Of a stretch of 64,000 nt of DNA, positions 1 to 64,000 are shown piece by piece. The stretch lies in assembly GCA_964016885.1 (NCBI GenBank), contig OZ024743.1:313658001-313722000 (forward strand), given 5' to 3'. The position numbers and the translations under genes are program-made. Origin of the DNA: Eledone cirrhosa. Lineage: Eukaryota. The notes below the pieces were generated by a model. It searched no databases. It had not been told where the DNA came from and worked only from the letters and a program-made list of their open reading frames with translations. Position 1 is the stretch's first letter. The number at the start of each line of letters is the position of its first letter.

Positions 1-720
1 GGCTCTCCACTGCTATTTAGGTTATTTCTTCCATAGGGATTGAGTTTTTTGTTGTTAGAGGAGACGATGTTTTGTGCAAAGTTTGGTGTAGCGCTGTAGG
101 AGAGTTTGATGGTATTTTTGTTAATTATGTTGTGGTAGCGGTGTTGTAGTGGGAAGTGTTTTTCAATGAGCCTAAAGAAGATTTTCCCGATAGGAGTTGT
201 CACCTCGGCGTTGTGGGGAGGATTGAACCATGTTACGTTGCGTGAGCGGCGGTGTCGCCTGCTGGTTCCGCTAATGGAAGCTGGACAGTAGGATATTTCC
301 TCCCGGAAACCACTCCGCTTGAGGGCCTGGTTGTAATAAGGCGCATGTTCCTCGAATATCTGCTCATTAGCTGACAAACGAGATATGCGGAGGGAGATGT
401 TTTTAACCAGGTTATTGGTGATGTTCCTAGGATGGTTTGACCGGCGGTGGATGTAGTGCAGGTTGTCGTTAGGTTTCCTGTATGGGTAGTACTGTCTTCC
501 TGGCGTGGAGGATGATGTTTCTTTCCTGGTCGGTGATGGGCACAAGTGTTTCGGCGAAGTCCAAGGCAGCCGTAAGTAGCGGTAAGGTAATTGAAGCACA
601 GTAACTCTCTATGTCAAACTGGATGAATTTCGTGTCTCGTTTTTCCTCCATATTGCTGAACCATGAGATTACTTCCTGGATGTTGACCTATAGGCTAAGT
701 CTGGCGTGTTGCTTAACTTT
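1..720 (-). pseudogene. Penelope-like element reverse transcriptase fragment (Naiad/Nematis-like), internally deleted
   Basis: Minus-strand translation gives EVISWFSNMEEKRDTKFIQFDIESYCASI (RT motif with catalytic D) and further on RNVTWFNPPHNAEVTTPIGKIFFRLIEKHFP...NKNTIKLSYS, a C-terminal block typical of this PLE group. Confidence 0.75.
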
Positions 721-1139
721 TTTTTGGAGGGGGGGGGGGGGGGGGGGGGGATTCCGAATTAATTTTCAGTATCAAATTTTACATATACTTCGTACGAGCA
801 TTTATGTAGTTTGCACTAGAATTTTTGTATCGTGGCGGCACCCTTAGAGATAGTATTAGTATTCTTTTTCGGGATTCTGAATTATTATTTCGTATTAGTT
901 TTTCTTTTTTTGCACTGGGTGGTTGCTGGCCTTGTGCCTGCGGCAGAAACCTTTATTTCGTACTGGTCTCGGGATTCTGAATTATTATTTAGTGGTAGTT
1001 TCTTTAGTATTTTGGCCCCCCACTTGTTGACCCGTCACCGTAAGTAATATTCGGTTGTTTACTTATACCTCTTAAAAGGGTCTCATTATAATTCCGTCCC
1101 ACCTAGTAAACCTTTCTTTAGTCTAGCAGTACCAGTGAG

Positions 1140-1550
1140 AGACTTGATAGCTGTCCTTAGGTTATAGCAACCAGAAAATCTTTTTTTTTTTTTTTACATT
1201 TAATTGTTTTTTAACACTCTCGGTATTTTTCTATATTTACCCCATAATTGTTTCACTTATTGTTTCGACTTCCTTCCCCTCCCCCTCCCTAGTATCTTCT
1301 CTGACCTCCTGCCCAGCTGTAGATGGCGCTATCAACGCATGACTGGGTTTCCTCCACCCCTCTCCCTCTTTCTTCTACTGGGAGGTTCAGCTACCCCTTC
1401 CCTCCACAAATTGGCATGATAGAATTATTATGTCTCAACAAAAAACTTTTGACCAATCCTTGTGACAATCATTTTTACCATATATGGAATTACCCCCTGA
1501 GAAGCTCGGCTATTCTAATACCAGGATAAAAAATGTTCATTTAGTCTTGA
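1140..1550 (+). mobile_element. PLE pLTR-like dispersed repeat, homologous to 12290-12830; keeps only the 5' half of the hammerhead
   Basis: Shares long blocks with 12290-12700 (gacttcc..cccctccccctcc, cccagctgtag, catatatggaattacccc.tgagaag.tcggctat..aataccaggataaa); diverges after tttagtc. Confidence 0.65.
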
Positions 1551-1737
1551 GATAACATTTGGTCGTTTGAACTGCTGCTAGTGGCAGGACATTGACCTGT
1601 CCACACTGCCTTCTGTCTGTACACACGGCACTAGACAAGATTATTCCTTTCCTCATTCACTCTCATCCGGGAACAGTTTTGTGTAGCGTCAGTTTGTGAT
1701 TTGAACTCGGGAATTTTATATACTCCGAGCGAGAAGA

Positions 1738-1821
1738 GCCTTCTGAAGAGAGACCGCTTCTCAATAGAAATCCGCTTGGATTATCCGTTTATTTTGGGAT
1801 TTGAAACCGCGCGGTAAAGGT
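1738..1821 (+). ncRNA. Type I hammerhead ribozyme motif with palindromic stem III
   Basis: cctt-CTGAAGA(1743-1749)...GAAAC-cgcgcg-GTA-aagg; stem I cctt/aagg; stem II irregular. Confidence 0.6.
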
Positions 1822-2399
1822 ACATATAGTAAGTACAGTGAACTTTTTAAAATTTATTTTAAAACTTTATCTCTATTTGCTAGACCTTGATTTTTTATAT
1901 ATATATATATATGTAGTGTATATATTTTTCTGTTGAACCTCTATCCAAATAGTAATAGAGCGTTCCCCTTATTTCGAACAATGAAATATCCTGCTTATGA
2001 AATTGAGGTGCAAGTCAGATACCATTCATTAGACCCATGTACTCTTAGCGTTTGAGGGGTAATTGAAGATGTCACAGTGTGTGATAAATCTAACCATTCG
2101 ATCTGCATGTAGAACTTACATTTGAGCAATTGAGTGAAATAAAGTATCTTGCTTAGGACCTCAAAGTGTCGCCGAGAGTCGAACACACAACATTATGGCT
2201 GGTAACCGCACATCTAATTCATGAAACCACGTGTCTTCATTGTTTGCATCATTAGAGTAGTGCTATCAGGATGGATGGATGGACGGACGGACTCGTAACA
2301 CCTGATTGAGTCGTAGGGGTGTCGTATTGACCTGAGTACAGCAGATTTCTTCCAGAGAATGATAGAAAGTGAGAGAGTGAGAAATGAGAAAGATTTAGA

Positions 2400-2580
2400 G
2401 AAAGAATCCACCCCTAGAACTACCAGTATAGACAGGTACTGCTTTTTACCGACCTCGAAAGGATGAAAGGCAAATTTGACCTCGGCGGAACTTGAACTCA
2501 GAGAGCAGAGTGCCAAGACTAATTACACGAAGCATTCTATCCGGCATTCTAATGACTCTGCCGATTCGCCTACTTGCTAT
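2400..2580 (-). mobile_element. SINE copy (core tgagttcaa..ccgccgaggtcaa.tttgcctttcatcctttcg.ggtcg.taaaa..agtacc)
   Basis: Same core recurs at least eight times in the window. Confidence 0.7.
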
Positions 2581-2874
2581 CAATATAATATATATTGAAA
2601 AAACAGATGTGAAGCTTTTCAATCCAGGAAACAACAGCAGTAGCAGCAACTGCAGTAGCAACAACAGTAACAAATTCAACAACAACAGCCACAGCAGAAG
2701 CCAACTAAGTAATTGTGTTGACGTCAATAATGGAGTGATTGCAATGTTGTTTTTGATGACTTAAAAATAATAGGATACAAGAGGAAAAATAGTACGATTT
2801 AGAAAAACTTTGTCTCCGTCAATTGCCAAACGTCTTCTCTTCTGTATTGACGTATCATACATGTTTGCACATTC

Positions 2875-2973
<99 letters not shown>

Positions 2974-3344
2974 TTTAGAAACACACAGATACACGCGGAC
3001 ACACACATATATACATGAATGCATCCGCACCCTAAATGTTTCTTCTCTCTTCATAATGTATATATAATATATATATATATAAATGTATATATTTGTGGTT
3101 GTGTTCTTTATTTTATATATATATACATTAATATGCTCGTATATATGTATATACGCAAATACAAATACAAATGTGCATATATAAATATATATACAAACAC
3201 AAACACACACACACAGATACACACAGACACAGACGACACAGACACGCCCCCCCCCCCCCATATATATATATATAATAATCAAACAACTGTACTGGCCCCC
3301 TGCTATTTTCTGACAAATATGTCTACAAAATGCTATAATAATAA

Positions 3345-3455
3345 TTTTTTCTACTTTTGGACAAAGCCAACACTTACCCAGTACATTACTGATACTTTAT
3401 TTTATCGACCCCTTAAGGATGAAAGGCAAAGTTAACCTCCGCAGGATTTGAATGC
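3345..3455 (-). mobile_element. SINE copy, same family, 5'-truncated
   Basis: ttattttatcgacccc.taaggatgaaaggcaaagttaacctc matches the family core. Confidence 0.65.
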
Positions 3456-3479
3456 TATAATAATAATGAAAATGCTATA

Positions 3480-4016
3480 ATAATATTGAAATTGAGGCAT
3501 GGAGGTTTTAAAGGATGCAGTGTTTCGGCAGCTAACAACAGAAGCAGGTAGTTTGTTCCATGATTTGGCAACTCTGAGCGTGAAAATATGTTTCGGAAAG
3601 TCATGGGAGCTGTGCTGTTTTCTGACTTTGTAGGCATGCTTACGTGTTTTAGACACATGGAATTCAAAAAGGTGCTCAGGGTTGTTGTTGGCAAGAAGTT
3701 TAATAATTTTGTGGGTGCTCACCAAGTCAGTTGCCAGACGTCGGAGCTTCAATGTATCTATGACCAGTGAAGCAATAAATTCAGAGTATGGTAGATGCAT
3801 TCGCTTGGTTGCATGTCTATGAACAGTTTCCAAGAGATCAATGTTCTGAGCAAAATAGGAGTTCGGGACTGGTGATGCAAATTCTAAGTGTGACCGCCCC
3901 ATAGCTATATACAGATTGAAATAGATAGCTGGAGAGCGGGTGACAAAGGTCTTGCTGAGTGATGCCAAGACACCCTCGGTGTTTAGTTTAGAATAATTGA
4001 TATTCGCATCGTTCAA
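3480..4016 (-). pseudogene. CR1-clade LINE ORF2 C-terminal fragment
   Basis: LYIAMGRSHLEFASPV..IDLLETVHRHATKRM..LPYSE..TLKLRRLATDL..TRKHAYK..FTLRVAKSWNKLP..VV....SFK matches the CR1 ORF2 tail. Confidence 0.85.
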
Positions 4017-4476
4017 TGTATAAACGTTTCCAGAATTATCTATTTGTGTGTTAATTTTTATTTTCTAAGTAATATTTAAATTACTTATTTCGTATAGGGT
4101 GTTTTAAAATGACTACCCCCTCTCGTTCTCTCCGTTCCTCTGTATCAATACAAAAATACACAAAGATGCACCCCCACCCACATATATATATGTACACGTC
4201 TATATATATATATATATATATATATATCTTAAAAAAGGAAAAGAATGTCTTCACATGTAGTTCTAAACAATTTGATTTAATTTTATAATATGATTTTACA
4301 ATGTGGTGAAGTCATTCTTTTCCCTTTTTTTTAATAACCTTACCAAGAATTTCACACATTTACCAATATATGTATATATATACATATACGTAAGCGTGTG
4401 TATTTATATATATATATATATACACATATACATATGCGTATATATATATGTATATATATATATACGTAAGCGTGTG

Positions 4477-4528
<52 letters not shown>

Positions 4529-4540
4529 TATGCGTATATA

Positions 4541-4601
<61 letters not shown>

Positions 4602-4612
4602 GTAAGCGTGTG

Positions 4613-4668
<56 letters not shown>

Positions 4669-4693
4669 TATGCGTATATATATATGTATATCT

Positions 4694-4763
<70 letters not shown>

Positions 4764-5024
4764 TATGTGTGCAAGTGTGTGTGTGTATTCGTCTGGTATA
4801 TAAGATATATATATACATACATACATTTTCGGCAGAATATGCACACAGTTCCATACGACGTTACTCAGACCTCAACAACGTTGTTGGCATGGAATGTCAT
4901 GCATTAAAGCGTTAATTATTTTATGATGCTAATTTGTGCAACGTATTGGAGAGCATGTCTGTTGATGTGATACATATGAGACGATAACAAAATAAAGAAT
5001 GGTCAGGTACATATAATTGTATCT

Positions 5025-5200
5025 ACTTTTGCCACAAGGCCAGCAATTACCCCAGTACACTACTGGTACTTTATTTTATCGAACCCGTATATGATGAAAG
5101 ACAAAGTTAACCTCGGCGGGATTTGAACTGAGAACATAAAGGGGCGTAACTCTATGCTGCAAAGCATGGCGTCCGACCTTCTACCGATACTGCCAATCCC
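5025..5200 (-). mobile_element. SINE copy, same family
   Basis: ctggtactttattttatcga..gatgaaagacaaagttaacctcggcgggatttgaact; nearly colinear with 58795-58985 reversed. Confidence 0.7.
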
Positions 5201-5504
5201 CCAAATTACGACAAAAAATAAAAAGACAATTAAAATGTGCGACAAATTAATGCTGGAAAGAATAATAAAAACTTGACATTTGTTCATGTATAAATATTGA
5301 CATTGTTACAATAAATTTGATGCCTTGTACAAAATACAGTTAGAACAGTGAAACATTACTATATATTAGCAATAGTATGGCCCCGTAACTCCTGATACAG
5401 TCATAGTGGTGCCGTATTGACATACAGCATTTCTTGGGAATGTTAAGCCTGGTGTAACCTATCCCACTCCAGACCTGATTACAGATTTCTTCCAGAGAGA
5501 GGAA

Positions 5505-5670
5505 AAATTGACCCCAATACTAGACTGCTACTTTTTTTTATAGACCTCGAAAAGATGAAAGGTAAAGGTGACCTCGACGGGATTTGAACTCAGACGGCAT
5601 TCGAAAGCAGAGAGCCGGAACTAATACTATATCGCCTTCTATCGGTAGATCTGACGACTCTGCCAATTCA
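5505..5670 (-). mobile_element. SINE copy, same family
   Basis: gacctcgaaaagatgaaaggtaaaggtgacctcgacgggatttgaactcaga. Confidence 0.65.
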
Positions 5671-5790
5671 CTGCTTATATTAACAGTAGATAGTACTAAT
5701 AAAGGCTCAGACAACCTTTGTTTTGGGTTCCGGAGAAATGAAATAATCAGCACAATTAGATGGATAAATATTAATATTAAAATTAGAAAT

Positions 5791-5858
<68 letters not shown>

Positions 5859-5911
5859 TAAACAAATAATGAATAAACAATGAAACAGTTCCTTATATTA
5901 AACAAAAAAAG

Positions 5912-6065
5912 TTCATTATTTAACGATCGTTTCTAGGATATATATGTGTTAGAATTGGCATGCATATTCAACAGATCTATGTACAAAATTATACAAAATT
6001 ATACAAACTATCAAGATTAAATATACATACCAACACATATATACGCCGTCTTCAGAAATAATGAA
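5912..6065 (-). ncRNA. Type I hammerhead ribozyme motif (inverted copy of 8544-8697)
   Basis: Reverse complement of 8544-8697. Confidence 0.7.
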
Positions 6066-6695
6066 ATATATTTATTGATAATAACAACAATTCAAAATTT
6101 CAGGTCCGTTTGGGAACAAAATTGACCAATGAAAATACAAAAGGTTTAATGCAGTTCGGTGTGTGTATATACATGTAACTACCCTTACACATATTTTACA
6201 AAAATGTATGCACAACTTGTATACGCATACCAAAAGGATGGATGCAAATACAAAATTTCAAGGTTAATGTCTCTGTAAGTTTATAATGCACAGATAAGAT
6301 GCGTATAGACACATAAATATGAAATAAGTGTATACACATATTCTCATACTCACACATATACGTACAATCACACACACACGCGCGTATATGCATAAACATA
6401 CACATAACTACGAACATACAAACACACACACACCCCCACTCACATATATATATGTGGATATAAAATCCTAAGCACATGGATATTAATTCACTCACATAAA
6501 CACTGGCACACACATTTAGATCAAGATACAGAAATTAGGTGGGAGGGGGGGAGAGGTCAGTATTCAACGGTTTGGGCAGACTGCTTAATATAGATGTATC
6601 TATAAACTAAGAAAATAAAAAATAATAAATAATAAATAAACATTAAAAAGGAAAGAAAAGAAAAAGAAAAAAGAAAAAAGAAATATATCAAGAAA

Positions 6696-6750
<55 letters not shown>

Positions 6751-6901
6751 CACATATATACACACATATATATACATACACATATACAAAACACATACAT
6801 ACATATACACACATCCACACTTAGAACATACATACACACACATATATAAACATATACATATACACACATACATACATATACACACATACATATAAATACA
6901 C

Positions 6902-6953
<52 letters not shown>

Positions 6954-7239
6954 ATACACATATAATCATACATACTATATAGACACACATATATATATAC
7001 ACACATACACGCACATATACATACACTTACATACTTATATACATACAGATATACACATACATACCTATATATACACACAAATACATACAGACATACATAC
7101 ATACATACAGACAAATACTTACGCATCTATATATCGGTATTTACATACAAACACCACTACACTCTCACACAACACAGACATACAAAGAAAAAGGTATATA
7201 CCTATACACATATACATATACCAATAGAGAAACATATAC

Positions 7240-7314
<75 letters not shown>

Positions 7315-7512
7315 TATACACACATACACATACATACACATACATACATGTACACACACATAGATATATATACACATACACACATACACACATACATATA
7401 TAGTCATACACACACATACACCTACACGAACATACACATACACATATATAAAGATATATATACACACACACACACACATACACACACACACATATATATA
7501 TAAAAAAAATAA

Positions 7513-7559
<47 letters not shown>

Positions 7560-8134
7560 CATATACATACACACATACATAGACATATATGTACATACAT
7601 ACACATACATAGATACATACACACACATACATACATATATATATACACACATAGACATATACATACATACACACACAACATACATACACACATATATACT
7701 CATACATAGAATTAGATATATAATCATACATACATACGCACTTACATATACTCATATATACAAATACATACGCATCCATATATGCGTATATACATAGAAA
7801 CACCACTACACCCTCACCCAACTCAGACATACAAAGAAAAAGGCATATACATATACATACATACACGCATTAATAGAGATATATATACACATATATATAT
7901 ATATATATATATACACATACACTTATATATATATACCCACACACACATACAACCATAAATACACATACAAACACCCACATATACATATATATACACATAT
8001 ATATATATATACACACACATAAAAAACAGACATGTACATATATATTTTTTTACACATATATATACACATATATATACATATACACACCCTCACATATACA
8101 CACATACAAATAAGTTATATTATAATAATAAATA

Positions 8135-8187
<53 letters not shown>

Positions 8188-8438
8188 CGAATATAGACAT
8201 ATATACACACATAGATATATATATATATATATATACACATACATATACACACACACATATACACACTCACATATATATGTGTGAGCACACACACATATAT
8301 ACACATACACACATATACACATAAACACATATATGTGTATACATGCACACACACACATATATCCACATAGATACGAAGATAGACATATAAATAGAGAGAC
8401 ATACATATATATACACACACACATATACATACATACAT

Positions 8439-8483
<45 letters not shown>

Positions 8484-8543
8484 TACACACATACACATAC
8501 ACATATATAAATTTTGAATTGTTGTTATTATCAATAAATATAT

Positions 8544-8697
8544 TTCATTATTTCTGAAGACGGCGTATATATGTGTTGGTATGTATATTTAATCTTGATA
8601 GTTTGTATAATTTTGTATAATTTTGTACATAGATCTGTTGAATATGCATGCCAATTCTAACACATATATATCCTAGAAACGATCGTTAAATAATGAA
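8544..8697 (+). ncRNA. Type I hammerhead ribozyme motif with long stem II
   Basis: ttcattattt-CTGAAGA...GAAAC-gatc-GTT-aaataatgaa: 10-bp stem I, palindromic stem III, stem II tatatatgtgttgg/ctaacacatatata with an imperfect base. Confidence 0.75.
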
Positions 8698-8890
8698 CTT
8701 TTTTTGTTTAATATAAGGAACTGTTTCATTGTTTATTCATTATTTGTTTAATATTTTATCTTGACTCTGTATACCGTTTATCTTTCACCGAAAGTGATTT
8801 TTCATTACATCTCTTCTTTCCATGATATCCGGAATACATTGAGTTCTTCATACGGATTGGACACTACCGTAAACTCTTGGTAGATTTATC

Positions 8891-8922
<32 letters not shown>

Positions 8923-8924
<2 letters not shown>

Positions 8925-9119
8925 AAAGAAGAGGAAGTTTCGTTTACATATAAAATATACTTTTTGTCACATCGCCAGTCTGAAGAGCAGATCAATAGTG
9001 GTGTCGGTTCCATATCTCATATGGGTTATCTTGAGCCAATCCTCTGCGAAACGCGCGTAATAGTTCGATACCCAATAAATATATTTTATATGTAAACGAA
9101 ACTTCCTCGTTGTTTTCAA

Positions 9120-9125
<6 letters not shown>
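8923..9125 (+). mobile_element. ~200-nt mini-element: 29-bp inverted repeat enclosing a hammerhead, between two (TA)n tracts
   Basis: gaggaagtttcgtttacatataaaatata (8931-8959) / tatattttatatgtaaacgaaacttcctc (9080-9108). Confidence 0.75.
8971..9070 (+). ncRNA. Type I hammerhead ribozyme motif
   Basis: CTGAAGA(8980-8986)-gcaga...tctgc-GAAAC-gcgc-GTA(9057-9059); canonical core, stem II gcaga/tctgc; proximal stem I weak, atcg/cgat distal. Confidence 0.8.
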
Positions 9126-9172
<47 letters not shown>

Positions 9173-9860
9173 TATTATTAAAGCTAAATATGAGTCTTGT
9201 AACTCTGGAGTTTCTCTTGTTTATCACAGGGTCATAAAATGAATATTAAAACTTTACTTCGGTATATTGCATACTCTTTTCTCTCAGCTGTCAATGGATA
9301 TATGTATATATATGTCAACTGGAATAAAGTGAAATAAATTATCTCGTATAGGAATCGAAGGCTCAACCATACTATTTTGACTCCAGCCACACATCTTCGC
9401 TGTAGATGTTTAGGGAATGATAAATCGTTTACTATCAAAGCTTGGATATTTTACTCTAGAGATGCTAGTGTGTTTTACATGATATTGCAAGTAAAATACC
9501 ATAGTCATTGGTGTTTCCTGCTACAATCCCAACGGAATTGAATAAACCTTTCATGGTTCCGGCTCTGATGAGGTAAATGGCAACATTATTGAAATAACTA
9601 TACAATATGCCTTAAAACAATTTATATCGTATTCCTCAATTACCGGGGTTAATGAATGGATATTGTGGACATTATGCCTTCTCTGTGAACATTGGCACTG
9701 TCAGCAATGTCTTCTATTGGGAATCAAAAAGATAGTGAGAATACATAAACACGCCTCCATACACACATATATTCCCTTTCTTTATCTCTCCCGCTCTCTC
9801 TTTCTCATATATATAATTTATATAATGAACCAAAACGTTGATTGTATCCTCTTTTAGGTG

Positions 9861-9994
<134 letters not shown>

Positions 9995-10211
9995 GTATAT
10001 ATGTATATATATATATATTATTATTATTAATATCACTATTTGTACAAATATGCAACTTAACAATATTCTGCATATCCGCAATTAACAATGCATATGATGC
10101 TGGAGTCGGTATCGTAAATAAATTAATGTTTTGATATTTCGCTGAAAAGAAACTCTTCTACATTTTCTACTGAAAAAATATTTTTCCTTTCTACAATTTG
10201 TTTTCATATAT

Positions 10212-10259
<48 letters not shown>

Positions 10260-10465
10260 CTCTCTTTCTCTCTCCTTTTCCACCTGGCCTTTTGATTAAT
10301 AAAAGGCCTCGAGCGCACCCAAACTACACCGATTCATCGTAATTTAGCGCCGAAACATCGGTTCGGGATATATTTACAGCTGATGATGGAAACTCCTTTC
10401 TTCCTTTCTCCTCCTGTTCCGCCCTAACCACCATCCTAAACCCTATATATATATATATATATATA

Positions 10466-10505
<40 letters not shown>

Positions 10506-10529
10506 TTACATCGTAGGATGCTACGAGAA

Positions 10530-10905
10530 AGCATGGACGCACGTAGCATTTTGGTTAGGGAGGTTCGACTCACTAATTGTAAGATTATCTTTGAAAGATG
10601 TATATAATATCGCGTTGCTCCAGTCCACCCACCTGCCCAAATAACGCTCTACCTGTAATTCGACAGAGCCACTATTTTCACAATCTATGCTATGCTGAAT
10701 CTCCTCCAGATCTAGGCTAAATGTTCACGTGACTGTGGGATACTCAGCAACATGCACATTAACTTCACGAGCAGGTTTGAAAAACTGGATCATTGAATGT
10801 TTTGTGTTATTCTGTGCGGTGAATTCATAACTCGACATAGTTAACTTTAATTTTCACTCTTTCGTATTGCATGAATAAAGCACCAGTCAAATACTGGGGT
10901 TGCTT
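10530..10905 (+). mobile_element. Degenerate SINE-like remnants (second SINE type followed by a core-family copy)
   Basis: cgttgctccagtccaccca motif shared with 18000-18250; 10820-10900 matches the SINE core. Confidence 0.4.
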
Positions 10906-11067
10906 TTTAACCCTAATTCTCTTTCTGTCTGAATCAGCTATGTGCAGTGACCAACAACAATGTTTTCACCAATATACTGAATGTGGAAACGGAAAGAAAG
11001 ACAGAACGTAATGTCAACTATCCAAAAGGAAATCGAAACCAGAGAACACACACTCACATTTCGCATA

Positions 11068-11150
<83 letters not shown>

Positions 11151-11172
11151 CTGTGTGTATATATATATATAC

Positions 11173-11208
<36 letters not shown>

Positions 11209-11626
11209 GCTTCCTGTACGTTGGGACACGACAACACAAAAGACTCGAAGTAAATAACATAGAGACTATATAAAGAATGCGAGGAGAGGGAAGTTTGTAA
11301 TCATAAGTCAAACAAACTGCTTCAGTAATATCATTTGATGTCTGTGAAATTATTATTTCAATATGGTGGAATTATTTTGAGAAGAGTTGTTTATATTTAT
11401 AATATTCCACGTTGCTTTGATCTGGTAAACATAAAGTCAATTGTACATCAATCAATCGGGTGTTGAAGGAAATGGAGACGAATAATTAATATAAATTGTC
11501 CCTTGCGCGAAACTAATATAGTCGCTACAATGGCTACAAAATGGCTTCGCATCTGGCTATGGTCATATTACGCTTTTATGAGCTCAAACAGAAACACAAA
11601 AACACACACGCGTACTTAGCCAAGCA

Positions 11627-11673
<47 letters not shown>

Positions 11674-12221
11674 CACACACATATACAAATATTCCTATAA
11701 TTTATATATATATATATATATATAAATAAATGTGTGTGCATGTATATACATAAAGAAAGAGACGTGCACATATATATATATATATATACACACATGCATA
11801 TATAAAGAGACTTCGAATCAATAACGACATGTAACATTCAATGACATAGTACATATAAGAAACTTTGTCATTATCCTTAATCGCTATACAATACACCGCC
11901 CTCCATGCTGCTTTTTTGTCATTTCTGTAAGTCAGTCTCTGCCCCGCTCTCTCTCTCTATTATCTGCTGCTTTATTTCATATTACATATTTTAAACACAT
12001 TAGTTTTCATATGCTACCTCTTCTTAAAATGAAAGCCAAATGTTAGTACTTCAAAGAATGCTATATATATATATACATAGTCATAATATCTTGGTAGAAA
12101 TATCCAAGACAAAAACATTTTCCCGGTTCATTTCCACAAGTATTGTGTAAAACGTTGGTCGTCCAAACCAATGAATCGTACATTCCTGGTATGATGATTC
12201 CGTTGTAGTAACTGGCCTTAA

Positions 12222-12983
<762 letters not shown>

Positions 12984-13145
12984 TATATATATATTGTTAT
13001 ACTTTGGGAGGGTCATGTTGCCAATAAGAAACACTCGCACCAGTTGCTTTCACTCCAATTTATTATAAATTAAATTATAAATAAATTAAAAAATTTATAA
13101 ATTTCCGGTTGGTTGGTTCCACAACCGGACGGTTGTTCGTATATG

Positions 13146-13188
13146 GTCAAAGTTCTTTCGTCACACATTCTGTAACCTCTTCAGTGAC
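13146..13188 (-). ncRNA. Minimal type I hammerhead motif in PLE pLTR
   Basis: Minus strand gtca-CTGAAGA-g-gttac-agaatgt-gtgac-GAAA-g-aa-CTT-tgac; lies just downstream of a GIY-YIG remnant on the same strand. Confidence 0.65.
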
Positions 13189-13387
13189 TGGGGATTCTTT
13201 TCTTTGTTTTGTGCCTCTCCTTTGTTCTGTCCTACGCTATCTTGGTTTTGTGTGTTTTCTGTGCTTAATTTGCGCATGTGTTATATCCGGGTGTCTGTGT
13301 GTGTTTTTATTTGTTTATTTATTAGTTTATTTACATGTTAATGGTTAGTTGTTTGTTCTATGTGTGTGTGTGTTTTCATTTTGTCCT

Positions 13388-13735
13388 TAATTGTAAGTTG
13401 TGATGCTGTTATACCATTCATGTTTTCTATTTAATTTTGGTTGGAGTTCATTTATGATTATTGCCTCTGTTATTTGTCTAAACATTGAGTCTTTTCTGTG
13501 TATAGATTTTATTTTTATTTCTATGTTCTCTAAGTTGCCCTTACGTCCTATTTTAGCATGTTGGTGGAGTACTGATGATTCATTCTATCTTGAAACCAGT
13601 GTTCATTTAACCGAGCATTCACCTATATACACTATATTCTTATCTTTACATTGTCTTTCAGTACATCTTATACTATATATTATGTTTCTAGTTTTACAAT
13701 TAATATGGGGGCTTAGTTTACATATTATGGATTTC
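13388..13735 (-). pseudogene. PLE GIY-YIG endonuclease remnant (element end extends to ~13000)
   Basis: [31 protein letters not shown]...SVLHQHAK...[29 protein letters not shown], with stops. Confidence 0.8.
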
Positions 13736-13764
13736 TTCTTCTTCTCTCTCTCTCTCTCTCTCTG

Positions 13765-13858
<94 letters not shown>

Positions 13859-13911
13859 CATATATGTATATATATATATATATATATACATATATGTATA
13901 TATATATATAT

Positions 13912-14020
<109 letters not shown>

Positions 14021-14211
14021 TGTATATAACAAATTTAATATAGAACTGTTTCATTCGAAGAAAATCCTCAAGACCTTCCCGCTGATTTCCTTTGAATGAA
14101 ATAGTTCTAGTCCTATAGAAGACAATTCTTTATTTAAAAATTGTTGTATACACTCAACTAATGTACTGAGTATTTTACTTATTGTGGTTCCCCCCTATTG
14201 AGACAAGGACT

Positions 14212-14272
<61 letters not shown>

Positions 14273-14793
14273 GTGTGTGTCTGTGTGTGTGTTTGTGGAG
14301 TGTGGATGTATACATGCATACATATATATGTATATATAATTTATAATTTCAATCGTTTCCCGGTTGCTGTCATAATACCACGTCCATGCTGCAGCACCAC
14401 CGTGATTCGATTGATATCAACCTCTGTACTCATTGTTTTAAGTCGAGTATTGGTTTTATCGATCTCTTTTTGACGTACTGCAAGGTGAACCATGAACATA
14501 GATACAACCGTAAACACTGTCACTGAGAAACACAATATTCCTTATGGAGCATTATTGACGAATAACAATAGCCATTAAACGCGTATATAGCAAATACTGC
14601 AGTTATCAATATAAACTGTAAGATGAACACAGTTTATTATCTCACATCGAAAGATGTGTATGTTTATAGAAGTTTACGTATTGAATACATTGTTATACAC
14701 CTTTCAGCCCCAACGTCTTATATATACATACATACGTATATATATACATATATATAAATACATATATACATACATATACCTATACAAATATAC

Positions 14794-14905
<112 letters not shown>

Positions 14906-15189
14906 TGGCTGCCAACTCGTTTTCGAGTACGGCCACTACTTTATATCCATGTAGGAGAACCCCTACCGATGCGTTGAACGAGTGTGACTTTTTAGTCCAG
15001 CCAGCGACTTGAAAACTCTGGTACAAACACTACACTTGTGACAATTATTGACACATAGTGCTGGGCCCATGGTACCATGTGACGACAAGTGCAGAGAGAT
15101 CTCCAGATATAAAGCAATGCCTGTGCCGTGAAGCTTTTATAGTGAGCAAAGGCACTGCACAAAGCCGGTCCCACTCTCTTAACCAAGAT

Positions 15190-15485
15190 GATATTTACCA
15201 AAAAGAAGAACAAGTCAACATCATTGGATACCTTCAGAGTTGCAGGTGTTATATCAGAGTTTTCCTTCTCCTAGAATTCTGCCTTGACAAAGGCTAAGGG
15301 GTCATCTCTCCCAGTGATTTAGGATGGCCTTAAGAGCTCCTTTGCCCTTTGACAGGTTTTGTTTTTAGTCCTGCAGGATGTCCAAAGTCACCCTCCTCAC
15401 CAAGAAACCTTGGTGGGGTTGCCAATTTAGTCGCCAACGACCCGACCATGAGACAGGTTGTACTGGGATACATGTAACAGTAGCA
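15190..15485 (-). mobile_element. Probable RTE-clade LINE 5' region remnant
   Basis: Minus-strand ctaggagaaggaaaactctga motif characteristic of RTE leaders; no ORF. Confidence 0.4.
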
Positions 15486-15784
15486 TATATATATATATAT
15501 TCATGCATACTTACACACATACACACATATATTTATACATGATAATGGAAGCCCTATACTTTTAAGAACGTTAATACAGTCGTATATAAGTGAAGAAAAA
15601 AAAACATGCTATTTTTCTGTTTTCCTTCAAAATAATTTTTTCTCCTAGATTCTGTTAATATAATGTTTAAGACTTATGCTGCGTTGATTGGCTATTACAC
15701 AGCCTCACTAAAGCTATTTAGAAACACATCCTCTCTCACCCTTTCATTTTCTTTCTCTCACACTTTCCGTGTCTTTGTGTCTCT

Positions 15785-16515
<731 letters not shown>

Positions 16516-16765
16516 CTTTCTGACTCTTTGTCTCTCCCTCTCTATCTGACTCTCTCTTTCTCACTCTTTCTCTCCCCCTCTCTCTCTCTCCACTATATTC
16601 CCTGTTCAATTCTCGACGCTATATGAATACTATGAGATCTGAAGACGCAATATAAAGAATATAAAGAATATTGAATTCCATTTAATCTTATTCAGACTCT
16701 TTCACCATTTATGAACTTTCTCACTTCTAATTCTCTCGCATCTATTCCCCTCTAAATAGTTCTTT

Positions 16766-16766
<1 letters not shown>

Positions 16767-16829
<63 letters not shown>

Positions 16830-17620
16830 GCTGATATTACTAGTAATAGTACTGCTACTACTGTTGCTACTACTGCTGCTACTATTACGGTTGCTACTAC
16901 TACTGCTACTACTACTTCTACTAATAAAACATCATCTTCATTTACATCCTATTCTTCTTAATCTTTTGTTAATTTTCATCATCGCCACGCCACTATTACC
17001 TCCACCACCGCAGCCACAACCAACTCTAACACCTAGAGAGCCACCATCACCACAAACACTAATACTACCTGCACCACTACCACCACCACAAACAACAACA
17101 ACACCATCACCAACACTACTACCACCACCAACAACAGCACCAATATCACCACAAGCAACAACACTACCACCAATATCACCACCACCACCACCAACACAAA
17201 CGTTAACACTACCACCACCACCAACAGCAACCACAACACCAATATCACCACAGCAACAACAACAACGCCACTAACATTACCACCACCAACAACAACACCA
17301 GTATCGCTACCACCACCAACAACAGCACCAATATCACCACCAACATTAACAACAACACTACCACCACCAACAACAACAGAAATATCACCACCAACAGCAA
17401 CACACCATCAATATTACCAGCACCAAAACAACAACAGAAATATAACCGCCACCAACAACAACAACGCCACTAATATCAACACTAACAGCGACAACACCAC
17501 CAATATAACCACCATCAACAATACCACCACTAACAACAACACCAACAATAACAATACCGCCAACACCACCACCAATTTCACCACAACCATCACCACTAAC
17601 CATAATGCTACCATCATCAA
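16767..17620. repeat. (CTA)n followed by degenerate (CCA/CAA)n trinucleotide tract
   Basis: Direct reading; explains the Pro/Thr- and Val/Gly-rich pseudo-ORFs. Confidence 0.9.
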
Positions 17621-17999
17621 CTCTAAAATTGCTGTTCCATGTTCAAGGAGATGGTTGTGAGATTTTTGTCTAGTTTTCACCAAATACCAGACATAACGAA
17701 TCCAACTTCCATTCAGACGTTGCCTATCATGTACATCATTCAATGTGTCCCTTCCTTTTTGTGTGTAGACGATCTGCCTGCTATTTCTAGTAGAGTAATT
17801 CGACACATAGAGAGATATTGTCGCTCTACCCATTGACAGAAAGGTTCTTTGTGGTTTCTGAATCAAACGTTTAATGTTGCATATTAAGAACACAAATACG
17901 ATCTGACGTCAAAAGTATATTATTTCTATATAATAATATATTTTTAATTTCGGTCTGAAGATGTTTGGAAGCTCGTCTGACTTTGTCTATTCTAAGGTT

Positions 18000-18860
18000 G
18001 GAGATTCAATCCCTCGGTCAGCTTAACACTGTAAACTATTTCTGATTGGATTTTACGATGTGTTCTTGAGCTAAACACTTCATTTCACATTGCTCCAGTA
18101 TACTCAGCTAGAAATGAGTACCGACAGTATCTAGGGGCTTAACCCTGCGAAAGACTGGCATGATGTCCAGGTGGAACTCTTGTACTATTAGTTGATTAGC
18201 GCCAGGCAAATCGGGATAAGCACCGGCCTGATAAGACACCGGTCTCGAGACAGAATTTAGACATTTTTTCTTTTTAGAACTAGCCCTTACAACTTTCCTA
18301 CCATTTACGACCACGTGTTTTGGTGATTAACTCTGGTCATCTGAAGTCGGACTTTGAACTCTGAATACAAAGTGTATAAATATATTCAACACTTTTCGCT
18401 AATTTGCGAAATGATGAAAAGCAAAGTCAACCTCGATAGAGCTGGAACAAATAACACAAGATATTTTATCCGACGCTCTGTCAACTCTGCTAATAAACTA
18501 TCGTAGTTTACATCATCAAAAATATATTCAATTGTATAAAACAGTACGAACTGATCTGAGTCTGATTTCACTGCAATTTTGTGCTGATCATTTAACCATG
18601 GATTCACAGTTGGCTACCCGCATCTAGATGTTAGTGATTTTGTATTATCGCTCCGGGTAAAACTTGATTGAGCAGAATTATAATAGCTTGTAATTTAGGC
18701 ACAAGGCCCACAATTTCGGGAGGATGGTAAAATCGATTAAATCGACTCAAGTGCATTACTGGTACTTTATTTTATCGACCGAGTAAAGATGAACGGTGAA
18801 ATTTGAACTCAGAACATAAAGGGACGTAAAATGCCACAAAGTATGTTATCCAAGGCGCCA
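18000..18860. mobile_element. Cluster of SINE remnants (18000-18250 +; 18400-18490 -; 18695-18860 -)
   Basis: Matches to the SINE motifs repeated elsewhere in the window. Confidence 0.55.
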
Positions 18861-19562
18861 CCTGTCTTGTACAGAATTATAACGAAAAGCATTCCAATTA
18901 CGACGATTCTTTCTTTTTATTGTTAACGTGGCTACTTCATATAATACTCTCTATCGGTTATTTCTAGCCCGTCTTATTACCACATATATTCTCGCCAGTT
19001 GGCTTTTTGAGGTTAAATATTATTTTTTTTAAATGCCCCATTTGATAAAGTTTCCATCAGGTCAAGTATAATTTGATTTATTTGGAATTATATGGTACCT
19101 TGACCCTTTATAAAATTGTATATTGTGATTCTATTAAGGGAGGTTTGGGTCTGCCATTTCTCGCACGAATTCCGACCACGTAGAAATTGTTTTGTCCCAT
19201 TGAGGCTAAATGTCATTTGGGAAGGTGTTATATTCGATATAGCTTTTATCAGACCGAGCATAATTTGATCTTCATTGGGAGGAATATTATTGATCCTCTG
19301 GCAGTGCACAGCCGATGACCTTAATTATAGGTTAATTATAAGTAATTACAGATAAAACTGTAAATAATAGATTGAAATAGGTAACCTCTTGCAAATACCC
19401 GATATTTGGCTGGTTTTCAAAATATCGAGAAAGTTTAGTTGAAATATTCCCCGCAGAGTTCTGTAGAAATATATATTTATGTCTTTGTGGTGACATTGAT
19501 TAGCGCTTGTCTTTCTTTCGATATTGAACAACCATTATGTGTGTATGTCTATGTGTGTGTGT

Positions 19563-19624
<62 letters not shown>

Positions 19625-20179
19625 ACCTCCGTCGGTTACGACTACGTGTGTTCCAGAGTTTCTGGCCCTTTTCCTCGGTAACGCTTTTGTTGTTTTGTCC
19701 GCGGGTCGCTCTCACTGGATTGTAGTGACTGTCCCTCCCCCTTTCTCTTTCTTTCACCGATAGATCCTTCTTTCTTTTTCTCTTTTCTTCTTCTTTTTCT
19801 GATCCCTTTAGTAGGAAAGTCTCGTCTGTGAAATTAACGTGGAAGTAACTGAGCATTTCACAGACATGAGCAGCGTTAACATAGTTCTATGAGAGTTGTA
19901 GTCTTGTGCAGTATGGAACAAGGCTGGCCATTTGAATTACCAGTAAAACATATTTTTGCCATTCTAGTGAACTGAAACGACGTAACATAGAGTGTTCTGT
20001 TCAAGGACACAGGCTTAGCCGAGGATAAAAATCATGAGGTTAGGATATAGACCCAAGTCCCTTTACCAACCTTCATTGAACAACGATTGAACATTTGAAT
20101 ACTTAGTATTGGCTTTTGGAGGTGGTTGTCGTTGTTCTTGTTATGGCTCCTGCCTCAAAATGTATAACTAGCCTCTTAC

Positions 20180-20440
20180 AACATGGAACATCATTGACAT
20201 TTATTGGATGTTATAAGTGGATAATGACCGAAAGAATACGATCGAGCATACACGAGGCTGCTGGAATACATGCTTGAGGACTCTGTCGAAGAAGAAAAAA
20301 AGAGAAAAAAAGAAGAAACAAAAATCTCGTTTAGATTTGGGCTCAGATCGTTGCAAGCTTCAAGAAATGTTCCATGGAAGTGTGCCATGAGCCTATGCCA
20401 AATCTCTGAGGTAAGGTGTTCTCCAGCAGGAGCCTTTAGA
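20180..20440 (+). pseudogene. Possible decayed RTE ORF C-terminal remnant
   Basis: YDRAYTRLL and NVPWK..QISE resemble the RTE tail (LDG.YTR.LR..LNV.W...LP.IS); heavily degraded. Confidence 0.3.
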
Positions 20441-20754
20441 GAAGCTGGGTGAATTAAAAGCAATGTTGGCCTGAAGATGTTTGTTCAAAAAGCAAAGAGC
20501 CGTATAAAATGCAGCAAGGCCTTTAACCCGACGGAATTGCATGACAAGTGTCATATGCCATCGGTTTACTATGTCTCCATTTTGAAAATGATAATGATAT
20601 GGTCCCGTAACTCCCGATGGAGTCGCAGGGGAACCGTAATGGCACAGAGCTTTTCTTCTTCATTTTCAGCCTAGCGAACCCAAACTATGTCTGAATAGAA
20701 CCGATTTCTTCCAGAGAAGGATAAACATTGAGAGGTAGTGAAATAGCGGGACAG

Positions 20755-20900
20755 AGGAAGAATCACTCCCAGTATAAGACTGGCACTATTTTCTTCATCG
20801 ATTTTGAAAAGCTGAAATGTAAAGTTAACCTCGAGGGGAGTGCAGAGAGCCGGAACAAATATTGCAACGCATTCCAGCCGAAGTGCTAATGACTCTTGCA
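20755..20900 (-). mobile_element. SINE copy, core family
   Basis: ccagta.aagactggcactatttt..atcga..gaaatgtaaagttaacctcg. Confidence 0.55.
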
Positions 20901-21093
20901 AATTCTACTTTGATAACATCTAGTTAATATGGATGGACATAAGAATTACTGCGTTTAGCTTATATTTTGAGAAACTGATTTCCCGTTTACATATATTTGT
21001 TGATGTTGATGTGTAGATTAAGTTCACCACTGACTGAGCTGAATTATGATCAAAAGCAACCAAGTTAAGAATAGCATTACATTATCTAATGCC

Positions 21094-21211
<118 letters not shown>

Positions 21212-21215
21212 ATTA

Positions 21216-21249
<34 letters not shown>

Positions 21250-21447
21250 GGTTTGTTCGGACATGTTTTTGCTCGCTCCCAGTAAGTCGCTTTATTTAGC
21301 TGTTATAATTATTTGTTGTTAAATTTTCTTGTTGTGTAAGGGATATAAGCCCTTGGACTTTGCCCTGTAAAGGGGAAAGTATAATATTTGGGCCTTTTGG
21401 CCCAAATATTCGAACATTTTACATTTAAAAAAAACAAACAAACATCA

Positions 21448-23324
21448 ATGTGTCTGCTGTCGTGTGACAACGGCGTAAAAGTTGAGAGGGGAGTTACAGA
21501 AATTGATACAACAAACACCACCATAAACAACGTGAACAAAGACAACTAATTTTTAAAAAAATTACCACACCAACGACAACAATAACAGCGACAACGAAAA
21601 TACAGACAACAGAAAAAATGACAGCAAATGCAACAACGATATTAAAACCACTAACAAGAAAATAAACAACGACAACACGATACAAGAAAATAAACAACGA
21701 CAGCAACAATATAAATTGCACCGAAAACAAGAGTCGCACCAAATGCTCAACCAACTATAACAGTGATAACAGCAACAACACCAACAACACCTTTTGTAGC
21801 AGTAGCAACAGCAACAGCACCAACAACAAGACCAGTGGCAGAAGTAGCGGCAGCAATAATGGTGCCGCTGAAAAAGGGGCCACTACTTTCGCAGGTCTGG
21901 CCCGAAATATAGAGACAGTGCTAGTCACAGAGGAGAAGATTGCAGTTGCAAGAGCGATGGTGACAAGAAATGACAATAGAGTTTCCCTGAAACCTCCACC
22001 CAATTTCTTCAAAGACCAGCAGCTGCGCACGGTGACTTACCGCACCGTAAGCAAAATGTCACATCGGATGGGGAGAGCCACGGAGGCTCAAATCCAAACG
22101 GCCTAGTGGTGCGTGTGGGCGCGCAAAACCCACATCACCCGAGGCAAAAAGTACGCCACAGTAGACCTACATTTTGCCACCCCCATACCTTGGCTGGCCG
22201 CGTCTGTACTTGCTGTAATCGAGGACAGGACCAACATACTGCAAATACAGAGAAAGGGAAGAGATAACTGGCCAGGTATAGGCATGCAAATGCTAATACA
22301 AACTGACTAGGAGTGCATCGAGGCCATCCCAGATATCATATACCTCGAGGAAGGTCTCCAAATACCTATACGCGTGGAAGGAAGGCGCCCAAAATGCTAT
22401 CTCTGTGATCAAAAGGGTCACCGCCGGGCCTTCTGCCCGCAGAAAACAGTCAAGAAGAGGTCCTTCTCCTTCCGACGCCTGATACGCTGCTACCAAGAGC
22501 AGGGCAGGCAACAGAGGCAGAAGACCCTTCCATGGTGAGTAGGGGGGCAATGTCCGTGGCACGCACACCAAGGCCGCGGACAATTAAAACAGCGGCAGCA
22601 GTAGCGGCAACACCAACAGTTGCAGTAGCTACACAGGCGGCAAAATCGCAGGAGTGGGATCCACTACCGCCACCAACAGCTGTGGAGCTCATACTCCTAC
22701 CAGATGCCACGGAATCCGATATGGAGTATGAGGCGGTTGTGAAGTGGCAAGAGGTCTGCCACAAAAGACAAAAACGAAAAAACCACTTAGCTTCGCCCTC
22801 CAAAAGCGAAGACAAACAAAGAAGGGTAAAGGTTGCAAGGAGACTTGCAGCAACACCACCACCATCACCATCACCACCACAAGCATCACCACCAACAACA
22901 ACCACACCACCACCACCATCACCAAAAACACCAACATCGCAAACACAACAAAGCACACACACCGAACAACAACAACAACAACAAGAAAACAGCAAGAACA
23001 CCACACCTCCACCCCCCACCCCCAAAAGAAAAGTACACAGCCATAAATATTGCACACCAAGGACTACTGAAACATATAAAACAACACACAGACATTAAAG
23101 ACTCAAATTACCACCCCCCACCAACACCAAGAACGTTACCAAAAAACATAAACATAATGGAAATTGAACTCGAAGACTACAAAAAATTAAAACAAAAATT
23201 CCCCAACTGCGTTGGGGATTTCAGGGGTCACTCTCCAAGAGGATCTATAAAGATATCGTATGGAGACACCCATGACCAGCCGAAGGGACGGTTCTACTGT
23301 CCCTTCCCCACACGATCAAGGTAA
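21448..23324 (+). pseudogene. Tx1 ORF1 (gag-like, zinc knuckle), disrupted
   Basis: EGRRPKCYLCDQKGHRRAFCP at ~22379-22441; C-terminal YKKLKQKFP..VG block aligns with copy B ORF1. Confidence 0.8.
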
Positions 23325-23360
23325 GTGATCCTTTCTCACTTAGCCCGTTTCTCATCCAGC

Positions 23361-26300
23361 ATGGCCGTACTTAGAATAGGCAGTATAAATGTACGTGGAC
23401 TGGGGTCATCTTGGAAGCAGGGTAACTTGCTGAACGACCACAAGTCACTAAACATAGATGTGGTGGCCATCAGCGAGACCAGAATCTCCGAAGCACGAGC
23501 CTTCGCACTGATCTTCGGCGGCAACGATGTATACGCATCTCCCAGCCGTCCAGGATCGGGGGGAGGAGTTGCTGTGCTTTTTCGGAGAGGCTTGGATCTC
23601 GCCATACGAGCCATCTTCCTGGACCCAGAAGGTAAGTCGGTGGTGCTGGACGTGACCGACAGCGAAGGCAATGCTAGTAGCCGTCTACGCCCCAACAGAC
23701 GTCTAGAGGCCTTTGTTGGAACGTCTCGCTCTTTAGTGTTAGTGGGCGACTGGAACGGTATCTTAGATGCACGCTGGGATTATGTGGGACCAGTAGACGG
23801 AAGGAGGGTGTAAAAACCTCAACAACCTGCTCATACGTTTTGAACTCTCTGACAGGTATAGACTGGATTATCCGAATGTGCCAATGTGGACATGGGCAAA
23901 CCGCATCTGGTCAACCATATCGTATTTAGATAGGGTATTATGTAGGTAAACAGATAAAGCTAGTGTAGGTTGTCCACATTTTAAAGTAGTCGACTACACG
24001 GACCACACATTAGTAATCTGTGAAGTTGACGTAGATAGACTCCATAGGCAAGGGCTCGGTTACTGGAAGCTGAACGCGTCGTTCCCGGCGCGCAAAGCTT
24101 ACAGAGACCGGATTAGCGAATTAGTTTAGCGTGCGTTGACGGGTACGATCGTCAACAACAGGTGGTGGTTTACATTGAAAAGGACTATTAGAGTAGAATC
24201 GATAAGGTTTAACAAAGCAGTAGTGATAGAGGAAAATAGAATAGAGGCAGAGTTAGATAGAAAGCTAGAATAGGCGTTTAGGACAGGCATCGCAAACGAC
24301 GTGTTTGCAGCGAGATTAGCACTCGAACAATTCTTCAGCGCAAAACATGAAAGCTGCGTTGTCAAAGCTAGAGCGCGTGCTCTAAGACACGAGGGGACGA
24401 AAGCCGTTCAATGGGCCCGGGTGTCGCGACGTGGCAACAAGTCCACAATTCGGTCTTTGCCTGATCAAAACAGGCGCATGCTGCTCGAACCCGAGCATAT
24501 GTGCGCGACTTTTCAACAGCACTTTGCTCAACTGTTCGGAATCGGCGGCGGGCTGGATGGGTGTATGGACTTCGGTGCATACCTCGACGGACTGCCACGG
24601 CTCTCGACGACCGCAGCGCAGTGCTGCGAAAGGCCGATAACAGCAGGTGAAATACGGGAAGCGATGTCTGACTGCACGAGGGGTAAATCGCCAGGTTTGG
24701 ATGGTCTACCCTACGAGCTTTATACGTATATGCCAGACTTGTTCGGCGACCTCTTGGCAGATGTCTACTGCAACTGGCATCAGAACGGGAGCATTCCCAG
24801 TTTTATTAGTCGAGGAGCGGTGGCGCTTCTGATAAAAGACCCGAACAAGGGGATCATTATAGACAACTTCAGGCCCATAACTCTGCTAAACGCAGAGTTT
24901 CAGATTTTTTTCATGGTGTTAGCAAAGAGATTGGCTCTTGTCGTCGGGGATCTGGTGGGAGAGGCGCAGATATGCGCCATTCCGGACATATCCATCCACG
25001 ACAACCTCCATCTCATGTGGTACATCATAGAGAGGGTGGTTAATGAACCTGGCACGGTGTGGGACCCTGATCAAGTCGGATCAATCTAAAACATTTGATT
25101 GGGTCGACCATAGGTACCTGGCTGCAGTCCTCGAAGGCGGCCGGCTTCGGACCCGTTCGTTTGTAGGGGCTGGATCGCTGCGATGCACAGCGACATCTGC
25201 TCGATTGTGAGGGTGAATGGTCACCTGTCGCAGCCTTTCGGCATCATGCGCTCGGTCCGCCATGGTTGCCCCCTCCCGTCCCTCTTGTACGTACTGGCCC
25301 TCGAGCCGTTACAGCACACATTGGAGACGATGAGGAGGGGTCCCATACGAACTGAGATGCAGGAGATCCGTGTCAGCTTATGCCGATGATGTCACCGTGG
25401 TGGTGTCGAGCACTAAATACGTCCAGATGCTCGGCACCGCTCTCAAGGAATACGAAGCGGTGACAGGAGCAAAGATAAACAAAAAATGTCGGTGGGCTTG
25501 CAACGCGGCACCTGGAGTGGCAAGTCCATGCCGTCCGACAGCGTCGTGGGGCGCTGGATGGAAGGACCGGTTAAATTGCTCGGGGTCTGGTTCGGTCCGG
25601 ACCTCCAGATGGAGAAAGTCTGGAGCGAGGTGACGAGCAGGTTGGGTTCTCTTACCCAGAAATGGGCCGAGAGGAGGCTGTCTCTGAAAGGTCCAGCGGA
25701 GGTAGCGAATGCGCACATCGCGTCATCTGCTACCGCCTGAGTATCGTACCTTGCCCCCACCCAAATCTGAGCAAAAATGAAGCGCCTTCTCTTCCGCCTT
25801 TTGTGGAAGAGACGGGCTCCCATGGTCAGACGATCCATTTGCTGTCAACAACCGTTGCGTGGAGAATAGGCATGCCGTAGCTGATGATGCGCAAACATGC
25901 GCTGAGACTGCGACATCTCTGGTGGTTTCTTGCTGCCAGACGCGCTTTTCCCCATTTCGTCTCCTTGACGGAGCTGCAGTCTTGGACCAGGAAAAGACCG
26001 AGGAGGGATAGCGCTTGGAATCTGGAATGTCTCACACGCTCACCGCCTTCTACCAGCTGGGCACTAGTATCGGTGGAACATCCACCTCGGCGTTTTATAG
26101 AGGGCTAATGGAGGGAAAGGTCGACGACGTTCTCGGGGAGACCCTTGGCGTAGAAGAAGATCAGCTGTTCGCTCTCTTCAAGAGAACTTTCAGACCGGGG
26201 CCTATGGACAACTTCCAGAAATCCCTGGCCTGGCAATGCTACCAGGGAGCGTTGCCGGTTCGGTATAAGCTCTACAAGCACGGTGTGCTGTCATCCGAGC

Positions 26301-26713
26301 CTGTCCGAGATGCACGCAGGGCGACGAAACCGTCCTGTACGCACTCGTGCCCGAGGATTGCTGACTTGTGGAGCTATGTCGAACTGTTGCTGTCGCGTGT
26401 AGGACCTATCCGGTTATCGACTGAGTCAATTGTGCAGACGGTCTCACCGTCTTCCTTTGAGGATGAAGTGCAGGCCGTTTTCATCTGCCTGGTGGCCATG
26501 GCGAAAGAGATTGTGTGGTGGACAAGGTTGAAAGGGTTAAAGACAGACACTTTCCTCTTCGGCGAATCCCTGATTAACTTTTTCAAGTTTTACTTGAAGA
26601 GGAAAATCAGGGTTGAGAGACAAGTGCTGTCTTCTAGCAAGTTTGTTGAAAGGTGGGTGAATGTAGCGAGAATGGTCCGAGTGAACGGGACGGTACTGAA
26701 TGTACGCTTGTAG
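23361..26713 (+). pseudogene. Tx1 ORF2 (APE endonuclease, RT, C-terminal zinc finger), multiple stops and frameshifts
   Basis: SINVRGL, GDWN, KSPGLDGLPYE, NFRPITLLN, SAYADD across several frames. Confidence 0.92.
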
Positions 26714-27028
26714 TTTGAGGAATGGGAAACATTTGAGAGAGGGCGCTTGCCTTGGTGGTCAGGGTGGTCGTGGTCTTTTGTGTGGTTTTTGCCACGAGTA
26801 ACCCTCGAAGGTTTCCCCACTATTGGGGAATTTTTCATTGTTTGAATTTTCATTTTTATTGTTTATATATATATGTTTCTATGTCTTTTTTCCTTTTCGT
26901 TTCTTATATAAATAATAAAAATCTTTAAACGCACAAGACCGACATCGTACCGTCCTGTGCTGTCTGTAATGTTTTTCTTGATGTCAGCCCTTGTGGCCAA
27001 TAAAGAAATCATTATTATTATTATTATT

Positions 27029-28243
27029 GTTCTTTGAGTCACAGTCATTGATGTTAGTTAACTGGAAAGTGTGTTGAAATGAATATCAAGCCGCTACCAG
27101 CAGCCTCAGATATTCAGGACGTATCGGCGGGCCTTTCCTGTTCCCAGCAAGCATGCCTTTTGAAGTGTTCCAAAAAGCGGGGCTGGACTAATCTTCTTTA
27201 ACCATCCGTGGAAACCCTGTGAGATAGTACCTAGTGCGCCTATGACAATCGGGACCACTTTGACCTCATGGCAGTTCCAAATCCTTTTTACCTCCCACTT
27301 TAAGTTCTGGTATTGGTTAATTTTCTCCCTCTCCTTTTCTTGCACTCTCGTGTCAAATGGGCAGGCAACATCTACAATCAGGCACGATCTTTTTTCCTTG
27401 TCCAAAACCACCATGTCAGGCCTATTGTGTTCTAATTTCTTGTCCGTCTGTATCCTAAAATCCCATAGCACCTTCACCTGATCGTTTTCTATCACCGACT
27501 CTGGCTTATGCTCCTACCACTTCTCAGAATATGGTAAATTGTTTACTTTGCATAGATGCTAGTGGATCACCCTGTCTATCACATCATGTCTCCAGCCTTT
27601 ATAGTGAGTCTGGGCTAGGTGTTTACACTCGGATACAATGTGAGCCAGAGTCTCCTCTCTCTCTCCACAGCCTCCTCCTTATATATATGGTGTTTCACCC
27701 ACTTCGTTCTGAGGACCTGCTTTTGCGCAGCCATTAGCATTCCTTCTGTAGCCTTTTTAAGGTCTCTTTTTAATCAGTTCCATGTCTGTGGATCTCTAAA
27801 TTCAGTTTTCTTAACGAAGGTACTATGAAGGGATTTTTCATGAAGGTTGCTCTTCCTCCTTGGACATCCCTGGTCCATTGTCTTCGCCTTCAGTACAATT
27901 TTGAGCATTGGCTCCCCACTGTCAGTTACGTATTACTGCAGGTTGTTTTTCTCCATCTAAACAGAGTCCTCTATGCTGATAAGACCTCTTCCTCCTTCAG
28001 ATCTCCTTAAGTAGAGTCTATCGACATCACTCCTCTTGCGGAACATGTTGTAGATAGTCAATAGCTTCCTAGTCTTCCTATCCATTTCTTTTTGTTCAGC
28101 AACATTCCATTTCCGAATTCCCGCACTGTACCTAATAATAGACACAGCTCGGGAATTCGCTGCACTTATGATATTCCTACTATTAAGATGTGATTTTAAT
28201 ACGCTCCTTACTCTCCTAATGTACTCAGATCTTATCAATTCCT
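27029..28243 (-). mobile_element. 5'-truncated, decayed R4/Dong-type element, family 1
   Basis: WDFRIQTDKKLEHNRPD..IVDVACP..EREKI restriction-like endonuclease; ATT repeats on both sides. Confidence 0.9.
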
Positions 28244-28265
28244 GTTTATTATTATTATTGTTATT

Positions 28266-28773
28266 GTTCTTTGAGTCTCAGTCATTGATGTTAGTTAACT
28301 GGAAAGTTTGTTGAAATGAATATCAAGCTACTACCTGCAGCCTCAGATATTCAGGACATATCGGAGGGTTCTTGCTGTTACCAGCAAGCATGCCTTTTGA
28401 AGCGTTCCAAAAAGCGTGGCGGGGCCAATTTTCTTTAACCATCCCTGGAAACCTTTTGAGATAGTACCTAGTGCGCCTATGACAATCGAGACCACTTTGA
28501 CTTCATGGCAGTTCCAAATCCTTTTCACATCCCACTTTAAGTCCTGGTATCGCTTAATTTTCTCCCTCTCCTTCTCTTGCACTCTCGTGTCGAATGGTCA
28601 GGCCACATCCACAATCAGGCACGATCTTTTTTCTTTGTCCAAAACCACCAGGTCAGGTCTATTGTGTTCCAGTTTCTAGTCCGTCTGTATCCTAAAATCC
28701 CACAGCACCTTCACCTGATCGTTTTCTATCACCGACTGTGGCTTATGCTCATACCACTTCTCAGAATGTGGTA

Positions 28774-28774
<1 letters not shown>
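28266..28774 (-). mobile_element. 5'-truncated R4/Dong-type element, family 1
   Basis: Same 3' end and endonuclease tail; flanked by (ATT)n. Confidence 0.9.
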
Positions 28775-28807
<33 letters not shown>

Positions 28808-28808
<1 letters not shown>

Positions 28809-28956
28809 TCTTTGAGTCTCAGTCATTGATGTTAGTTAACTGGAAAGTTTGTTGAAATGAATATCAAGCCACTACCTGCAGCCTCAGATATTCAGGACGT
28901 ATCGGAGGGTTCTTGCTGTTCCCAGCAAGCATGCATTTTGAAGCGTGCCAAAAAGC
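28808..28956 (-). mobile_element. Very short 3' fragment of R4/Dong family 1
   Basis: 3' UTR and last codons match neighbouring copies. Confidence 0.85.
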
Positions 28957-29056
28957 ACCAATGGGTCTCAGTTCTTCATCACAACTGTACCGACAGCATG
29001 GTAAGGGCATTTTTATATTTATTATTATTATTATTATTATTATTGTTGTTGTTATT

Positions 29057-31605
29057 CCTTGAATCTCAGTCATTGATGTTGGTTAACTGGAAAGTCCGTT
29101 GGAATGAATATCAAGCCACTACCTGCAGCCTCAGATATTCAGGACGTATCGGAGGGTTCTTGCTGTTCCAAGCAAGCATGCCTTTTGAAGCGTTCCAAAA
29201 AGCGTGAAGGGGCCGATTTTCTTTAACCATACCTGGAAACTTTTGGAGAGAGTCCCCAGTGCGCCTATGACAATCGGGATCACTTTGACTTCATGGCAGT
29301 TCCAAATCCTTTTCACATCCCACTTTAGGTCCTGGTATCGGTTAATTTTCTCCCTCTCCTTCTCTTGCACTCTCGTGTCGAACGGGCAGGCCACATCCAC
29401 AATCAGACACGATCTTTTTTCTTTGTCCACAACCACCAGGTCAGGTCTATTGTGTTCCAGTTTTTTGTTCGTCTGTATCCTAAAATCCCACAGCACCTTC
29501 ACCTGATTGTTTTCCATCACCGCCTCTGGCCTATGCTCATACCATTTCTCAGAATGTGGTAAATTGTTTACTTTGCACAGGTGCCAGTGGATCACCCTGC
29601 CCATCACATCGTGTCTCCAGCCCTTATAGTGGGTCTGGGCTAGGTGTTTACACTCGGACACAATGTGAGCCACAGTCTCCTCTCTCTCTCCACAGATCCT
29701 GCACAGTGGGCTAGCCTCCTCCTTGTAAATATGGTGCTTCAACCACTTCGTTTTGAGGGCCTGCTCCTGCGCAGCCATTAGCATTCCTTCTGTAGCCTTT
29801 TTGAGGTCTCCTCTTCTCAACCAGTTCCATGTCTGTGGATCTCTAAATTCAGTTTTCTCAAAGAAGGTACTATGAAGGGATTTTCCCTTAAGGCTGCTCT
29901 TCCTCCTTGATGTTATTTCCTCCTTGGACATCCCCTGGCCTACTGTCTCCTCCTTCAGTACAGTTCTGAGCATTGGCTCCTTACTATAGGTCACGTATTT
30001 GTATAGGTTGTTTTGCTCCATCTGAACACAGTCCTCTATGCTGATAAGACCTCTTCCACCCTCAGATCTCCTTAGGTAGAGTCTATCGACATCACTCCTC
30101 TTGTGGAACATGTTGTAGATAGTCAATAGCTTCCTAGTCTTCCTATCCATTTCTTTTTGTTCAGCAACATTCCATCTCAGAATTCCCGCACTGTACCTAA
30201 TAATAGACACAGCTCGGGAATTTGCTGCGCTTATGGCATTTCTGCTGTTCAGATGTGACTTCAATACGCTCCTTATTCTCCGAATGTATTCAGTTCTTAA
30301 CAATTCCTTCATTTTTTTGTTCTTTATGCCATCAGCCTCCAGAACGCCCAAATACTTGTATCCTTCCTGAGAGTCAATTTCCTTTATCATCTCACCTGTT
30401 GGTATCTGGATCCCGTTACTTCTGCTCAACCTACCCCTCCTCATCACAATGACTCCACATTTACTAATACCAAACTGCATACATAGATCACTGCTGAAAA
30501 TACGAACAGTGTCAACAAGCACATCCAACTCCTTCTCACTTTTCCCGAAGAGCTTAAGATCGTCCATGAAGAGGAGGTGATTGATGGTAAGCTCTCCCTT
30601 TCCCAACTTGTATCCTGCTCTCACTTTTCGCAGCATAATGGTCAAGGGCATCAGGGCAAGGACAAACAACAGAGGGGACAGGCTATCTCCCTGGAAGATA
30701 CCTCTCTTGATCTTCACGCTTCCCAAGGATACTCCAGTTGACGTCAACTCTGTCTCCCAGGACCCCATACTCCTGCCCAGCAACTGTCTGATGTTATCTG
30801 CCACCCTGAAGATCTCCAGGCTTTTGGTGATCCAAGAATGAGGCACCATGTCAAATGCCTTTCTGTAGTCTATCCATCCCATGGCAAGATCAGTGTGTCT
30901 CCTCCTGCAGTTCCCCATTACCATCTTATCAATAAGCAACTGGTCCTTTGTACCACGTGACTTCTTTCGGCATCCTTTCTGTTCGTCCGGCAACAAGTTG
31001 TTTGTGTGGAGGTGATGGTAGATTTCCTCAGACACAATGCTCGTCAACAGTTTCCACATTACGGGCAGACATGTGATAGGTCTATAGTTGGTAACATCAT
31101 TACCCTTGATTCGGTCTTTCATTATCAGAACTGTGGTACGTTTTGTCAACCACTCTGGCACCTCACCCGACACCAAGCAGTCATTGAACATGGCCGTCAG
31201 CTTCGGGTGGAGGGATGTTAAATTTTTAATCCAATACCCCTGCACACCATCTGGGCCTGGTGATTTCCAGTTGGTTAGTTTTTTGGCCTGCCCCTTAAGA
31301 GTTTCAACTGTGATACTCAAATCAGTTTGTTGGTGTGCCTGCTCACCGATCTCCCTCTGTACTGTCTCAATCCACCCTGCCTGGACATTATGTCTAACAT
31401 CCTGCTCCCATATTCCTCTCCAGAATGTTTTAGTTTGCTCCGCCCCAGGGATCAAGTCGTTGCCTCTTTCTTTCCCCTCAAGCTGTCCAAACAGCATCTT
31501 CTGGTTGTTGTCGAACATGCGGTTCTGTTTATACTGACTGATTCTGTTCTCGTATCGCCTGATTTTTGCACTCTTTGCTACAATGCGTTGCTTCAGTTCC
31601 TCTAT
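29057..31605 (-). mobile_element. 5'-truncated R4/Dong-type element, family 1, open reading frame retained
   Basis: Near-identical to 41463-44000; 5' junction runs into (ATT)n through TAT microhomology. Confidence 0.93.
29131..31605 (-). CDS. R4/Dong polyprotein, N-terminally truncated: RT, CCHC finger, PD-(D/E)xK endonuclease
   Basis: KSPGPDG, NYRPITCL, IDYRKAFD, GIFQGDSLSP, LLFMDD, CRIC..ETVAHIVSEC, RHD, RPD; the MQIIII start is a microsatellite artefact. Confidence 0.88.
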   Translation of the reverse strand: MEELKQRIVAKSAKIRRYENRISQYKQNRMFDNNQKMLFGQLEGKERGNDLIPGAEQTKTFWRGIWEQDVRHNVQAGWIETVQREIGEQAHQQTDLSITVETLKGQAKKLTNWKSPGPDGVQGYWIKNLTSLHPKLTAMFNDCLVSGEVPEWLTKRTTVLIMKDRIKGNDVTNYRPITCLPVMWKLLTSIVSEEIYHHLHTNNLLPDEQKGCRKKSRGTKDQLLIDKMVMGNCRRRHTDLAMGWIDYRKAFDMVPHSWITKSLEIFRVADNIRQLLGRSMGSWETELTSTGVSLGSVKIKRGIFQGDSLSPLLFVLALMPLTIMLRKVRAGYKLGKGELTINHLLFMDDLKLFGKSEKELDVLVDTVRIFSSDLCMQFGISKCGVIVMRRGRLSRSNGIQIPTGEMIKEIDSQEGYKYLGVLEADGIKNKKMKELLRTEYIRRIRSVLKSHLNSRNAISAANSRAVSIIRYSAGILRWNVAEQKEMDRKTRKLLTIYNMFHKRSDVDRLYLRRSEGGRGLISIEDCVQMEQNNLYKYVTYSKEPMLRTVLKEETVGQGMSKEEITSRRKSSLKGKSLHSTFFEKTEFRDPQTWNWLRRGDLKKATEGMLMAAQEQALKTKWLKHHIYKEEASPLCRICGEREETVAHIVSECKHLAQTHYKGWRHDVMGRVIHWHLCKVNNLPHSEKWYEHRPEAVMENNQVKVLWDFRIQTNKKLEHNRPDLVVVDKEKRSCLIVDVACPFDTRVQEKEREKINRYQDLKWDVKRIWNCHEVKVIPIVIGALGTLSKSFQVWLKKIGPFTLFGTLQKACLLGTARTLRYVLNI

Positions 31606-31767
31606 TATTATTATTATTATTATTATTTGCATTTATCTTGCTTTATGTTTATACGAGTTATCACCAAGTCACAACCAGTGACCTCAAGAGACAACAAGGT
31701 CCGCCATGTTCAAGAAAGAACACACATATTCACACATGCATCCTTAGTGTTTAGACTTGTGATGTAC

Positions 31768-34700
31768 TTATATTGACAGGATCTTCCTTAGTATATGGGC
31801 AGTTTCCATTAGTACTATCTTTTGTATTTCTCCTATACGCGGGTTTCCTGGGATTTGCGATAAGTAGTCGTTAGACCCCTTAGGTATCATTCCCCGAGCG
31901 CCTACAACCACTGGTATTGTTTTAGTTCTCAATTTCCACATTTTTCCAATTTCTATCTCCAGGTCCTTATACTTGCTCAATTTTTCAAATGTTTTTATAG
32001 ATACATTCTTGTCTATTGGAACAGACATATCAATTAGCAGGCATACCCTCCTTTGAAAGTCCTTCAATATTATATCAGGTCTATTTGCATCTATTTTTCG
32101 GTCTGTTTGGATGCTAAAGTTCCACAAGATTGAGATGTGATCTTTTTCAAGTATGGGAGGTGGTTGATGCTCCCACCAATTCTTTTGATGGGGCAGGTCA
32201 AAATGCTTACACATTATCCAATGTATGTATTGTGCAGCTCTGTCATGCCTGTTTAGGTATCCGGTTGGAGCTATAGGACTGCACATTGAAATTATATGGT
32301 CAATGGTCTCTGGTTGTTTTTTGCAAACACGGCATAATGGGCTGCACCCATTTTTTATTATGTTGGCTTGGTAATTTTTTGTTGGCAGACACTGATCTTG
32401 CGCGGATATAATCAGTCCTTCAGTCTCCGATTTCAGTCCAGAGGATGCCAACCACTGATGGGTTAAAGTTTTGTCAACATCAGGATTGTTAGCTCGCTCT
32501 GGGTATTTTCCATACAGAGGCTTTTCTTGCCATTTCTTAGCCAGTTTCTGTAGCAGTTCTTTCTTTGCAGTTACTTTTACCTGCTTTGCTTTTTCTGTGT
32601 TTTCCATTTCAGCAGTAAATGGGACTTCTGAAATTTGTAGTCCATTACTGTATCTTTGTGCATCTTTTGTAATCGAATATGATCTTTTGGTGCTTTCGTG
32701 TTTCAAAACGAGTTTGATCATCCAATCATGTGATTCCCTTAGATATGTGGATAATCCAATTGTTGCAGTTTTCAACGCAATGTCTAACTGGATTAACCCA
32801 CGTCCTCCTTCTTTCCTAGGGAGATATATTCTATCTATGTCTGCCTTAGGGTGATGCATTCTGTGCATGGTTAAGAATTTTCGGATTTTTGTATCGAGCC
32901 TACGGATCTCTGTGCTTGACCAGTTGATGACATTGTAACTGTAGGTTACTACTGGTATGGCAAGCGTGTTTATGGCATCGATCCTATTCCTTGCATTCAA
33001 TTCCGTTCTTAAGATTGCTCTGACTCTGCGGTAACATTCCTTCCTTATCCTTTCCCTCAGTGTCGAGTGCTTGATTCCGTCTCCTTCACAAACACCTAGA
33101 TATTTGTAAGTTTGTTCTTGATCAAGCTCTCTTATCACGTTCCCCCGATCAAGATTAATGTCTGAACTCTTCAGCAGCTTTCCTCTGGTGAACGTTGCTT
33201 TGGCGCATTTATCCAGTCCAAACTCCATTTTAATGTCATCACTGAACTGCTTCACAGTGGATAATAGCCCTTGCAATTGTTCATCATTTTTTGCGAATAG
33301 TTTCAGGTCATCCATGTAGAACAGGTGATTAATGGTTTTGTCATAGACTCTATATCCATGTTTTGTTTCATTGAGCATTTTACTTAATGGTATAAGTGCG
33401 ATGCAGAATAAAAGCGGTGATAAAGAGTCACCCTGAAAAATTCCACAATTAATGTTAACTTCTCCAGCTTCCAGTGATTTTGTTTCACTATTCAAAAGGA
33501 GTGTCGTTCTCCATGTCCTCATACTGAATGACAAAAACCTCCTGACAACGGGGGATATTTTGAAAATCTCTAAACATTTTTCAATCCAACTGTGTGGCAA
33601 ACTATCAAATGCTTTTTTATAATCTATCCAAGCAATCGATAGATTTTTGTGTCTATTATGACAATCTTCCAGTATCATTTTGTTAACCAGAAGCTGATCC
33701 TTACAGCCATATGAGCCTCGTTTACACCCTTTCTGCTCAATGGGAAATAGGTCATTTGTTATCAGGTGGTCATATGTGTATTCAGTTAGGACTGATGTTA
33801 AAATTTTATACATTGTGGTCAAGCAGGTTATCGGTCTGTAATTTTTGGGATTGTTTGTCTCATCATTCTTCGGTAGCAGGAATGTAATGCCGTTAACTAG
33901 CCATGATGGTATCTTTTCTGGCTCCTTAACTATTTCATTGTAAAGTTGGGCCAACAGCTCATGAGACTCTGTGAAGGCATTTATCCAAAAGTTTTGTATT
34001 TTGTCTTTTCCTGGGGATTTCCATTTGCTGGTTTTTCTTAGAGCCAAGCGCAGCTGTTCAACTGTTATATTTTCCCATGTTTGTTCTTCAAGGTGAGCTG
34101 TTTCTTTCATTTGTCTGTCTATCCATGGGGCATGTATGTTATGAACTTTTTCTTCGGCCCAGATCTTTTCCCAGAATTCTTGCACTTCCTCCTTGGGTGG
34201 TATTGATTTAGCAGTTATTGTTGACTTACCAATTTTTCTGTAGAAGTTTCTTTGGTTGTTTTTGAACATATTATTGTCCTTATAGAATCTAGATCGTTTT
34301 TCAAAGCGCCTTATACGAGCAGCTTTGGCCGACACTTTTTGCTTGATTGATTCTATCAGCATGTCTATGTCACATGTTGATCTTATACTGTACTTTTTTT
34401 TCAATTTTCTAAGTTTAGTTTGTTTAACATGTTCACCTACTTTATAGTTTGTTAAAATTTCTATGTCAGATCGGAGAAGGTTTATTTGGCGATTGATGTT
34501 ATCTTGCCAAGTAGATTTCTTGTGGGAATTCCTTTGTTTTTTCATCTTCACTCCACATAAGTGAGTGGTGACTTTAGCCGATGCATAATAGAGATGATTT
34601 AAGTCAGTAATGTTTATTTTGTTTGTGATGATAATGTTTTTGAGAATTATGTTAGTCTTGTGTATTATCTTTTGGTTCTGTTTGGAGTTCTGGATCTTAG

Positions 34701-35418
34701 GGAGGGTGTCTCGTTCCCCCATGTCAGTTTCTTTCATTTTCATCCATTCGATCATAATTTCATCCTTCAAGTTGGCAAGTTCATTCTCATTCATTTCTTT
34801 ATCATTTACGATCTCATTATTTTCATTTGGGGTTTCATCCTGAGCATGCACTCCCTCCACTTTTTCGCTCCTTTCTTTAATTTGTTCTGTTGCCAGTGAT
34901 TCCGCCCCAACTCTGGGATTCGAAGTGTTACAGTTTACCTCGTTTTCACTGACACATGCTTCATTTTCCCTTCGCTGACTTTGTGCTACTAGCTTGATCT
35001 GATCAATTTCTATATCAGTTAGTAACATTTTTCTTACAATATTTCTTCGTATATTGGCTAGTTTGTTACTGTCAATATAGCCTCTGTTTTCGGGATGTTT
35101 CTTTTTCCAGTTGATATATGTTTGCTCTGTATTCGATGTATTTGATGGGTAGTACATGGCAGTGTAGAAAGCCTCAAGGACTTCTTTATTATCTTCCCTT
35201 GACCATTTTTCTCTCTTTTTCTTTGGATTTCTTGGTGGTGAGCATGGAGGGCCAACAGTAGGAGTATTCCGGTTATGGGAGGTCTCCAGCTCCGAAGTGA
35301 TGGGAAGGTTTGAACCATTAGCTGATTTTTCGACCCCAGTCTGGTTCCTCTCTGAGGGACGCGGCCCTTTTTTACCCGGGTGACGGCCGATCCGGTATGA
35401 GATTTCATCATTAGACAT
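31768..35418 (-). CDS. R4/Dong-type polyprotein (1216 aa): N-terminal Myb-like region, RT, CCHC finger, restriction-like endonuclease
   Basis: KWSREDNKEVLEAFY, IDYKKAFD, GIFQGDSLSP, LFYMDD, CRVC..ETIDHIISMC, RHD, RPD..LIDMSVP..EKLSKY. Confidence 0.95.
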   Translation of the reverse strand: MSNDEISYRIGRHPGKKGPRPSERNQTGVEKSANGSNLPITSELETSHNRNTPTVGPPCSPPRNPKKKREKWSREDNKEVLEAFYTAMYYPSNTSNTEQTYINWKKKHPENRGYIDSNKLANIRRNIVRKMLLTDIEIDQIKLVAQSQRRENEACVSENEVNCNTSNPRVGAESLATEQIKERSEKVEGVHAQDETPNENNEIVNDKEMNENELANLKDEIMIEWMKMKETDMGERDTLPKIQNSKQNQKIIHKTNIILKNIIITNKINITDLNHLYYASAKVTTHLCGVKMKKQRNSHKKSTWQDNINRQINLLRSDIEILTNYKVGEHVKQTKLRKLKKKYSIRSTCDIDMLIESIKQKVSAKAARIRRFEKRSRFYKDNNMFKNNQRNFYRKIGKSTITAKSIPPKEEVQEFWEKIWAEEKVHNIHAPWIDRQMKETAHLEEQTWENITVEQLRLALRKTSKWKSPGKDKIQNFWINAFTESHELLAQLYNEIVKEPEKIPSWLVNGITFLLPKNDETNNPKNYRPITCLTTMYKILTSVLTEYTYDHLITNDLFPIEQKGCKRGSYGCKDQLLVNKMILEDCHNRHKNLSIAWIDYKKAFDSLPHSWIEKCLEIFKISPVVRRFLSFSMRTWRTTLLLNSETKSLEAGEVNINCGIFQGDSLSPLLFCIALIPLSKMLNETKHGYRVYDKTINHLFYMDDLKLFAKNDEQLQGLLSTVKQFSDDIKMEFGLDKCAKATFTRGKLLKSSDINLDRGNVIRELDQEQTYKYLGVCEGDGIKHSTLRERIRKECYRRVRAILRTELNARNRIDAINTLAIPVVTYSYNVINWSSTEIRRLDTKIRKFLTMHRMHHPKADIDRIYLPRKEGGRGLIQLDIALKTATIGLSTYLRESHDWMIKLVLKHESTKRSYSITKDAQRYSNGLQISEVPFTAEMENTEKAKQVKVTAKKELLQKLAKKWQEKPLYGKYPERANNPDVDKTLTHQWLASSGLKSETEGLIISAQDQCLPTKNYQANIIKNGCSPLCRVCKKQPETIDHIISMCSPIAPTGYLNRHDRAAQYIHWIMCKHFDLPHQKNWWEHQPPPILEKDHISILWNFSIQTDRKIDANRPDIILKDFQRRVCLLIDMSVPIDKNVSIKTFEKLSKYKDLEIEIGKMWKLRTKTIPVVVGARGMIPKGSNDYLSQIPGNPRIGEIQKIVLMETAHILRKILSI

Positions 35419-35512
35419 CTACTTTATTTTGTCGCGTTTTATCCTTATCCGCCAAGGGGTAATCTTTTCGTGTTACCACTTCTAGAACGAGTGTCAACCA
35501 AGACTAGAGGGG

Positions 35513-35627
35513 TCGTTCTCCCCTAGAGACATGGCTCGTTCTCCCCTAGAGACATGGCTCGTTCTCCCCTAGAGACATGGCTCGTTCTCCCCTAGAGACA
35601 TGGCTCGTTCTCCCCTAGAGACATGGC
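35513..35627 (-). repeat. Five perfect tandem copies of a 23-nt unit at the 5' end of R4/Dong family 2
   Basis: tcgttctcccctagagacatggc x5 on +. Confidence 0.95.
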
Positions 35628-35662
<35 letters not shown>

Positions 35663-35872
35663 GACGAAAGTGGATGTACGTTTTTTGAAGCTCCGTGAGT
35701 AAGCAATTTTTGAGGATTAATTGTAGAGAATTGTTTATTTTTTGTACCGCTGAAGCATTATAAGACATTAATTTGTATCCTGTGAAGGAATAACTCATAA
35801 TATTTGGGCCTTTTGGCCCAAATATTTGAACTTTATTTTGAAAAAAAATAATAATTTTTTTCTCAAAAAAAC

Positions 35873-37735
35873 ATGGCGGAGCCACGCCCCCTAGAGGCGG
35901 GTCTGCTGTCGTGCAACGGCGACTTGAGCGTTGAGAGGAGAGGTGAGGCGAGGAGCGCCACCAGCACGAATGTGAGCAGCGACAGTGCCAGCACCAACGG
36001 GCCGAGCGGCGCGGAAGGTGGTAACAGCGACAACACCAACACCAACAAGCCGAACAGCGCAGAAGGTGGTAATAGCGAGAGCACCAACAAGGCCAACAGC
36101 ACAGAAGGTAACCACGACACAGGGGAGAACAACAACAGCAATAGCAGCAGCAACACCAACAAGAACAACAACAGTGACAACACCAACAAGAACACTTTCG
36201 CTGCTGTGGCAGCGGCTAAAAGGAGACCATGCTACAGCATCGACTTAACCAACAGAGAGGAAAAGTTGGCCCAGGCCTGGAAAATCATAAATCAAGAGCA
36301 GACCTGGGCAAACTTAACTGTCCCGGCAGAAGCCATTGAGGCAGTGGAAAAAAGAACGGTGCATTTCAGATGCATCTCAGTAGAGACAAAGAGGGCAGCG
36401 ATAATCGCCCAAGCTGACATAGAAGCCGCACTGAAACACATCAGAGAGGACACAGACTTCATAGAGAGGGGCAGGCAATACGGCACCGTTTCGGTGCTGT
36501 TCAAGTCTGAAGCCCTCGCTGTGAAGCATTCAATGACCCCTTGCAAAACCAGCAAGGTCATAATGTACCCCTCCCACATGGGAAAACGAATAGCACGTGT
36601 GCGCATTCCCAGGATTCCACCAGGACTTGATATGTGGTGGCTCCTGGGTTGCGTAATCGTGGAAGGAACGGATACAGTCCCGGTAGAGGCAACGAGAACT
36701 GCCAGGGACGACTGGTCCGGGGTTGATCTGGAGATACTGCTCCAAATCAGACCCGAAAACGTAAAAACAATCCCGGACCACATCCGCCTCCAAAACGGGA
36801 GGGTGTTGCATATAATGACTGAGGGCAAAAGGCCGCATTGTTTCCTTTGTGGGGAAACGACACACTTGCGAGCCTTCTGCCCTCAACTGCCGAAAAGCGC
36901 AAGGGGTCGAAAGATTCCACTGCTGGCGACGCCGGGACAAGGACCACCAGCAACACCGTCAACAATGGAACCACCAAAATTGCACACCCAGGGGGGAAAC
37001 GAGGAAAGCTCTCCCATTCCCCCTCCCCCCCAAAATACACACACGAACAAGAACATAAACACTCACTCAGACACAAACACGCTCACAGCCACAGACCCCT
37101 CATCCTCCAGCAGTGAAGATGAGGGAAAACCAAAGTCCCCCAAAATACAAAAAACAAAACACAAAAAAAAAAGAAATCCACAAAGCACAAACACCCCCAC
37201 AAAAAAAAATACACACACCACCCACACAAACATTTTCCCCACAGCATCACCAACACAACCACCAAAATCCCCCAAACGCAAACAAGCTAAACAGACACAA
37301 GAACAAATAGACACACAAACATCAGAAACTACAGACACCCCACCCACAACAAACGCAGACACAATAGAAACAACACTAACAAAGCTATCACCACCACAAT
37401 CACACGAACAAATAAAACCCGAGCAACAAAACATTAAAAACTTCGTGCTTGCCAGAAGGGCCAACAAGGAATTGATGGCCCATGTAGCACGAAGCACAAA
37501 CATCGAAAAAGACGGGGAAACATTTGAAGCGAGCACATTTCGCGTACCAGATAATTTGCTTCTGATGCGAATGTCGCTCGCTTCATACAAAGAAATTCGA
37601 AAGAGCTTTCCTCGGGATGTGGGAACCCCGAACGTAAAACCCACGTCAAGACTATTAAAGGGGTTCCCAAAAGAAACCCCACAAACCATGGAGGTCGAAC
37701 CACCCGACCTTCACAAGACCCCGGAAGGTAAGTAA
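35873..37735 (+). CDS. Tx1 ORF1 nucleic-acid-binding protein with CCHC knuckle
   Basis: 620 aa, FAAVAA motif, CFLCGETTHLRAFC, low-complexity linkers. Confidence 0.9.
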   Translation: MAEPRPLEAGLLSCNGDLSVERRGEARSATSTNVSSDSASTNGPSGAEGGNSDNTNTNKPNSAEGGNSESTNKANSTEGNHDTGENNNSNSSSNTNKNNNSDNTNKNTFAAVAAAKRRPCYSIDLTNREEKLAQAWKIINQEQTWANLTVPAEAIEAVEKRTVHFRCISVETKRAAIIAQADIEAALKHIREDTDFIERGRQYGTVSVLFKSEALAVKHSMTPCKTSKVIMYPSHMGKRIARVRIPRIPPGLDMWWLLGCVIVEGTDTVPVEATRTARDDWSGVDLEILLQIRPENVKTIPDHIRLQNGRVLHIMTEGKRPHCFLCGETTHLRAFCPQLPKSARGRKIPLLATPGQGPPATPSTMEPPKLHTQGGNEESSPIPPPPQNTHTNKNINTHSDTNTLTATDPSSSSSEDEGKPKSPKIQKTKHKKKRNPQSTNTPTKKNTHTTHTNIFPTASPTQPPKSPKRKQAKQTQEQIDTQTSETTDTPPTTNADTIETTLTKLSPPQSHEQIKPEQQNIKNFVLARRANKELMAHVARSTNIEKDGETFEASTFRVPDNLLLMRMSLASYKEIRKSFPRDVGTPNVKPTSRLLKGFPKETPQTMEVEPPDLHKTPEGK

Positions 37736-37764
37736 ACCTTTCCTCTCCCATTCATCCTGCCAGC

Positions 37765-40700
37765 ATGGCCATAAGAGTAGGAAGTTTAAATGTTCGTGGC
37801 CTGGGGTCGCCCTGGAAGCAAGGTCACTTGCTCAACGACCTCAGGTCACTAGGAATGGATGTAATTGCCATCAGCGAGACCAGAATTTCCGACACACGCG
37901 CACTGGCGCCGATTTTCGACGATTATCAGATCTTTGCATCTGTTAGTCGGCCGGGAATGGGAGGTGGAGTGGCTGTGCTGTTTAGGAAATGTCTGGATCT
38001 CGAGGTAAGGTCAATCTTCCGGGATCCTGACGGAAAGTTGGTGGTCCTGGACGTGAGCAATAGCGAAGGTGGTGCCTTTAGACTGGTGGCCGTCTACGCC
38101 CCTACTGGGGCCGGTCGGCCGGACTTCTTTAGGCGCCTGGAAAACTTTCTGCTTACGTCTCGCCCTTTACTGTTAATAGGGGATTGGAATGGCATCTTAG
38201 AAGCACGCTGGGATTGTGTGGGAGTATCTGATAGGAGCGGGGGGTGCAAAAGCCTCAAGTACCTGATCAGCCAGTTTCAACTGTCTGACAGGTACCGACT
38301 AGATTTCCCTAATGCGCCAGTATGGACCTGGACCAATCGCATAGGGTCATCTAGATCGTACATAGATAGGATTTTCATTAGGAAAAGAGATAGAAATAGT
38401 GTAGGATGTCCACATTTTAAAACGGTTGCCTATTCAGATCACAAGCTTGTGATCTGTATGGTCGACCTAGATAAGACACGTAGGTTAGGACCTAGCTACT
38501 GGAAGCTAAACATGTCGTTTCCGGCACGTAAAGCTTACAGGGACCGGGTCAACAACTTAGTTAAGCAAAAGTTGACAGGGGGGGTTGTCAACAACAGGTG
38601 GTGGGGGGCACTCAAAAGAGAGATTAGAGCAACCTCGATAGGATTTAGCAAAGAAGTAGCAATAGAGAAAAATAGAAAGGAGGAGGGGCTGATAGCTAAG
38701 TTAGACGAGGCTATTTGTAGTGGCATTGCAACAGACGTGCTAGCGGCGAGAATGGCACTAGACCATTTCTTCAATGCGAAACACGAAGGTTGCATTGTCA
38801 GAGCTAAGGCGCGTGCTCTGAGGAACGAGGGAACCAAAGCTGCCCGATGGGCTCGCTTTGCAGAGACGCAGCGTGGAAATAAAACCACAATTCGGTCTTT
38901 GACGGATCGAGATGGACACGAACTGAGCGATTCCAAGCAGATGTGTGAGGCCTTTCGCCAGCACTTTGCTCGATTGTTCGGGAGGATGGGTGAGTCGGAG
39001 ACGGCGGCGGACTTCAGTCCCTACCTCGACGGCTTGCCACGCCTCTCGACGGCCGACGCTGAGCGCTGCGAAGAGCCGATAACATCAGCCGAAATTCAGG
39101 ACGCCCTTGTCGGCTGCTCGAGTCGCAAGTCACCCGGTTTGGATGGTCTGCCCTACGAGCTTTACGTAAATATGCCAGACTTGTTCTCCGATCTCCTCGA
39201 AGCGCTCTACTGCAACTGGCAGCAGAACGGGAGCATTCCCAGTTCTGTGAGCCGTGGCGTAGTGACGCTGATAAGGAAAGACGAGAACAAGAGGGACACA
39301 CTAGATAATTTCAGGCCCATAACCCTGCTCAACACAGAGTTTAAGATTTTGGCCAAGGTGTTAGCGAAAAGGTTGGCGCTTGTCGTCAAAGATTTGGTTG
39401 GGGAGGCGCAAACTTGCGCAATCCCGACCAGGTCCATACACGACAACCTCCACCTCATGCGATACATCATAGAGAGGGTTGGGTGCAAACCTGGCTTCGG
39501 TGGGGCTCTGATCAATTTAGATCAATCGAAAGCATTCGATAGGGTCGACCATCGGTACTTGGAGGCTGTCCTCGAGGCGGCTGGCTTCGGCCCCGTCTTC
39601 AGAAGCTGGATCGCTGCAATGTACAGCGGCATCCGCTCGGTGGTCAAAGTTAATGGCCACCTCTCGGAACCGTTTCAGATCTCTCGATCGGTCCGTCAAG
39701 GGTGCCCTCTCTCCTCACTTCTGTACGTATTGACTCTTGAGCCTCTACTGCGGAAGCTGGAGTTGTTGCAGGGCATCCCGCTCGAACCGGGACGTAGAAA
39801 GGCTGCGTCCGCTTATGCGGACGACATCACCGTGATGGTGTCGGACACCTCGGAAATCGAGGTGATCCGCACCCATTTGGAGGAATATGAAAGGTTGACG
39901 GGAGCAAAACTTAACCCGGAAAAGTCGGTGGGCTTGCAGCTCGGCACCTGGAGAGGCAAGTCCATGCCGTCCAACAGCGTCGTTGGGCGCTGGACAGACG
40001 GACCGGTAAAGTTGCTCGGGGTTTGGTTCGGACCAGACCTCCAGGTGGATAAGAATTGGGACGAGGTGACGAGCAGGATAGCCAACCTCACCCAGAAATG
40101 GGCTGAGAGAAAGCTATCACTGAAAGGGCGGGCGGAGGTGGCGAACGCGTACATCGCGTCCGTCATCTACTACCGCCTGACCGTCGTGCCTTGCCCCCGT
40201 CCACGCCTCGCCAATTTGGAACGGCTCCTTTTCAAATTTTTGTGGAGGGGACGGGTCCCGTTGGTGAGGCGGTCCATCTGCTGCCAGCACCCTCTTCGTG
40301 GAGGGCTGGGCATGCCGTGGCTAATGATGCGCAGACATGCGCTGAGGCTGCGACATCTCCAGATATTTTGCCTAAACGGTGAACAGGTGTGGTCGCCGTT
40401 TGTTAGACGGGCCTTTCCGCAGCTCATCTCTTTGACTGAGCTGCAGTCCTGGGTCAAGAAGAGACCGAGACTGGGCGACTGGCATCTGGAATGTTGCCAG
40501 GCGCTCACTGCACTCTGCAAGGTGGGCAATGCGGTCAGTGGAACTTCCACTCAAGATTTCTATAGAGGATTAGTGGAGGGCAAGTGCGATGACGTACTAG
40601 GAGAGGCTCTGGGCGTCAACGAAGTAGAACTGACCAGTATGTTCCGGAGGACTTTCGAGCCGGGGACGATGGATAACTTCCAGAAATCCCTCGCTTGGCA

Positions 40701-41184
40701 GTGCTACCGGGGGGCGCTGCCGGTTCGGGATAAACTCTACAGGCACGGAAGTGCTGTCAGACGAACCTGCCCGAGATGCGCGCAGAGCGACGAAACCGTT
40801 CTGCACGCACTCGTCCAGTGTCCGTGCATTGCTGACTTGTGGGGTTATGTCGAACAGCTATTGTCGCGTGTAGAACGGATCCGGCTATCGTCCGAGTCCA
40901 TAGTGAAGATTGACCCGCCGCCTTCTTTTGGTCAGGAAGGGCAGGCAATTTTCCTCTGCCTGGTGGCAGTAGCGAAAGAGGTTGCATGGTGGACCAGGTT
41001 GAAAGGACTGAAGACAGACACTTTTCTCTTCGGCCAATCCCTCATCAACTTCTTCAAGTTTCACTTGGAAAGGAAGGTGAGGGTGGAGAGAGAAGTGCTG
41101 CCCCCCAGTACATTTACTGAAAGGTGGGTGAATGTGGCGAGAATGGCCCGCGTGAGTGGGCCTACTCTGATCATGCGCCTGTAG
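37765..41184 (+). CDS. Tx1 ORF2: APE endonuclease, reverse transcriptase, zinc finger
   Basis: 1139 aa; NVRGL, SET, VYAP, GDWN, IDR, SDH; LDQSKAFDRV, QGCPLS, YADD; CPRC..ETVLHALVQC. Confidence 0.96.
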   Translation: MAIRVGSLNVRGLGSPWKQGHLLNDLRSLGMDVIAISETRISDTRALAPIFDDYQIFASVSRPGMGGGVAVLFRKCLDLEVRSIFRDPDGKLVVLDVSNSEGGAFRLVAVYAPTGAGRPDFFRRLENFLLTSRPLLLIGDWNGILEARWDCVGVSDRSGGCKSLKYLISQFQLSDRYRLDFPNAPVWTWTNRIGSSRSYIDRIFIRKRDRNSVGCPHFKTVAYSDHKLVICMVDLDKTRRLGPSYWKLNMSFPARKAYRDRVNNLVKQKLTGGVVNNRWWGALKREIRATSIGFSKEVAIEKNRKEEGLIAKLDEAICSGIATDVLAARMALDHFFNAKHEGCIVRAKARALRNEGTKAARWARFAETQRGNKTTIRSLTDRDGHELSDSKQMCEAFRQHFARLFGRMGESETAADFSPYLDGLPRLSTADAERCEEPITSAEIQDALVGCSSRKSPGLDGLPYELYVNMPDLFSDLLEALYCNWQQNGSIPSSVSRGVVTLIRKDENKRDTLDNFRPITLLNTEFKILAKVLAKRLALVVKDLVGEAQTCAIPTRSIHDNLHLMRYIIERVGCKPGFGGALINLDQSKAFDRVDHRYLEAVLEAAGFGPVFRSWIAAMYSGIRSVVKVNGHLSEPFQISRSVRQGCPLSSLLYVLTLEPLLRKLELLQGIPLEPGRRKAASAYADDITVMVSDTSEIEVIRTHLEEYERLTGAKLNPEKSVGLQLGTWRGKSMPSNSVVGRWTDGPVKLLGVWFGPDLQVDKNWDEVTSRIANLTQKWAERKLSLKGRAEVANAYIASVIYYRLTVVPCPRPRLANLERLLFKFLWRGRVPLVRRSICCQHPLRGGLGMPWLMMRRHALRLRHLQIFCLNGEQVWSPFVRRAFPQLISLTELQSWVKKRPRLGDWHLECCQALTALCKVGNAVSGTSTQDFYRGLVEGKCDDVLGEALGVNEVELTSMFRRTFEPGTMDNFQKSLAWQCYRGALPVRDKLYRHGSAVRRTCPRCAQSDETVLHALVQCPCIADLWGYVEQLLSRVERIRLSSESIVKIDPPPSFGQEGQAIFLCLVAVAKEVAWWTRLKGLKTDTFLFGQSLINFFKFHLERKVRVEREVLPPSTFTERWVNVARMARVSGPTLIMRL

Positions 41185-41542
41185 GCTGGTGAATTCGAGA
41201 AGGAGAGGGGTGCCCTTCCCGGGTGCCCTAGGAGCGTCGGGTGGCTCAGGACTGGTGGGGTGCTTGAGTCAACCCTGGGTGGTGATCCCTCTTATTGGGG
41301 AACTTTCATTGTTGTATTTTTATTGTTATTTTGTTTTTTTTGTTATTTATACTTACTCGATCTCTATGTAAACCCCCACTGTCCCTGTCTATTGTGTTGT
41401 CCCCTATATGTCGGCCCTTGTGGCCAATAAATGAAATCATTATTATTATTATTATTGTTATTGTTATTCCTTGAATCTCAGTCATTGATGTTGGTTAACT
41501 GGAAAGTCCGTTGGATTGAATATCAAGCCACTACCTGCAGCC

Positions 41543-44500
41543 TCAGATATTCAGGACGTATCGGAGGGTTCTTGCCGTTCCAAGCAAGCATGCCTTTTGA
41601 AGCGTTCCAAAAAGCGTGAAGGGGCCGATTTTCTTTAACCATCCCTGGAAACCTTTGGAGATAGTCCCCAGTGCGCCTATGACAATCGGGATCACTTTGA
41701 CTTCATGGCAGTTCCAAATCCTTTTCACCTCCCACTTTAGGTCCTGGTATCGGTTAATTTTCTCCCTCTCCTTCTCTTGCACTCTCGTGTCGAACGGGCA
41801 GGCCACATCCACAATCAGGCACGATCTTTTTTCTTTGTCCACAACCACCAGGTCAGGTCTATTGTGTTCCAGTTTTTTGTCCGTCTGTATCCTAAAATCC
41901 CACAGCACCTTCACCTGACTGTTCTCCATCACCGCCTCTGGCCTATGCTCATACCATTTCTCAGAATGTGGTAGATTGTTTACTTTGCACAGGTGCCAGT
42001 GGATCACCCTGCCCATCACATCGTGTCTCCAGCCCTTATAGTGGGTCTGGGCTAGGTGTTTACACTCGGACACAATGTGAGCCACAGTCTCCTCTCTCTC
42101 TCCACAGATCCTGCACAGTGGGCTAGCCTCCTCCTTGTAGATATGGTGCTTCAACCACTTCGTTTTGAGGGCCTGCTCCTGCGCAGCCATTAGCATTCCT
42201 TCTGTAGCCTTTTTGAGGTCTCCTCTTCTCAACCAGTTCCATGTCTGTGGATCTCTAAATTCAGTTTTCTCAAAGAAGGTACTATGAAGGGATTTTCCCT
42301 TAAGGCTGCTCTTCCTCCTTGGGTATCCCCTGGCCTACTGTCCCCTCCTTCAGTACAGCTCTGAGCATTGGCTCCTTACTATAGGTCACGTATTTGTATA
42401 GGTTGTTTTTCTCCATCTGAACACAGTCCTCCATGCTGATAAGACCTCTTCCACCCTCAGATCTCCTTAGGTAGAGTCTATCGACATCACTCCTCTTGTG
42501 GAACATGTTGTAGATAGTCAATAGCTTCCTAGTCTTCCTATCCATTTCTTTTTGTTCAGCAACATTCCATCTCAGAATTCCCGCACTGTACCTAATAATA
42601 GACACAGCTCGGGAATTTACTGCGCTTATGGCATTTCTGCTGTTCAGATGTGACTTCAATACGCTCCTTACTCTCCGAATGTATTCAGTTCTTAACAATT
42701 CCTTCATTTTTTTGTTCTTTATGCCATCAGCCTCCAGAACGCCCAAATACTTGTATCCTTCCTGAGAGTCAATTTCCTTTATCATCTCACCTGTTGGTAT
42801 CTGGATCCCGTTACTTCTGCTCAACCTACCCCTCCTCATCACAATGACTCCACATTTACCAATACCAAACTGCATACATATATCACTGCTGAAAATACGG
42901 ACAGTGTCAACAAGCATATCCAACTCCTTCTCACTTTTCCCGAAGAGCTTAAGATCGTCCATGAAGAGGAGGTGATTGATGGTAAGCTCTCCCCTTCCCA
43001 ACTTGTATCCTGCTCTCACTTTTCGCAGCATAATGGTCAAGGGCATCAGGGCAAGGACAAACAACAGAGGGGACAGGCTATCTCCCTGGAAGATACCTCT
43101 CTTGATCTTCACGCTTCCCAAGGATACTCCAGTTGACGTCAACTCTGTCTCCCAGGACCCCATACTCCTGCCCAGCAACTGTCTGATGTTATCTGCCACC
43201 CTGAAGATCTCCAGGCTTTTGGTGATCCAGGAATGAGGCACCATGTCAAATGCCTTTCTGTAGTCTATCCATCCCATGGCAAGATCAGTGTGTCTCCTCC
43301 TGCAATTCCCCATTACCATCTTATCAATAAGCAACTGGTCCTTTGTACCACGTGACTTCTTTCGGCATCCTTTCTGTTCGTCCGGCAACAAGTTGTTTGT
43401 GTGGAGGTGATGGTAGATTTCCTCAGACACAATGCTCGTCAACAGTTTCCACATTACGGGCAGACATGTGATAGGTCTATAGTTGGTAACATCATTACCC
43501 TTGATTCGGTCTTTCATTATCAGAACTGTGGTACCTTTTGTCAACCACTCTGGCACCTCACCCGACACCAAGCAGTCATTGAACATGGCCGTCAGCTTCG
43601 GGTGGAGGGATGTTAAATGTTTAATCCAATACCCCTGCACACCATCTGGGCCTGGTGATTTCCAGTTGGTTAGTTTTTTGGCTTGCCCCTTAAGAGTTTC
43701 AACTGTGATACTCAAATCAGTCTGTTGCTGTGCCTGCTCACCGATCTCCCTCTGTACTGTCTCAATCCACCCTGCCTGGGCATTGTGTCTAACATCCTGC
43801 TCCCATATTCCTCTCCAGAATGTTTTAGCTTGTTCCGCCCCAGGGATCAAGTCGGTGCCTCTTTCTTTCCCCTCAAGCTGTCCAAACAGCATCTTCTGGT
43901 TGTTGTCGAACATGCGGTTCTGTTTATACTGACTGACTCTGTTCTCGTATCGCCTGATTTTGGCACTCTTTGCTACAATGCGTTGCTTCAATTCCTCTAT
44001 GATACTATTTAGCTTTTTACTCCTAGTTTTGTATTTTATTTCCAGTCTATTTTTAGTGCCTATGTTTTTTAGTGTCCCATTCAGTAGTGACTCAAGCTTT
44101 CCTATGTCATTTCTCATTTCCCCGATTTGCCCACTCAGTCGCTTCTTCCACCACGGCTCTGCTCTTTCTTGTCTGTTGTTTCCTCTCGCTTTTATACCAA
44201 GTAGTTTCCTCACCGTATTTGCTGTTGCTTTGAGGATATTGTTGCACTGGTGAAGACTCCTCGCCTCAAGGTATGGGATGACTTTGTTTACCTTAGCTGT
44301 TGTTTCTTTTAACTTTTTCCTGTCTACAAATCTTAGGTTCATAGGTCTCCCACTATCATTGTTCAACTCATCTACCACTAAATTTAGGATGTCAACCGAA
44401 TCTTGTCCTAGCCCGTCAGCATTCATCTCCTCAGTGGCCGTATCTCTGTTCCAGGTATTATTTATCTCAGTATTCAGATCATTGTCTGCTTCGGGTGGTT

Positions 44501-44918
44501 CCTCCGCTCTCAGGACCTCCTCACCTTCATTTCCCGCCGGCTCGCTTGTCTGGCATACTACACCCGCCATCTCCAAGCCATTCTCTCTGCTCAGTTCCTC
44601 CAGTTCCAGCTCGCTTATCCACCCATTAGTTCTTATTACCCGAGCCTGCCCGGCCAATTTTTGTTCATCTAATTTAAATAAACCAATCTCGTTCCAGATG
44701 TTATGCATCCGTCTCCTGTAGCCCCTCTCCTTGGGGTTACTTTTCAGGTAGCATTGCATAACAGTTCTATTCAATTCTTTCGTCCAGTTGGTTCTGGCCC
44801 CTTTCCTTCTTCTTCTTCCTCCAACATCAGCAGTATTTCGTTGACAGTCAGGTTCCTGCTGCTGAGCCAGGGGGCACCTGTTGGGTGAGAGTCTGTCACA
44901 TGACGTTCTAGTCTCCAT
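41543..44918 (-). pseudogene. R4/Dong family 1 polyprotein broken by a 17-nt deletion at ~42320
   Basis: 872-aa and 229-aa ORFs; comparison with 29890-29935 shows loss of atgttatttcctccttg. Confidence 0.9.
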
Positions 44919-45487
44919 TTCACCGTTATTCGAACTGTTTATGTTCGATATTTAAACACTCTTATCGAGGATTGGCGAATGTATGTTTACATAGCCATCT
45001 GTGGATCCGCCATCCCACTTGGCCCTTGTGTGGCATTATCACCACGCTGTATACGGACACACATAAACAAACAAACACACGGGCAGAAAGGGCCCCAAAA
45101 ATGAATAAGCATAAGTTTCATTGTAATGTAGTATTCGAATGTCTGACTTAGTTTTTGTTTTTTAAGTTTTACTTTTTCCCCCCTCTTCTCTGTCCGTCCG
45201 CCTGCTTCTCTCTTCATTCTTATTTTCTTTACGTTTTTGGGGTTTCTTTTTTTGTTTTTGTTTTTCTCTGTTTTTCTCGTTTTTTACTGTTGTTGCTGTG
45301 CTGCTTTTGTTGTTTGTTTTTTCTTTTTTCTTTTGAGTCTATCTATATATTTTGATGCCTTCCTCTTTGTTAGTAGTAGGAATTCTATAATGTGGAAGTG
45401 GTAGCCAGCAGAGACTAGCGGCGTTGGCGATACTGAGACAGTGGTGGCGGTGATGTCGATACCGAGGCAGTGGTGGCGGTGATGCGA

Positions 45488-46137
45488 CCGTATTACTGTA
45501 GTGATGGTGCTGTAGCGGTGGCAGCAGCAGTGAAGGAGTCAGGGGGTGGTGGCGGCGGTGATGGGATAGTGGTGGTAATGATGGCCGTAGTGAGCGGTGG
45601 CGGTGAAGGTGAAAATGCTGTTGTGTTTAGTGTACACAGATGATGGGGTGGGTGGTGTATCTAGTTTCTGGTGTTGGTGAGTTTCGCTGTCCTATATAGT
45701 GTAGCCAGAGGAGAGGAGGGGGGGGGGGTTCTTCTTCTTCCATTTATAGCCATTTTATTTTTTTTTTTTGGATATACAGTGTACAATACAAAGTTGAATA
45801 TTTGAATATTTGAGCCGTATTACTGTAGTGATGGTGCTGTAGCGGTGGCAGCAGCAGTGAAGGAGTCAAGGGGTGGTGGCGGCGGTGATGGGATAGTGGT
45901 GGTAATGATGGCCGTAGTGAGCGGTGGCGGTGAAGGTGAAAATGCTGTTGTGTTTAGTGTACACAGATGATGGGGTGGGCGGTGTATCTAGTTTCTGGTG
46001 TTGGTGAGTTTAGCTGTCCTATATAGTGTAGCCAGAGGAGAGGAGGGGGGGTTCTTCTTCTTCCATTTATAGCCATTTTTTTTTTTTTTTTTGGATATAC
46101 AGTGTACAATACAAAGTTGAATATTTGAATATTTGAG
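45488..46137. repeat. Tandem duplication of ~325 bp (45488-45814 / 45815-46137)
   Basis: Two near-identical units starting ccgtattactgtagtgatgg and ending aatatttgag. Confidence 0.92.
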
Positions 46138-46304
46138 CCTTATAACAATATATTTTGGGTCCGAATTTTTTGGGGCTCAAGCCGGGTGCTTTACGTAGCA
46201 TTTGTACTAAGAGTTGTTATTTCACAAATGATTTAAATATGTTAAAAATTCAAAACTTACGGGAGAGATTTCATGACCTCCGTCACCTCGTGCGTCTTCT
46301 TCCC

Positions 46305-46397
<93 letters not shown>

Positions 46398-46855
46398 TAG
46401 ATTAAACGTTTCTTGCTTTCGCCCTAATCAAAGATCTGAAACTGACAAAAATTAATCTGTAGACGCAGAAATAAATATTTCAAAAACATTACGACCAAAT
46501 ATTGCCTTTAGAAAACAGGAAGATATGACGGTTGTATGTGAAGACGTTCTCTTGCGATGGGCAAAACGTATGCAAGGATAATTACGGCATTGTGTGGGGC
46601 GAGAAGAAGAAATTCTTGCTCTGAAAAAAACATGTTCTTATGAAAAAATCTGGATACTAATATTCATTTTAGTATAGCCAGATGATGTCCAACTGCCATA
46701 TATTGAACATGATGTTCTAGCAACCAGCCTACTTGCCGTAAGCAACTAATCACATTCTTTCTAACTTGACCCCTGCCACGTCACCCATTCTTAGCCATTT
46801 TTTAAATCTATTTCTGGCGCGATCGCTTTGGAAAATTAACTGTCCTATTGAGTTT

Positions 46856-46932
46856 GTCTCCTGATGAGTTCGATACTCGAGATTTATCCTTACTAGGATA
46901 TCTCAAAATACGAACGAAACCCTGGTAGGGAT
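46856..46932 (+). ncRNA. Type I hammerhead ribozyme motif
   Basis: gtctc-CTGATGA-gttcg...cgaac-GAAAC-cctg-GTA-gggat; inner helix gagat/atctc. Confidence 0.8.
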
Positions 46933-47409
46933 TTAATTACGGTATGTGCACATTTCTTTTAACTTTAAATTTATACCTAATTGTGTATGGTTGACGATAT
47001 ATTTGGTCAGTTTCTACATGCTGTTGAAATGTTGGGTAAATACTCTATTGTGGTCAACCGCGAAGAGGCTGCTTTCGGTTATTTATCAAATATTTCTTCA
47101 TAAGAGCCTTTATTCATATAGCCTGGTCTAATTGATTTTTATATGGTTAATTATGCTAATTGGTAGAGGAAATTCTATATATTTTATCTAATAATTCTAG
47201 GGACATGATTTATGATATATAAATATATATATATATACGGGGTAACAGATTATTGTTATAGGTAGTTCACTTAAGTGTAGTCCAGTTATGGTATTCCGAG
47301 TTGTGGATGATATCAACGCTTGGCTAAGTTTGACTCAACAAGGCGTTTCCATAGTGATGCCGTGAGTACGCGGTAATTTCTATGTTGTAAACACTTGGAG
47401 TAATGATAA

Positions 47410-47489
47410 ATCAGGAAAGAAGAGTGACACGGTTTGCTATACAAAAAACCCTTTTTGTATAGCAAACCGTGTCACTCTTCTTTCCTGAT
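47410..47489. repeat. Perfect 38-bp-arm palindrome with 4-nt loop
   Basis: atcaggaaagaagagtgacacggtttgctatacaaaaa-accc-tttttgtatagcaaaccgtgtcactcttctttcctgat. Confidence 0.95.
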
Positions 47490-47778
47490 ATATATATATA
47501 TATATATTTATGTAGAAGTTATAATTAATTTGTTGGGATACAACAAGCAAATATTTTTATAACTGATATAAAGCACTCATATACAACTGATATAAAGCAC
47601 TATCTGGGAGCTTCCAACAGACATGGTCGCATTCTTTTAAGGGTATGTCAATATTTGTTTATAAAACTGATCTATATTATATTTTATCTGATGAAAGCGC
47701 ACCATAATTTGCTTTGGTGTACTTGAAATATGTATAATGAAATAAATATGGTTTTATAAATATAGTTTCCATTTGTTA

Positions 47779-47829
<51 letters not shown>

Positions 47830-47974
47830 ATTCACAGGGATAGGTTTCAAATGGTTATATTTCTATTTGTATATTACCATTTGTTCTATTTGTAAATAAT
47901 CCCAGCTTGAATAATCACTTATTCATAATTTGTTCAATCTGAAACAAAAAAAAAAAGAATACTATGTTAATAAA

Positions 47975-48587
47975 GAATGAAACCCTACAGGTGTAATTGC
48001 TGAATTATTCCGCATCGGCAAAAGTGCTGGGGGTATTGTTAGAGCCCCAAAATATGCCAAATCTATTGTTTTTAGAGTTGTAGCCGATTTGAAGAAAAGT
48101 GAGAATGTTCAGCGAAAGCCTCACAGTCCTTGAAGTGATCGAAAACGCACACTCCGCTTCTTAGCAGGATTTAAAAGATCGATTAAAAGATGGATTGAGT
48201 CGAATCCATCAAAATCTTTCGCGAAGTTGCCTCAAGTTCGATGTGTCAGTAACATGACTGTTTCTGTGAGACAAGGCCTCCATACAAAATCGTACGCGGG
48301 GCACACCATAACATCATAATTACCCACACAAAAGCCATTCGAGCTGAAAGAATCCCAAACTTCTTAGTCATCTGAAACATCGTAGAGGAGAAGTCACCAT
48401 CTTCCTGGATGAAAAGAAGTTCGTGGTAGACGAATTTGCCTGCAAAACTCACGAGTGACAGCGTATAATCTTTTGAGATGTTGTAAGTGATAGGAAATTG
48501 AAGCCTCCTCATTTTATTGAAGAGGTCCTTAAAATCAATGCAGCAGAGTATCCCAAACTCTTAGAAGAAATTTTGTTGCCTTGGACT
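47975..48587 (+). pseudogene. Tc1/mariner (maT/DD37D-like) transposase remnant
   Basis: VIAELFRIGKS..IVR...YAKSIVFRVV (HTH), IFLDEKKFVVD (first catalytic D), HFIEEVLKINAAEY..LLEEILLPW. Confidence 0.7.
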
Positions 48588-49073
48588 AGGAGAGGCGGTT
48601 TTCTTTTGTGTGATAGCTATGGCGAAAGAGGTTGTATGGTGGACAAGGTTGAAAGGGCTGAGGTCAGACACCTTTCTCTCCGGCCAACAACTGATTCATT
48701 TTTTCAAATACCACTTTGGAAGAAGAATCAGGATGGAGAGAGAGAGAGGTGCTGTAGCCCAACAAGTTTTATGAAAGATGGCTGAAAGTGGCGAGAATGG
48801 CCCGAGTGAATGGGCCTTCTCTCTATATCAGCCTGTAGGTTGAGGAAAAAGTGGAGGAGAGGAAAGGAGTACGAACTCTTCGTACTCCTGGAGGGTTGCA
48901 CGTTTTTTTTCGGGGGTATGTGTTACCCATATGTAATGTCTCCCGCTATTGGAGAACATCAACTAATATTTAAATTGCATTTGTGATAATATTTTACAAG
49001 TTTTTATTGTATGTAAACTTCCCCCTTTGTATTTGTCCCCTTCTTTTGTGCCCCTGTGGCTAATAAAGAAACA
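48588..49073 (+). mobile_element. Diverged 3' fragment of (TATC)n-associated Tx1 family
   Basis: Homologous to ORF2 end and 3' UTR of downstream copies; ends gtggctaataaagaaaca(TATC)n. Confidence 0.85.
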
Positions 49074-49094
49074 TATCTATCTATCTATCTATCT

Positions 49095-50363
49095 CCAAGG
49101 GAAACGCTCGCCAAAATGGAGCGCGCACACTTCCAATTCCTTTGGAAGAAGCGGGCTCCTATGGTGAGGAGATCCATCTGCTGTCAACACCCTTCGAAAG
49201 GAGGGCTGGGGATGCCGTGGCTAATGATACGTAAACACGCATTAAGGCTACGGCACCTTCAGGTATTCCTCTCCGGTCAACCGGTGTGGGCCCCGTTTGT
49301 GAGGCGAGCCTTTCCCAGACTCGTCTCACTCACCGAGCTGCAATCCTGGGTCAAGCAAAGACCGAGAAAACTAGGCGCCTGGCACACCGAGTGTGCCCAG
49401 GCACTCACGGCTCTCTGGCAGGCGGACCCGGCTGTCAGTGGAGAATCCACCGCAACATTCTATAGAGGGTTGGTGGTTAGCAGGTGCGACGACGCCCTCG
49501 GAGAAGCCCTAGGCATAAAGGAAGACGAACTGGCCAACCTGTTCGGTAGGACATTCAGCCCGGGACCCATGGATAACTTCCAGAGGTCCCTGGCCTGGCA
49601 ATGCTACAGAAGGGCTCTGCCCGTTCGAGAAAGGCTCTACAGACACGGGCGCCCGGGTAGGGACCCCGCCAAAAAGATCTGTCCCAGATGCGTGTGCGAC
49701 GAGGAAACCGTTGCACACGCATTGGTACACTGCTCGGGCATTGCCGATCTGTGGGGTTATGTCGAACAACTGCTGTCAAGGGTGGGACCAATCCGGTTGA
49801 CCACCGAGTCTATTGTAACGATCAAGCCGCCCCCCCCCTCTTCAAAAACGAAGGAGAGGCGGTGTTTCTGTGCGTAATAGCCATGGCGAAAGAGGTTGTA
49901 TGGTGGACGCGTCTGAAAGGACTGAGGTCAGACACCTTTCTCTCTGGCCAACAATTGGTCCGTTTCTTCCGATATCATTTCGGAAGAAGGATCAGGATGG
50001 AGAGAGAGGTGCTGCACTCCAGCCGTTTCTATAAAAGATGGGTGAAAGTGGCGAGAATGGCCCGTGTGAATGGGCCTTCACTCTACATCAGACTATAGGT
50101 GAGGAAGATGAAAGACCAAGGGAGCACCCCTTCTCTGTGCTCCCGAGGAGAAGGGTTGCACACTTTTTTCGGGGGTGTGTGCGACCCCCCCCAATGCGCC
50201 TCCTCTCTATTGAGGACTTTGTTATAAATTTTATTTTTTGTTATATTTTATTTTATTTTTATATATTGTTATTGCCTTCTCCTTATTGAGGACGCCTTGT
50301 TTTGTAAACTCCCCCATTGTACTTGTCCCACTTTTGATGCCCTGGTGGCAAATAAAAGAAACA
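49095..50363 (+). mobile_element. 5'-truncated Tx1 copy in (TATC)n
   Basis: ORF2 C-terminal third with a frameshift in a C-run; (TATC)n on both sides. Confidence 0.92.
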
Positions 50364-50426
<63 letters not shown>

Positions 50427-50642
50427 TTGAGATGGACACACGCGTATAACTTGCTGAGTAAGTTCTGTTTAAATTTCTATAGAAATTCCTGTCTGTTAAC
50501 TTTAATTTTTCTACCATTTTGTAGAGGGACTGCCAGGTCAAACTTTGATCTGGTCAGTCTCTCAAAATATTCTACGCCTTTAGGCGAAATAGTTAAACAA
50601 AAAAAAAAAGTTTTTTCTTGTTGAAAAGTCAATATTTTTTAA

Positions 50643-52435
50643 ATGGCCGAAGCTTCTTCACCAAAATTCGAAGGAGGAAAGGGGAAGACGAACTTACAGC
50701 TTCCCCCTGCCACTGTCACAGTAGCAGAGGTCAAGAAGAAAGGTCAGCCAGAGGAAGAATTCCCTCCACCTGTTAACCAACAACTTGACGTTGCCATGGC
50801 AACAACCCAAAGAACCAGCAGCAACAGCAACAACAACAACAATGCGACGGACGAAAACAACACCAATAACAATAACAATAAAAACAACAACAAGACCAAT
50901 AACGGTGACAACAACAACAATGATAACAACAACACCACCAACGACAACAACAACACAAACAAACAAAATTTCTCCTTCGCCGAGACGACAAGGAAAACCC
51001 TCGACTATCTGCCAGTAGATATAACAAAAGCGAAGGAGCTACTGGCGGATGCGAAAAAATATATAGTGTACGGGGAAAATGGTTCATTCACAATCCATTC
51101 ACCCCCGGAACTAAAAAGCCAGAGACTCCTAAACACGGTCATGTTTAGGACAATCTCGAACAAAAGTAAAAAACCAGCTCAACCATCACAGAGCGAGATA
51201 GAGCTGGTTTTAAAAGACGTCATGAAGGACATCACCTTCATTCAGAAGGATAGACTCTACGGGAGTCTATCCATTCTCATGAAGGACAGGGACACAGCAG
51301 TGAAACTGTCCATCAAACCAATCACATCCACCGCATACACCTTCTACCCTACGTACATGGGTAGAAGAACACAAAAAATAAAAATCCACACCATCCTGCC
51401 GATTATGGACATATGGTGGGTTTTGACAGGTTTTCTGGACCTGGAGGATGACATGCTGGTGTCCATGGGAAAGGCATCGGGTGACGCGTTCAGTGGAACG
51501 AGCCTCGAACTTGTAGTTCAAATGAGGCCCGAAAGGATCGCCCAGATCCCTGAACGCGTCATACTGGATGATCTAACCTTCATCAACATTACCGTTGAGG
51601 GTAGACGGCCCTCGTGTTACCTCTGCGGAACCAGAGGTCACCTGAGGGCTGTCTGTCCCCAACTTAATAAGAAAACCCCAATCCTGCCTACACCACCAAC
51701 AACTGCACAACCAACACAATCACCACAACTACCACTACAAAAACAACCACCACAGCTCAAACCAAAACAAAACAATGTCCAACCCATCCCCTCCACTCAA
51801 AAAACAAAAACAATTTCCAAAACACCCGTACCGCAAACACAACCCGAAAATATACCCCTCCCCTCCAACGCGGAAGATGACCCTAGTTCGGCGTCAGACG
51901 AGGAGGAGCACTTCCACACAATCAAAAGAAAAAAAAGAAAACACACCTCAGACACACAAATGAAAAAAAACCCTCCCCAAAACATAACACTGACACCAAC
52001 ACAAAAGAGCTCACAACAACAGCAAACAAAAACACCACACAAAAACAAAAACATATATACACATACATAAACACAAGAAACAAAAAACTATTAAACATTG
52101 TGTACAACAACAATCTAATAAAAACACAAGGGCCTAACTTCACCCAGGCAGGGGATTTCCCCCACCTCAAAATGATTAAGGCCCCACAGGACACCTATAA
52201 AACTTTAAAAAACAATTTTAAAGAGGACGTGGGTCCCCCCTGCGTCGGGCCCATTAACCGCGTCCTCCTAAAAAACTATCCCACTCCCTCCCCAAACACC
52301 CACACAACTCCAAGCTCCCCAACCACACAACACACTGATGCCCCCACACTTCCACAAACCACCACCCCACCCAACAACCCATCCCCCACCCTAATGGAAA
52401 TTGTGCAGCCCGATACCCGGGACGCAGAGAGGTAA
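50643..52435 (+). pseudogene. Tx1 ORF1, frameshifted near 52060
   Basis: CYLCGTRGHLRAVC knuckle; 52100-52435 frame carries YKTLKNNFKEDVG..MEIVQPD homologous to the copy B C-terminus. Confidence 0.85.
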
Positions 52436-52459
52436 GTGTCTTTTCTCTTCACCACCAAC

Positions 52460-55400
52460 ATGGCTATGCTAAGAGTAGGCTGTTTAAATGCGCGTGGCCT
52501 GGGCTCAACTTGGAAGCAAGCAATGCTTCTAAATGACCTCAGGTCACAACGTATAGATGTGATGGTTATTTGCGAGGCCCGGATCAGCAACGTGCGACAG
52601 CTGGCCCCCACCTTTGATGACTTTGAGATGCACGCATCTCTCTGTCAGCCCGGAGGTGGGGGTGGAGTTGTCGTGCTGCTGCAAAAACATCTGGGTCTCG
52701 CAACACAGATGGTACATTTGGACCCGGAGGGTCGACTAGTGGTTCTGGACCTTGGCAGTGGTAAAGGCGGAGCGTTTAGGTTGGTAGCCGCCTACGGCCC
52801 TTTCGGGTCAATGCGGCCGGACTTCTTCCATCGTCTGGAGACTTTTCTGGGGACGTCCCGCTCCTTGCTATTAGTGGGGGACTGGAATGGTATCCTAGAT
52901 GCACGCTGGGACTACGTAGGGGCCTGCCCCGATAGAGAGGGGTGTAATATCCTCAAAGGGTTAATCGGTCGATTTGACCTGGCCGATAGATATCGACTAG
53001 ATTTTCCGACTGCGCCAACCTGGACTTGGGCAAATCGTAGCGGATCATCTAGGTCGTACCTAGATAGGTTCTTAGTTAGAATTAAGGATAAGGACTTTTT
53101 AAGTTGTCCAAAAATGCGCATGGTTGGCTATTCAGACCACAAATTAGTGACCTGCATGGTCAACCTTGACAGAACTCATAGACAGGGCCCCGGTTACTGG
53201 AAGCTCAACTTGTCCTTGCTGGCAAGTAGAGCCTACAGGAATCGGATTAGTACGTTAGTTAAGGAACGGTTGACTGGAGCGATCGTCAACAGCAGGTGGT
53301 GGGTATCTCTAAAGAGAGAGATTAGAGTAGTCTCGATAGAATTTAGTAAGGTTTTAGCTGCGGATAGGAATAGGAAGGAAAGGGAGCTAATAGATAGAGT
53401 AGAAGAGGCAATTAGAAGCGGCGACGTGGCCAGAGTGCTAGCGTCGAGAACGGCTTTGAGCCAGTTTTTCGACGCGAAGCACGAAGGCTGCGTTGTCCGA
53501 AGTAAAATACGTGCTCTAGGGAACGAGGGGATCAAAGCTGTTAGCTGGGCCCGCGTGACAGAGGCCAACAGTGGAACTAAATCCACCATCCGGTCTTTGC
53601 GAGACCTGGATGGACGGGCGATTCTTGAGCCTAAGCAGATGTGTGAGGCCTTTCAAAGGCACTTTGCCCGACTGTTCGGGAGGGGCGGGGAGCCGGTTGG
53701 GAACGTGGACTTCGGTCCATACCTCGACGGCCTGCCGCGCCTCTCGGACAGGGAGGCGAAGTCCTGCGAGGAGCCGATTTCGGCCGCTGAGATAGAGGAC
53801 GTGCTGAGCCAATGCGGCAAACGCAAATCCCCGGGTCTCGATGGTCTTCCTTACGAATTATATCTAGCTATGCCGGACTTGTTCCCCGATCTCCTCGAGG
53901 CGGTCTACTGCAACTGGCAACAGAACGGGAGAATTCCCTGTACTGTGACCAAGGGCGTAGTTTCGCTAGTGAGGAAGGACGAGAACAAGGGGGACGAAAT
54001 AAGTAACTTCAGGCCCATAACTCTGCTAAATACAGAGTTACAGATTTTGGCCAAGGTGCTAGCAAAGAGGTTGGCACTTGTCGTGGGCAACCTGGTGGGA
54101 GATGCGCAGACATGCGCTATCCCGTCCAGGTCCATCCATGACAACCTCCACCTCATGCGATACATCATAGAGAGGGTTGGGAACGAACCCGGCTTTGGCG
54201 GGGCTCTGATCAACTTGGATCAATCTAAGCCGTTCGATAGGGTCCACCATGGTTACCTGGATGCGGTGCTAGCGGCGGCAGGCTTCGGACCCGTTTTCAG
54301 GGGCTGGATCACTGCTATGCACAGCAGCCGCATCTGCTCTAGGTTCAAGGTGAACGGCTACCTCTCGGAGCCGTTCAAAATCGCGCGGTCCATCCGACAA
54401 GGGTGCCCTTCTGTATGTGTTGACTCTCGAGCCACTACTGCGGAAGTTGGAGTTGTTGCAGGGCATCCCTTTGGAACCGGGATTGCGGAAAGCGGTGTCG
54501 GCCTACGCCGATGACGTGACAGTAATGGTGTCGACAGCCTCCGAAATCGAGGCGGTCGGCACCTTACTGGAGGAGTACGAAAAGTTCACAGGGGCTAAGC
54601 TGAACCGGGACAAGTCGATCGGTTTGCAACTCGGCACGTGGAGGGGCAGACCGATGCCCTCCGATGGCGTCGTCGGACGCTGGACGGAGGGCCCGGTGAA
54701 GTTGCTCGGGGTCTGGTTCGGGCCGGATCTCCAGGTGGAGAAAAACTGGGCGGAGGTTACGAACAGGGTGTTTGCACTGACCCAGAAGTGGGCCAGTTGC
54801 AAACTATCCCTGAAAGGTTGGGCGGAGGTGGCGAACACCTACATAGCGTCCGTCATCTACTACCGCCTGACCGTAGTGCCCTGCCCAAGGGAAACCCTCA
54901 CCAAGATGGAGCGCGCGCTCTTCCAATTCCTTTGGAAGAGGCGGGTTCCTATGGTGAGGAGATCCATCTGCTGTCAACACCCTTCGAAAGGAGGGCTGGG
55001 GATGCCGTGGCTAATGATGCGTAAACACGCATTAAGGCTACGGCACCTCTACGTATTCCTCACCGGACAACCGGTGTGGGCCTCGTTTGTAAGACGAACC
55101 TTTCCCAGACTCGTCTCACTCACCGAGCTGCAATCCTGGGTCAAGCAAAGACTGAGAAAACTGGGCGCCTGGCACACTGAGTGTGCCCAGGCGCTCACCG
55201 CCCTCTGGCAGGCGGATCCGGTTATCAGTGGAGACTCCACCGCAACATTCTATAGAGGGCTGGTACGCAGCAGGTGCGACGACGCCCTCGGAGAAGCCCT
55301 AGACATGGAGGAGGACGAACTGGCCAGCCTGTTCGGTAGGACATTCAGCCCGGGACCTATGGACAACTTCCAGAAGTCCCTGGCCTGGCAGTGCTACCGA

Positions 55401-55886
55401 GGGGCTTTACCCGTTCGAGAAAGGCTCTACAGACACGGGCGTCCGGGTAGGGACCCCGCCAAAAAGATCTGTCCCAGATGCGTGTGCGACGAGGAAACCG
55501 TTGCACACGCATTGGTACACTGCTCGGGCGTAGCCGATCTGTGGGGCTATGTCGAACAACTGCTGTCAAGGGTGGGACCGATCCGGTTGACCACCGAGTC
55601 TATTGTAATGATCAAGCCGCCTCCCCCCTTCAAAGATGAAGCAGAGGCGGTGTTTCTGTGCGTAATAGCCATGGCGAAAGAGGTTGTATGGTGGACGCGT
55701 CTGAAAGGACTGAGGTCAGGCACCTTTCTCTCTGGCCAACAACTGGTCCGTTTCTTCCGATATCATTTCGGAAGAAGGATCAGGATGGAGAGAGAGGTGC
55801 TGCACCCCAGCCGTTTCTATGAAAGATGGGTGAAAGTGGCGAGAATGGCCCGTGTGAATGGGCCTTCACTCTACATCAGACTATAG
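52460..55886 (+). pseudogene. Tx1 ORF2 with an 11-nt deletion at ~54409
   Basis: 692-aa and 489-aa ORFs; lacks ctctcctccct present at 56550-56560. Confidence 0.92.
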
Positions 55887-56150
55887 GTGAGGAAGATGAA
55901 AGACCAAGGGAGCACCCCTTCTCTGTGCTCCTGAGGAGAAGGGTTGCACACTTTTTTCGGGGGTGTGTGCGACCCCCCAAGGCGCCTCCTCTCTATTGAG
56001 GATTTTGTTATAAATTTTATTTTTTGTTATATCTTATTTTATTTTTATATTTTGTTATTGCCTCCTCCTTATTGAGGACGCCTTTTTGTGTAAACTCCCC
56101 CCTTTGTACTTGTCCCACTTTTGATGCCCTAGTGGCAAATAAAAGAAACA

Positions 56151-56218
<68 letters not shown>

Positions 56219-56219
<1 letters not shown>

Positions 56220-58301
56220 GTCGTGGGCAACCTGGTGGGAGATGCGCAGACATGCGCTATCCCGTCCAGGTCCATCCATGACAACCTCCACCTCATGCGA
56301 TACATCATAGAGAGGGTTGGGAACGAACCCGGCTTTGGTGGGGCTCTGATCAACTTGGATCAATCTAAGGCGTTCGATAGGGTCGACCATGGTTACCTGG
56401 ATGCGGTGCTAGCGGCGGCAGGCTTCGGACCCGTTTTCAGGGGCTGGATCACTGCTATGCACAGCAGCCGCATCTGCTCTAGGGTCAAGGTGAACGGCTA
56501 CCTCTCGGAGCCGTTCAAAATCGCGCGGTCCATCCGACAAGGGTGCCCTCTCTCCTCCCTTCTGTATGTGTTGACTCTCGAGCCACTACTGCGGAAGTTG
56601 GAGTTGTTGCAGGGCATCCCTTTGGAACCGGGATTGCGGAAAGCGGTGTCGGCCTACGCCGATGACGTGACAGTAATGGTGTCGACGGCCTCCGAAATCG
56701 AGGCGGTCGGCACCTTACTGGAGGAGTACGAAAAGTTCACAGGGGCTAAGCTGAACCGGGACAAGTCGATCGGTTTGCAACTCGGCACGTGGAGGGGTAG
56801 ACCGATGCCCTCCGATAGCGTCGTCGGACGCTGGACGGAGGGCCCGGTGAAGTTGCTCGGGGTCTGGTTCGGACCGGACCTCCAGGTGGAGAAAAACTGG
56901 GCGGAGGTTACGAACAGGGTGTTTGCACTGACCCAGAAGTGGGCCAGTTGCAAACTATCCCTGAAAGGCCGGGCGGAGGTGGCGAACACCTACATAGCGT
57001 CCGTCATCTACTACCGCCTGACCGTAGTGCCCTGCCCAAGGGAAACCCTCACCAAGATGGAGCGCGCGCTCTTCCAATTCCTTTGGAAGAGGCGGGCTCC
57101 TATGGTGAGGAGATCCATCTGCTGTCAACACCCTTCGAAAGGAGGGCTGGGGATGCCGTGGCTAATGATGCGTAAACACGCATTAAGGCTACGGCACCTC
57201 TACGTATTCCTCACCGGACAACCGGTGTGGGCCTCGTTTGTGAGACGAACCTTTCCCAGACTCGTCTCACTCACCGAGCTGCAATCCTGGGTCAAGCAAA
57301 GACCGAGAAAACTGGGCGCCTGGCACACTGAGTGTGCCCAGGCGCTCACCGCCCTCTGGCAGGCGGATCCGGTTATCAGTGGAGACTCCACCGCAACATT
57401 CTATAGAGGGCTGGTACGCAGCAGGTGCGACGACGCCCTCGGAGAAGCCCTAGACATGGAGGAGAACGAACTGGCCAGCCTGTTCGGTAGGACATTCAGC
57501 CCGGGACCTATGGACAACTTCCAGAAGTCCCTGGCCTGGCAGTGCTACCGAGGGGCTTTACCCGTTCGAGAAAGGCTCTACAGACACGGGCGCCCGGGTA
57601 GGGACCCCGCCAAAAAGATCTGTCCCAGATGCGTGTGCGACGAGGAAACCGTTGCACACGCATTAGTACACTGCTCGGGCGTAGCCGATCTGTGGGGCTA
57701 TGTCGAACAACTGCTGTCAAGGGTGGGACCGATCCGGTTGACCACCGAGTCTATTGTAATGATCAAGCCGCCTCCCCCCTTCAAAGATGAAGCAGAGGCG
57801 GTGTTTCTGTGCGTAATAGCCATGGCGAAAGAGGTTGTATGGTGGACGCGTCTGAAAGGACTGAGGTCGGGCACCTTTCTCTCTGGCCAACAACTGGTCC
57901 GTTTCTTCCGATATCATTTCGGAAGAAGGATCAGGATGGAGAGAGAGGTGCTGCACCCCAGCCGTTTCTATGAAAGATGGGTGAAAGTGGCGAGAATGGC
58001 CCGTGTGAATGGGCCTTCACTCTACATCAGACTATAGGTGAGGAAGATGAAAGACCAAGGGAGCACCCCTTCTCTGTGCTCCTGAGGAGAAGGGTTGCAC
58101 ACTTTTTTCGGGGGTGTGTGCGACCCCCCAAGGCGCCTCCTCTCTATTGAGGATTTTGTTAAAAATTTTATTTTTTGTTATATCTTATTTTATTTTTATA
58201 TTTTGTTATTGCCTCCTCCTTATTGAGGACGCCTTTTTGTGTAAACTCCCCCCTTTGTACTTGTCCCACTTTTGATGCCCTAGTGGCAAATAAAAGAAAT
58301 A
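56219..58301 (+). mobile_element. 5'-truncated Tx1 copy (D) with open ORF2 C-terminal half (56223-58037)
   Basis: Near-identical to 54079-56150 but with intact RT motifs; (TATC)n on both sides. Confidence 0.93.
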
Positions 58302-58332
<31 letters not shown>

Positions 58333-58580
58333 TTACCTACCTACCTACCGATTCTCTGTGCTATAAACCTATCATTTAGCTGTCTATCAATCTCTCTACA
58401 TAACCAATTTACGTATATATCTGTATATCTATCTACATACCTAACTGTCTATTTATTTAGCAATCTACCTACCTGTCTTTCTAACTGTCTATTTATTTAT
58501 CAACCTACTTACCTCTCTTCCTATCTGTCTACCTGCCTATGTATCTATAATTATATATGTATAGTTACCAACCTATATAT
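58302..58580. repeat. (TATC)n grading into degenerate TACC/TGTC/TATC tract
   Basis: Direct reading; likely the original target locus. Confidence 0.8.
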
Positions 58581-58794
58581 CTTCGAACAAAAATGTGCAA
58601 AAACAACAAATCAAAACTCCCAAAAGGAGTGCGAAAATATATAGATAGACAGGTTGACATGTAGATGAACTGGTAGAACTAAGTCATAGTTATGAGACAT
58701 ATATTTGAGGAATATTAAAAACAACATTGAAGAAAATTGCGTAATTCATTTAAAAGAATGTAAAAGGAAATCGAGGATTGTAGGAATTAAAATG

Positions 58795-58985
58795 GGGAGA
58801 CGGTGGATTGGCAGTATCAGTAGAGAGTCGGACGCTATGCTTTCCAGCATAGTTACGTCCCTTTACGGACTGAGTTCAAATCCCACCGAGGTTAATTTTG
58901 CCTTTCATCCTTACGGGGTCACTAAAATAAAGTACCACTAATGTACTGTATAATTGCTGGCCTTGTGCCAAAAGTAGAATAAATT
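58795..58985 (+). mobile_element. SINE copy, core family
   Basis: ctgagttcaaatcccaccgaggttaattttgcctttcatccttacggggtc..taaaataaagtacca. Confidence 0.75.
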
Positions 58986-59040
58986 ACTAAATTACTATCT
59001 CTCGGTCTCTCTCTCTCACTCTCTCTCTCCAACTCTCTCT

Positions 59041-59076
<36 letters not shown>

Positions 59077-59390
59077 ACACACACATATCAGTATATATGT
59101 ATATAAAGATGGCGTAGAAAATACAATGCAACGGGAGGAAAAATAGCACCACTGACGATGTTGCAGATGTGCAACGAAAGAACTTTGATAAACTATATAT
59201 ATGTGTTTGTCTCTATATTGTATCTGTATTATTTTTGACCGTTGGTCAGTCAATGACAACATTGAGGACCGAATAAATTAGATTACTGATATAAAAGACA
59301 CAGAAGCGAAAAGCGAAAACCAACCAAACAGTGAGTGTGTTCTGTTATTAATTCTGGCAATATTACACAAATATGACCCTCCCCAAGTAT

Positions 59391-63570
<4,180 letters not shown>

Positions 63571-63610
63571 AATATATCACAACTCGTGTGTTACACCTCT
63601 ATTCTTTTAA

Positions 63611-63764
<154 letters not shown>

Positions 63765-64000
63765 GAGTATGAGTGAGAGAGAGAGATTGTAATTTAATAA
63801 TGGAGATATACAGATGTAACCTTTTTCTTTATAGTAGACTTCATCTGCTTAACGCAATTCATGATATATATCTTAAAGGAACGCTAATTATATTCAAATT
63901 ATCTAATTATATTCAAATTTCAGAATGCTACAACCTTAGAATAGGTATATTTGCCTATGTAATATGTCTTTTATTGTGGTTGTTTCGATGACGAAGACCC

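Follow-up and report, generated by a model that had tools for sequence, protein, structure and literature searches.

At positions 8923-9125 of the 64,000-nt stretch of Eledone cirrhosa DNA analysed here (the window; coordinates count from its first letter), a hammerhead ribozyme motif lies between the arms of an inverted repeat. The question raised by this insert, which we call the window copy, is whether it moves as a small ribozyme element in its own right or is a fragment of something larger. The first-pass annotation had offered two readings, a minimal non-autonomous ribozyme retroelement mobilized by proteins of Penelope-like elements (PLEs) and a remnant of a fold-back pLTR.

Structure of the insert

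The insert is bordered by two (TA)n target tracts, 8894-8922 on the left and 9125-9169 on the right, as had been annotated. Its portrayal as sitting alone in (TA)n is right only in a loose sense, because the left tract is also the end of a neighboring pLTR-like repeat from another family. The first part of the insert, 8923-8959 on the minus strand, is an inverted copy of about 37 nt of the element's own 3' end, with the short end inward. It contains the perfect arm 8931-8959, which together with 9080-9108 on the plus strand makes up the longest perfect inverted repeat, of 29 bp, exactly as first described; the right arm is an ordinary part of the pLTR and occurs in copies with and without the inversion. 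The remainder, 8952-9125 (plus strand), is a forward, 5'-truncated pLTR of a Penelope-like family, which begins in a hotspot of 5' ends just before stem I of the hammerhead and terminates at the short 3' end of the family, without the tail of about 65 nt discussed below. The two parts meet at 8952-8959 in an A/T microhomology, AAAATAT, that the inverted arm has in common with the beginning of the forward copy; the forward match begins at 8952, and the inverted match extends beyond this position. No open reading frame of at least 150 amino acids overlaps the insert, in keeping with its presumed lack of coding capacity.

Several other features of the window deserve mention. The neighbor at 8546-8900 (plus strand), whose end lies in the left TA tract, is another pLTR-like repeat; it is younger and has 94% identity to copies in L005/L127. 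It has a type I hammerhead-like motif of its own, with stem I CATTATTT/AAATAATG, CTGAAGA at 8554, a long stem II, and GAAAC-GATC-GTT at 8676-8687. A third hammerhead core, from another family with relatives in L062 and L079, is found at 46849-46940 (plus strand; CTGATGA, 48-nt stem II, GAAAC-CCTG-GTA), and CTGATGA followed by GAAA at 9560-9605 (plus strand), which failed the stem II filter, is possibly a further decayed hammerhead. Long reverse transcriptase (RT) ORFs cluster on both strands between 29131 and 58037, several with AP endonuclease and zf-RVT domains, and belong to LINE-type elements. The RT ORFs elsewhere in the 64-kb window were rejected as unrelated, their Pfam domains being LINE-type.

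Copy number and sampling of the family

A search of the 3.0-Gb genome showed that the insert is multi-copy, with 2,451 first-look candidates, 40 of them scored. Three short exact patterns of the family gave 167, 147 and 154 matches genome-wide, and their reversed controls gave none. For contig C1, match lists of 32 and 34 entries have three sites in common, from which about 1,700 copies are extrapolated. This estimate is rough, as truncated and inverted copies violate its assumptions; by rough estimate, the family has 1,700-2,500 copies. The number of first-look candidates declines from 2,451 for the pLTR to 288 for the UTR, 62 for the endonuclease and 23 for the RT end, which is a gradient of 5' truncation. 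Age shows in the identity of copies to the column majority, which has a median of 90% and reaches 96% in the best copy; the window copy, at 87%, is an old repeat and probably dead.

For the analyses below, two sets were sampled by position from the exact-pattern matches: set A for the 5' core (90 of 167) and set C for the 3' arm (88 of 154). The sets share one locus, so that the census covers 177 loci.

The parent element

The suggested link to PLEs was borne out, as the same 3' end continues into a UTR and an endonuclease in longer copies. Many copies without the inverted repeat extend upstream into common UTR sequence, and a walk upstream from the pLTR crosses about 1 kb of low-complexity 3' UTR and then enters remnants of an endonuclease ORF; in L119 and L111, endonuclease remnant, UTR and pLTR follow one another on the same strand. 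Next to the UTR of the family (L351) and in front of its endonuclease (L348, L349) lie RT remnants with 46-60% identity to an intact 861-residue relative. There was no intact ORF of the family's own among 150 scored matches. L106, initially taken for the cognate RT-endonuclease, was dropped as evidence: its RT ends in a different endonuclease start. This chimeric PLE (L106:4388-6524) switches at the common CNC motif from another family, which supplies its RT and the start of the endonuclease, to the endonuclease of the family studied here.

The intact relative (L112:1514-4096, G000:C3) is a Hydra-like ORF of a sister family which has the same layout, and whose tail continues into this ORF in L112. 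Its endonuclease is 49% identical to the cognate one. In front of the ORF lie a truncated pLTR and, in inverted orientation, part of its own 3' UTR. Pfam searches with the PLE proteins, including this 861-residue ORF, gave no hit naming them, and a PDB sequence search found nothing relevant; the GIY-YIG match of the endonuclease in Pfam is weak (E = 0.097, below the cut-off). Atlas neighbors of the L112 ORF at 0.96-0.98 include GIY-YIG and RVT_1 clusters. The CxCX5C linker, the CxxC and CxH motifs, the lack of CCHH and the C-terminal position of the endonuclease were recognized by eye in the cognate remnants, in comparison with section 11 of PMC8557442; the L112 ORF has the same linker, CxxC and CxH, and likewise no CCHH. 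RWR (RWR-like) and DKT motifs are found in the sister-family ORFs L112 and L113, whereas the N-terminal marks of the Hydra clade are RWK and DKT; no retrieved cognate copy extends to this part of the protein. Because the endonuclease motifs, both cognate and in the intact ORF of the sister family, match the marks given in PMC8557442, the family likely belongs to the Hydra clade of PLEs, as judged from protein motifs.

Located 3' ends are followed by (TA)5 in 31/56 and 47/72 cases against a background of 6-8%, with some bias because the short end itself ends in TA. Hammerheads and TA targeting have been described in Hydra elements (Craig et al. 2021, PMC8557442), and supplement S1 of that paper includes a (TA)n-targeting Hydra family from a cephalopod.

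The hammerhead ribozyme

The type I hammerhead of the window copy occupies 8974-9065 (plus strand) and has the order CUGANGA ... GAAA ... UH. Its core is canonical, as annotated: CTGAAGA (CUGAAGA in RNA, 8980-8986) is followed by stem II, GCAGA 8987-8991/TCTGC 9043-9047 with a long insert, and then by GAAAC (9048-9052), a palindromic GCGC (9053-9056) and GTA (GUA, 9057-9059), from which the cut position is predicted after A9059. The label "canonical" does not extend to stem I (8974-8979/9060-9065). The prevailing stem I of the family is ACCAGT/ACAGGT (18 of 39 core-intact set-A copies), which itself has an A-A mismatch, and the window copy has GCCAGT/ATAGTT, with two further substitutions in the 3' strand (C9061T and G9064T). 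Because of these two substitutions, the ribozyme of the window copy is predicted to be likely inactive; damaged in stem I and lacking a tandem partner ribozyme, this copy would most likely be inert.

In the family at large, the core is intact in 39/86 (set A) and 19/38 (set C) copies that span the motif. The pLTR of the sister family can be aligned across the hammerhead, and in 22 copies from the two families stem II pairs in 98% and stem III in 100% of cells, compared to 29-44% in slid controls; these sequences are related, hence the percentages are not a probability. Pairing of stem I is less certain, at 72% of cells across the families. One pair in stem II is altered on both sides between the two families.

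RNA folding places the insert far from shuffled sequence (z = -7.55; none of 200 shuffles was equally stable), mostly because of the inverted repeat. The hammerhead is missing from the minimum-energy fold of the window copy; imposing it raises the energy by 9.9 kcal/mol when the motif is folded alone and by 8.3 kcal/mol in the whole insert, compared to 6.1 and 9.9 kcal/mol in family copies L004 and L214. A search of Rfam with the insert gave no hammerhead match at the gathering score, with only low-complexity chance matches at E-values up to 10, and the long stem II insert is the probable cause of the missing match.

Signs of cleavage in the genomic copies are ambiguous. The start lies at most 5 nt from the predicted cut site in 11 of 88 copies, compared to 10 in the 30 nt upstream, a slight excess that is confounded by microhomology and alignment edges. 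The inverted arms of L130, L239 and L243 stop at the predicted cut site, where 3 nt match the forward copy; this could indicate either a cleaved template or microhomology. Several sister-family copies at separate loci (L336-L347) have CCGTCGA in place of CUGANGA, a core predicted not to cleave; the recurrence of such copies fits mobilization without ribozyme activity.

Inverted arms

In at least 67 of the 177 sampled loci, the forward copy directly follows 29-361 nt of the element's own 3' end in inverted orientation; this is a lower bound, since very short inverted remnants, below the BLAST threshold, were seen by eye in other copies. The inner ends of these arms are distributed over all bins. 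A junction like that of the window copy occurs in 9 of the 177 loci, and only one of the nine also lacks the tail on both sides; in the other eight, an end is broken or a tail is present on one or both sides. The exact junction pattern has 8 matches genome-wide. The letters at the junction vary between copies, around the common AAAATAT. Inverted 3' pieces also precede endonuclease-bearing copies (L062, L067, L077, L080, L082 and L089).

A tree of the forward copy (168 columns, weak support) was built from 83 rows, namely 66 of the 90 set-A copies that span the pLTR, 11 of 13 further copies in the mini-form (L120 and L124 were left out) and the 6 mini-form copies of set A, the last two groups giving 17 mini-form rows. 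The mini-form requires 15 changes on this tree, compared to 15.8 with shuffled labels, and a single clade of mini-form copies is rejected (p-AU 0.0018); short and long copies are mixed together. Given the variable arms and junctions, the lack of a clade, and the inversions in front of endonuclease-bearing copies, we regard the inverted repeat as a product of insertion and not as a fixed part of the element. The shared boundaries expected of a mini-element were thus not found: the arms vary continuously from 29 to 361 nt, with only the nine similar junctions and no single clade.

Reciprocal ends and a model of insertion

Two 3' ends occur in the family, at a distance of about 65 nt; we call them the short end and the tail end. 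Of the 67 composites, 36 have the tail only on the inverted arm and 21 only on the forward arm; two are short on both arms, two have a tail on both, and six could not be scored. Exactly one arm carries the tail of about 65 nt in 57 of 61 scorable composites (Fisher p = 5e-12). These reciprocal tails suggest that two cDNAs were begun at two sites and then joined. Simple fold-back is disfavored, because in the 36 composites with the tail on the inverted arm neither arm can be copied from the other; and because the two arms overlap in sequence, either two RNA molecules or strand displacement would be needed. The window copy itself departs from the reciprocal rule, being one of the rare tail-less composites.

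Taking these observations together, we consider it very probable that the insert is a pLTR with its hammerhead, truncated at the 5' end and preceded by a short inverted copy of its own 3' end, from a Penelope-like retrotransposon that likely belongs to the Hydra clade; the inverted repeat was likely made in this one insertion. We infer the following course of events. The GIY-YIG endonuclease of the element would nick both strands of a (TA)n tract, and each nick would prime one cDNA, one of them at the short start site and the other at the tail start site some 65 nt further. In the case of the window copy, one cDNA would have been extended up to the common stopping place just before stem I, the second for about 37 nt, and the two would have been joined at the AAAATAT microhomology. 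The lack of tails in this copy may be due to the short site having been used twice, or to later loss of the tail between TA runs. Such a scheme has precedent in biochemical work on another PLE, whose protein cuts and extends both target strands and begins synthesis at two sites, one on each side of the tail (Frangieh et al. 2024, PMC11167929). The insert is likely one of many differently cut, dead insertion products, rather than a mini-element of its own.

Alternative explanations

The alternative that survives best concerns the template and is compatible with the two-cDNA explanation of the inverted repeat. Among set-A copies, 49/90 begin at -20..-1, just before stem I. In set C, which is anchored downstream, 32/42 copies that reach the 5' side of the hammerhead stop at -22..+10 relative to 8965, where the rate of stops further downstream would lead one to expect 21% (binomial p = 5e-14; this 33-nt interval was picked after viewing the data). 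The pile-up may represent the 5' end of an RNA (initiation would then be internal, on the upstream pLTR), or else a place at an A/T-rich hairpin where synthesis stalls or strands anneal. We consider a discrete short RNA template possible, because of this pile-up and because short copies outnumber endonuclease-bearing ones about 40:1 (2,451 vs 62 first-look candidates). It would be a pLTR RNA of about 245 nt, from just before stem I to the tail end, serving as the main template, with the window copy among its products; the RNA would arise either by internal RT initiation within the 5' pLTR of full transcripts or by independent transcription of solo pLTRs, and the inverted repeat would still be made at insertion. 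Inverted arms often stop at the same place (7/34 in set A), the sister family has the same pile-up by eye, and internal initiation has been shown for another PLE (PMC11167929, in the available text). Yet the stops are scattered over some 30 nt of an A/T-rich, self-complementary stretch, where RT stalling or microhomology would give the same result; 22/90 set-A copies extend more than 60 nt further upstream, and the mixing of short and long copies on the tree also speaks against such an RNA. We regard it as possible and lean against it. A spliced template was rejected as the cause of the pile-up, as copies that start near the AG before the core have no upstream exon in common.

The two ideas can be merged into a bolder one, which we put forward as doubtful: in each insertion both RT start sites would be used once, one per target strand, on two RNAs, and most templates would be the discrete hammerhead RNA of about 245 nt that starts just before stem I, mobilized in trans far more often than the coding element. 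If true, the genome records both a SINE-like existence of the pLTR and the pairing rule of a dimeric PLE enzyme.

That the inverted repeat was made by fold-back of a single cDNA, or by a later local template switch at the DNA level, is improbable. The window copy by itself would suit such an event, as both arms are tail-less and 29/29 identical, including variants that depart from the family majority, and fold-back may apply to this copy alone. It does not suit the 36/61 composites with the tail on the inverted arm only, in which the forward arm reaches further 5'. Of the annotation's fold-back pLTR remnant, the inverted pLTR remnant comes close to the data, and the pure single-cDNA fold-back fails for most composites.

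The notion of a minimal non-autonomous ribozyme element, retrozyme-like or MITE-like, with the 29-bp inverted repeat as part of the replicating unit, is very unlikely: the form of about 200 nt does recur (the 8 exact and 9 sampled junction matches above), its hairpin is very stable, and both arms have the same subfamily variant in 9/10 testable composites, but the varying junctions at a common microhomology, the scattered inner ends, the tails or broken ends at 8 of the 9 similar loci, the rejection of a single clade, and a 3' end continuous with a coding PLE largely refute it. We found none of the uniform size, fixed inverted repeats and common descent typical of MITEs. The head-to-tail tandem units, with a hammerhead in each, that characterize non-LTR retrozymes are likewise missing, as the search for head-to-tail arrays found none, and in the one case among 100 listed sites where two lie paired on the same strand, the flanking DNA is duplicated with them.

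Comparison with known elements

Inverted pLTR architecture is already published (PMC8557442, PMC4209133). In EN+ PLEs, an inverted 5'-truncated copy and a one-sided tail have been described (PMC8557442), and 5' truncation, the inverted 5' copy and the tail at one end are all present here. The origin of the inverted structures and tails is stated as open in the available portion of PMC8557442, and this family may be of use in that respect. A literature search, mostly without subscription journals, found no paper on this family and no count of reciprocal ends. The points of remaining interest are the reciprocal ends and the 5' ends piled up just before stem I; the 57/61 rule and the pile-up provide sharp predictions for an in vitro assay, for which the intact sister ORF of L112 is suitable. 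There is also a caution: hairpin-clamped hammerheads in such genomes can resemble mini-elements when viewed singly.

What defines a retrozyme is the head-to-tail repetition of units that each have a hammerhead (Cervera and de la Pena 2020, PMC7229834; Li et al., bioRxiv 10.64898/2026.07.22.740005). Like the non-LTR retrozymes of PMC7229834, the copies described here are short, non-coding, related to PLEs and equipped with a type I hammerhead; unlike those tandem elements, they are scattered as single or inverted copies, and their family is physically continuous with a coding PLE.

The PLE hammerheads in the accessible text of Cervera and de la Pena (2014, PMC4209133) likewise have a type I fold, a helix III of 1-2 bp and a palindromic loop. 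A short helix III with a palindromic loop is the type said there to need a dimer and to cleave weakly in vitro. Most of those motifs are single truncated copies, some forming opposite-strand pairs 100-700 bp apart. The family studied here has a small helix III, as opposed to the minimal form without helix III, and differs also in a stem II insert of about 50 nt and an A-A mismatch in stem I.

With the Hydra clade, as described in part of PMC8557442, the family shares the C-terminal GIY-YIG endonuclease, the CxCX5C linker, the hammerhead in the pLTR and (TA)n insertion. It differs in its tail of about 65 nt (30-40 bp in that paper), in its low-complexity 3' UTR of about 1 kb and in that it appears dead, the comparison having been made with the published description.

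Finally, Poseidon of Anolis (PMC11167929) belongs to a different clade and likewise has two RT start sites that bound a tail, cuts and extends both strands, and uses AT-rich targets; its hammerhead is dispensable for insertion in vitro. Reciprocal ends in genomic composites are not reported in the available text of that study. The continuation of the sister family's tail into the ORF in L112 is as described there.
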